Shown here: one piece after another, positions 1 to 39,223 of the stretch
How the letters are laid out: each line of letters begins with the position of its first letter
Numbering within the stretch: the stretch's first letter is position 1
Position numbers and translations under genes: made by a program
From: Chloroflexota bacterium
GTDB taxonomy: Bacteria; Chloroflexota; Limnocylindria; Limnocylindrales; CSP1-4
Length of the DNA: 39,223 nucleotides
Direction of reading: 5' to 3'
NCBI GenBank assembly: GCA_045804485.1
Contig: JBJMNA010000028.1
Location: 1-39,223 of the forward strand
Notes under the pieces: model-generated
What the model saw: the letters and a program-made list of their open reading frames with translations, nothing else
Databases searched by the model: none
What the model was told of the DNA's origin: nothing

Positions 1-1
1 C

Positions 2-562
2 GCCGGCGTCCATCCCTCCGTCCAGCGCGTCGTCGATGCCGCTGCGGCACGGGGCGTCACGCTCGACGTCGTGACGTTCGACGAGTCCACGCACACGGCG
101 GTCGAGGCGGCCGCTGCCGTCGGCGCGGAGCTCGGCCAGATCGTCAAGTCGCTCGTGTTCGTCGTCCCGCGGGACGGTGGGCCGGAACCCGTCCTGTGCC
201 TCGTCGCCGGCCACAACCGTGTGGACGTGGGTCGCCTTGCGGCAGTCACCAGCGCGCCCGACATCCGGCGCGCGACCGCCCGAGAGGTCCACGACCTGAC
301 GGGGTTCGCCATCGGTGGGGTCCCACCGATCGGGTTGCCCGGCGCCGTCCGCGTCGTCATGGACCCCGACCTCGAGAGCTACGACATCGTGTGGGCGGCG
401 GCGGGTCTCTCGACGACGGTGTTCGCGGTCGCGCCTGCGACGCTTCGCGACCTCGCCGACGCGAGGGTCGCGCCGATCGCCGAGCCGCGGACCGAGAACG
501 ACGCCGCGCGGGCGGCGAGGGCGCCCGACGCCGCCACTGCCCAGGCGTCCCAGCGCGAGTGA
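2..562 (+). CDS. YbaK/ProX-type aminoacyl-tRNA editing (deacylase) domain protein, 5' end cut by window edge
   Basis: The frame is open from base 2 (AGVHPSVQRVVDAAAARGVTLDVVTFDEST...). The layout VTLDVVTF...GQIVKSLVFV...GFAIGGVPPIG...VWAAAG parallels E. coli YbaK (ISFQIHTY...QVYKTLLV...GYLVGGISPLG). The GTG at 71 in the ORF track is probably internal. The tail is Ala/Arg-rich. Confidence 0.75.
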   Translation, partial: AGVHPSVQRVVDAAAARGVTLDVVTFDESTHTAVEAAAAVGAELGQIVKSLVFVVPRDGGPEPVLCLVAGHNRVDVGRLAAVTSAPDIRRATAREVHDLTGFAIGGVPPIGLPGAVRVVMDPDLESYDIVWAAAGLSTTVFAVAPATLRDLADARVAPIAEPRTENDAARAARAPDAATAQASQRE

Positions 563-1131
563 CGGCAGAACCGCGCAACGCGACGGTCACTTACCCGGGC
601 GGGCTCCGAGCCCGCTGGCGCTGGGGCGGAAGTGGGTCGGCCGCGGAGGTGTTCGCACTGTCGGAGGTGGGCGGCTCGCTGGTCGACCTCGGGCCGTCCG
701 TGTCGCCGGACCCGGACGCGCTCTGCCGCGCCGAGCTCCGGGTCGAAGGGCCGCGGGGAGCATGGACCGTCCGCTTCGCCTCCCTCATCAGCGATGACCC
801 GCGCGGTTTGCACTGGGACACGGCAGGCCTGCTGGTGTGTGCCTACGGCTTCCACACGTATGGTCTCGAGACGGCGACCGGCGAACGCCGCTGGGATCAT
901 CGCTCCGCCACGCCGATCCACGCACTCCTCGGGTCGCCCCGACTGGCACATGTCGTCGTCGCCGCGGAGCTCGAGACCTTCGCGATCGAACCCGACGGCA
1001 CCGTCGCGTGGCGCGTGGCGCATTCCGATGTCGTCACCGGCGCCGAACTCGTCGGTGGCAGGCTGATCCTGACGAGCTTCGCCGGGCAGGTCAGCGCGCT
1101 GGACCCCGCGACCGGGCGGCAGGCCGGTTGA
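559..1131 (+). CDS. hypothetical protein with short PQQ/BamB-like beta-propeller repeats
   Basis: GTG at 559 overlaps the preceding TGA (GTGA). There are repeated G-x-L/V-x-A-x-D-x-x-T/D-G-x-x-x-W-like units (YGLETATGERRWD, FAIEPDGTVAWR, VSALDPATGRQ). The upstream part of ORF 196..1131 overlaps the YbaK gene and looks like Arg-rich GC artefact. Confidence 0.55.
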   Translation: MTAEPRNATVTYPGGLRARWRWGGSGSAAEVFALSEVGGSLVDLGPSVSPDPDALCRAELRVEGPRGAWTVRFASLISDDPRGLHWDTAGLLVCAYGFHTYGLETATGERRWDHRSATPIHALLGSPRLAHVVVAAELETFAIEPDGTVAWRVAHSDVVTGAELVGGRLILTSFAGQVSALDPATGRQAG

Positions 1132-1141
1132 CCACCGTCGT

Positions 1142-1233
1142 TGGACGCGCGCTGTGGACGCGTTGTGGACAACCGTCTCAACTGCCCGCGATTCCGTGGA
1201 TGAGGTGGATTGACCGGACCGCTCGCGGACCGC
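1142..1233. repeat. array of short direct repeats TGGAC / GTGGAT / GGACCGC in an intergenic region
   Basis: TGGAC(GCG) occurs at 1142, 1155 and 1166. GTGGAT occurs at 1196 and 1205. GGACCGC occurs at 1216 and 1227. Spacings are 9-13 bp. Confidence 0.4.
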
Positions 1234-1350
1234 ACCATTCGACCCAGCCCGAAGGGGCCGAGCGAGACTAACGGCTGAGATCGCCTCAAGGCCCACGTCC
1301 CGCGGAGGTTCCTTCGGGCCCTTTCATGTCCGGCGGGTATCATCGCCGCC

Positions 1351-2064
1351 GTGTCCCCCCTGATCCCCCTCGTCGCGGGCGTCGCGGCGCTGCTTGCCGG
1401 CGTCCTCGTCCAACGGACCGAGGGACCGAGACATCGCGTCGGCCGCCTGCTCGCGGTGACCCGGACCGCGACGATCGCCGAGGCGCTTGCGATGGCGACG
1501 GGTCCCGCCCGGTACGTCCGCGTGAGCGGCCGGATCGACGCTGAGGACGAGTTCGAGGACGACGCGCATCGGCCGCTCGTCTTTCGCCGGACCCAGCTCC
1601 AACTCCGAACCGCGCGCGGATGGGACGTCTTCGAGGATCGTCGCGAGCGGGTCGATTTCGAGATTCGCGATGGTCTCGAGGCGATCGCCGTCGACGACAC
1701 CGCACTGGACGCGGGGCTCGTCGTCGTCCCTCGGGAATCGGTGGGGACCGCGGCGGACGTCGCCGACCGCGTGCCGGCCGGGACGGCGCCGTCCACTCCC
1801 GTCCGCCTCCGGATCGACCAGGTGTCGTCCGTCGAGCATGCCCACGTTCTCGGCGTTCCCAGCCTCGACCCAGCCGGCGCGCCGCGGATGTCGGCCGGGC
1901 TAGGCCGACCACTCATCCTCACGACGCTCGAACCCGACGAGGCGATGCGCGTCCTGACCGAGGGCGGGCGACGTCGGCCGCTGATCGCCGCTGCCTGCCT
2001 GGTCGCCGGGTTGGCGTTCATCGCGGTCTCCGGACTGCTGGCCGTCATCGGGGCGATCGCGTGA
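1351..2064 (+). CDS. two-TM membrane protein, GIDE-like topology (N- and C-terminal TM helices flanking a soluble domain)
   Basis: GTG start. There is an N-terminal TM (LIPLVAGVAALLAGVLV) and a C-terminal TM (LIAAACLVAGLAFIAVSGLLAVIGAIA). The central segment (VRVSGRIDAEDEFEDD...FRRTQLQL...VDFEIRDGLEAIAVD) resembles bacterial GIDE-domain proteins. TATCAT at 1338-1343 lies 7 nt before the GTG, suggesting a leaderless mRNA. Confidence 0.6.
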   Translation: MSPLIPLVAGVAALLAGVLVQRTEGPRHRVGRLLAVTRTATIAEALAMATGPARYVRVSGRIDAEDEFEDDAHRPLVFRRTQLQLRTARGWDVFEDRRERVDFEIRDGLEAIAVDDTALDAGLVVVPRESVGTAADVADRVPAGTAPSTPVRLRIDQVSSVEHAHVLGVPSLDPAGAPRMSAGLGRPLILTTLEPDEAMRVLTEGGRRRPLIAAACLVAGLAFIAVSGLLAVIGAIA

Positions 2065-2297
2065 AGCGGGGCCTCGCGGCGGTCGGGAGCCTCGCCGCCT
2101 GGCTCATGTTCGCCGCGACCGCCGTCGCTGCATCGCCGACCCCGCCGCCAGCGGGTGGCGACCCCCGCAGCTCCGGCCAGGGGCCGGGGCTCGTCGGCGA
2201 TCCTCTCTTCGCCCTCGCCGCAGTCATCGCGATCGGAGTCGTCTCCGTCGCCGCGACGCTGGTCTACGTTCGGCTGACGGCGAACCGGAGCGCCTGA
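2061..2297 (+). CDS. small secreted/membrane-anchored protein (signal peptide, Pro/Gly-rich segment, C-terminal TM)
   Basis: GTG at 2061 overlaps the stop of the previous gene (GTGA). Translation is VKRGLAAVGSLAAWLMFAATAVAASPTPPPAGGDPRSSGQGPGLVGDPLFALAAVIAIGVVSVAATLVYV. The rest of ORF 1620..2297 overlaps the upstream gene out of frame. Confidence 0.5.
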   Translation: MKRGLAAVGSLAAWLMFAATAVAASPTPPPAGGDPRSSGQGPGLVGDPLFALAAVIAIGVVSVAATLVYVRLTANRSA

Positions 2298-2341
2298 TAC
2301 GTGGTCGCCGACGCGCGACGAGCGGCGGGACCATCGGCCTA

Positions 2342-2369
2342 TTGGCAAGAAGTGTGAGATTGGTAGTCT
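2342..2369 (+). promoter_or_regulatory. sigma70/SigA-like promoter for the HTH-GAF-GGDEF gene
   Basis: TTGGCA (2342-2347), a 16-nt spacer, then TAGTCT (2364-2369) preceded by TGG (extended -10-like). It lies in a locally AT-richer patch, about 36 nt upstream of the GTG at 2405. Confidence 0.4.
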
Positions 2370-2404
2370 CGACGCGCTGAGTTCACATTTCCTCTGACGA
2401 GACA

Positions 2405-5338
2405 GTGCCGACGACCCTTCCGCCACGACCACCGGACGCCACCCTTTCGGTCACCAAGGCCGCCAGGCTGCTTGGCGTGCATCCGAACACGATCCGAGCG
2501 TGGAGCGACGCCGGTCGGCTGCGCTACTACCGGATCAATCCTCGCGGCGATCGCCGCTATCGGCTCGGTGATCTCCAGCGATTCCTCGCAGCGGCCGAGA
2601 CCGGCGCCATGGACGGCGTCCCGACACTCTCGTCGGGCACCTGGGGCGGCCGACGGACCGTCGACCCCGCCGCGGCGGCGCGCTTCGGCACGGCCACGCG
2701 CGGCATGGTCGAGGGGCGGGCCGATCCGCTCGATGCCGAGCGCAACCATCTCGACCTGTCCGTGGCGTCCGCTGTCATCCGCACCATCACAGGCTCTGCC
2801 GACGCCGACGAGGCGCTCGAGACCGCCGTTCGGACGGTCCGCGACGCGTACGGCCATCACCTCGTCGCGGTCTGGCAGGCGCGCGGCGACCGGCTGGTGC
2901 CACGTTCCGTCGCCAGCGCCGACGTCGCCGGGCCATTCCGACTGGCTGACGTCTCGACTCGGTACGGTGTCCTCGGCAAGACCCTCGCGATGGCGGCGAG
3001 CCGGCCGCCGACCGGTCGGACGCCACTGCCGGCCGTGCTTCTTGACGAGCCCGACCAGACGACGCCCGCGATCCTGCCCGACGGTCGGCCCGAGCTGGCC
3101 GTCGCGATCTCCGATGGCCGTGAGCCGTGGGGCGCACTGCTGGTCGTCGGCGAGACGCCGGGCTCGCTCGGGAGCCGGGACATCGATGTCGCGCGCGTCG
3201 TCGCCGACGCCGTCGGCGCGTCGATCGCCGCCGCACAGCGTGCCGACGAGGTCGCGCATCTCCTCCATCGAGCGGAGGCGCTCAGTCGCGTCGCGAGCGA
3301 CATCGGTTCACGGCTCGATCTCGACCGGATCCTGTCCGGTCTCGTCGACCACGCGATGGTGCTGTTCGAGGGCGACCGCGGCGCTGTCCTCCTGCTGCGG
3401 GCCGACGGGCACGTCGTGGCCGAGGTCAGCCGCGGCCTGTCGTCGGTCTACCTCGACCAGATCCGCGACATCCCCGCCCGGAGCCTGCCGAGTGCCGCGA
3501 TCGTGGCGCGCCGGCCGATGTTCGCCGTCGGCTATCGGGACGACCCGCGGGCCGAGGCGGTCCGTGCGGCCGTGGTCCAGGAAGGCTTCGACACGCTTTG
3601 CACGGCACCGCTGCTCGACGGCACGGACCTCCTCGGCATGCTCGACATCTACCACGACCGGCCACATCACTGGACGGAGGACGAGCTCGACACCGTCGGC
3701 GCGCTAGCGACGCAGGCCAGCGTCGCGATCCGGGCAGCGCAGGACTTCGAGCGGATGGCGACGTGGGCTGCACAGCTCCAGTCGATCCAGCAGCTCGGTG
3801 CGCGGCTCAGCAGGCTCTCGAGCGTCAACGACATCGGTCGGTCGATCGCGAGCGAGCTACGCCAGCTCATCGACTACCACAACGCACGCGTCTACCGGCT
3901 CATCGGCCGCGACCTCATCCCGGTCGCGATGCTCGGCCAGGTCGGCGAATACGTCGACGAGACGCCCGACCAGCTCCGGCTGGCGCTCGGCGAGGGCATC
4001 ACCGGCTGGGTCGCGGAGAACCGGATCGCCCAGAAGCTCGGCAATGCCGCCGCCGACCCGCGGGCCTCGACGATCCCCGGCACGGAGGACGACCTCGACG
4101 AGTCGATGCTGCTCGCGCCGATGGTCTTCGACGACAAGGTCCTCGGCGTGCTGGTCCTGTCGAAGCTCGGGCTCGACCGGTTCACCGATGACGACCTGCG
4201 GCTCCTCGTCATCTATGCGAGCTTCGCGGCGCAGGCGATGGCGAACGCCGACACGACCGAGCGTCTTCGCGAGCAGACGCTCGCCCTCGAACAGCAGCTC
4301 CGCGGGCAGCGCGAGCTCCTCCAGATCACCGAATCGATCCTGACGAAGCTCGATGCGAGAAGCGTCCTCGAGAGCGTGACCGAGCGCCTCGAACGACTGA
4401 TCGTCTCGGACAACGTCGCGATCGAGCTGGTCGATCCGGCCACGGGGCTGCTCACGCCACTGACGGCGCGTGGCGTGGATGCCGACTCGTACATGGAGCC
4501 GTGGGAGCCCGGCGAGACCGGCGCCGCGACCTGGGTCGTCGAGCACAACGAGCCGCTCCTGATCCGCGATGAGCGGAACGATTCCCGGGTCAACCAGTTC
4601 AGGACGGACAACGGCGCGGTCGACGGCAGTCTCATCGTCGTGCCGCTCCGCGGTCGCGACGTCGCGGTCGGCGTTCTGACCATCGAACGGCTCGGTCTCG
4701 CGAACGCCTTCTCGGCCGAGGAGTTCGAGCTCGCCCAGCTGTTCGCCGCACAGGTGTCGATCGCGCTCCAGAACGCCGAGGTGTTCGAGGCGGTCGAGAT
4801 CCGTGCCAGGACCGACGACCTGACCGGGTTGTTCAACCACGGGACGTTCCAGGAGTGGCTCGAGCGGAGCGCCCGCGAGGACACGCCGTTCAGCCTGATC
4901 ATGCTCGACCTCGACGACTTCCGGCTCGTCAACAACGAACGCGGCCACCAGGCGGGTGACGCGCTGCTGCGCCGGATCGCGGCCGCGCTCGTCGGCGCCG
5001 GCCGCGACACCGATCTCGTGTTCCGTTATGGCGGCGACGAGTTCACGTTCCTTCTCCCGCATACGGAGGAGGCCGGAGCGCTCCAGGTTGCCGAACGCGC
5101 TCGCCAGGCCGTCGTGAGCGTCGACCTGACGGTCAGTGCCTCGATCGGCGTCGCCACGTTCCCAGCCGATGGCCAGACGGCGAGGGAGGTCCTGCTCGCC
5201 GCCGACCGCGCATGTTTCGTCGCGAAGCGAAGCGGCCGCGACCGGATCGCGACCGCCGCCGAGGGCCTCGCGCTCGCGGCCGAGTTCTCGCTCCAGGAGC
5301 CGACGCCGGTCGATTCGGCGACCACGCCGCCGACGTAG
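2405..5338 (+). CDS. HTH (MerR/excisionase-type) - 4x GAF - GGDEF diguanylate cyclase
   Basis: The N-terminus LSVTKAARLLGVHPNTIRAWSDAGRLRYYRINPRGDRRYRLGDLQRF is an excisionase/MerR-type HTH. Four GAF-like modules follow (approx aa 100-285, 290-450, 455-625, 635-800). The C-terminus reads DDLTGLFNHGTF...LIMLDLDDFRLVNNERGHQAGDALL...RDTDLVFRYGGDEFTFLLP, with an intact GGDEF and an RxxD I-site 5 residues upstream. Confidence 0.9.
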   Translation: MPTTLPPRPPDATLSVTKAARLLGVHPNTIRAWSDAGRLRYYRINPRGDRRYRLGDLQRFLAAAETGAMDGVPTLSSGTWGGRRTVDPAAAARFGTATRGMVEGRADPLDAERNHLDLSVASAVIRTITGSADADEALETAVRTVRDAYGHHLVAVWQARGDRLVPRSVASADVAGPFRLADVSTRYGVLGKTLAMAASRPPTGRTPLPAVLLDEPDQTTPAILPDGRPELAVAISDGREPWGALLVVGETPGSLGSRDIDVARVVADAVGASIAAAQRADEVAHLLHRAEALSRVASDIGSRLDLDRILSGLVDHAMVLFEGDRGAVLLLRADGHVVAEVSRGLSSVYLDQIRDIPARSLPSAAIVARRPMFAVGYRDDPRAEAVRAAVVQEGFDTLCTAPLLDGTDLLGMLDIYHDRPHHWTEDELDTVGALATQASVAIRAAQDFERMATWAAQLQSIQQLGARLSRLSSVNDIGRSIASELRQLIDYHNARVYRLIGRDLIPVAMLGQVGEYVDETPDQLRLALGEGITGWVAENRIAQKLGNAAADPRASTIPGTEDDLDESMLLAPMVFDDKVLGVLVLSKLGLDRFTDDDLRLLVIYASFAAQAMANADTTERLREQTLALEQQLRGQRELLQITESILTKLDARSVLESVTERLERLIVSDNVAIELVDPATGLLTPLTARGVDADSYMEPWEPGETGAATWVVEHNEPLLIRDERNDSRVNQFRTDNGAVDGSLIVVPLRGRDVAVGVLTIERLGLANAFSAEEFELAQLFAAQVSIALQNAEVFEAVEIRARTDDLTGLFNHGTFQEWLERSAREDTPFSLIMLDLDDFRLVNNERGHQAGDALLRRIAAALVGAGRDTDLVFRYGGDEFTFLLPHTEEAGALQVAERARQAVVSVDLTVSASIGVATFPADGQTAREVLLAADRACFVAKRSGRDRIATAAEGLALAAEFSLQEPTPVDSATTPPT

Positions 5339-5400
5339 GCGCCGGGGGCCGTCGCGAGCGCCGTCACCACGATGTCCGTCGACCCGTCACCCTGAGCGAT

Positions 5401-5865
5401 ATGCGGACCCGCGTCCCGGCGATCGCCATCCTTGCCCTGGTCGTCGTCGCAGGATGCGTCCCGGACCCCGCGGCCCGTGCGCCCGCCGACCAGGGAGCGG
5501 CCGCGACGCCGATCGTCCGACCGACACCAGCCGGACCCACCCCGACGCCATCGTTCGTCCGGCCGACCCCGACGCCACAGCCGACCTTCTTCGTCTACAC
5601 CGTCCACCGTGGCGACACGCTGAGCAGGATCGCGCGCCTCTACGGCACCGACGGTCGGAGCATCGCGTACTGGAACCGAGTGGCCCACCCGTCCCTGGAC
5701 CCCGACTCCGGCTCGTACAAGCCCGACTACGTCGCGGTCGGCTGGCAGTTGCAGCTGATCCCGGGCACCGTCGTCGACCCCGAGAACCTGCCGCCGGGTG
5801 CTGCGACCCCGGCGCCGGCAGTCACCGCGCAACCCGAGGAGAGCGACGTCCCGATCGAGGGCTGA
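5401..5865 (+). CDS. LysM domain lipoprotein
   Basis: ATG at 5401. The signal peptide has a lipobox (MRTRVPAIAILALVVVAGC), followed by a Pro/Thr-rich linker and then a LysM motif (YTVHRGDTLSRIARLYGTDGRSIAYWN). Confidence 0.8.
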   Translation: MRTRVPAIAILALVVVAGCVPDPAARAPADQGAAATPIVRPTPAGPTPTPSFVRPTPTPQPTFFVYTVHRGDTLSRIARLYGTDGRSIAYWNRVAHPSLDPDSGSYKPDYVAVGWQLQLIPGTVVDPENLPPGAATPAPAVTAQPEESDVPIEG

Positions 5866-5899
5866 CCTCGTCGGCGCGGGTCGCGCTATCGTGGCGTCG

Positions 5900-6664
5900 A
5901 TGCCATCGTCGTCGTCCCACCCCACGCCGCGAGTCGTCGTCACGGTTGCCGTCGCCGCTCGCCAGCCGGATCCCGATCTGTCCGAGCGCCGCAATGCGCT
6001 CTATGCCGCCGCCGTCAGCCGGCACGGCGGGACGCCGATCGTGCTCGACGCGACGAGCACGGCCGGCGAGCGCGCGGAAGCATTCCGGACGATGGACGCG
6101 CTGCTCCTGAGTGGCGGCGCCGACCTCCATCCGGAGAGATACGGGCGACCGGACCGCGGCTCGACGACGGTCGAGCCGGATCGGGACGCGCTGGAGGCGG
6201 AAGCGTGGGAGGCGTCGCAGGCGGGCGGCCGGCCCGTGCTCGGGATCTGTCGCGGCTTCGAGGCCATCAACGTCTTCTCTGGCGGGACGCTGCTCCAGCA
6301 CGTGGACGGTCACCAGGGACCTCGCTGGGGCAAGGGACCGGCCCTCGTGCATCCGCTCCGTGTCGCGTCCGGGACGCGCCTGGCGCGCATCCTGTCGCCG
6401 ACCAACATCGGCGCCGCGGTCGTTCGGGTCAACTCGTACCACCACCAGGCCGTCCGGCGGGAGGACCTCGCGCCGGGTCTCGTCGCCAACGCCTGGGCGA
6501 GCAGTCCCGCCGGCGATCTCGTGGAAGGTCTCGAGGCAGCGGATGGCCGGTTCGTGATCGCGCTGCAGTGCCATCCCGAACGCCAGGAGTCGACGCCACG
6601 CGCCTTCGAGCGGTTGTTCAGCGTGTTCGTCGACGCTGCCCGGGGACCCGCCGACCGACGCTGA
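5900..6664 (+). CDS. class I glutamine amidotransferase, gamma-glutamyl-GABA hydrolase (PuuD/peptidase C26) family
   Basis: LLLSGGADLHPERYG, the nucleophile elbow LGICRGFEAINV, NSYHHQAV, and the His/Glu pair in LQCHPER. An in-frame GTG at 5891 is an alternative start. Confidence 0.85.
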   Translation: MPSSSSHPTPRVVVTVAVAARQPDPDLSERRNALYAAAVSRHGGTPIVLDATSTAGERAEAFRTMDALLLSGGADLHPERYGRPDRGSTTVEPDRDALEAEAWEASQAGGRPVLGICRGFEAINVFSGGTLLQHVDGHQGPRWGKGPALVHPLRVASGTRLARILSPTNIGAAVVRVNSYHHQAVRREDLAPGLVANAWASSPAGDLVEGLEAADGRFVIALQCHPERQESTPRAFERLFSVFVDAARGPADRR

Positions 6665-6704
6665 ACGGGGCGCCCCACGGACGCGCGCCGCAGGTGTGGC
6701 CGGG

Positions 6705-7454
6705 CTAGAGCCTGCCAGCCTCGATGATCCGCTGGAGGAACTGGCGCGTCCGCGGTTCCGTGGGATCGGTGAGCACCCGGTCGGGTGGTCCCTCCTCGAC
6801 GATCCGGCCGTCATCGAGGAAGCAGATCCGGTCGGCGATATCTCGCGCGAATCCCATCTCGTGCGTCGCGATGACCATCGTCATCCCGGACACGGCGAGC
6901 TCGCGGATGACGTTGAGGACCTCGGCGACGAGCTCGGGGTCGAGCGCGCTCGTCACCTCGTCGAGGAGCAGCAGGTCGGGCTTCATCGCGAGCGCCCGGA
7001 CGATGGCGACGCGCTGTTGCTGCCCGCCCGACAGCCGGTCGGGGACCTCGTCGCGCTTGTCGCCGAGGCCGAACCGGGACAGGAGGTCCGTCGCTTCGGC
7101 GACGGCCTGCGCGGTTGGGACCTTGAGCGCCTTGCGCGGTGCGAGCGTGACGTTGTCGAGCACGGACATGTGCGGGAAGAGGTTGTACGACTGGAACACG
7201 ATGCCGATCCGTCGCCGGATGCGGTCGAGGTGGACGCCGTCCGCGGTGATCTCGTCGCCCTCGACGATGATCCGGCCGGCGTCGATGGGCTCGAGGAGGT
7301 TGATGCAGCGCAGGAGCGTCGACTTCCCCGATCCCGACGCGCCGATGAGGCAGACGACCTCGTGCTCGGCGACGACGAGGTCGATGCCGCGCAACACCTC
7401 GTTCGTACCGAAGGACTTGTAGAGACCCTCGATGCGGAGTGCCTCGGTCGTCAT
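6705..7454 (-). CDS. polar amino acid ABC transporter ATP-binding protein (GlnQ/HisP-like)
   Basis: Walker A GASGSGKST, Q-loop VFQSYNLF, signature LSGGQQQRVAIARAL-like (LSGGQQQRVAIVRAL), Walker B LLLLDEVTSALD and H-loop ATHEM. Only the last 249 codons of ORF 6705..8240 are used, starting at MTTEALRIEGLYKSFG. Confidence 0.92.
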   Translation of the reverse strand: MTTEALRIEGLYKSFGTNEVLRGIDLVVAEHEVVCLIGASGSGKSTLLRCINLLEPIDAGRIIVEGDEITADGVHLDRIRRRIGIVFQSYNLFPHMSVLDNVTLAPRKALKVPTAQAVAEATDLLSRFGLGDKRDEVPDRLSGGQQQRVAIVRALAMKPDLLLLDEVTSALDPELVAEVLNVIRELAVSGMTMVIATHEMGFARDIADRICFLDDGRIVEEGPPDRVLTDPTEPRTRQFLQRIIEAGRL

Positions 7455-8317
7455 CGGACGCCGGTCGCGCTCGAGCGCGCCTTGTCGCGCGCGACGAGTC
7501 TGTCGGTGAACCTCGCGAGCGGGATCGTGACGACGATGAAGACCAGCGCGACGCCGATGAGCGGCGTGAAGTTGAACGTGGCGGCCTGCTTGATCTGTGC
7601 CGTCCGGAAGATCTCGACGACGCCGATGTACGAGACGAGGACCGTGTCCTTCTGCAGCCCGATGAAATCGTTGAGCAGCGGCGGCACGACGCGACGCACC
7701 GCCTGCGGCAGGATCACGTGGCGCATCGACTGTGCTCGCGACAGGCCAAGCGACCGCGCCGCTGCGTCCTGGCTCGGGTGGACCGAGTCGATGCCTGCGC
7801 GATAGACCTCTGAGACGTAGGCCGAGTAGATCAGGGTCAGCGCCACGACAGCCCAGAAGAAGGCTTCGTTCGGGACGCCCGGGATGCCGAGCCCGGGGAT
7901 GCCGAAGCCGAGCACGTAGATGACGACGATGCCGGGCACCGCCCGGAAGATGTCGACGTAGGCGGTCGCGAGACCGCGGACCGGCGTGAAGACCGGGCCC
8001 GGCAGCCCGCGGAGGATCGCGACGAGCAGACCGAGCGGCAGGATGAGCGCCTCGGCGATCAGGAAGAGCTTCACGTTCGTCCAGAACGCCGCGACGATGC
8101 CCGGCAGGCTCGCCCAGAAGATCGGCCCGTCGAAGAAATCCTTCTGGACCTCGGCCCAGTTCGGGGCGTGGACGATGACCCATGCGAGCCCGCCGAGAAC
8201 GACGACCGTGCTGATGACCGCCGTCGCGGTCGCCCGCCATGAGGTCTTTGATCGGCGTTCCGGCACGAGTGCCGCCGGCGAGATCGGCGGGACGGACGAA
8301 GGCCCGCCGGCTGTCAC
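7451..8317 (-). CDS. amino acid ABC transporter permease (His/Glu/Gln/Arg/opine family)
   Basis: Multi-TM protein with an EAA-like loop (SVHPSQDAAARSLGLSRAQSMRHVILPQAVRRVVPPLLNDFIGLQKDT). It overlaps the ATPase start by 4 nt. Confidence 0.9.
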   Translation of the reverse strand: MTAGGPSSVPPISPAALVPERRSKTSWRATATAVISTVVVLGGLAWVIVHAPNWAEVQKDFFDGPIFWASLPGIVAAFWTNVKLFLIAEALILPLGLLVAILRGLPGPVFTPVRGLATAYVDIFRAVPGIVVIYVLGFGIPGLGIPGVPNEAFFWAVVALTLIYSAYVSEVYRAGIDSVHPSQDAAARSLGLSRAQSMRHVILPQAVRRVVPPLLNDFIGLQKDTVLVSYIGVVEIFRTAQIKQAATFNFTPLIGVALVFIVVTIPLARFTDRLVARDKARSSATGVR

Positions 8318-8362
8318 CCGCGGGCCTCCCGATCGGTCATGGCGGCGTGGAGCGGCCCGCGG

Positions 8363-9343
8363 CTACGGTGTGAACACAGGTGCGGACACCTTGTCCGAGA
8401 GCCACTCCTTGGTGATCGCGGCGAGGCTGCCGTCATCCGTCATCGCCTTGATCGCGGCGTTGACGCACGGGGTGATCGGACTGTCCTTCGCCATCACGGC
8501 GCTGGCGTGCTCGCCCGTGCCACCCGCAGGCGGCGCAAACTGGCCGACGACAGTCCCCTTGTCGAGCTGTGCCGTTGCCATGTAGAAGGCGGTCGGGAGA
8601 TCGACGACGATGGCATCGATCTGCTTTGCCTTGAGCGCCGCGATGGCCGCGTCGTTCGTGTCGACCACGGTCGGCTCGGCGGTCGGCTTGATCACGTCAG
8701 TGATCGTCATCAGGCTGGTCGTGCCCACCTGCGCACCGAAGCGATACTTCGCGAGGTCGGCGATGGAGGTCACCTTTGAGACGGGATTGGCCGCCAGCGA
8801 GACGACAGCCTGGTTCAGGAAGTAATAGCCGTCGGACAGGTCGACGGTCGCTCTCCGTTCTGGCGTGTCGGAGACCTGGTTGATGTCGATATCAAAGCTC
8901 TTCGGTCCGGGCTTGAACGAGTTGTCGAAGGGGACGTAGACCCACTGGACCTGGTCCTTCGTGAAGCCCATCTTGGCTGCGAGGGCGTACGCGAACGCGC
9001 TTTCGAAGCCCATGCCATTGGTCGGGTCACCGAGCTCCCACGGCGCGGTCTTGTGCCCGTCGGCATTCTCGGCGAAGTACGGCGGGTACGCGGGGTTGTC
9101 GGTGCCGATGGTCAGCTTGCCGGGTGTCAGCACCGGGAGCGTCGCCGCGGCGCAGGCGTCGGGCGAGGCGGACGGCGCGACCGAGGCAGCGGTCGAGGCG
9201 GCGGCGGTCGAGGCGGTCGCGGCCGCACTCGGCGCCGCGGTCGAGGCAGATGTTGCGGCGGCGGACGGATTCGAGCCCCCGCTCGTACATGCCGTCGCAA
9301 CGATCGCGATCAGGCTGAGGGTCAAGGTCATCGTCTTGCGCAC
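8363..9343 (-). CDS. amino acid ABC transporter substrate-binding lipoprotein (family 3 SBP)
   Basis: The preferred start is the GTG at 9343 (VRKTMTLTLSLIAIVATAC lipobox), with AAAGGAA 8 nt upstream. The ATG at 9331 is an alternative. An Ala/Ser/Thr linker follows, then an SBP_bac_3-like body (LTIGTDNPAYPPYF...FDIDINQVS...GAQVGTTS...IDAIVVDLPTA). Confidence 0.88.
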   Translation of the reverse strand: MRKTMTLTLSLIAIVATACTSGGSNPSAAATSASTAAPSAAATASTAAASTAASVAPSASPDACAAATLPVLTPGKLTIGTDNPAYPPYFAENADGHKTAPWELGDPTNGMGFESAFAYALAAKMGFTKDQVQWVYVPFDNSFKPGPKSFDIDINQVSDTPERRATVDLSDGYYFLNQAVVSLAANPVSKVTSIADLAKYRFGAQVGTTSLMTITDVIKPTAEPTVVDTNDAAIAALKAKQIDAIVVDLPTAFYMATAQLDKGTVVGQFAPPAGGTGEHASAVMAKDSPITPCVNAAIKAMTDDGSLAAITKEWLSDKVSAPVFTP

Positions 9344-9403
9344 GTCATGTTCCTTTTGGGCGGCTGGGACGCGCGAGAGTGTACCTGTGCCGTGCCGGGA
9401 ACG

Positions 9404-9441
9404 CCGAAGCGGCGCCGGGAGGAGGCACGGCGCCGCTTCGG
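9404..9441 (-). terminator. perfect 13-bp stem hairpin between the upstream hypothetical gene and the ABC operon
   Basis: CCGAAGCGGCGCC (9404-9416) and GGCGCCGCTTCGG (9429-9441) are exact reverse complements with a 12-nt loop. There is no U-tract. A TACACT -10-like hexamer (minus strand, 9383-9378) lies just downstream in the direction of transcription. Confidence 0.45.
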
Positions 9442-9497
9442 AGGGCGATCGTGGCAGCGGGAGGAGGCGCGCCGGCACGATCCGATGGATTCTGCGA

Positions 9498-9938
9498 TCA
9501 GTGCGTCCGGCGGCGGTCTCCGTCGGCGCCGCCGAAGCGGCCCGTCTGCTGCATCCGGCGAAGGAACAGGAGCTCGTTGAGCTGCTTGAGCGACCAGTGG
9601 AGATCCGAGGTCGGCAATCCGCAGATGAACGCGGTGAGACTCGCGGCCTCAGCCGGGCTCAAGCCCTTCATGAGGAGCAGCCGATAGACCGGGCGCGTCG
9701 CCGGAGCGGTGGCCGCGGACGTCATCGAGGTCGCGAGGGAGTTCCGGCGCTTCGTGGTCGTCGACGAGGCGGCCGAGGGACCGCCGGCCGTGGAACCGGC
9801 CGTGACCGCAGGCGACGACGAGCCGGGGCGAGACGATCGCCCGTGCCCCCGTGACCCTCGAGGTGCCTGCCCGGCCATATCCCACGTGTCCCCTGCCTGC
9901 GACTCGTCCGGACGGTGGGTCCGGTGCGTTTCGGGCAT
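9498..9938 (-). CDS. hypothetical protein (low-complexity N-terminus, helical C-terminal ~55 aa)
   Basis: It is co-oriented with the ABC operon. The C-terminus RPVYRLLLMKGLSPAEAASLTAFICGLPTSDLHWSLKQLNELLFLRRMQQTGRFG has ordinary protein-like composition. The N-terminal half is Ser/Gly/Arg-rich, so the true start may be internal. Confidence 0.4.
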   Translation of the reverse strand: MPETHRTHRPDESQAGDTWDMAGQAPRGSRGHGRSSRPGSSSPAVTAGSTAGGPSAASSTTTKRRNSLATSMTSAATAPATRPVYRLLLMKGLSPAEAASLTAFICGLPTSDLHWSLKQLNELLFLRRMQQTGRFGGADGDRRRTH

Positions 9939-10042
9939 GTTCCCGTTCGTCCTCGCGCGCGGCGATGACCCGGCGGTCCCACCCGTGACGGTACTTGCGG
10001 AGCCGAAGGTGTCTCCGCACGGACTCCGCCTAGACTCCGCGC

Positions 10043-11227
10043 ATGCGCGTCCGCGCCTTCGAGCTTCGGCTCATCGCCATCGCCCTCGTCGCGTGCTGGT
10101 CGGTCGCGGCCGGCCTGGTCCTGCTCGCCTACCGGCCTGGCGGCCCGCTGGATCTCATCGTCGGTCTGACCGCGATGACACCGATCGCCATCGCGCTTGC
10201 CGGCGCGATCTGGCCTCCGGTCGCCCGAGGTGACGTCGCGTTCCCGGCGATCGTCGCGCTCGGTGTGCTGGCGCTGCTGTGTCTGGTTCCCTCGATCGCG
10301 GGGGTCGTCACCCAGCTCCTCGCATACGGGTCACGCACGCTCCTGCCGTCGCTCGAGGCGACCTATCCGTGGCTCGTCGCGCTCGTCGCGACAAGCCTGT
10401 TCAGCGCGTTCGGGATCGCCCGCCGGCTCCAGGGCGGGACGGTCGTCCGCCGACGGCGACTCCTGACGGGTATCGGCATCGCGCTGCTGACGACGGCCTG
10501 CTCCGGCCTGCTGTTCGCTGCGGTCGCCGTGGCGAACGAGGTGGCGCTGCGCGACACGCCGCCGGCCGCGTCGCGGTTCGGTCCCACGAGCGGGTCCGAA
10601 CAGCCACCGAGCTGTGACTCTCCGCTGGCCGCCGGCTCGACGGCTCGACTGGCGCTCCACCTGAAGGCGACCGTGGACCTGCGGCCACTTGGCTCGACCG
10701 ACCTCGCCGGGACGCGGGTCGGGAACGACTTCCGCTGGCTCGCCTACGTCGCGTCCGATCAGCAGCTCGGTCAATACGGCGCGGCACGGGTGGGCGACCG
10801 GGCATGGATGACGACGCCCGGCGCGCGATGGACGCCGGCTCCAAGAGCGGCCGTGCAGGACGATGCGATCGACCTCGAGGCGCTCGACGCCGCGCTCACC
10901 GCGGGGTTCCGGGCGACGGCCGAGGACCACGGCGTGGAGGTGATCGAGGGCGCTCGCGCGCGCCGCTGCCGCATCGCCGTTGATGGCACCACGTTCAGGG
11001 ACGCCTTCCCGGAGATCGGCTGGCTCGTCGGCGACGCCGACCTGCACCGCTGGCGCGGCCAGCTCGATTACTGGATCTTCCTCGACGGTGAGCTCGGGCA
11101 GGTCGCGGGGAGTGCGAACGGCGAGGCCGGGGCGATCGTCCCGGATGCCCTCAGCGGCACCATCGACGTTCTGCTGACCGCCACGGAGCGTGGCCGGGAT
11201 GCGTTCATCTATCCTCCGCTCCAATGA
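10043..11227 (+). CDS. integral membrane protein (about 5 TM helices) with a C-terminal extracytoplasmic domain of unknown function
   Basis: The ATG at 10043 lies 6 nt after TAGACT (10031-10036), suggesting a leaderless start. There are hydrophobic helices in aa 8-165 and then a soluble ~225-aa domain. The stop overlaps the start of the WYL gene (ATGA). Confidence 0.65.
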   Translation: MRVRAFELRLIAIALVACWSVAAGLVLLAYRPGGPLDLIVGLTAMTPIAIALAGAIWPPVARGDVAFPAIVALGVLALLCLVPSIAGVVTQLLAYGSRTLLPSLEATYPWLVALVATSLFSAFGIARRLQGGTVVRRRRLLTGIGIALLTTACSGLLFAAVAVANEVALRDTPPAASRFGPTSGSEQPPSCDSPLAAGSTARLALHLKATVDLRPLGSTDLAGTRVGNDFRWLAYVASDQQLGQYGAARVGDRAWMTTPGARWTPAPRAAVQDDAIDLEALDAALTAGFRATAEDHGVEVIEGARARRCRIAVDGTTFRDAFPEIGWLVGDADLHRWRGQLDYWIFLDGELGQVAGSANGEAGAIVPDALSGTIDVLLTATERGRDAFIYPPLQ

Positions 11228-12237
11228 CCATGGACGACGACCGCGAGCGTCATTCAGGCAAGCGCGACCGGCTCGCGCGGATGACGAGGCTGGTGGCGAT
11301 CCTCCAGGCCCATCCCGAAGGGATGCGCACGTCCGACATCGCGGAGCGGGTCGGGATGTCGGTCCGGACGGTCTACCGCGACCTCAACGCGATGGAAGGC
11401 GAGCTGCGGCTTCCGGTCTGGAACGAGGATGGCACCTGGGGGATCGACTCCGACAAGGCGTTCCTGCCGCCGCTCAAGCTCACCCAGGGGCAGGCGATGG
11501 CCGTCGTGTTGTCGGCCCGGTTGATGGTCCGCTACGTCGACAAGTACGACCCGGACCTCGCGGCTGCCTTCGAGAAGCTCGAGCGCGGCCTCCCACCGGC
11601 ACTCGCCGAGCATGTCGAGCGGACCCTGGACGTCCTGTCGAAGGCACCGCGCGACGAGCGGTTCAGCGAGAACGTCCGGCTCCTCACGCGGGCGTGGGCG
11701 GAACGCCGAGTCGTGACGTTCGACTACGCCCCCGCGCGGTACGAGGGCGGCGCGGCACCTCGGCGCGCGACGGTCGAGCCCTACCTCCTCGAGCCGTCGC
11801 TCCAGACGCACGCGCTCTACCTCGTCGGCTTCGACGTCGAGAAGAAGGCGCTGCGCACGTTCAAGGTCGAACGGATCGGCAAGGCGTCGCTCATGCCACA
11901 GACGTTCGAACCGCCGGAAGCCGCGAGGACCACCTCGGCACTGCGTGCAGCGTGGGACATCATCGCTGACCAGCCGCCCGTCGAGGTCGTCCTGCGTTTC
12001 ACGCCGACGGTCGCGGACCGGGTTCGCGAGACGATCTGGCATCCGACGCAGGCCGTCAGCCCCGAAGCCGACGCGTCGCTGCGCTGGTCGGCGACCGTGT
12101 CGGGCACGATCGAGATCCGGCTCTGGATCCTGTCCTGGGGCGACGACGTCGAGGTGCTGGCCCCAGCCGGCTTGCGCGACGACGTTGCGGCGACGCACCG
12201 GCGGGCAGCGGACCGCTACGCAGCGGCGGTCGTGTGA
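11224..12237 (+). CDS. HTH-WYL-WCX transcriptional regulator (PafBC/BrxR/CapW-like architecture)
   Basis: N-terminal HTH (RLARMTRLVAILQAHPEGMRTSDIAERVGMSVRTVYRDLNAME). Central WYL-type domain (RVVTFDYAP...ATVEPYLLEP...ALYLVGFDVEKKALRTFKVERI). C-terminal extension (VEVVLRFTP...IRLWILSWGDDVEVLAP). Confidence 0.85.
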   Translation: MTMDDDRERHSGKRDRLARMTRLVAILQAHPEGMRTSDIAERVGMSVRTVYRDLNAMEGELRLPVWNEDGTWGIDSDKAFLPPLKLTQGQAMAVVLSARLMVRYVDKYDPDLAAAFEKLERGLPPALAEHVERTLDVLSKAPRDERFSENVRLLTRAWAERRVVTFDYAPARYEGGAAPRRATVEPYLLEPSLQTHALYLVGFDVEKKALRTFKVERIGKASLMPQTFEPPEAARTTSALRAAWDIIADQPPVEVVLRFTPTVADRVRETIWHPTQAVSPEADASLRWSATVSGTIEIRLWILSWGDDVEVLAPAGLRDDVAATHRRAADRYAAAVV

Positions 12238-12265
12238 GACTGCCGGCCCCGCGCCGACGGACGTG

Positions 12266-13663
12266 ATGCGACGCCAGCCGTTCGCTGCGGTCAATCTCAT
12301 CAGCGACCCGATCCACGGCTATGTCGAGCTGACGAAGACGCTGACGCGCGCGGAATCGGGCGCCGCGGGCCTGCCGGACGAGGACGTCGCCGAGGAGGAC
12401 CTGCTCGACACGACCTGGCTCCAGCGGATGCGGCGCATCAGCCAGCTCCAGAGCGCGCGATGGGTCTTCCCGACCGCCGAGCACTCGCGGTTCACCCACG
12501 GGTTGGGTGTCATGCACGAGGCGGGTCTCTGGGCGCGCTCGCTCTACCCGAGCTTGCGGACGGCCCTGGCGACGAGCGGCGAGAGCCCGCCGTCCGAGGG
12601 CCTCGTCGTTGAGACGCTGCGGATGGCCGGGCTCCTCCATGACGTGGGCCACGGACCGTTCGCCCACTTCTTCGACGACCAGGTGCTCGCGGCGTTCCCC
12701 GCGCCGCCCGACGCCCGCCGGGCCGGGGAGAAGCGATTGACCCACGAGGACCTGTCGCAGCGGATCATCGAGGACGAGCTGGGGCCGCTCCTGCGGGGGC
12801 TGCGGCGCGCGCCCGGCGCGGTCCCTGACCGCGACGCATTCGCGACCGCTGAAACGATGGATCCGGCGTGGGTCGCCTTCCTCGTCTCCAAGCCGGCGCT
12901 TTCTGACCCGTCGATGCCGCGATGGGTTCGCTGGCTCCAGCCGCTCCTATCCGGCGTCTTCACGGTCGACAACCTCGACTACGTCCGGCGCGACGCGTAC
13001 ATGACGGGCGTCGCCGTCGGCCCGGTCGACGTCGAACGCCTCCGCCGGTACGCCTTCATCTCGGACCGCGGCCTGACGCTGTTCGAGCCGGGCCTGCCCG
13101 CGCTCGAGATGTTCCTGACCTCCCGACGGTTCATCTACCAGCAGGTCTATTTCCACCGGACCGTCCGCGCGATCGACCTCGACCTCGGCGCCGTCTTCGG
13201 ACCATCGATCCGGGCGATCTTCGGCGACGGGTCGCCCGCCGATCGGCTGCCCGCCTATGCCGACCTCGACGAATACGGGCTGCTTCACCAGGCCGCGCGG
13301 TGGGCCCGCGGCGAACGGATCGCGCCGGATCCGACAGCCGGCGACGGCACGGTGACCCGCGACGTCGCAGACGCGTGGCACGCGGTCCTCCTTCGCCGCC
13401 CGACGTGGCGCGCCGAGGCCGAGATCCGGGCCGAATACGAGCGCGGCGCGCGGCCCGAGGCGCTCATCGCGACCCTTGGGAACGCTGAGCCCGGGCATGT
13501 CGCGATCGACCTCGCCGAGGTGGACGCGCGTCCCGCGGATGCCGCCGCGAGCGATGGTCTGCTCGCCCTCGAGATGCGCGATGGCACCATGAAGCCGATG
13601 TCGTCGGCGCTGGCCTCGATACCGGCGTACTGGCTCATCGGGCGTCGCTACAGGAGGCGATAG
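12266..13663 (+). CDS. SAMHD1-like HD-domain phosphohydrolase (COG1078-type putative dNTP triphosphohydrolase)
   Basis: DPIHGYVEL, LQRMRRISQLQ, AEHSRFTHGLGVMH, LLHDVGHGPFAHFF, VDNLDYVRRDAYMTG and YQQVYFHRTVRAIDL match the His...HD...D metal site and helical lid of SAMHD1/EF1143-type enzymes. It lies 28 nt after the WYL gene. Confidence 0.88.
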   Translation: MRRQPFAAVNLISDPIHGYVELTKTLTRAESGAAGLPDEDVAEEDLLDTTWLQRMRRISQLQSARWVFPTAEHSRFTHGLGVMHEAGLWARSLYPSLRTALATSGESPPSEGLVVETLRMAGLLHDVGHGPFAHFFDDQVLAAFPAPPDARRAGEKRLTHEDLSQRIIEDELGPLLRGLRRAPGAVPDRDAFATAETMDPAWVAFLVSKPALSDPSMPRWVRWLQPLLSGVFTVDNLDYVRRDAYMTGVAVGPVDVERLRRYAFISDRGLTLFEPGLPALEMFLTSRRFIYQQVYFHRTVRAIDLDLGAVFGPSIRAIFGDGSPADRLPAYADLDEYGLLHQAARWARGERIAPDPTAGDGTVTRDVADAWHAVLLRRPTWRAEAEIRAEYERGARPEALIATLGNAEPGHVAIDLAEVDARPADAAASDGLLALEMRDGTMKPMSSALASIPAYWLIGRRYRRR

Positions 13664-13670
13664 CAGGGCG

Positions 13671-13697
13671 GAGTCGGACACGATCCGGGTCCGACTC
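13671..13697 (+). terminator. 9-bp perfect hairpin just after the HD gene stop
   Basis: GAGTCGGAC (13671-13679) and GTCCGACTC (13689-13697) with a 9-nt loop. There is no T-tract (I-shaped terminator type). Confidence 0.5.
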
Positions 13698-13774
13698 GGA
13701 GGTCGAATGCATCTGCTATCCGACCGGCTCGGTCGTTGACGCGCTCGGAGTGTCGAGGAGAGCAGCGTGACGCA

Positions 13775-13978
13775 ATGGAACTCCTCTCCGCTGCCCTCGT
13801 CGGGATCATGGCCGGGTCCCTCCTCCTCTGGCGGATCCCGGCGAGGGCATGCGATCAGTGCGATCACTGCCTCGCTGAGCGCCTCCTGGCCGAAAGCAAG
13901 AAGCAGGAGGAGTGGCACCGAAAGCTGCATTCCTGGTACGGCAGCGAGCGGTGCCCGCTCTGCGGACAGAACCCCTGA
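13775..13978 (+). CDS. small membrane protein with Cys-rich (CxxCxxC...CxxC) tail
   Basis: MELLSAALVGIMAGSLLLWRIPARACDQCDHCLAERLL...ERCPLCGQNP has one TM helix followed by five Cys arranged like a zinc ribbon. GAGGAG lies about 14 nt upstream. It is convergent with the M23 gene. Confidence 0.45.
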   Translation: MELLSAALVGIMAGSLLLWRIPARACDQCDHCLAERLLAESKKQEEWHRKLHSWYGSERCPLCGQNP

Positions 13979-14003
13979 TCCCGTAAACCGGGCGCCCCCA
14001 CGG

Positions 14004-14963
14004 TCACTCGGCCGGCGTGGGGCTCGGGATCGGTTTCCTCGTGGTGGCCTTGCGTTCGGGCAGGACCAGCATCGGGTCGATCCGGGCGACCTCGGCCGCG
14101 GGCAGTCGCATGTGCTTCTCCGCGACCGGATCGATCGCGAACTGCCCGGTCCCGAGTGGATCGAAGAGCCCGTAATGGAGGTGGCATCCCGACGCTCGGC
14201 CTGTCCGTCCCTCGTAGCCGAGGAGATCGCCGGCGTCCACGGTCTGGCCGCGGGTCACGACGATCCTCCCGAAGTGCGCGTAGACGCTTCGATACCCATT
14301 CCCGTCATCGATGACGACGACGATCGGGAGGGTCGTCCATAGCTTCTTCAGGTCGAGCCGTTCGTAGTAGCGCGACAGGTCCCCGATCCAGCCCATCTCG
14401 TCGTCGAAGTGGCGACCCGCGGCAACGATGACGCCCGAATGAGCGGCGACGATCCTGTCACCGCAGAACGTCGCGAGGTCGATGCCGTCGTGGAACTTCG
14501 CGCCGTCGACGACCCATCCGCCCCACGCCGTCGGCCCGAACGGGAGCGTCACCCTCGCCTTCGCGAGTGGCCAGCGGTAGCCGGTCAGGTCGTCCGCCGC
14601 GAGCGCGCCCGTCGACTCGGGTTGCGCGGGGACCACGGTCGTCGGGGAGGCGACGAGCCGAGGCGGTCGAGCCGACGCCGAAGAAGCCGGTCCGCCGGCA
14701 GCCGCTTCGAGCGAAGTCGCGACAGGAGCCTGCTGGGTCTCGCCCGCGACCGCCCCGACCGTCGTTCGCGGTGACGCGCCGTTGCCGGCGACGATCGCTG
14801 CGATCCCGACGAAGGCCGCGACACCGATCCCGAACGGGCCGAGGAGGCGCTTTCGGCGCGAGCGGCGTCGGTCACGGGGCACGGGCGGATGTATAGCATC
14901 ATCCGGGCGTCGGCCGCTCGGTGAGCGCCGTCTCTCGGTCGTTGCCGTCTCGCCGCGTGCCAC
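14004..14963 (-). CDS. M23 family metallopeptidase (LytM-type), membrane anchored
   Basis: N-terminal TM (LLGPFGIGVAAFVGIAAIVAG), the HxxxD motif in FHDGIDLAT, and HxH in ASGCHLHYGLFDP. Confidence 0.88.
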   Translation of the reverse strand: MARGETATTERRRSPSGRRPDDAIHPPVPRDRRRSRRKRLLGPFGIGVAAFVGIAAIVAGNGASPRTTVGAVAGETQQAPVATSLEAAAGGPASSASARPPRLVASPTTVVPAQPESTGALAADDLTGYRWPLAKARVTLPFGPTAWGGWVVDGAKFHDGIDLATFCGDRIVAAHSGVIVAAGRHFDDEMGWIGDLSRYYERLDLKKLWTTLPIVVVIDDGNGYRSVYAHFGRIVVTRGQTVDAGDLLGYEGRTGRASGCHLHYGLFDPLGTGQFAIDPVAEKHMRLPAAEVARIDPMLVLPERKATTRKPIPSPTPAE

Positions 14964-14995
14964 GGATACTCATGGCTCGCACGTAGGAGAGGCGC

Positions 14996-17900
14996 TTGGA
15001 CTGCCCGACATGCGGGACCGCGAACGAACCCGGCCGCAAGTTCTGCGGCGAGTGCGGAACGGCCCTCGCGACGGTCTGCCCATCGTGTGGCGCCTCGAAC
15101 GCGCCGGGCGTCAAGTTCTGCGGCGAGTGCGGGACGGCCCTCCGCGTGACGACCGGGCCAGGAGCGGCCGGAGCACGTGACACGCCGGTCGCCGAGCGTC
15201 GCCTCGTATCGATCGTGTTTGCCGACCTCGTCGGGTTCACGGCGCTGTCCGAATCCCGCGACGCGGAGACCGTCCGCGAGCTGCTCGACCGCTACTTCGC
15301 CACTGCGACCGAGATCATCACCTCGTACGGCGGGACCGTCGAGAAGTTCATCGGCGACGCCGTCATGGCGGTCTGGGGAGCACCGACCGCGTTCGAGGAC
15401 GACGCCGAACGGGCGGTCCGTGCGGGACTCGACCTGGTCGCCGCGGTCGAGGCGCTCGGACAGGAGGTCGGTGCCGAGCTTCGCCTCCGCGCCGGCGTCC
15501 TCACCGGTGAGGCGGCGGTGACGATCGGTGCCACGAACCAGGGGATGGTCGCCGGCGATCTCGTCAACACGGCGTCCCGCCTCCAGGCGGTGGCGCCGCC
15601 CGGGACGGTCCTCGTCGGTGAGCCGACCTTCCATGCCGCATCCGACGCGATCGCGTTCGAGCCCGCCGGCGAACAGGTCCTCAAGGGCAAGACGGCGCCA
15701 GTGCCGGCGTACCGCGCGCTCCGGGTCGTCGCGCGGCGCGGCGGCTCGGGCCGCATCGAGCAGCTCGAGGCACCGTTCGTCGGCCGCGCCCCTGAGCTTC
15801 GGATGCTCAAGGATTTCCACGTCGCGACAGGTGCGGAACGGCGACCGCGGCTGGTGTCGGTCATCGGTCAGGGCGGCATCGGCAAGAGCCGCCTGATCTG
15901 GGAGTTCCAGAAGTACATGGACGGCGTGACCGAGGTCGTCTACTGGCACCAGGGTCGGTCGCCAGCGTATGGCGTCGGCATCAGCTTCTGGGCGCTGGCC
16001 GAGATGGTCCGCAGCCGGACCGGGATCAACGACGGCGATGATCCCGCGGCGGCACGGGCGCGGCTGAGCGCGGCCATCGCGGAATGGGTGACCGACGACG
16101 CCGAACGGCGGTGGATGGAGCCGCGCCTCCTCCAGCTGCTCGGGATCGACCCCGGCGAGGACGCGGAGGCCACCGACCGGGAGTCGCTGTTCGCGGCATG
16201 GCGGCTCTTGTTCGAGCGGGTCGCCGAGCACGGCGTTGTCGTCCTCGTGTTCGAGGACGTCCAGTGGGCCGACGATGGGCTGCTCGACTTCATCGACCAC
16301 ATCCTCGACTGGTCGCGCGAGCGCCCCATCTACATCATCACGTCGGCCCGGCCCGAGCTCCTCGACCGCCGCCGCGATTGGGGCGCCGGTCGGCGGAACT
16401 TCACATCGCTCGTCCTCGAGCCGCTCGATCCCGACCAGATGCGTGAGCTCCTGGCAGGGCTGGTGCCCGGTCTGCCAGCGACGGTCGTCGACCGCGTCCT
16501 CGAGAGGGCTGAGGGGATCCCGCTCTACGCCGTCGAGACGGTCCGGATGCTCCTCGCCGACGGGCTCGTGGCGCTCGAAGGATCGGTCTATCGACCGACC
16601 GGCGATCTCTCCCAGCTGTCGGTGCCGGCGTCGCTCCACGCACTGATCGCGTCGCGCCTCGACGGGCTGGATCCTGCCGATCGGTCGCTGCTCCAGGGGG
16701 CATCGGTCATCGGTAAGACGTTCACCCTCGACGCCCTCGCCGCCGTGAGCGGTGTCCAGCCCGATGACCTCGTTCCGCGGCTCCGGGCGCTCGTCCGTCG
16801 CGAGATGCTCACGCTCGAGGCAGATCCCCGATCGCCCGAACGCGGGCAGTACGGGTTCGTCCAGGGGCTCGTCCGCGAGGTCGCGTACGGCACGCTTGCC
16901 AGACGCGACCGGCGACGGATGCATGTCGCGGCCGCGCGTTACTTCGAGTCGCTCGATGACGAGGGCATCGCGGGCGCGCTAGCGGAGCATTACGTGGCCG
17001 CGTACAAGGCGCAGCCGGACGGTGCCGAGGGCTCTGCCGTCGCCGCGCAGGCCCGCGTCGCGTTGCGGGCTGCGGCCGAGCGAGCCCGGTCGCTCGGATC
17101 GTACGTCCAGGCGATGCGCTTCCTCGAGGAGGCGCTTGACGTAACGACCGATCCGGTCGAAGAAGCACAGCTCCACGCGGCGGCCGGGGAAGCGGGGATC
17201 AACGCCGGACTCATCGACGAGCCGATCGCGCACATGGCCCGGGCGCTCGAGCTCGCGAGAGCGTCGAAGGACCGGCCTGGGCTGATGGCGGCGATCGTGC
17301 GCTATGGGCGCGCAGTCAACGCGTCCGGCCACATCGCGGAAGCGGCAGCGCTCCTCGAGACGGCCCGCGACGACTATCGCGACCTGCTCGAAACCGCGGA
17401 GTACGTCCGCCTCGCGAACGAGCTTGCGCGGTCATACCTCCTGCTCGGGCGCGACGCGGATGCCCTCCAGACGGTCGATGACATCCTCACGACATCCGAG
17501 CGTCTCGACCTCATCCGCGAGACGATCGAGCTCCTCATCACGCGCGGCCCGGCGCTCGCGAATGTCGGCCGTTTGCGCGAGGGCATCGTCACGCTCGTGG
17601 GTGCGGTCGCCGCGAGCAGATCCTACGCCCTGATCGACGCCGAGTTCCGAGCGCGCGTCAACCTCTCCTTCGCCGCGGCCGGTGAGGATCCGCAACTCGC
17701 GTATCGCGTCGCACGCGAAGGCCAGGAGCTGCTGCGGCGGCTGGGCGTTCGCGGCTGGCCGTACATGTTGAGCAACGCCTCCGAGCTCGCCATCCGCATC
17801 GGCGATTGGGATTGGGCAGCCGCCGAGGTCGAGGAAGCCGCCCTTCTCGAGACCGACCTTTCAGCCAGGATGCGGCGCGCCGAGATCCGTGGCCTCCGCG

Positions 17901-18529
17901 GCGAAGACGTGCGCGATGAGCTCGATGCGATCAGCGGTGCCGTCGCCGACAGGACCGAGCTGCAGGCTCACGCCTCGGTCGACGAGATCCGCAGCGCGGT
18001 CGCGCTGGCGCGAGGCGATCTCAAGGAGGCGCTCGACCGCTCGCAGCGGTCGTATCGACTGATGTTCGCGCCAGACACGACACCGGCTCAGACCGCGATC
18101 CGCGCTGCCTCGGCACTCGGTGACAGGGAAGCCGTGAAGGAAGCGCTCGCCGCCATGGCCGGCCAGCCCGGTCGCGTTCTCGATGTCTGCCGGCGCGAGG
18201 GCGAGGCGGCGCTTGCGGTGCTCGAGGGTCGGCGTGACGAGGGATCGGCCGGTTTCGTCGATGCGACGCGTCGGTGGCGCGAGCTCGGTTTCGAATACGA
18301 CGGTGCAGTGTGTGCGCTCACGATGGTCGTGCTCCTCGGGCCGGACGATCCCGCTATCCCAGCCGCCGCCGAGTTCGCGGCGTCGGTGTTCGACCGGCTC
18401 GGGTCCGAGCCGAACCAGAGGCGGCTGGCTGCTGCGCTCGAGCCGCTCGCGGAGGGAGCGACGAGCCGACGCGCTCGGGAAAGTACGGGACGCGGCGCCG
18501 CGACCCGTCCGACCGTCCGAGCAGAATGA
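14996..18529 (+). CDS. double zinc-ribbon / class III adenylate-guanylate cyclase / AAA(STAND, AAA_16)-ATPase / TPR-like repeat protein
   Basis: TTG start with GGAGAGG just upstream. There are two CxxC-x10-CxxC ribbons (CPTCGTANEPGRKFCGECG, CPSCGASNAPGVKFCGECG). The cyclase core reads IVFADLVGFT, VEKFIGDAVMAVWG, DLVNTASRLQ. Walker A is GQGGIGKSRL and the Walker B region is VVVLVFEDVQWAD. About 600 aa of helical repeats follow, with no C-terminal LuxR HTH. Confidence 0.9.
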   Translation: MDCPTCGTANEPGRKFCGECGTALATVCPSCGASNAPGVKFCGECGTALRVTTGPGAAGARDTPVAERRLVSIVFADLVGFTALSESRDAETVRELLDRYFATATEIITSYGGTVEKFIGDAVMAVWGAPTAFEDDAERAVRAGLDLVAAVEALGQEVGAELRLRAGVLTGEAAVTIGATNQGMVAGDLVNTASRLQAVAPPGTVLVGEPTFHAASDAIAFEPAGEQVLKGKTAPVPAYRALRVVARRGGSGRIEQLEAPFVGRAPELRMLKDFHVATGAERRPRLVSVIGQGGIGKSRLIWEFQKYMDGVTEVVYWHQGRSPAYGVGISFWALAEMVRSRTGINDGDDPAAARARLSAAIAEWVTDDAERRWMEPRLLQLLGIDPGEDAEATDRESLFAAWRLLFERVAEHGVVVLVFEDVQWADDGLLDFIDHILDWSRERPIYIITSARPELLDRRRDWGAGRRNFTSLVLEPLDPDQMRELLAGLVPGLPATVVDRVLERAEGIPLYAVETVRMLLADGLVALEGSVYRPTGDLSQLSVPASLHALIASRLDGLDPADRSLLQGASVIGKTFTLDALAAVSGVQPDDLVPRLRALVRREMLTLEADPRSPERGQYGFVQGLVREVAYGTLARRDRRRMHVAAARYFESLDDEGIAGALAEHYVAAYKAQPDGAEGSAVAAQARVALRAAAERARSLGSYVQAMRFLEEALDVTTDPVEEAQLHAAAGEAGINAGLIDEPIAHMARALELARASKDRPGLMAAIVRYGRAVNASGHIAEAAALLETARDDYRDLLETAEYVRLANELARSYLLLGRDADALQTVDDILTTSERLDLIRETIELLITRGPALANVGRLREGIVTLVGAVAASRSYALIDAEFRARVNLSFAAAGEDPQLAYRVAREGQELLRRLGVRGWPYMLSNASELAIRIGDWDWAAAEVEEAALLETDLSARMRRAEIRGLRGEDVRDELDAISGAVADRTELQAHASVDEIRSAVALARGDLKEALDRSQRSYRLMFAPDTTPAQTAIRAASALGDREAVKEALAAMAGQPGRVLDVCRREGEAALAVLEGRRDEGSAGFVDATRRWRELGFEYDGAVCALTMVVLLGPDDPAIPAAAEFAASVFDRLGSEPNQRRLAAALEPLAEGATSRRARESTGRGAATRPTVRAE

Positions 18530-18532
18530 ATC

Positions 18533-18561
18533 TTGCAACTCGTGCGCTTTATGCGTAAGGT
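18533..18561 (+). promoter_or_regulatory. candidate promoter (TTGCAA-17-TAAGGT) feeding the dap leader
   Basis: TTGCAA (18533-18538), a 17-nt spacer, then TAAGGT (18556-18561). The ATG at 18569 is 7 nt after the -10, giving a leaderless configuration. Alternatively, AAGG could act as a weak SD on a read-through transcript. Confidence 0.4.
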
Positions 18562-18568
18562 TTGCAGC

Positions 18569-18649
18569 ATGAACCGCCGCACCTTCTCGGAGGAGTCCAA
18601 GAAGAAGCTCTGGCGGCCCTGCCGGGAGGCACGGGCCCTGGGGCTCTAG
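18569..18649 (+). CDS. candidate leader peptide MNRRTFSEESKKKLWRPCREARALGL (three consecutive AAG Lys codons)
   Basis: ATG at 18569 and TAG at 18647-18649. AAG AAG AAG occupies 18599-18607. In-frame alternative starts exist at ATG 18551, GTG 18542 and TTG 18533. The ORF sits between a promoter-like element and a terminator directly upstream of lysine biosynthesis genes. Confidence 0.45.
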   Translation: MNRRTFSEESKKKLWRPCREARALGL

Positions 18650-18700
18650 ACGGCGCGTCGATCGACGAACCGGGCCTCCAGGGAACGGAGGCTCCAGGGG

Positions 18701-18732
18701 CCGCGGCACCACGACGGTGACCGCGGTTTTTT
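18701..18732 (+). terminator. intrinsic terminator/attenuator hairpin with T6 tract upstream of dapB
   Basis: CCGCGGCACC (18701-18710), loop ACGAC, then GGTGACCGCGG (18716-18726). This gives 10 bp with one bulged A and is followed by TTTTTT (18727-18732), a very unusual T-run for this GC content. It lies 54 nt before the dapB ATG. Confidence 0.6.
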
Positions 18733-18786
18733 CATGTCCTGAACCGCCCCCGACCCGACGGCCCCTCCAGCAGGAAGGGACGAACC

Positions 18787-19521
18787 ATGGACACTGTCAC
18801 GGTGCTCGGCGATGGTCCGCTCGGGCGGGCGATCGAGGCCGCCGCGCGCCAAGGTGGGGACGCGGCGCGCGTGCTCGGCCGGCCCCGTGCGCCCGACGGG
18901 CACGCCTCAAAAGACCTTGCTGGGGCCGACGTCATCGTCGACGCATCGCGCGGCGACGCGGTCCGGGCGAACATCGCGGCCGCGCTCGGCGCGGGCTGCC
19001 GCCGGTTCGTCATCGCGACGACGGGCTGGACAGACGACCGACCCCATGTGGAGGCACTCCTGCGGGAACGCGGCGCAGCGGCGGTCGCGGCGTCGAACTT
19101 CAGCATCGGTGTCGTGCTGTTCGGCCGACTCGTGGAGGCGGCGGTCGGGCTGTTCGGCCCGCTTGAGGCCTTCGATCCGTATCTCCTCGAGTGGCACCGC
19201 AGCTCGAAGCGCGACCGGCCGTCCGGCACCGCCATCGACCTCGCCGACCGGATCGCGGACGCGCACCCGAGACTCGCGCGCCGCGCCGATCTCGAGGTCG
19301 TGTCGATCAGGGCGGGCGCGTCGCCCGGGATGCACCTCGTGGGTTTCGATGCCGCAGGCGAGACCGTCGAACTGCGGCTGACCGCGCGCGACCGCTCGGC
19401 ATACGCGGCTGGGGTCCTCGCTGCCGTCGACTGGCTGCGGCGCGCGCCGCGGACACCGGGCCTTCACCCCTTCGACCCGATCGTGGACGAGCTCATCGCC
19501 CGCGACCCCATCGCTGCCTGA
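18787..19521 (+). CDS. dapB: 4-hydroxy-tetrahydrodipicolinate reductase
   Basis: GGAAGGGA RBS 6 nt upstream. N-terminal dinucleotide fold VTVLGDGPLGRAI, and the catalytic region LEWHRSSKRDRPSGTA (E-x-H-H/R-x-x-K-x-D-x-PSGTA motif). Confidence 0.9.
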   Translation: MDTVTVLGDGPLGRAIEAAARQGGDAARVLGRPRAPDGHASKDLAGADVIVDASRGDAVRANIAAALGAGCRRFVIATTGWTDDRPHVEALLRERGAAAVAASNFSIGVVLFGRLVEAAVGLFGPLEAFDPYLLEWHRSSKRDRPSGTAIDLADRIADAHPRLARRADLEVVSIRAGASPGMHLVGFDAAGETVELRLTARDRSAYAAGVLAAVDWLRRAPRTPGLHPFDPIVDELIARDPIAA

Positions 19522-19533
19522 AAGGATCGAGCC

Positions 19534-20511
19534 ATGACACTCCCCGCAACCACCCGCCCGATGCTCCGAGGTGCATTCACCGCCCTGGTCACGCCGTTCA
19601 CGAGTCAAGGCGAGCTCGACGAGCCTGCCTTCCGTCGCCTGGTCCGCTGGCAGGTCCTCGCCGGGATCGATGGGCTCGTCCCGTGCGGGACCACCGGCGA
19701 GGCCCCGACCTTGACCATCGACGAGCGCGAGCGCCTCATCGCCGCGACCGTCGACGTCGTCTCCGAGCGACCATCGCGTGATCGTGTCCGCGTCATCGCC
19801 GGGACCGGCACGAACGACACCGCGGCGACGATCCGGGCCACCCGCCGTGCAGCCGAGCTCGGCGCGGACGCCGCTCTCGTGGTGGCGCCGTACTACAACC
19901 GCCCGGACGCGCGGATGCTCGACTCGCACTTCCGTGCGATCGCCGATGAGGGCGATCTGCCGATCGTCGTCTACAACGTCCCGTCGCGGACGGGAGCGAA
20001 CGTCGACGCGGATACCTTCCTGCGACTCGCCGAGCATCCGCGCGTCATCGCGGTGAAGGAAGCGAGCGGGAACCTCGAGCAGATCGCCCGGATCTGTCGC
20101 GACCGCCCCCGCGACGTGGCGGTGCTCGCCGGGGACGACGCGTGGACGCTGCCGGTGCTCGCGATGGGCGGTGACGGCGTCGTCTCGGTCGCGTCGAACG
20201 AGATCCCGGGCGAGCTCGTCGCCCTCTGCGCTGCGGCGCGCTCGGGCGACTGGGAGGCAACGCGGCGGATCCACGAGCGCTGGCTCCCGCTCTTCCTCGC
20301 CAACTTCCGGGGCGGCCCGAATCCGGTGCCTGCCAAGGCGGCACTCGTGTCGATGGGCTTGCTCGAAACGGACGCCGTGCGGGCGCCGCTCCTGCCGCTC
20401 GAGGCGGCCGCCGCTGCGGCCATGGACGCGACGCTCCGAGCGCTCGGCCTCGTCGAGCCCGCCGGTGGCCGGTTCACCCCGCAGGTCACGCAGACCGAGG
20501 CCGTCGCATGA
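19534..20511 (+). CDS. dapA: 4-hydroxy-tetrahydrodipicolinate synthase
   Basis: TALVTPF, LVPCGTTGEAPTLT, VIAGTGTNDT, APYYNRP, VVYNVPSRTG and the Schiff-base lysine context IAVKEASGN. Confidence 0.93.
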   Translation: MTLPATTRPMLRGAFTALVTPFTSQGELDEPAFRRLVRWQVLAGIDGLVPCGTTGEAPTLTIDERERLIAATVDVVSERPSRDRVRVIAGTGTNDTAATIRATRRAAELGADAALVVAPYYNRPDARMLDSHFRAIADEGDLPIVVYNVPSRTGANVDADTFLRLAEHPRVIAVKEASGNLEQIARICRDRPRDVAVLAGDDAWTLPVLAMGGDGVVSVASNEIPGELVALCAAARSGDWEATRRIHERWLPLFLANFRGGPNPVPAKAALVSMGLLETDAVRAPLLPLEAAAAAAMDATLRALGLVEPAGGRFTPQVTQTEAVA

Positions 20512-21320
20512 TCACCGAGACCACCGGCGCGGCAGCGACCCCGGCCGCTGCCTTCGATCCGCGAACGATCCTCGACGACCTCGAGTCGGGGCGGGTCCGG
20601 GCAGCCGAACCCGACGCGAGCGCGACCGGGGGCTGGCGCGTCCGACCCGACGCGAAGGCGGCGATCCTCGCCTGCTTCGCGGACCGGACGACTGTGGACC
20701 TCGCGGCAGGGCCGCTCCAGTTCCGCGATCGCGCCGCTGTCCCCCCTCGCGACGACATCGCCGGCGGTCCGTGGCGGGTCGTCCCGGGCGGGACGGCCAT
20801 CCGTCGTGGGGCGCATCTCGGAGAAGGCGTCGTCGTCATGCCGCCCTCGTACGTCAACGTCGGCGCGTGGATCGGCGACTGCACGATGGTCGATTCCCAC
20901 GTGCTCGTCGGGTCGTGTGCTCAGATCGGCGCGCGGGTCCATCTCGCGGCCGGCGTGACCATCGGTGGCGTTCTCGAGCCGCCCGGCGCCCGGCCCGTCA
21001 TCGTCGAGGACGACGCGTTCGTCGGCGCCGGCAGCGTCCTGCTCGAAGGCGTCCTCGTCGGGCACGGCGCGGTCATCGGCGCAGGCGTCACGCTGACCGG
21101 TTCGTCGCGGCTCTACGACCTCGTCCGCGGGCGGGTCCTCGCCGGCACCTCCGAGGCGCCGCTTGTCGTGCCGGCGGGTGCGGTCGTCGTGCCCGGGGCG
21201 CGGCGGATGACCGGCGGGTTCGCCGAGGAGCACGGGCTGTCGGTCGCCGTCGCACTGCTCGTCAAGGACCGCGATGCCGGCACGTCAGCACGCGTCGCGC
21301 TCGAGGAGGTCCTTCGATGA
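20508..21320 (+). CDS. dapD: 2,3,4,5-tetrahydropyridine-2,6-dicarboxylate N-acyl(succinyl)transferase
   Basis: Collinear with E. coli DapD: [69 protein letters not shown] versus [68 protein letters not shown]. ATGA overlap with dapA. Confidence 0.9.
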   Translation: [270 protein letters not shown]

Positions 21321-22657
21321 GCCTCGATACGGTCGAAACTGCGCCACCACGGCCGCGCCGGCCCGTCCGGACCGAGATCGCGGACGAACGCCTGCTGGCA
21401 GGGCTCGACCCCGGCCATCTCGCGGCCCGATTCGGGACGCCGCTGTACGTCTACGACCTCGACGTCGTCGAGCGACACCTCGCGGCACTCCAGGCCGACG
21501 TCCCGCCGCGCGTCGACATCGCCTATGCGGTGAAGGCGAACCCCGCTCTCGCCGTCGTCGCGCATCTTGGCGCTCTCGGGACGGGCGCCGACGTCGCATC
21601 AGGTGGCGAGCTGGCGACCGCCCTCCGTGCCGGGATCCCGGCGGGGCGCATCGTGATGACCGGGCCCGGCAAGCGCGACGAGGAGCTGCGCGCGGCCGTC
21701 GAGGCAGGCGTGCGCGCCGTCACGGTCGAATCGCGCGGCGAGCTCGGACGGCTCGAGGCGATCGCCAAGGATGCCGGTCGCGTCCAGCCCGTCCTTCTGC
21801 GGATGGCCGTCGGTGGGCGCGGACGGCTCGAACGCGTCCGCCTCGTCGGTGACGACGGTGCGGGCAAGTTCGGGATGGACTTCGCCGACCTTGCCGAGTC
21901 GGCGGCGGACGCGGTCGCCTCGGGACATCTCGACTTCCTTGGCGTCCATGCGTTCGGGGCATCGAACGTCCTTGACGCGGAGGCGCTCCTCGAGCACGTC
22001 GCGGCGACGGTCCGGGTGGCGCGACGACTAGCGATGCGTGTGGGCACGCCGCTCCGGCTGATCGATGCCGGCGGCGGGCTCGGGATCCCATACGAGGCGG
22101 ATGAGGGAACGCTCGACCTCGGGGCGCTCGGGCGCGGCCTCGCGGCGATCACGGCCAGCTGGGCGCAGGACCCGATCCTCGCCGACGCGCGGCTGCTTCT
22201 CGAACCCGGGCGCTTCCTGGTCGGACCGGCTGGCGCATACCTGGCGCGCGTGGTCGACCGCAAGACCGTCGGCGGCTCGGGCGTCGTCATCCTCGACGGC
22301 GGTGTCCATCACGTCCTGCGGCCGGCGCTCGTCCGGCAGGAGCATCGGATCCATGCGTTCGGGTCGGGCACCGGGCCGACGGTCCCGGTCACGGTCGCGG
22401 GACCGCTGTGCTCCGGCCTCGACGTGTTCGGTCACGGCGTACCGATGACGCCACCGGAGGTCGGCGACCTCGTCGCGATCCTCGATGTCGGCGCCTACGG
22501 CTTCACCGAATCGATGCCGTTCTTCCTGTCGCATCCGATCCCAGCCGAGGTCGCCGTGCGGGCAGGTCAAGCCGTCCTCATCCGACCGCGGCAGGAGCCC
22601 GGAGAGTGGCTGGACAGGCAGCTGCTCCCCGCGTGGGAGTGGTCGGCGGATCGGTAG
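21317..22657 (+). CDS. lysA: diaminopimelate decarboxylase (PLP-dependent, Orn/DAP/Arg decarboxylase family 2)
   Basis: FGTPLYVYD, PLP lysine context AYAVKANP, DVASGGEL, KFGM, IDAGGGLGIPY, LLEPGRFLVGPAG and AGPLCSGLD...VGAYG. ATGA overlap with dapD. Only the last 446 codons of ORF 20171..22657 are used. Confidence 0.9.
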   Translation: MSLDTVETAPPRPRRPVRTEIADERLLAGLDPGHLAARFGTPLYVYDLDVVERHLAALQADVPPRVDIAYAVKANPALAVVAHLGALGTGADVASGGELATALRAGIPAGRIVMTGPGKRDEELRAAVEAGVRAVTVESRGELGRLEAIAKDAGRVQPVLLRMAVGGRGRLERVRLVGDDGAGKFGMDFADLAESAADAVASGHLDFLGVHAFGASNVLDAEALLEHVAATVRVARRLAMRVGTPLRLIDAGGGLGIPYEADEGTLDLGALGRGLAAITASWAQDPILADARLLLEPGRFLVGPAGAYLARVVDRKTVGGSGVVILDGGVHHVLRPALVRQEHRIHAFGSGTGPTVPVTVAGPLCSGLDVFGHGVPMTPPEVGDLVAILDVGAYGFTESMPFFLSHPIPAEVAVRAGQAVLIRPRQEPGEWLDRQLLPAWEWSADR

Positions 22658-22726
22658 CGAGTTCTTCATCGTTCCGAGCACTGCATCGCTACCGGCGCGC
22701 CCTAACGTCAGGTGGAGAGACCCGGT

Positions 22727-23239
22727 ATGGGTCGCGCACCGAGAAGGACCGCCGCCCCGATGCTCCCCGATGCACCCGCCCACCACCCGCTCGACTCGAC
22801 TGACGACCTTCCGCTCATCGCCGAACGTCTCCGGCTCGGACTCCCGCTTCGAGGTTTCGATGGCCGCGAGATCCCGCTTCGCGCACCGGACGGCACATGC
22901 TTGAGCGCGACCGAGGCCGCGCATCGCCTTCTCCTCTCGGGCGCAAGCCTGCTGTCCCGCGACTACGCGGATCCGTTCGTGTTCGCGGCGTTGGCGCGCG
23001 CCGGCGAGATCGAAGCGAAGGCCTCCATGGCCGGTGACGCGTCGACTGTCATCGTCGCCAAGGTGACGGCGGTCCTCGTGAGCGCAGCGGTGCGCGCGTC
23101 CGTCATCGCCCGCGGCTCGGACGTCAGCCCGAGCGCGATCAACCGCGCGACGCTCTCCTGGTACGAGATGAGCCATCTTCGCCGCCGTGAGCTGCTGATG
23201 GCAGAGTGCGCGGTTGGCGAGGAGCGCCGATCCGCCTGA
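22727..23239 (+). CDS. hypothetical protein
   Basis: The ATG at 22727 is preceded by GGTGGAGAG. Composition is protein-like, unlike the Arg-rich antisense ORF 22028..23302. No recognisable motif. Confidence 0.4.
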   Translation: MGRAPRRTAAPMLPDAPAHHPLDSTDDLPLIAERLRLGLPLRGFDGREIPLRAPDGTCLSATEAAHRLLLSGASLLSRDYADPFVFAALARAGEIEAKASMAGDASTVIVAKVTAVLVSAAVRASVIARGSDVSPSAINRATLSWYEMSHLRRRELLMAECAVGEERRSA

Positions 23240-23249
23240 CCCGACCCGG

Positions 23250-23645
23250 TCAGCCCGTCCCGAACAGTCGCACGGCGATCCCGAGGAGGAAGATCCCGGC
23301 AACGACGGCCCACGCGTCCCGCTGCCGCATCAGGCGTCCCGTTTCCGGACGTGCGGTGCGCAACCCGACGACATACCCGATCGGCAGCACGACGACGGCA
23401 ACGACGCCGTAGAGCAAGTGCAGTCCGTCAGCCGGCCGATGGTCGGTCGCGAGGAGGAGCAGGCCTGACGCGACCGCGATCATCACGGACGCGAGCACGA
23501 CGATGAACAGCCGGTCGACCGCGAACCTGTGATCGGCCCGGCCCCCTGACCGTCGCCCCGTGGCGACCGACCACGCTCCGACGGCGACCAGAGCGCCCGA
23601 GAGAGCGACCATCAGCCAGCCAAGCAGCTGATGCGAACTTGTCAC
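23250..23645 (-). CDS. small integral membrane protein (about 4 TM helices)
   Basis: GTG at 23645 (VTSSHQLLGWLMVALSGALVAVGAWSV...), followed by hydrophobic helices LFIVVLASVMIAVASGLLLLA, LLYGVVAVVVLPIGYVVGL and AVVAGIFLLGIAVRLF. The upstream part of ORF 23250..24041 overlaps qcrC and was discarded. Confidence 0.45.
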   Translation of the reverse strand: MTSSHQLLGWLMVALSGALVAVGAWSVATGRRSGGRADHRFAVDRLFIVVLASVMIAVASGLLLLATDHRPADGLHLLYGVVAVVVLPIGYVVGLRTARPETGRLMRQRDAWAVVAGIFLLGIAVRLFGTG

Positions 23646-23742
23646 GTGTCGTCTGTCCCTCGCAAGGGCGTTCTTCGCGCCACATCTCGATGCTGTGACA
23701 ACCGGGCCCCCGTCCAGATCGCGGCACACGGAGAGCCACACT

Positions 23743-24528
23743 GTGACAGGTCGTCGCATGCGCGAGATGGGCGGGATAGCGGCCGTGGTCGTGCTCGTCG
23801 GACTTGCCTGGGCGACGACGGTCGGGCCCCTCGTCGCGAGCAGCCCGGAGCAGGCTGCGGCGGCCGATCCGAGCCAGTCGGTGCAGATGGCCGCCGGCGC
23901 GGCGCGGTATGAGGCGAGCTGCGCGGCGTGCCACGGCATCGGCGGCGTCGGGACTGCGTCGGGGCCGTCACTGATCGGCGTCGGTGCCGCGTCGGTCGAC
24001 TTCATGCTGCGGACCGGCCGGATGCCGCTGCCGGAACCCAACGCCCAGATGACGCCGAAGCGCCCCGCCTACGACGACCCGACGATCCAGTCGATCGTCG
24101 CGTACGTGTCATCGCTCGGCGATGGGCCACCGATCCCCGGCGTCCAGGTGACATCGGCAACCGATATCGCAGCGGGACGCGCCGCCTATGTCGCGACATG
24201 TGCCGCCTGTCACGGGGCAGGGGCGACGGGTGATGCGGTCGGTGGCGGTGCCGTCGCCCCGCCGTTGCTGGGCACGGCCCCGACCCAGATCGGCGAGGCC
24301 ATCCGCACGGGGCCGGGCGCGATGCCGGCATTCGGCCCGGGGCAGGTGTCGGACGAGCAGATGTCCGAGATCGCCGGCTATCTCGCGTTCGTGCGAGACA
24401 AGGCGGCGCCGGGCGGCCAACCGATCGGCGGCGTCGGGCCGGTCGCCGAGGGCTACGTCGCCTGGATCGTCTACCTCGTCGGCCTGCTCGTGGCTGCCCG
24501 CTGGATCGAACGTCGGGCGCATCGGTGA
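23743..24528 (+). CDS. qcrC: cytochrome bc1 complex diheme cytochrome c subunit
   Basis: GTG at 23743 with GGAGAG 7 nt upstream (ATG at 23758 is an alternative). It has an N-terminal TM/signal, two CxxCH haem motifs (CAACHG twice) and a C-terminal TM anchor (YVAWIVYLVGLLVAARWI). Confidence 0.88.
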   Translation: MTGRRMREMGGIAAVVVLVGLAWATTVGPLVASSPEQAAAADPSQSVQMAAGAARYEASCAACHGIGGVGTASGPSLIGVGAASVDFMLRTGRMPLPEPNAQMTPKRPAYDDPTIQSIVAYVSSLGDGPPIPGVQVTSATDIAAGRAAYVATCAACHGAGATGDAVGGGAVAPPLLGTAPTQIGEAIRTGPGAMPAFGPGQVSDEQMSEIAGYLAFVRDKAAPGGQPIGGVGPVAEGYVAWIVYLVGLLVAARWIERRAHR

Positions 24529-25388
24529 GCGAGACGCGACCGAGGGCCACGAGGCCCCGCAGCGAATGGTTCGTCGCTGCCCTGTTCTGCGTGACGGGGC
24601 TCAGTGGGCTGCTGCTTCTCGGCGTCTATGTCGCCGGCGGGCAGACGCAGATCGAGGGCGTGCTCCTGGCAGTCGCGCTCGGTGCGCTCGGTGCCGGCAT
24701 CGTCGTCTGGGCGCGCGACCTCATCGTGTCGCCGGTCGTCATCGAGGAGCGGCACCCGATGGGCTCGCCGGAGGCGATCCGCGACGTCACCGCCGACCTC
24801 GACCCGGACGGAAGCATCAGCCGGCGGAAGCTGCTCCTCGGCACGCTGCTCGTGGCGCTCGGCGGCCTTGGGGCGGCGCTGCTCATCCCCGTCCTGTCAC
24901 TCGGGCCGGCGCCCGGCCAGGAGCTGTTCACGACCGGTTGGCGCCGCGGCAGCCGGGTCGTCGGCGCCAACGGCCAGCCGGTCGGCGCCGCTGACATCCC
25001 TTTCGACAGCTACCTGACGGTCTTCCCCGAGGGCCAGGTCGGATCCGCCGACAGCCAGACCGTGCTCATCCACGTCCACCCGGAGGAACTCCAGCTGGCC
25101 CCGGACCGGATGGCCTGGGCCCCCGAGGGCTTCGTGGCCTATTCGAAGGTGTGCACGCACGCCGGCTGCCCGGTCGGGCTCTACCGCGCGGAAGACCGCC
25201 GGCTCATCTGCCCGTGCCACCAATCGACCTTCGACGTGCTCCGCGGCGCCGTGCCGGTCTACGGGCCGGCGGCGCGGCCGCTCCCCCAGCTTCCGATCCG
25301 ACTCGCGGCCGATGGCACGTTCACCGCCGACGGCGACTTTCCGGAGCCGGTCGGACCGAGCTTCTGGAACATGTCGAGCCAGGGATGA
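24525..25388 (+). CDS. qcrA: cytochrome bc1 complex Rieske iron-sulfur subunit
   Basis: Three N-terminal TM helices including the RRKLLLGTLL Tat-like segment. The Rieske boxes are CTHAGCPV and CPCHQSTF. GTGA overlap with qcrC. Confidence 0.9.
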   Translation: MSETRPRATRPRSEWFVAALFCVTGLSGLLLLGVYVAGGQTQIEGVLLAVALGALGAGIVVWARDLIVSPVVIEERHPMGSPEAIRDVTADLDPDGSISRRKLLLGTLLVALGGLGAALLIPVLSLGPAPGQELFTTGWRRGSRVVGANGQPVGAADIPFDSYLTVFPEGQVGSADSQTVLIHVHPEELQLAPDRMAWAPEGFVAYSKVCTHAGCPVGLYRAEDRRLICPCHQSTFDVLRGAVPVYGPAARPLPQLPIRLAADGTFTADGDFPEPVGPSFWNMSSQG

Positions 25389-26767
25389 CGACGGCGCGAC
25401 GGACCGAGGTCGAACGCGTCCTCGGTTGGGTGGACGAGCGGACGGGCGCCGCCCAGGTCACGCGGGGCGTGCTCCGCAAGGTCTTCCCCGACCATTGGTC
25501 GTTCCTGCTCGGCGAGATCGCCCTCTTCTCCTACGTCGTGCTCGTCGCGACCGGCGTCTTCCTGACGTTCTTCTTCACGGCTGACACGCGCGCCGTCACG
25601 TACGACGGGCCGTACGCGCCGCTGCGCGGCGCGGAGGTGTCGGCAGCGTTCGACTCGGTGATGCGCCTCTCGTTCGAGGTCCGGGCAGGGCTGCTCATGC
25701 GCCAGGTCCACCATTGGGCGGCCGTCGTGTTCATCGTCTCGATCGTCGTCCACGTCGCTCGCGTCTTCTTCACCGGCGCGTTCCGCCGGCCGCGCGAGAT
25801 CAACTGGCTCGTCGGGCTGTCGATCCTGATGCTCGGACTCGCCGCCGGGCTGACCGGGTATTCGCTGCCGGACGACCTGCTGTCAGGGACCGGGCTCCGG
25901 ATCACCTATTCGGTCGCGATGTCGATCCCGTTCATCGGGCCGTGGCTCGCCTACCTCGTGTTCGGCGGGGAGTTCCCGACGACCGAGCTCATCGGGCGGT
26001 TCTACGTCTTCCACATCATGCTGCTCCCGGCGCTGATGATCGGGCTGATCAGCGTCCACCTCCTCATCCTCTGGCTCCAGAAGCACACCCAGTTCCCAGG
26101 CGGGCGAGCACGCGAAGGCAACGTCGTCGGGCGGCACTTCTGGCCCGGCCAGGCGCTCCGATCAGTCGGCCTGCTGCTCCTGACCGCGGCGGCCATCACG
26201 CTCGCCGCCGGTCTCGCGCAGATCAACCCTGTCTGGATCTATGGGCCGTTCCTTCCGTCCGCCGTGAGTTCGCCGGCCCAGCCGGACTGGTACCTCGGGT
26301 GGCTCGAGGGAGCCCTCCGGATGGGTCCCGACTGGGAGGTGACGATCCTCGGGGTCACGATCCCGACGCTGTTCGTCCCCGGGATCGTCCTGCCGACGAT
26401 CCTCTTCGGTGGCATCGCGCTGTGGCCGTTCCTCGAGGCGCGACTGACCGGCGACCATGCCGAGCATCATCTGCTCCAGCACCCCTGGGAGGCGCCGGGC
26501 CGGCTCGCGGTCGGCAGTGCCGTGATCACCGTTTTCGTCATCCTGACGATCGCGGGCGGCAACGACGTGCTCGCCGTCCTCCTCCACGTCGAGGTCGAGT
26601 GGCTCACGACGGCGCTGCGGATCCTGCTGTTCGTCGCGCCGGTGGTCGTCGGTCTCGTTGCGTACCGGCTCGCCGTCGACCGCGGGCACCGTGCCGGAAG
26701 GCCGGAGGTCGGCGCCGATACGGACCCACCGGGGCCCGAGGGCACGGCGATCGAGGCACCCCGGTGA
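25385..26767 (+). CDS. qcrB: cytochrome bc1 complex cytochrome b subunit
   Basis: [24 protein letters not shown], haem His contexts [33 protein letters not shown] and [21 protein letters not shown], and the PDWY motif (AQPDWYLGW). ATGA overlap with qcrA. Confidence 0.92.
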
Positions 26768-27615
26768 TGGGACGGCGGTTCGGGGGCGTCGCGCACCTCG
26801 GGAGCCGCATCGCTGGGCTCGCGATCGTCCCGCTCGCCGCATCCGGCTGCCTTCCCGCGCCTGCGACGACCGAGGGTCACGCGGTCACGGACCTCTGGAT
26901 GCTCTTTGCGGTCGCGGCGGCCGCTGTGGGCGGTTTGGTGTGGATCCTCATCACGGTCGCCCTGCTCCGCTACCGGGGTGCTGCCCACGACCCGGCCGGC
27001 AAGGCGCCGCCCCACCCGGACCCGGACGAGCGGATCCCCTCCCCTGGGGCGCGCCGCGCGCTCTCACTCGAGGTCGCGTGGACGCTCGGGCCGATCGCCA
27101 TCGTGATCGTCCTGTTCATCGCGACGCTGCTGACGCTGGCGCGCATGGACGCCCACGAGCAGAGCCGGACGACGGTCGCGATCACCGCCTTCGACTGGCA
27201 GTGGCGGTTCGACTACCCGGGTTCCGGCGTGTCCGTCGTCGGCGGCCCCGGCGTGCCGGCCGAAATGGTCGTCCCCGCCGGCGAGCCGATCCATTTCGAG
27301 CTCGTCTCGAACGACGTCGATCACTCGTTCTACGTGCCGGCGTTCCTGTTCAAGCGGGACGCGATCCCGGGCCGGCGGACGGCGTTCGACCTGACCATCG
27401 AGGCGCCCGGCAACTACCGCGGCCAGTGCGCGGAGTTCTGCGGCGTCCAGCACGACCGGATGCTGCTCACGGTCCGCGCCGTCACCCGGCCGGAGTTCGA
27501 CGCATGGCTCGCGGGCCGGCGCTCGGCGCCGACTCCGGCGCCGAGCGGGAGCGGAGTCGCGCCGACGCTGGCGCCGAGCGGCTCGGCGCAACCGTCCCTG
27601 GAGCTGCAGCAATGA
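26767..27615 (+). CDS. ctaC: cytochrome c oxidase (aa3-type) subunit II, lipoprotein, no fused cytochrome c domain
   Basis: Lipobox LAASGC, two TM helices, and CuA site DVDHSF...[12 protein letters not shown]. An in-frame GTG at 26764 is an alternative start. It overlaps the qcrB stop. Confidence 0.9.
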
Positions 27616-29231
27616 CCGACATCCCGGCGCGTCCGGGCGCCGCTGAGCACGTCCTCCCGGTCGTCGAGCTCGACGACCTGACGGGATGGCTGACGACGAC
27701 CGACCACAAGCGGGTCGGCATCCTCTACATCGTCTCGGCGTTCGCGATGTTCCTCATCGGCGGGGTCCTCGCGATGACGATGCGCCTCGAGCTCGCAGCA
27801 CCGGGGATCCAGCTCGTCGACGAGGCCGGCTACGACCAGCTCTTCACGATGCACGGCACGATCATGCTGCTGCTGTTCGGAACGCCGATGGCGGTCGGGC
27901 TCGGCAACTACATCGTGCCGCTCCAGATCGGCGCCTCCGAGATGGCGTTCCCGCGGGTCAACGCGCTGTCGTTCTGGTTGTTCCTCGTCGGTGCGCTGAT
28001 CGTCCTGAGCGCCTTCGTCACCTCGACCGGCACGGCCGCGGCCGGCTGGACGGGCTACCCGCCGCTCAGCGACCAGACGTACGCGCCAGGCGTTGGCCTC
28101 GACCTCTGGATCATCGGCCTCGCCATCGTCGGGTTCTCGGGTGTCATCGGCGCGATCAACTTCATCGTGACGATCTTCACGCTCCGGGCGCCCGGCATGG
28201 GGATGTTCAGGATGCCGATCTTCACCTGGAACATCCTGGTCACCGCCCTGCTGATCCTCTTCGCGTTCCCGCCGTTGACGTCGGCGCTGGCGATGCTGCT
28301 CATCGACCGCGAGCTCGGCGGCGTCTTCTTCGATCCTGCCCGTGGCGGAGACGCCGTCCTGTGGCAGCACCTGTTCTGGTTCTTCGGCCACCCCGAGGTC
28401 TACATCCTGATCCTGCCGTTCTTCGGGGTGATCACCGAGGTCATCTCGGTGTTCAGCCGGAAGGCGGTCTTCGGTTACGGCGCGTTCGTGTTCGCCACGA
28501 TCGCCATCGCGAGCCTCTCGATGACGGTCTGGGCGCACCACATGTTCACGACAGGCGCGGTCAGCCTGCCGTTCTTCAGCCTCGCCTCCTTTGCCATCGC
28601 GGTCCCGACCGGCATCAAGTTCTTCAACTGGATCGCGACGATGTGGGGCGGCCGGCTGACGTTCGAGGCGCCGATGCTCTGGGCGATCGGGTTCATGTAC
28701 CTGTTCCTGCTCGGCGGGATCACGGGCATCGTCGTCGCGTCGCCCGCGCTCGACTTCCACCTCCAGGACACCTACTTCGTCGTCGCCCACTTCCACAACA
28801 CGCTCGTCGGCGGGACGGTCTTCGCGATCTTCGCCGCCATGTACTACTGGTTCCCGAAGATGGCAGGACGGCGGCTGTCGGAACGGCTGTCGCGCGTCCA
28901 GTTCGGGCTGATGTTCTTCGGCTTCCTGCTGACGTTCCTCCCGCAGTACCAGCTCGGGCTGCTCGGGATGCCGCGGCGCATCGCCGACTACGCCGCCGCC
29001 GACGGGTGGTCGGACCTCAACCTTCTCTCGACGATCGGGTCGATCCTGCTCGGCATCGGGATCGTGCCGTTCCTCGTCGCGGTCGTGCTCGCGATGCGGA
29101 CGGCGCCGGACCAGCCGGCGAACCCGTGGGGCGGCGGGACGCTCGAGTGGTGGACCGATTCGCCACCGCCGCCGGGCAACTTCCGATCGCTGCCGCGGAT
29201 CCGCTCGAACCGCCCGGTGCTCGACGAATGA
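27612..29231 (+). CDS. ctaD: cytochrome c oxidase subunit I
   Basis: [38 protein letters not shown] (His-Tyr site), WAHHMFTTG and [16 protein letters not shown] overlap with ctaC. Confidence 0.95.
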
Positions 29232-29605
29232 CCGCCTCGCCGCTCCGGACGGAGATCTTCCTGCTCGCCTGGTCCGCGGCGTTCGGGCTCGTCGTCGGGA
29301 CCGTCTACTGGTTCCTCACCTACGAGGTTGCGGGAAGCGTGCTTCTGGTCGGTTTCGGTGCCGGGTCCGCCGTGGCAGCGCTCCTGATGCGACGGACCGC
29401 CGCGGACGCGGCCGAGGAGGGCGACACCGCAGAGATCGCTCCAAGACCCGGGTGGGGCCCCATCGGGATCGGCGCTGGCATCGGGTTGTGCGGGCTCGGG
29501 CTCGCCTTCGGGCCGTGGCTCGTCCTCCTCGGGATCCTCGTCCTGACGGCGAGTGGTGCGACGTGGCTCGCGACCGCGGTCGCCGACTACGACCGCCTGC
29601 CCTGA
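29228..29605 (+). CDS. ctaF: cytochrome c oxidase subunit IV (actinobacterial CtaF-like), 4 TM
   Basis: 125-aa hydrophobic protein with an ATGA overlap with ctaD. Its position and topology ([25 protein letters not shown]...) match CtaF. The call rests on context and topology rather than a strict motif. Confidence 0.7.
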
Positions 29606-29765
29606 CCACCGGATCGACCCTGCAAGATTGCTGTGACGTTCGCCCGTGACCGTTTGCCGCGGCTATCGGCGATCACGCGTCACGATCGGCTGCCCACCGT
29701 TTCGCATGGGAGAACCCGGTGCAGATTCCGATCCATCCAACCTCTCTCAGTGAAGGATCGCCGTC

Positions 29766-30740
29766 GTGACGGCCGCCAACGGGAAGGTCCACCTCGGCTA
29801 TTCGCTGTCCACCGAGGAGCACCCGGCTCCCGACCTCGTTCGGTACGCCCAGCAGGCTGAAGCCTCCGGGTTCGAATACGCCTCGATCTCGGACCACTTC
29901 CATCCGTGGGTCGACGCGCAGGGGAACAGCCCGTTCGCATGGTCGGTCCTCGGCGCGATCGCGAACGCGACCGACAAGCTCGAGGTCGGCACCGGTGTGA
30001 CGTGTCCGACCATGCGCTACCACCCGGCGATCGTCGCGCAGGCTGCGGCCACGGTTGCGAGCCTGATGCCGGGGCGATTCTTCCTTGGACTCGGGACGGG
30101 CGAGCAACTGAACGAGCACGTCGTCGGGCCGCGCTGGCCGGCGTACGGCACGCGAGCTGCGATGCTCGAGGAGGCCGTCGAGAACATCCGGGAGTTGTGG
30201 ACCGGCGAGAATGTCAACCACAACGGTCCCCATTTCACGGTCGAGAACGCCCGGCTGTATTCGCTCCCCGAGGAGCCGCCGCCGATCATCATCGCCGCAG
30301 CGGGACCGAAGGCCGCTCGTCTGGCCAGCCGCATCGGCGACGGCCTCATCAACCCGTCGGGCGAAGCCGAGGTCGTCACGGCGTTCGAGGAAGACGGGAA
30401 ACCGGGTCGGCCGCATTACCTCCAGGTCAGCGTCTGCTGGAACGAGGACGAAGCGGAGGCGCGCCGGCTCGCGCACCAGCTCGTGCCGTCGGTGGCCCTG
30501 CCCGGCGAGCTCGGCAACCTGCTCCCGACGCCGAGCCACTACCAGGAGGCGACCCAGCTCGTGACCGAGGACAGTGTCGCTGAGGTCATCACCTGCGGTC
30601 CGGATCCACAGCGCCACATCCAGCGGATCCAAGCAGGCATCGACGCCGGCTACGACCACATCCACGTCTACCAGGTCGGTCCCGACCAGGAGGGGTTCTT
30701 CCGGTTCTACGAGCGGGAGATCCTGCCCGCGTTCCGCTGA
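29766..30740 (+). CDS. LLM-class F420-dependent oxidoreductase, FGD (glucose-6-phosphate dehydrogenase) family
   Basis: GTG start with GAAGGA 9 nt upstream. LGYSLSTEEHPAPDLVRYAQQAEASGFEYASISDHFHPW...FLGLGTGEQLNEH...IIIAAAGPKAARLASRIGDGLI is collinear with M. tuberculosis FGD1 (LGYKASAEQFAPRELV...SDHFQPW...FLGVGTGEALNE...YIAAGGPAVAKYAGRAGDGFI). Confidence 0.85.
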   Translation: MTAANGKVHLGYSLSTEEHPAPDLVRYAQQAEASGFEYASISDHFHPWVDAQGNSPFAWSVLGAIANATDKLEVGTGVTCPTMRYHPAIVAQAAATVASLMPGRFFLGLGTGEQLNEHVVGPRWPAYGTRAAMLEEAVENIRELWTGENVNHNGPHFTVENARLYSLPEEPPPIIIAAAGPKAARLASRIGDGLINPSGEAEVVTAFEEDGKPGRPHYLQVSVCWNEDEAEARRLAHQLVPSVALPGELGNLLPTPSHYQEATQLVTEDSVAEVITCGPDPQRHIQRIQAGIDAGYDHIHVYQVGPDQEGFFRFYEREILPAFR

Positions 30741-32989
30741 TGCCGACCAGCGCCGAGTCGCTCCGACCCGTCCGAAGCGGCGCGGAACTCGACCCGCGCT
30801 ATCCGCGACAGCTCCTCCTGCAGGAGGGCTACACCTACCTCGTCAGTGGGATGGACGGGTCCATCGGGGCGGAACCCGAGCACGGCCTGTTCGACTATGA
30901 CTTCCGGCTCCTGGCGTCCCATCGGATCACGGTCGCCGGTGAGGTGCCGACCGGGCCGGCCGCCGTGCCGATCCACAGCGAGCGATGGGTCGGCATCCTC
31001 GGCGTCAGGCCGAACGATGGCTCGGTCGAGGGACCGCGCCTGCCACAGGACGTTCTCGAGCTGCGAATCGATCGTCGCGTCGGATCCGGACTGATCGAGC
31101 GACTGGACATCTTCAACCACTCCATGGCGTCGAGGCCGGCCGACCTCGAGGTGACGCTGGGGACGGGCTTCCGAGACGTCAGCCAGCTTCGAGAGGAGGA
31201 CCCGTTTCAGGGCGAGACACGATCCGACTGGAACGAGGACGAGCGGTGCCTGACGATCCGGTGGATCGCATCGGCTGGGGAGCGGTCCGTGGAGCGTGGC
31301 GTTCGCATCCGGGTCGGGGCCCGTCCTGCCGAGTGTCACGTCGCGTTCACGCGGACCGGCGCCGGTGACGACGAGCGTTTCGTGATTCGCGTCCCTCGGA
31401 CGCTCGGTCCGCATGAGCAGTTCGGCGTCACGCTGACGTACGAGAGCCTCGTCGACGGCGTCTGGCGATCCCCGGCCGAGGGCTCACGACCGAGCGCGGC
31501 CCTTCGCGTCCGCGACGAGGAGCGCCGATCGATCCGCTCGGCACGACCGGTCGTCGAGACACCAGACCAGCTCGTCCGGGCGATCGTCGACCGTGCGCTG
31601 GAAGACATCCTCACCCTCCGGAACTGGGACCTCGAGGGACCGACGCCGGGCTGGATCGTGAATGCTGGCTCGCCCAAATATCTCGGCTTCTTCGGGCGCG
31701 ACTCCCTGACCCTGGGCCGGCAGAGCATCATCTTCGGCCCAGAGACCCTCCGCGGCGCGCTCGAGCAAGCGGCACGGACGCAGGGCCGGGTCGATCGACC
31801 GGACCGTGAGGAAGAACCAGGCCGGATCGTCCACGAGATGCGTCGCGGTCCGCTCGACGACCTGGAGCTTCGACCGTACGGCCGCTACTACGGGTCGCTC
31901 ACGGGCGCCGCGGCATTCGTGGTCGGGCTGTACGACTACTGGGCATGGACGGGCGACCGCGACACGACGCGCCGGCTGCTTGAGCACGCGACGGCCGCGC
32001 TCGATTGGGCCGGGCGAGCGAGCGAGCGACATCCGGTGGGCCTCCTCGCCTCGGTGCAGAGAGCGCCCCAGGGACTACGCCATCAGGGCTGGAAGGACTC
32101 GGACGAGGCGGTTCGCTGGCCTGATGGCCGTCTGGTGGAGACGCCAAGCGCGCCCGTCGAGGAGCAGGGTTGGTGGTACGCGGCCCTCCACCGCGCCGCC
32201 CAGCTCCTTGAAGCGTTCGACGACCGGAGCGCGGCAGCTAGGCGTCGGGCGGAAGCGGAACGCATCCGGGGAGTCGTGGACGATCGGTTCTGGATGCCGG
32301 AAGCAGGGACGTACGCGATGGGGCTCGACCCGGACGGCGCCGCGATCGAGTCGATCGCCTCCGACCCGCTCCACCTGCTCGCGGCCGGGCTGCCGACGCC
32401 CGATCGCGCCCGCCGGGTCGCCGATCGCCTGTTCGCGCCTGACATGTGGGCCGGTTGGGGGATCCGGACACTCTCGAGCGATCACCCCGCGTACGATCCC
32501 TTCGCGTATCACCTTGGAAGCGTCTGGCCTGTCGAGACGGCCGCCTTCGCGGAAGGCTGTCGTCGGTACGACCTGCGTCCGGAACTCGATGTAGTCGCGT
32601 CGGCGATGTTCGCGTCGGCCGCTCACTGCCACCAACTCCGGCTCCCGGAGGTGTTCGCCGGCCATGGCCCCGACTTGGTCGAGGTGCCGACGGTCTACCC
32701 CTCGACCCAGACGCCGCAGGCGTGGAGCGCCGGCGCCGTCCTGTCGGTCGTGCGCTCCATGCTGGGGTTGGACGCCGATGCCGAGCATCGGCGGCTCATC
32801 GTCGATCGGCCATCCCTGCCGCCGTGGCTCCCGTCGCTGCGCATCCGCCGGGTGCCGGTCGGCGACGCGCAGGTGGACCTGGAGTTCGAGCGGCGCGCGG
32901 ACGGCGAGGTCGACTGGCGGGTGCTCGATGCCCGCGGTCGGATCGACGTCGTCCGGGCGAGGTCCACCGCGACCGCCCGTTCCGCCTGA
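30740..32989 (+). CDS. glycogen-debranching-enzyme-like protein (GDE N-terminal domain + amylo-alpha-1,6-glucosidase-type (alpha/alpha)6 catalytic domain)
   Basis: LLLQEGYTYLVSGMDGSI...GLFDYDFRLL is the N-terminal GDE_N pattern. KYLGFFGRDSLTLG, EEPGRIVHEMRRGPL, GLLAS...HQGWKDS and WGIRTLSS...YDPFAYHLGSVWP are typical of the GDE_C / six-hairpin glycosidase family. TGATG overlap with the LLM gene. Confidence 0.85.
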   Translation: MPTSAESLRPVRSGAELDPRYPRQLLLQEGYTYLVSGMDGSIGAEPEHGLFDYDFRLLASHRITVAGEVPTGPAAVPIHSERWVGILGVRPNDGSVEGPRLPQDVLELRIDRRVGSGLIERLDIFNHSMASRPADLEVTLGTGFRDVSQLREEDPFQGETRSDWNEDERCLTIRWIASAGERSVERGVRIRVGARPAECHVAFTRTGAGDDERFVIRVPRTLGPHEQFGVTLTYESLVDGVWRSPAEGSRPSAALRVRDEERRSIRSARPVVETPDQLVRAIVDRALEDILTLRNWDLEGPTPGWIVNAGSPKYLGFFGRDSLTLGRQSIIFGPETLRGALEQAARTQGRVDRPDREEEPGRIVHEMRRGPLDDLELRPYGRYYGSLTGAAAFVVGLYDYWAWTGDRDTTRRLLEHATAALDWAGRASERHPVGLLASVQRAPQGLRHQGWKDSDEAVRWPDGRLVETPSAPVEEQGWWYAALHRAAQLLEAFDDRSAAARRRAEAERIRGVVDDRFWMPEAGTYAMGLDPDGAAIESIASDPLHLLAAGLPTPDRARRVADRLFAPDMWAGWGIRTLSSDHPAYDPFAYHLGSVWPVETAAFAEGCRRYDLRPELDVVASAMFASAAHCHQLRLPEVFAGHGPDLVEVPTVYPSTQTPQAWSAGAVLSVVRSMLGLDADAEHRRLIVDRPSLPPWLPSLRIRRVPVGDAQVDLEFERRADGEVDWRVLDARGRIDVVRARSTATARSA

Positions 32990-34251
32990 TGGCGGTCGTT
33001 CGCACGAACTGGGCCGGGAACCATGTCATCGCGGGCGACCGCGTCCACCAGCCCGGATCGGTCATGGAGTTGCAGGAGATCGTCGCGTCAGTGCGACGGC
33101 TTCGCGTCCTCGGCACGGGTCACACCTTCAATGACCTCCCGGATAGCCGCGGCGACCTCATCTCGCTCGCGAACCTGCCCGCCCGTTTGGAGGTCGCAGA
33201 TGGCACCGTCACGGTTAGTGCGGGGACGCGATATGGCGACCTGTGTGAGCCACTGGACCGCGCCGGGTTCGCCCTGGAAGCGATGGCGTCGCTGCCGCAC
33301 ATCTCGGTCGCCGGCTCGTGCGCGACGGGCACCCACGGCTCAGGGGATCGAACCCAGTCGCTCGCGGCGGCAGTGGCCGGGATGGAGAACGTCATGGCTC
33401 ACGGCGAGCTCGTGGAGGTTCGCCGCTCGACGACGGGCGCCGACTTCTCGGGGCTCGTCGTCTCGCTCGGCGCGCTTGGAGTCGTCACCAGCGTGACTCT
33501 CGAGGTCGTGCCGACGTACCGAGTCCGCCAGGACGTCTTCGAGGATGTCGCGTTGCAGACGGTCCTGGACCGGTTTGACGAGGTCACGGCGGCGGCGGAG
33601 AGCGTCAGCTTGTTCACGCTGTGGCGTGGCCGTCAGTTCCACCAGGTGTGGTGCAAACGGCGCTCAGCCGACCCTCACGCCGACGAGTCGATGATCGCGG
33701 AGCTTCTTGGTGGCGTTCCGGCATCCGGCCCGCACCATCCGATCCCTGGCAAGGACCCTGACGCCTGCACGACGCAGATGGGCGTCCCGGGGCCGTGGTA
33801 CGAGCGCCTGCCTCATTTCAGGATCGACCGGACGCCGAGCAGCGGCCACGAGCTCCAGACGGAATATCTCGTCGATCGCCGGGATGGACCGGCTGCGATC
33901 GCGGCGCTCTTCGAGGCGAGCGACGGCTTCGCGGATGTCGTCCAGGTCTCGGAAGTCCGAACCGTCGCCGCTGACGATCTGTGGCTGAGCCCGGCAGCCG
34001 GGCGGTCCTCCGTCGCGATCCACTTCACGTGGTTCCCGGACCTCCAGCCCGTGCTGGATGCGCTTTCGGTCGTCGAGACCGCCCTTGCGCCGTTCGACCC
34101 GCGACCGCATTGGGGAAAGGTGTGGACCCTGCCCATCGAGTCCGTCCGCGCAAGCTATCCGAGGTTCACCGAGTTCGTAGAGCTCCGCGATCGATGGGAC
34201 CCCGAGAGGAAGTTCGCCAATCGCTACGTCGATGCCCTGCTCGGCGACTGA
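32989..34251 (+). CDS. FAD-linked alditol/xylitol/sorbitol oxidase-like enzyme (VAO family, ALO C-terminal domain)
   Basis: Collinear with Streptomyces AldO: NWAGN, VLGTGHTFN (covalent-FAD His context GSGHSFN in AldO), ASLPHISVAGSCATGTHGSG, LGALGVVTSVTLEV, VSLFTLWRG..FHQVWCKRR, GVPGPWYERLPHFR, ELQTEYL, RTVAADDLWLSPA, HFTW and RPHWGKV. TGATG overlap with the upstream gene. Confidence 0.88.
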   Translation: MAVVRTNWAGNHVIAGDRVHQPGSVMELQEIVASVRRLRVLGTGHTFNDLPDSRGDLISLANLPARLEVADGTVTVSAGTRYGDLCEPLDRAGFALEAMASLPHISVAGSCATGTHGSGDRTQSLAAAVAGMENVMAHGELVEVRRSTTGADFSGLVVSLGALGVVTSVTLEVVPTYRVRQDVFEDVALQTVLDRFDEVTAAAESVSLFTLWRGRQFHQVWCKRRSADPHADESMIAELLGGVPASGPHHPIPGKDPDACTTQMGVPGPWYERLPHFRIDRTPSSGHELQTEYLVDRRDGPAAIAALFEASDGFADVVQVSEVRTVAADDLWLSPAAGRSSVAIHFTWFPDLQPVLDALSVVETALAPFDPRPHWGKVWTLPIESVRASYPRFTEFVELRDRWDPERKFANRYVDALLGD

Positions 34252-34293
34252 TCGAACGGCCCGCGGATCGGCCTCGCGCTATCATCCCCGAGT

Positions 34294-34370
34294 CCGCCCG
34301 TAGCTCAGTGGATCAGAGCGACTGACTTCGGATCAGTAGGTCGGGGGTTCGAATCCCTCCGGGCGGGCCA
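34294..34370 (+). tRNA. tRNA-Arg (anticodon UCG), CCA encoded
   Basis: Hand-folded cloverleaf. Acceptor CCGCCCG/CGGGCGG. D arm GCTC-AGTGGATCA-GAGC (A20 present). Anticodon stem ACTGA/TCAGT with loop CTTCGGA (U33, UCG, G37). Variable loop AGGTC. T arm GGGGG-TTCGAAT-CCCTC. Discriminator G plus CCA. The C1:G72 first pair is atypical for tRNA-Arg. Confidence 0.9.
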
Positions 34371-34457
34371 GCACCCGACGATTGCGGAATGTGCCGACTC
34401 GTCGCGGACATTTCGCGCGGCACATCGTTGCCTGGCGAGAGCGCCCGCGGTGCTACG

Positions 34458-34898
34458 TCAGCTCGGGACGACGATGACGTCACACGTGGCTCGCCTGGCG
34501 ACCTCCGACGAGACACTGCCGAGGATCAGCCGACGCACGTTGAGGCGCGAGCGGGACCCAAGGACGATCACGTTGGCGTCCTCGGCCTGCGATGCCTCGA
34601 GGATGACCTCTGCAGGGTCACCCTCCCAGACGAGGAACGTGGCCCGAACTCCAGCCTCGCGCGCACGCCCGACGATCGCCTGCGCGCCCGCCGTCAATCG
34701 GTCCCGCTCTTGGTCGACGCGCCGAGCGCCTCCGCCGGGGAGATGGAGATTGCCCTGTTCAACCACGCTCAGAACGATCAGGTCCGCGCGGTCGTCCTTG
34801 GCGCGCTTGATGGCCTCGTTGGCGGCCTCCCGAGAGGCGGGGGTGAAGTCGACCGCCAACAGCACGCGCGGCCCGCGAGGCGCTCCGAGTTCGCTCAT
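34458..34898 (-). CDS. universal stress protein (UspA family)
   Basis: PRVLLAVDFTPASREAANEAIKRA...LIVLSVV...GDPAEVILEASQAEDANVIVLGSRSR...LGSVSSEVARRATCDVIVVP carries the USP ATP-binding G-2x-G-9x-G(S/T) region. An ATG at 34904 is an alternative start. Confidence 0.85.
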   Translation of the reverse strand: MSELGAPRGPRVLLAVDFTPASREAANEAIKRAKDDRADLIVLSVVEQGNLHLPGGGARRVDQERDRLTAGAQAIVGRAREAGVRATFLVWEGDPAEVILEASQAEDANVIVLGSRSRLNVRRLILGSVSSEVARRATCDVIVVPS

Positions 34899-35013
34899 CC
34901 ACATAGGTTGGGGGCGACACAGGTAGCCGCAACGTGCCATGCGGCCTGCATTCGCCGGTCCAGGCGGCCCAGCGCCGTGGGGACCGGACGTGAGCGCTGG
35001 TACCGTGTCGCGC

Positions 35014-36186
35014 ATGCGTGGCCAGCAGGACACAGAGCCAGCGACCGACGTCGTCGACGCCCTCGACGCGGCGACGCGGGCGATCGCCAGCCTGCAGTCC
35101 GTTGACGATGTGCTGCAGGTCATCGTCGATCAGGTCCGATTGCTTGTTCGGGCGGACTATGCGGCCCTCGGAACGGTCCGTGGACACGGCGTCATCGAGG
35201 CGTTCATCACGTCCGGGATCAGCCGCGAGACGCGAGCCGCGATCGGCCCGCTCCCACGTGGCCACGGGTTCCTCGGTCTGATCATCGAGGAGAACCGATC
35301 GTTCCGGATCCCCGACATCGCGGTCGATCCCCGGCGGCATGGGTTCCCCCCGAATCACCCACCCATGCACAGCTTCCTTGGCGTGCCGATCACCGTGAAG
35401 GGCCGGTCGGTCGGCAATCTGTATCTGACAGACAAGGTCGGCGCCGCCGAGTTTTCGGAGGCGGACCAGCGCCTCGTCGAAACGTTCGCGGTCCACGCCG
35501 GGATCGCCATCGAGAATGCGCACCTGCACGAGCAGGTCCAGCGGCTCGCGATCGTCGACGAGCGTGAGCGCATCAGCAAGGACCTCCACGACGGCATCAT
35601 CCAGAACATCTATGCGGTGGGCCTCTCGCTCGAGGACATCCCCGAGTTCGTGCGCGACGACCCTGACGAGGTCGAACGACGGGTGGAGCGCGCCATCGAC
35701 AGCCTTCACCTCACCATCCGCGACATCCGCAACTTCATCTTCGGGCTGAGGCCCGAGCTGCTAACGGGAACGACTCTGCTGACAGGTCTTGCGGCGATCG
35801 TCGAGGAGTTCCGCCACAACTCGATGATCGACGTCGAGCTCGATGCGGGGGTGATGGACGCCGAACCCGACGCGACCACGACCGCTCATCTGCTCGGCGT
35901 CGTGAACGAGGCTCTGTCCAACATCGCGCGCCACTCGGGCGCAACGCGCGCGATCGTCTCGATCGGCACGGAGTCTGACGGAAGCCTGCGGCTTCGGGTC
36001 GAGGACAACGGGCGAGGATTCGATCCGACGGCGAGCGGAAGCCTCGGTCACCAGGGACTCGCCAACATCCGCTCCCGTGTGGCAACGGTTCGTGCCACCA
36101 TGGAGATCGAGAGCGACGCGACCGGCACCCGGATCGACATCCACCGATCGACCCGCGAGGCACACGAGGAGATCGACACGCGATGA
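35014..36186 (+). CDS. GAF-domain sensor histidine kinase (HisKA_3/NarL-partner type, DevS/DosT-like)
   Basis: GAF domain (DVLQVIVDQVRLLVRADYAALG...FLGVPITVKGRSVGNLYLTDK), H-box ERERISKDLHDGIIQNIY, N-box VNEALSNIARHSGA and G-box DNGRGFD...GHQGLANIRSR. A GTG at 35005 is an alternative start. Confidence 0.88.
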   Translation: MRGQQDTEPATDVVDALDAATRAIASLQSVDDVLQVIVDQVRLLVRADYAALGTVRGHGVIEAFITSGISRETRAAIGPLPRGHGFLGLIIEENRSFRIPDIAVDPRRHGFPPNHPPMHSFLGVPITVKGRSVGNLYLTDKVGAAEFSEADQRLVETFAVHAGIAIENAHLHEQVQRLAIVDERERISKDLHDGIIQNIYAVGLSLEDIPEFVRDDPDEVERRVERAIDSLHLTIRDIRNFIFGLRPELLTGTTLLTGLAAIVEEFRHNSMIDVELDAGVMDAEPDATTTAHLLGVVNEALSNIARHSGATRAIVSIGTESDGSLRLRVEDNGRGFDPTASGSLGHQGLANIRSRVATVRATMEIESDATGTRIDIHRSTREAHEEIDTR

Positions 36187-36851
36187 CCGAAGGGGCAAGC
36201 CGGCCGCTGACGCTGTTGGTGGTCGACGATCACGAGGTCGTCCGCCAGGGCCTCGTCGCAGTGCTTGACCGGCGAGCAGAGTTCCAGGTCGTTGCCGAGG
36301 CCGGCACCGTCGCGGAATCGATCGCGATGGCCAAGCGGTTCCAGCCTGATCTCGTCGTCATGGACGTGCGCTTGCCCGACGGCTCCGGGATCGAAGCCTG
36401 TCGCGAGATCCGAGCCGAGTTCCCTGCGACGCGGGTCGTGATGCTCACCAGCTACCCGGATGAGGAGGCGGTGATCGCCGCCATCGTTGCCGGCGCGAGC
36501 GGCTATCTCCTCAAGCAGGTCCGGGCTCGGGATCTCGTCGCAGCGCTCGAGGCGGTCGGTCGCGGCGAGTCACTGTTGGACCCTGCCGTCACGGGCAAGG
36601 TCCTCGAACGGATGAGGCGGATCGCGACGACGGATGAGCCGGACGAGCTCGGGACGCTGACGCAGCAGGAACGCAAGATCCTTGCGCTCGTGGCGGAGGG
36701 CAAGACGAACAAGGAGATCGCGGCCGAGGTGTTCCTGTCGGACAAGACCGTCAAGAACTACGTGAGTTCGATCCTTGCAAAGCTCAATCTCGAGCGCCGC
36801 GCGCAAGCGGCCGCCTACGTTGCCCGTCTGAAGAGTCACCCGTCCGACTGA
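36183..36851 (+). CDS. NarL/LuxR-family response regulator (DevR/DosR-like)
   Basis: Receiver LLVVDDHEVVRQGL...DLVVMDVRLPDGSGIE...VVMLTS and LuxR HTH LTQQERKILALVAEGKTNKEIAAEVFLSDKTVKNYVSSILAKL. ATGA overlap with the kinase. Confidence 0.92.
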   Translation: MTEGASRPLTLLVVDDHEVVRQGLVAVLDRRAEFQVVAEAGTVAESIAMAKRFQPDLVVMDVRLPDGSGIEACREIRAEFPATRVVMLTSYPDEEAVIAAIVAGASGYLLKQVRARDLVAALEAVGRGESLLDPAVTGKVLERMRRIATTDEPDELGTLTQQERKILALVAEGKTNKEIAAEVFLSDKTVKNYVSSILAKLNLERRAQAAAYVARLKSHPSD

Positions 36852-37067
36852 CCTGCAGGTCGCGCAGATCGGCCGAGGGGCCCATCGGCCCGACGCATGG
36901 GGCCCAATGGCAGGCGGCACCACGCAGGCGAACCTCGTACAACAGCCTCGATAGGGACACTTCGGATGGCGGGCCTCGGGCCGCTGTCGTCTGTCCGCAG
37001 GCGCGAGCATACGAGGCGGAACGTGACTGACATCGACGCACCGACGACCGCGGGTCGATCAGAACGG

Positions 37068-38264
37068 ATGACCCGGCGACGGCTTCTGACGCTCGGTGCC
37101 CTGACTGGTGGCGGTCTCGTCGCGACCGCCGTCGCGGCGTGCACGACCCCCGCTTCGACGACTGGCTGGACGCTCGGTCCCGCGCTCGGCGTCGCGCCCT
37201 CGGCACCGGCGGCCACGCCGCCCGCCGCGCCCGCGAGCGTCGCCCCATCCGTCCCGGGATCGCACGACCCGTCTCATGCTCCCGCCGCGTCGTCGGGTCC
37301 GCCCGCCGACCATGACGCTCATGCCAAGGCCGCGGTCGACCGGTTCCTCGGCGGCGAGAGCTCGACTCTCACGGGTCAGGGCAATCAGCCGCTGGCGCCG
37401 ACGATGGACGGCGACACCAAGGTCTTCGACATGACGGTCGATGTCATCAAGCATCAGGTCGACGCACACGCCGACCCGCTCGACGCTCTCGGCTTCAACG
37501 GGACGTGGCCGGGACCGCGGATCGACGTCGTCGAGGGCGACAAGATCCGGGCGATCTTCACCAACCGGATGAAGGAATCGACGGGCATCCATTTCCACGG
37601 GCAGCGCCTCCCGAACGCGATGGACGGTGTTCCGCACGTCACCCAGGCGCCGATCGCGCCGGGCGAGGCGTTCACCTATGAGTTCGTCGCGCGATCGACC
37701 GGTTCGCACATGTACCACTCACACCACAACGCGACGGACCAGGTTGGCCGCGGCCTCCTCGGCGCATTCATCGTCCAGCCGAAGGACCCGGCACAACGCT
37801 ACGCCCAGCTCTACGGCGCGACCCAGGACATCGTCTGGATCAGCAATGACGCACTCGGTGGGTTCACGATCAACGGCCGAGGCTTCCCCGCCACAGCGCC
37901 CATCGTCGCGACCCTCGGCGAGAAGATCGTCATCCGGTTCATGAACGAGGGCAACATGATGCATCCGTGGCACCTGCACGGGGTGCCCATGCGGGTCGTC
38001 GCCCGCGACGGCCATCCGCTTGGGAGTGCTGCGTTCACGTGCGACACGCTGGGCGTCAACCCCGGTGAGCGGTGGGACGTCGTCATCGACTGCGACGAGC
38101 CCGGCGCATGGGCGTTCCACTGCCACATCCTTCAGCACGCCGAAGGTCCGGACGGCATGTACGGCATGGTCACGGCTCTCGTCGTCCAGGACCAGGCGGC
38201 CGCCGCGGCTCTCAAGGAGGCCGGCGCGCCGGCCTTCAGCTGCGTGATCCCGAGTCGCGCCTGA
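37068..38264 (+). CDS. multicopper oxidase, Tat-exported lipoprotein, probably two-domain (small-laccase-like) type
   Basis: Twin-arginine signal MTRRRLLTLGAL with lipobox VAAC, followed by an Ala/Pro/Ser linker. The copper motifs are GIHFHGQ, HMYHSHHN, HPWHLHG and HCHILQHAEGPDGMYGM. A GTG at 37023 is an alternative start. Confidence 0.88.
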   Translation: MTRRRLLTLGALTGGGLVATAVAACTTPASTTGWTLGPALGVAPSAPAATPPAAPASVAPSVPGSHDPSHAPAASSGPPADHDAHAKAAVDRFLGGESSTLTGQGNQPLAPTMDGDTKVFDMTVDVIKHQVDAHADPLDALGFNGTWPGPRIDVVEGDKIRAIFTNRMKESTGIHFHGQRLPNAMDGVPHVTQAPIAPGEAFTYEFVARSTGSHMYHSHHNATDQVGRGLLGAFIVQPKDPAQRYAQLYGATQDIVWISNDALGGFTINGRGFPATAPIVATLGEKIVIRFMNEGNMMHPWHLHGVPMRVVARDGHPLGSAAFTCDTLGVNPGERWDVVIDCDEPGAWAFHCHILQHAEGPDGMYGMVTALVVQDQAAAAALKEAGAPAFSCVIPSRA

Positions 38265-38281
38265 CGGGCTCGAAGGGGGCG

Positions 38282-39223
38282 TTAGATGAGGTGGCGGCGG
38301 CTCGCTTCTCGATGCAGGTCAGCGCGGAAGTCGGGGTGCGCGATCGAGATCAGCGCCGTCGCCCGCTCGCGCAAGCTCTTGCCGAAGAGCTCCGCGACGC
38401 CCCACTCCGTCACGACTGTCCGGACGTGTGCCCGGGTCGTCACGACGCCCGCTCCCTCGCGGAGTGCATGGACGATGCGCGACGCCGTCCCTCCGGCGGC
38501 CGTCGACGGCAGGGCGATGACGGAGCGGCCTTCGGACGCCAGTCCCGCCCCGCGGATGAAGTCCATCTGCCCGCCGACGCCCGAAAACATCCGGTGGCCG
38601 ATGGAATCCGCCACGACCTGCCCGGTCAGGTCGACCTCGATGGCCGAATTGATCGAGACCATGCGGCTGAATGACCGGATGACATGGGTGTCGTTGGTGA
38701 AATCGACGGGGCGCATCTCGACCATCGGGTTGTCGTGGACGAATGCGTAGAGACGTGGCGAGCCCATCAGGAACGAGGTGACGATCTTGCCGCGGTTCCG
38801 CTCCTTGGCAGCACCGGTCACCACGCCCGCCTCGACGAGGTCGACGACGGCATCCGTGAACATCTCCGTGTGGATCCCGAGATCGCGCTTGTCCATGAGG
38901 GCCATCGCCGTGGCCGCCGGGATCGCGCCGATCCCGAGCTGGAGCGTCGCCCTGTCGGGCACGAGGGCCGCGACGTGGGCACCGATCCGCTCCTCGACGT
39001 CGCCGATCACCGGGCTGGCGTGCGGGTACGGCGGGACATCGACCTCGACGCCAAGATCGATGTCGTCAACATGGATGAAACTGTCGCCGAGCGTCCTCGG
39101 CATCGACCGGTTCAGCTGGACGACGACCGTCTTCGCCGCCCGGATGGCCGCGTGCATCGCCTCGACGCTCGTCCCGAGCGAGCAGAACCCGTGCGCGTCG
39201 GGCGGCGTGGCGTTGACGAACAC
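38282..39223 (-). CDS. acetyl-CoA hydrolase/transferase family protein (4-hydroxybutyrate/succinate CoA-transferase-like), N-terminus beyond window
   Basis: The frame is open to the window end. FVNATPPDAHGFCSLGTSVE, LQLGIGAIP, GIHTEMF, INSAIEVDLTGQV and SGVGGQMDF are hallmark segments of this family. Confidence 0.88.
   Translation of the reverse strand: MFVNATPPDAHGFCSLGTSVEAMHAAIRAAKTVVVQLNRSMPRTLGDSFIHVDDIDLGVEVDVPPYPHASPVIGDVEERIGAHVAALVPDRATLQLGIGAIPAATAMALMDKRDLGIHTEMFTDAVVDLVEAGVVTGAAKERNRGKIVTSFLMGSPRLYAFVHDNPMVEMRPVDFTNDTHVIRSFSRMVSINSAIEVDLTGQVVADSIGHRMFSGVGGQMDFIRGAGLASEGRSVIALPSTAAGGTASRIVHALREGAGVVTTRAHVRTVVTEWGVAELFGKSLRERATALISIAHPDFRADLHREASRRHLI

Follow-up and report, generated by a model that had tools for sequence, protein, structure and literature searches.

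The stretch of DNA that precedes dapB in an uncultured Chloroflexota bacterium raises the question of what kind of element controls its lysine biosynthesis operon. The window, that is, the whole 39,223-nt stretch analysed here, had previously been examined in a sequence-only reading, in which four elements were described ahead of dapB-dapA-dapD-lysA (a promoter-like sequence, a mini-ORF with consecutive Lys codons, GC-rich segments capable of alternative pairing and an intrinsic terminator) and interpreted as a candidate leader-peptide attenuator. All four elements were found at the positions given below, on the forward strand, and the attenuator interpretation is supported by the conservation of the Lys run, by the lack of any covariance-model match and by the independence of the hairpin from the upstream cyclase gene. 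From its sequence, the dapB leader is quite likely a ribosome-mediated, probably leaderless, Lys-sensing transcription attenuator that controls dapB-dapA-dapD-lysA via charged tRNA-Lys. Its role would most likely be to let the cell turn the lysine-synthesis operon on at lysine shortage, a job usually done by a riboswitch.

The leader open reading frame and its conservation

The operon downstream begins with dapB (18787-19521; 4-hydroxy-tetrahydrodipicolinate reductase), which matches the Pfam models DapB_C and DapB_N and scores 101.9 bits with TIGR00036, under the cut-off of 122. It is followed by dapA (19534-20511; DHDPS; Pfam PF00701, 278.5 bits), dapD (20508-21320; tetrahydrodipicolinate N-succinyltransferase; NF008808, 254 bits versus a cut-off of 204) and a lysA-like gene for diaminopimelate decarboxylase (21317-22657; Pfam Orn_Arg_deC_N and Orn_DAP_Arg_deC), the start ATG of which, at 21317, overlaps the dapD stop (ATGA). 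Conservation was evaluated in 80 species-level dapB loci from MAGs of Limnocylindria (Chloroflexota), with DapB identities of 55-84% and a resulting alignment of 81 leaders; all organisms carrying the leader are uncultured and represented by MAGs. The leader was found upstream of dapB in 80/80 loci recovered, with dapA downstream in 78, dapD in 75 and lysA in 61, this last count being limited by flank length. A cyclase homologue lies upstream in just 6/80 loci and the upstream gene differs in the other 74, while the leader stays with dapB, indicating that the hairpin is not merely the end of a cyclase transcript.

The promoter-like element is present as described, TTGCAA (18533-18538) being separated by a 17-nt spacer from TAAGGT (18556-18561), which ends 7 nt before the ATG at 18569. 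In orthologous leaders the -35-like hexamer is almost invariably TTGCAT or TTGCAA and the -10 hexamer mostly TATGGT or TATAGT, also with a spacer of 17 nt, and the start codon follows the end of the -35 element at 30 nt in 34 loci, at 29 nt in 8 and at 33 nt in 5. This conserved layout, TTGCAT-17-TAtgGT at 7 nt (6 to 10) from an ATG or GTG and without a Shine-Dalgarno (SD) sequence, sits between the upstream gene and the short open reading frame (sORF), and suggests that the sORF transcript is probably leaderless or nearly so.

The leader sORF (18569-18649) consists of 26 codons, MNRRTFSEESKKKLWRPCREARALGL, and a TAG stop, both start and stop being conserved in orthologues, and it carries, as had been claimed, the putative regulatory Lys codons AAG AAG AAG at 18599-18607. 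The argument that the rarity of Lys makes such a run unlikely by chance is borne out by the fact that Lys accounts for 0.94% of the residues in the four neighbouring proteins, a frequency at which the probability of KKK in a 26-mer is ~2e-5; moreover, AAGAAGAAG occurs a single time on both strands of the 39-kb window. The run is exact in 69/80 loci, the remaining 11 showing KAK, KQK, KSK, KPKSK or KK, and two to three Lys codons are found at the same place in 81/81 leaders, the most divergent copies included. The Lys codons are the single constant of the peptide.

Signatures of translation are seen in the 53 distinct leaders of standard length for which start and stop codons were tallied. Of these, 43 start with ATG and 10 with GTG, with no other codon at this position, and the stop is always in frame (TGA in 27, TAG in 15 and TAA in 11), while TGG, expected ~7.6 times if both variable columns were independent, was observed 0 times. 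Indels in the N-terminal part of the sORF are multiples of 3. The exception is leader L064, with its ATG out of frame due to a 1-nt deletion that is probably an indel error, since the genome is a nanopore MAG. Codons 2-10 are free to drift, with 9 synonymous and 52 nonsynonymous variant types. Codons 11-26 show a variable third position in 1/16 codons and essentially no synonymous change, 10 of their 11 variant codon types being nonsynonymous, and the C-terminal SKKKLWRPCREARALGL is almost invariant. Extreme nucleotide conservation also covers ~75 nt past the stop and several loops, such as AGGGAAC in the P4 loop and GGGA at the P2 tip. Leader conservation exceeds that of classical attenuators, loops included, and could reflect an extra function at the RNA level.

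Helices, terminator and candidate antiterminators

The leader folds more stably than its own shuffles (z = -3.65), and four hairpins precede the terminator. P1 (18583-18604, -7.5 kcal/mol) pairs Phe-Ser codons (CUUCU) with Lys codons (AGAAG) and provides the best covariation in the leader, with double changes in 5/8 pairs; at columns 26-35, where the third bases of two Ser codons pair, 33 sequences have CG and 28 have GC, and when Lys codon 2 is lost its P1 partner is altered to match. P2 (18606-18645, -29.1 kcal/mol) is formed by segment 1 (18606-18623) and segment 2 (18628-18645), starting with the final AG of the third Lys codon and ending 2 nt ahead of the stop. It is mostly invariant, with 96.9% of alignment cells paired and one-sided changes from UG to UA or CG, and a loop shorter by 6 nt replaces its tip in L041, L077 and L079. 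P3 (18651-18672, -8.7 kcal/mol) is a spacer hairpin of variable loop and length with some double changes. The local GCCUCC/GGAGGC hairpin proposed earlier was confirmed at 18674-18692, within P4 (segments E:F; 18672-18694, -13.6 kcal/mol), which shares its 3' arm with segment 3 and shows compensatory changes in 3/7 pairs, for instance GCUUCC/GGAAGC in L053.

The intrinsic terminator (18697-18732, -21.5 kcal/mol), predicted from sequence, is a bulged GC-rich hairpin of 10-12 bp (18699-18710 with 18716-18728) running into T6 (18727-18732), and it stands 54 nt ahead of the dapB ATG at 18787. It is conserved in orthologues, with 97.3% of cells paired. A simple promoter and terminator scanner found nothing at the leader, owing to the bulged stem and the weak -10, the terminator itself being missed solely through the 1-nt bulge. 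When one uniform criterion was applied to 762 kb of related DNA, 102 strong hairpin-plus-T-run sites were detected, 69 of them in leaders and 33 elsewhere; such sites are rare in these genomes. The absence of a promoter-like sequence between terminator and dapB, also part of the sequence-only reading, agrees with a consensus scan of 17500-20000, in which these 54 nt yielded no sigma-70-type promoter, but that scan was equally blind to the leader's own promoter. What this stretch does contain is a conserved hairpin (18759-18786) in which the dapB SD (GGAAGGG) pairs with an upstream CCCCUCC, followed by the spacer to the dapB ATG; its arms covary among orthologues (CCCUCG/CGAGGG, CCCUCA/UGAGGG).

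Applied to the alignment of 81 leaders, RNAalifold retrieved P2, P4 and the terminator only in part (covariation term, -0.14), and hand-defined helices were scored instead because the leader is too invariant. The terminator-state helices scored in this way contain 13 pairs with double changes, compared with 4.6±1.3 in shuffles and with 0/500 shuffles as high. This covariation supports the predicted terminator-state helices.

Two candidate arms may compete with the terminator. The alternative pairing proposed earlier, of CCCUGGGGCU (18636-18645) with GGCUCCAGGG (18690-18699), is a true complementarity. This pairing (C:F) forms part of a larger duplex between segment 2 (18632-18647) and segment 3 (18687-18703), a candidate antiterminator of -29.3 kcal/mol by duplexfold, but backing from covariation and equilibrium folding is weak. 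The initial 7 nt of the terminator 5' arm also belong to segment 3, and the 2:3 duplex is 95.4% pairable over the 81 leaders, with one compensatory pair (18638:18697, CG in 71 and UA in 5). The second candidate arm is GCGGCCCU (18613-18620; Trp-Arg-Pro codons), complementary to GGGGCCGC at 18697-18704 with -18.7 kcal/mol. This arm is conserved in both Lys-type leaders and the Met-type leaders described below, and it lacks covariation because it is invariant. In general, the antiterminator helices are almost invariant and show next to no covariation. The computed energies for 1:2, 2:3 and 3:4 pairings (-29.1, -29.3 and -21.5 kcal/mol) fit the classical attenuator design.

Folding with a ribosome footprint from P-14 to P+14 made the minimum free energy (MFE) structure of the window leader drop the terminator only when the A site held the first or second Lys codon, the same placements at which the GCGGCCCU pairing enters the MFE. 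Orthologues L027 and L072, and partly L071 and L079, switch at or just before the Lys codons. The terminator is kept at every ribosome position in 4/9 Lys-type leaders folded (L041, L077, L075 and L058), and it persists at all positions when everything 5' of the ribosome is masked. Computed for 68 leaders, the cost of freeing the terminator 5' arm increases by only ~2 kcal/mol when the Lys codons occupy the A site, and some other codons give values as high. Equilibrium folding predicts, then, a ribosome-dependent switch that is partial and not robust. Segment 2 is also contested by segment E (18673-18683), which is transcribed earlier, so that folding order matters.

From these elements we infer the transcription start, the stalling, the choice of antiterminator and the regulatory outcome as follows. 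Transcription would begin at the 18569 ATG or a few nt from it, producing a leaderless sORF whose 26 codons would be read by a ribosome during transcription of the leader by RNA polymerase. When Lys-tRNA is plentiful, the ribosome would reach the stop (18647-18649) and cover segment 2, segment 3 would be left for P4, and the terminator would fold and end transcription before dapB; if no translation takes place, segments 1 and 2 would stay paired as P2, with the same outcome. When Lys-tRNA is scarce, the ribosome would stall at AAG AAG AAG, melting P1 and the 5' arm of P2, and the freed arm, either segment 2 (18632-18647 with 18687-18703) or GCGGCCCU (18613-18620 with 18697-18704), would pair with the 7-8 nt at the start of the terminator 5' arm. 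The terminator would then be unable to close at the U tract and the polymerase would enter the operon.

Methionine-type leaders and competing explanations

The dapB leader belongs to a small scaffold family whose members differ in their regulatory codons. Five paralogous leaders share the common scaffold TGGCGGCCC...GGGGCCGCGG...CCGCGG-Tn, with MCM, MCAMCM or MMSM replacing KKK, and the operon downstream is metY-metX in the 3/3 Met-type leaders that could be checked (TIGR01326 >660 bits, with MetX as best match). The presence of Met and Cys codons at the Lys position ahead of metY-metX shows that codon identity tracks the pathway. These leaders have GGGACC/GGUCCC at the P4 position. The switch is absent from all five, in which the terminator pairs kept never fell below half at any ribosome position, the terminator being fully kept in two, with isolated dips in two others and dips over long stretches in one; in L048 and L120 a B:G helix takes the place of the terminator base even when folding is unconstrained. 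Regex and nhmmer searches for other codon classes over 120 metagenome-scan loci returned Met-type leaders only, and a general search of the window and the 80 dapB loci for any sORF followed by a terminator returned Lys leaders only, while viral contigs, used as negative control, gave 23 chance matches and zero leaders. Tentatively, and with rather less confidence than would be needed to expect it, Limnocylindria may reuse one highly conserved leaderless scaffold, TGGCGGCCC ... GGGGCCGCGG-loop-CCGCGG-Un, as a module in which two to three codons swapped at a fixed position retarget control from lysine (dapBAD-lysA) to methionine (metYX) and perhaps to more pathways, replacing L-box and SAM riboswitches in the class; its near-total invariance may add a second function, as a trans-acting leader RNA or through a bound factor.

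The same invariance bears on the possibility that a ligand- or factor-binding RNA, either a new riboswitch-like or a protein-binding leader, controls the terminator directly and that the sORF is incidental or secondary. Such an RNA would account for extreme nucleotide conservation at 55-84% DapB identity, extending to loops and ~75 nt past the stop, for the lack of synonymous variation in codons 11-26 and for equilibrium folding without a clean ribosome-dependent switch, and it would concern pathways, Lys and Met, that are normally riboswitch-controlled (PMC1262725). On the contrary, considering that (i) the start and stop of the leader behave as real codons, (ii) the scaffold is invariant over two pathways while the codons at one position change, a ligand pocket being what would be expected to differ instead, and (iii) no Rfam model matches, we regard this explanation as unlikely. 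Moreover, the high conservation is explicable without a ligand because each nucleotide serves coding and two alternative helices. Neither the Lys nor the Met-type leader matches any Rfam family, the former lacking any L-box, T-box or SAM riboswitch. Scanning the Lys leader for riboswitches gave no covariance-model match even at E<=10; the lysine riboswitch model (RF00168) had no match in the window at the gathering score, nor in 18400-18900 at E<=10. The absence of a match to RF00230, also at E<=10, weighs against a T-box-like element in which uncharged tRNA-Lys would read an AAG specifier and stabilise the antiterminator in a translation-free manner. A specifier codon would also track the pathway (Lys versus Met), and GGUGACCGCGG in the terminator is loosely like the T-box sequence. 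However, this string lies in the terminator 3' arm, a topology at odds with a T-box, the Lys codons are engaged in P1 pairing rather than exposed in a specifier loop, and two to three tandem or interspersed cognate codons stand in frame with a conserved start and stop, all of which leaves a T-box scarcely credible.

The position of the terminator, 170 nt past the cyclase stop and on the same strand, and the frequency of open frames at 70% GC might suggest that hairpin and T6 are an ordinary cyclase terminator or insulator, with the dapB promoter further downstream and the sORF as a chance ORF in GC-rich DNA. That is highly improbable, since the leader stays while the upstream gene differs in 74/80 loci, a conserved promoter separates upstream gene and sORF, KKK and the stop are conserved, and the 54-nt stretch holds a conserved SD hairpin and no sigma-70-type promoter, by the scan that was blind to the leader promoter too. 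Another proposal, that the sORF encodes a functional small protein or that the terminated leader RNA of ~164 nt acts in trans, attenuation being secondary, could draw on the almost invariant SKKKLWRPCREARALGL C-terminus and on the precedent of Sinorhizobium, in which the peTrpL peptide and the rnTrpL RNA act in trans (PMC7298713 and PMC7968998). Nonetheless, the N-terminal half drifts, and the invariance is found at the nucleotide level, with third positions fixed and 10/11 variant codon types nonsynonymous, which points away from selection on the peptide. A trans role would also supplement attenuation in cis rather than replace it, and this proposal is considered very unlikely. The translated sORF, together with the codon swap in the Met paralogues, argues for tRNA-charging sensing through the ribosome over direct lysine binding.

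Relation to known systems and significance

Ribosome-mediated attenuation of dapB-dapA-dapD-lysA would share with the classical attenuators (trpL, hisL, leuL, thrL and pheL of E. coli and Salmonella, and the Mycobacterium tuberculosis ilvB1 uORF 'LVVI', PMC13236596) a short uORF rich in codons for the end product, an intrinsic terminator, overlapping candidate 1:2, 2:3 and 3:4 helices, a biosynthetic operon downstream and a stop placed so that the terminating ribosome covers segment 2. It differs from them in apparently sensing lysine (DAP pathway), with a methionine sister element, in an apparently leaderless sORF without SD, in the reuse of the scaffold with different regulatory codons and in an extra helix pair (P4, segment E) that competes for segment 2; its sequence conservation is also far higher than that of enteric leaders. 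The mycobacterial polycysteine leaderless sORFs are similar in their 5' AUG or GUG start, consecutive pathway-cognate codons and high GC, but act on translation, their Cys-codon tract pairing with the downstream SD without transcription termination (bioRxiv 10.1101/834739). On the contrary, a hairpin and U-tract terminator lies here between sORF and dapB, the dapB SD pairs with the nearby CCCCUCC and not with the sORF, and the partner of the Lys codons is the local CUUCU, in P1. Lysine and methionine pathways are normally under L-box and S-box/SAM riboswitches (PMC1262725). The L-box (RF00168) resembles the dapB leader in its position 5' of lysine biosynthesis genes and in its intrinsic-terminator output, whereas the dapB leader lacks the five-way junction and any match to the covariance model.

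The literature searched yielded no description of ribosome-mediated attenuation acting through Lys or Met codons. Lysine and methionine biosynthesis are textbook examples of riboswitch or protein control. To our knowledge, the only precedent for Lys-codon attenuation is the leader of the Thermus thermophilus lysine cluster (alpha-aminoadipate pathway), reportedly described by Tsubouchi et al. in J Biol Chem in 2005, which is said to have a terminator and a short ORF that carries Lys codons in tandem. That leader is from a different phylum and reportedly serves the AAA pathway, whereas the one described here serves the DAP pathway.

The leader provides a sequence signature for regulon annotation in MAGs and, as a GC-rich, compact and probably leaderless part, could be used in synthetic amino-acid sensors. 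If the attenuator interpretation is true, Limnocylindria, an abundant uncultured class of soil and freshwater, would regulate lysine and methionine synthesis by sensing tRNA charging, and their leaders would be a natural case of attenuator specificity evolving through codon replacement on a fixed RNA scaffold.

Leader anatomy and the dap-lys operon

In the 254-nt intergenic gap between a cyclase/AAA/TPR gene (14996-18529) and dapB (18787-19521), a sequence-only reading had proposed a promoter-like element, a 26-codon ORF with three AAG codons, GC-rich hairpins and a terminator, and all of them were recovered on the forward strand where it had placed them. TTGCAA (18533-18538) is followed by a 17-nt spacer and by TAAGGT (18556-18561), itself 7 nt before the ATG of the leader sORF (18569-18649; MNRRTFSEESKKKLWRPCREARALGL and a stop codon), which contains AAG AAG AAG at 18599-18607. 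Several GC-rich hairpins then stand in series up to the terminator region, where a bulged hairpin runs into T6 (18697-18732), the dapB ATG lying 54 nt further on. The leader folds more stably than its shuffles (z = -3.65). Lys, called rare in this proteome by that reading, accounts for only 0.94% of residues in the four neighbouring proteins, and a search of both strands of the 39 kb finds a single AAGAAGAAG; the G+C content of the window is ~70%.

Downstream on the same strand, dapB is followed by dapA (19534-20511), dapD (20508-21320; NF008808, 254 bits vs a cut-off of 204) and a lysA-type decarboxylase gene (21317-22657), and the 4-nt ATGA-type overlaps of dapA/dapD (20508-20511) and dapD/lysA (21317-21320) point to translational coupling within the operon. 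Directly 5' of the leader, the 1177-aa product of the upstream gene carries double zinc ribbon, adenylate/guanylate cyclase, AAA_16 ATPase and TPR domains. At 18759-18786, the dapB Shine-Dalgarno (GGAAGGG) and the nearby upstream CCCCUCC form a conserved hairpin, whose arms covary in orthologues (CCCUCG/CGAGGG, CCCUCA/UGAGGG); one possible role is additional control at the level of translation, the other reading being mere local structure of the RBS.

Conservation and reading frame of the leader

A DapB-based scan with one genome per species yielded 80 loci, all from Chloroflexota MAGs labelled Limnocylindria, Limnocylindrales or 'Chloroflexia', with DapB identities of 55-84%. A leader HMM matches directly 5' of dapB in every one, and the genes 3' of dapB are retained (dapA in 78, dapD in 75 and lysA in 61, the last count being limited by flank length), while only 6 loci carry an upstream-cyclase homologue. 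Thus, the leader is part of the dap-lys operon rather than the end of the gene before it, and a hairpin serving simply to end the cyclase transcript is set aside. Its terminator is also of a rare kind: 102 sites in the window and the related loci (762 kb) have at least 4 T, a hairpin ending at the T run and 44 nt 5' folding at -14 kcal/mol or better, 69 of them being leader terminators and 33 lying elsewhere, and only two other sites, both weaker, qualify in the window. This suggests that most genes in these genomes end without canonical intrinsic terminators, so that the leader hairpin is unlikely to be a routine gene-end signal.

The promoter-like element is conserved in orthologues as TTGCAT-17-TAtgGT, ending 7 nt (range 6 to 10) from the start codon, and no Shine-Dalgarno precedes the sORF in the conserved leaders, consistent with a leaderless or nearly leaderless layout with a predicted TSS. 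The proposed Lys run proved conserved, with KKK in 69 of the 80 loci and KAK, KQK, KSK, KPKSK or KK in the other 11, directly preceding the (L/R)-W-R-P codons in every case; Lys codons are the constant feature of the leader sORF. One scaffold (L014) holds two copies of the leader (4146-4309 and 4379-4489) with a stretch of N between them, the former complete and leading into a GAGGAGG RBS-like sequence; the pair reflects either a join made during assembly or an extra leader before another gene.

Signs of translation were sought in 53 distinct standard-length leaders. All begin with ATG (43) or GTG (10), and the stop stands at a constant in-frame position (TGA 27, TAG 15, TAA 11), where TGG is never found although independence of the two variable columns would predict ~7.6 cases. 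Variation in codons 2-10 affects all three positions and is mainly nonsynonymous, and length differences in this region are whole codons. The 3' arm of P2 is 1 nt shorter in the most divergent leaders; this deletion brings a new TAG into frame a few codons before the usual stop and so keeps the sORF closed. The sole exception among 81 leaders (L064, ~4775-4800), where loss of 1 nt shifts the ATG out of the reading frame of the Lys codons, is likely a homopolymer error, its source being a nanopore-based MAG.

From the Lys codons to the terminator, including ~75 nt past the stop codon, nucleotides are near-invariant. Only one of the 16 codons from 11 to 26 varies at its third position, and nonsynonymous changes make up 10 of the 11 variant codon types, indicating that conservation acts on the RNA and not on the peptide. 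If most nucleotides take part in coding and in two alternative helices, invariance this nearly complete would be expected, and an additional function may contribute.

Predicted alternative structures and the position of the ribosome

The hand-defined terminator-state helices are P1 (18583-18604; -7.5 kcal/mol), P2 (segment 1, 18606-18623, with segment 2, 18628-18645; -29.1), P3 (18651-18672; -8.7), P4 (18672-18694; -13.6) and the terminator (3:4; -21.5), all values being computed local stabilities. When scored on the 81-leader alignment, 93.5% of cells are paired, and two-sided changes occur at 13 pairs vs 4.6+-1.3 in shuffles (0/500 as high), clearly exceeding slid controls as well. The best covariation is in P1, where Phe-Ser codons pair with the Lys codons and the third positions of two Ser codons are G-C in 28 sequences and C-G in 33. 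In L027, a related dapB locus, Lys codon 2 changes from AAG to GCG and its partner from UUC to GUC, and the hairpin is thereby kept. Shine-Dalgarno-like GGAGG is present at 18625-18629 (P2 tip, within the sORF, and also in Met-type leaders) and at 18686-18690 (P4 3' arm); these motifs might be ribosome pause sites, or just stem sequence.

Two helices are able to hold the first 7-8 nt of the terminator 5' arm. Candidate antiterminator (a) pairs segment 2 (18632-18647) with 18687-18703 at -29.3 kcal/mol and contains the pairing of 18636-18645 with 18690-18699 that had been picked out by eye; the modelled 1:2, 2:3 and 3:4 energies have the proportions of a classical attenuator. Candidate (b), at -18.7 kcal/mol, joins the W-R-P codons GCGGCCCU (18613-18620) to GGGGCCGC (18697-18704) and encloses a helix of segment 2 with E (18636-18645 with 18673-18683; -22.5 kcal/mol). 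In helix (a), 95.4% of cells can pair, with one compensatory pair (18638:18697; C-G 71, U-A 5, the latter from one clade), and in helix (b) 98% can, with one-sided changes only.

With a ribosome footprint of P-14 to P+14 and full-length MFE folding, the window loses its terminator only with Lys codon 1 or 2 in the A site, when structure (b) forms, and retains it with the ribosome at the stop codon. Related loci L027 and L072 lose it at or just before the Lys codons, and L071 and L079 do so partly. This loss does not appear in L041, L077, L075 and L058, nor in Met-type leaders, in two of which helix (b) is already present in the unconstrained MFE. For the nascent RNA of 68 leaders, freeing the terminator arm costs 8.5-9.3 kcal/mol at Ser/Lys/Leu codons, compared with 6.5-7 when the ribosome is absent or at early codons and 7.3 at the stop; a few other codons give values similar to those at Ser/Lys/Leu. 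We conclude from these models that mutually exclusive structures are predicted, with a geometry that would fit stalling at Lys codons: a ribosome stalled there would let (a) or (b) hold the terminator 5' arm, while one at the stop codon (18647-18649), which lies at the end of segment 2, would cover that segment and the terminator would be kept.

A putative methionine counterpart and known regulators

At L048, a second, weaker leader-HMM match (795-960) lies ~4 kb upstream of dapB. It has the common scaffold (...TGG CGG CCC..., then GGGGCCGCGG-loop-CCGCGG-T7), and its sORF, MSLHSRSMCMRWRPRRTEDGV with a stop codon, places Met-Cys-Met exactly at the Lys-Lys-Lys position. A metagenome pattern scan, in which T after TGGCGGCCC served to exclude most Lys-type leaders, returned amid many chance matches four further leaders with the TGGCGGCCC...GGGGCCGCGG...CCGCGG-Tn scaffold (L099, 2620-2779; L120, L178, L198 (reverse strand)), with sORFs ...NMCMRWRP..., ...TMCMRWRP..., ...MCAMCMPWRP... 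and ...SMMSMPWRP.... The three loci long enough to show an operon have MetY (O-acetylhomoserine sulfhydrylase, TIGR01326, >660 bits) and a MetX-like homoserine O-acetyltransferase downstream. The L048 metY-metX operon is flanked by OsmC-like genes.

L-box and S-box are cited as the norm for lysine and methionine operons, and a comparative study of Actinobacteria gave no RNA element for either (PMC1262725). Within 18400-18900 no Rfam family matches at E<=10, so that both L-box and T-box were rejected; the whole window gives a tRNA gene (34294-34367) as its sole match at gathering score, and the Met-type leader matches neither a SAM riboswitch nor any other family. A metabolite-binding RNA is, moreover, hard to reconcile with the paralogues: its binding pocket should change between pathways, yet it is the codons that change. 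Lys-type and Met-type leaders thus share a scaffold, and at one fixed position their codons follow the amino acid of the operon; this match is the strongest argument for a ribosome reading them as the sensor.

The dapB leader would work in the manner of leader-peptide attenuators such as those of trp, his, leu and ilv, whose general model is restated in PMC13236596 and 10.1101/834739, and at the sequence level it has three of their defining features. The mycobacterial polycysteine attenuators have the same leaderless sORF layout, but in them SD pairing controls translation and no termination is involved (10.1101/834739), whereas the dapB leader has a terminator. Among the papers searched, we found no Lys-codon or Met-codon attenuator. 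Tsubouchi and co-workers are said to have described, in 2005, a Lys-codon leader peptide controlling the alpha-aminoadipate lysine cluster of Thermus thermophilus.

The leader is present in 80/80 loci, its paralogue has codons that follow the pathway, and the attenuator interpretation is supported: the dapB leader is most probably a ribosome-mediated transcription attenuator that senses Lys-tRNA and controls dapB-dapA-dapD-lysA, with the TSS, stalling, antitermination and lysine response as predicted steps. The element is conserved across ~80 species of an uncultured Chloroflexota class, with a putative methionine-specific sister on a common scaffold. It would belong to a known type of regulator, with an unusual amino-acid specificity and a modular scaffold.
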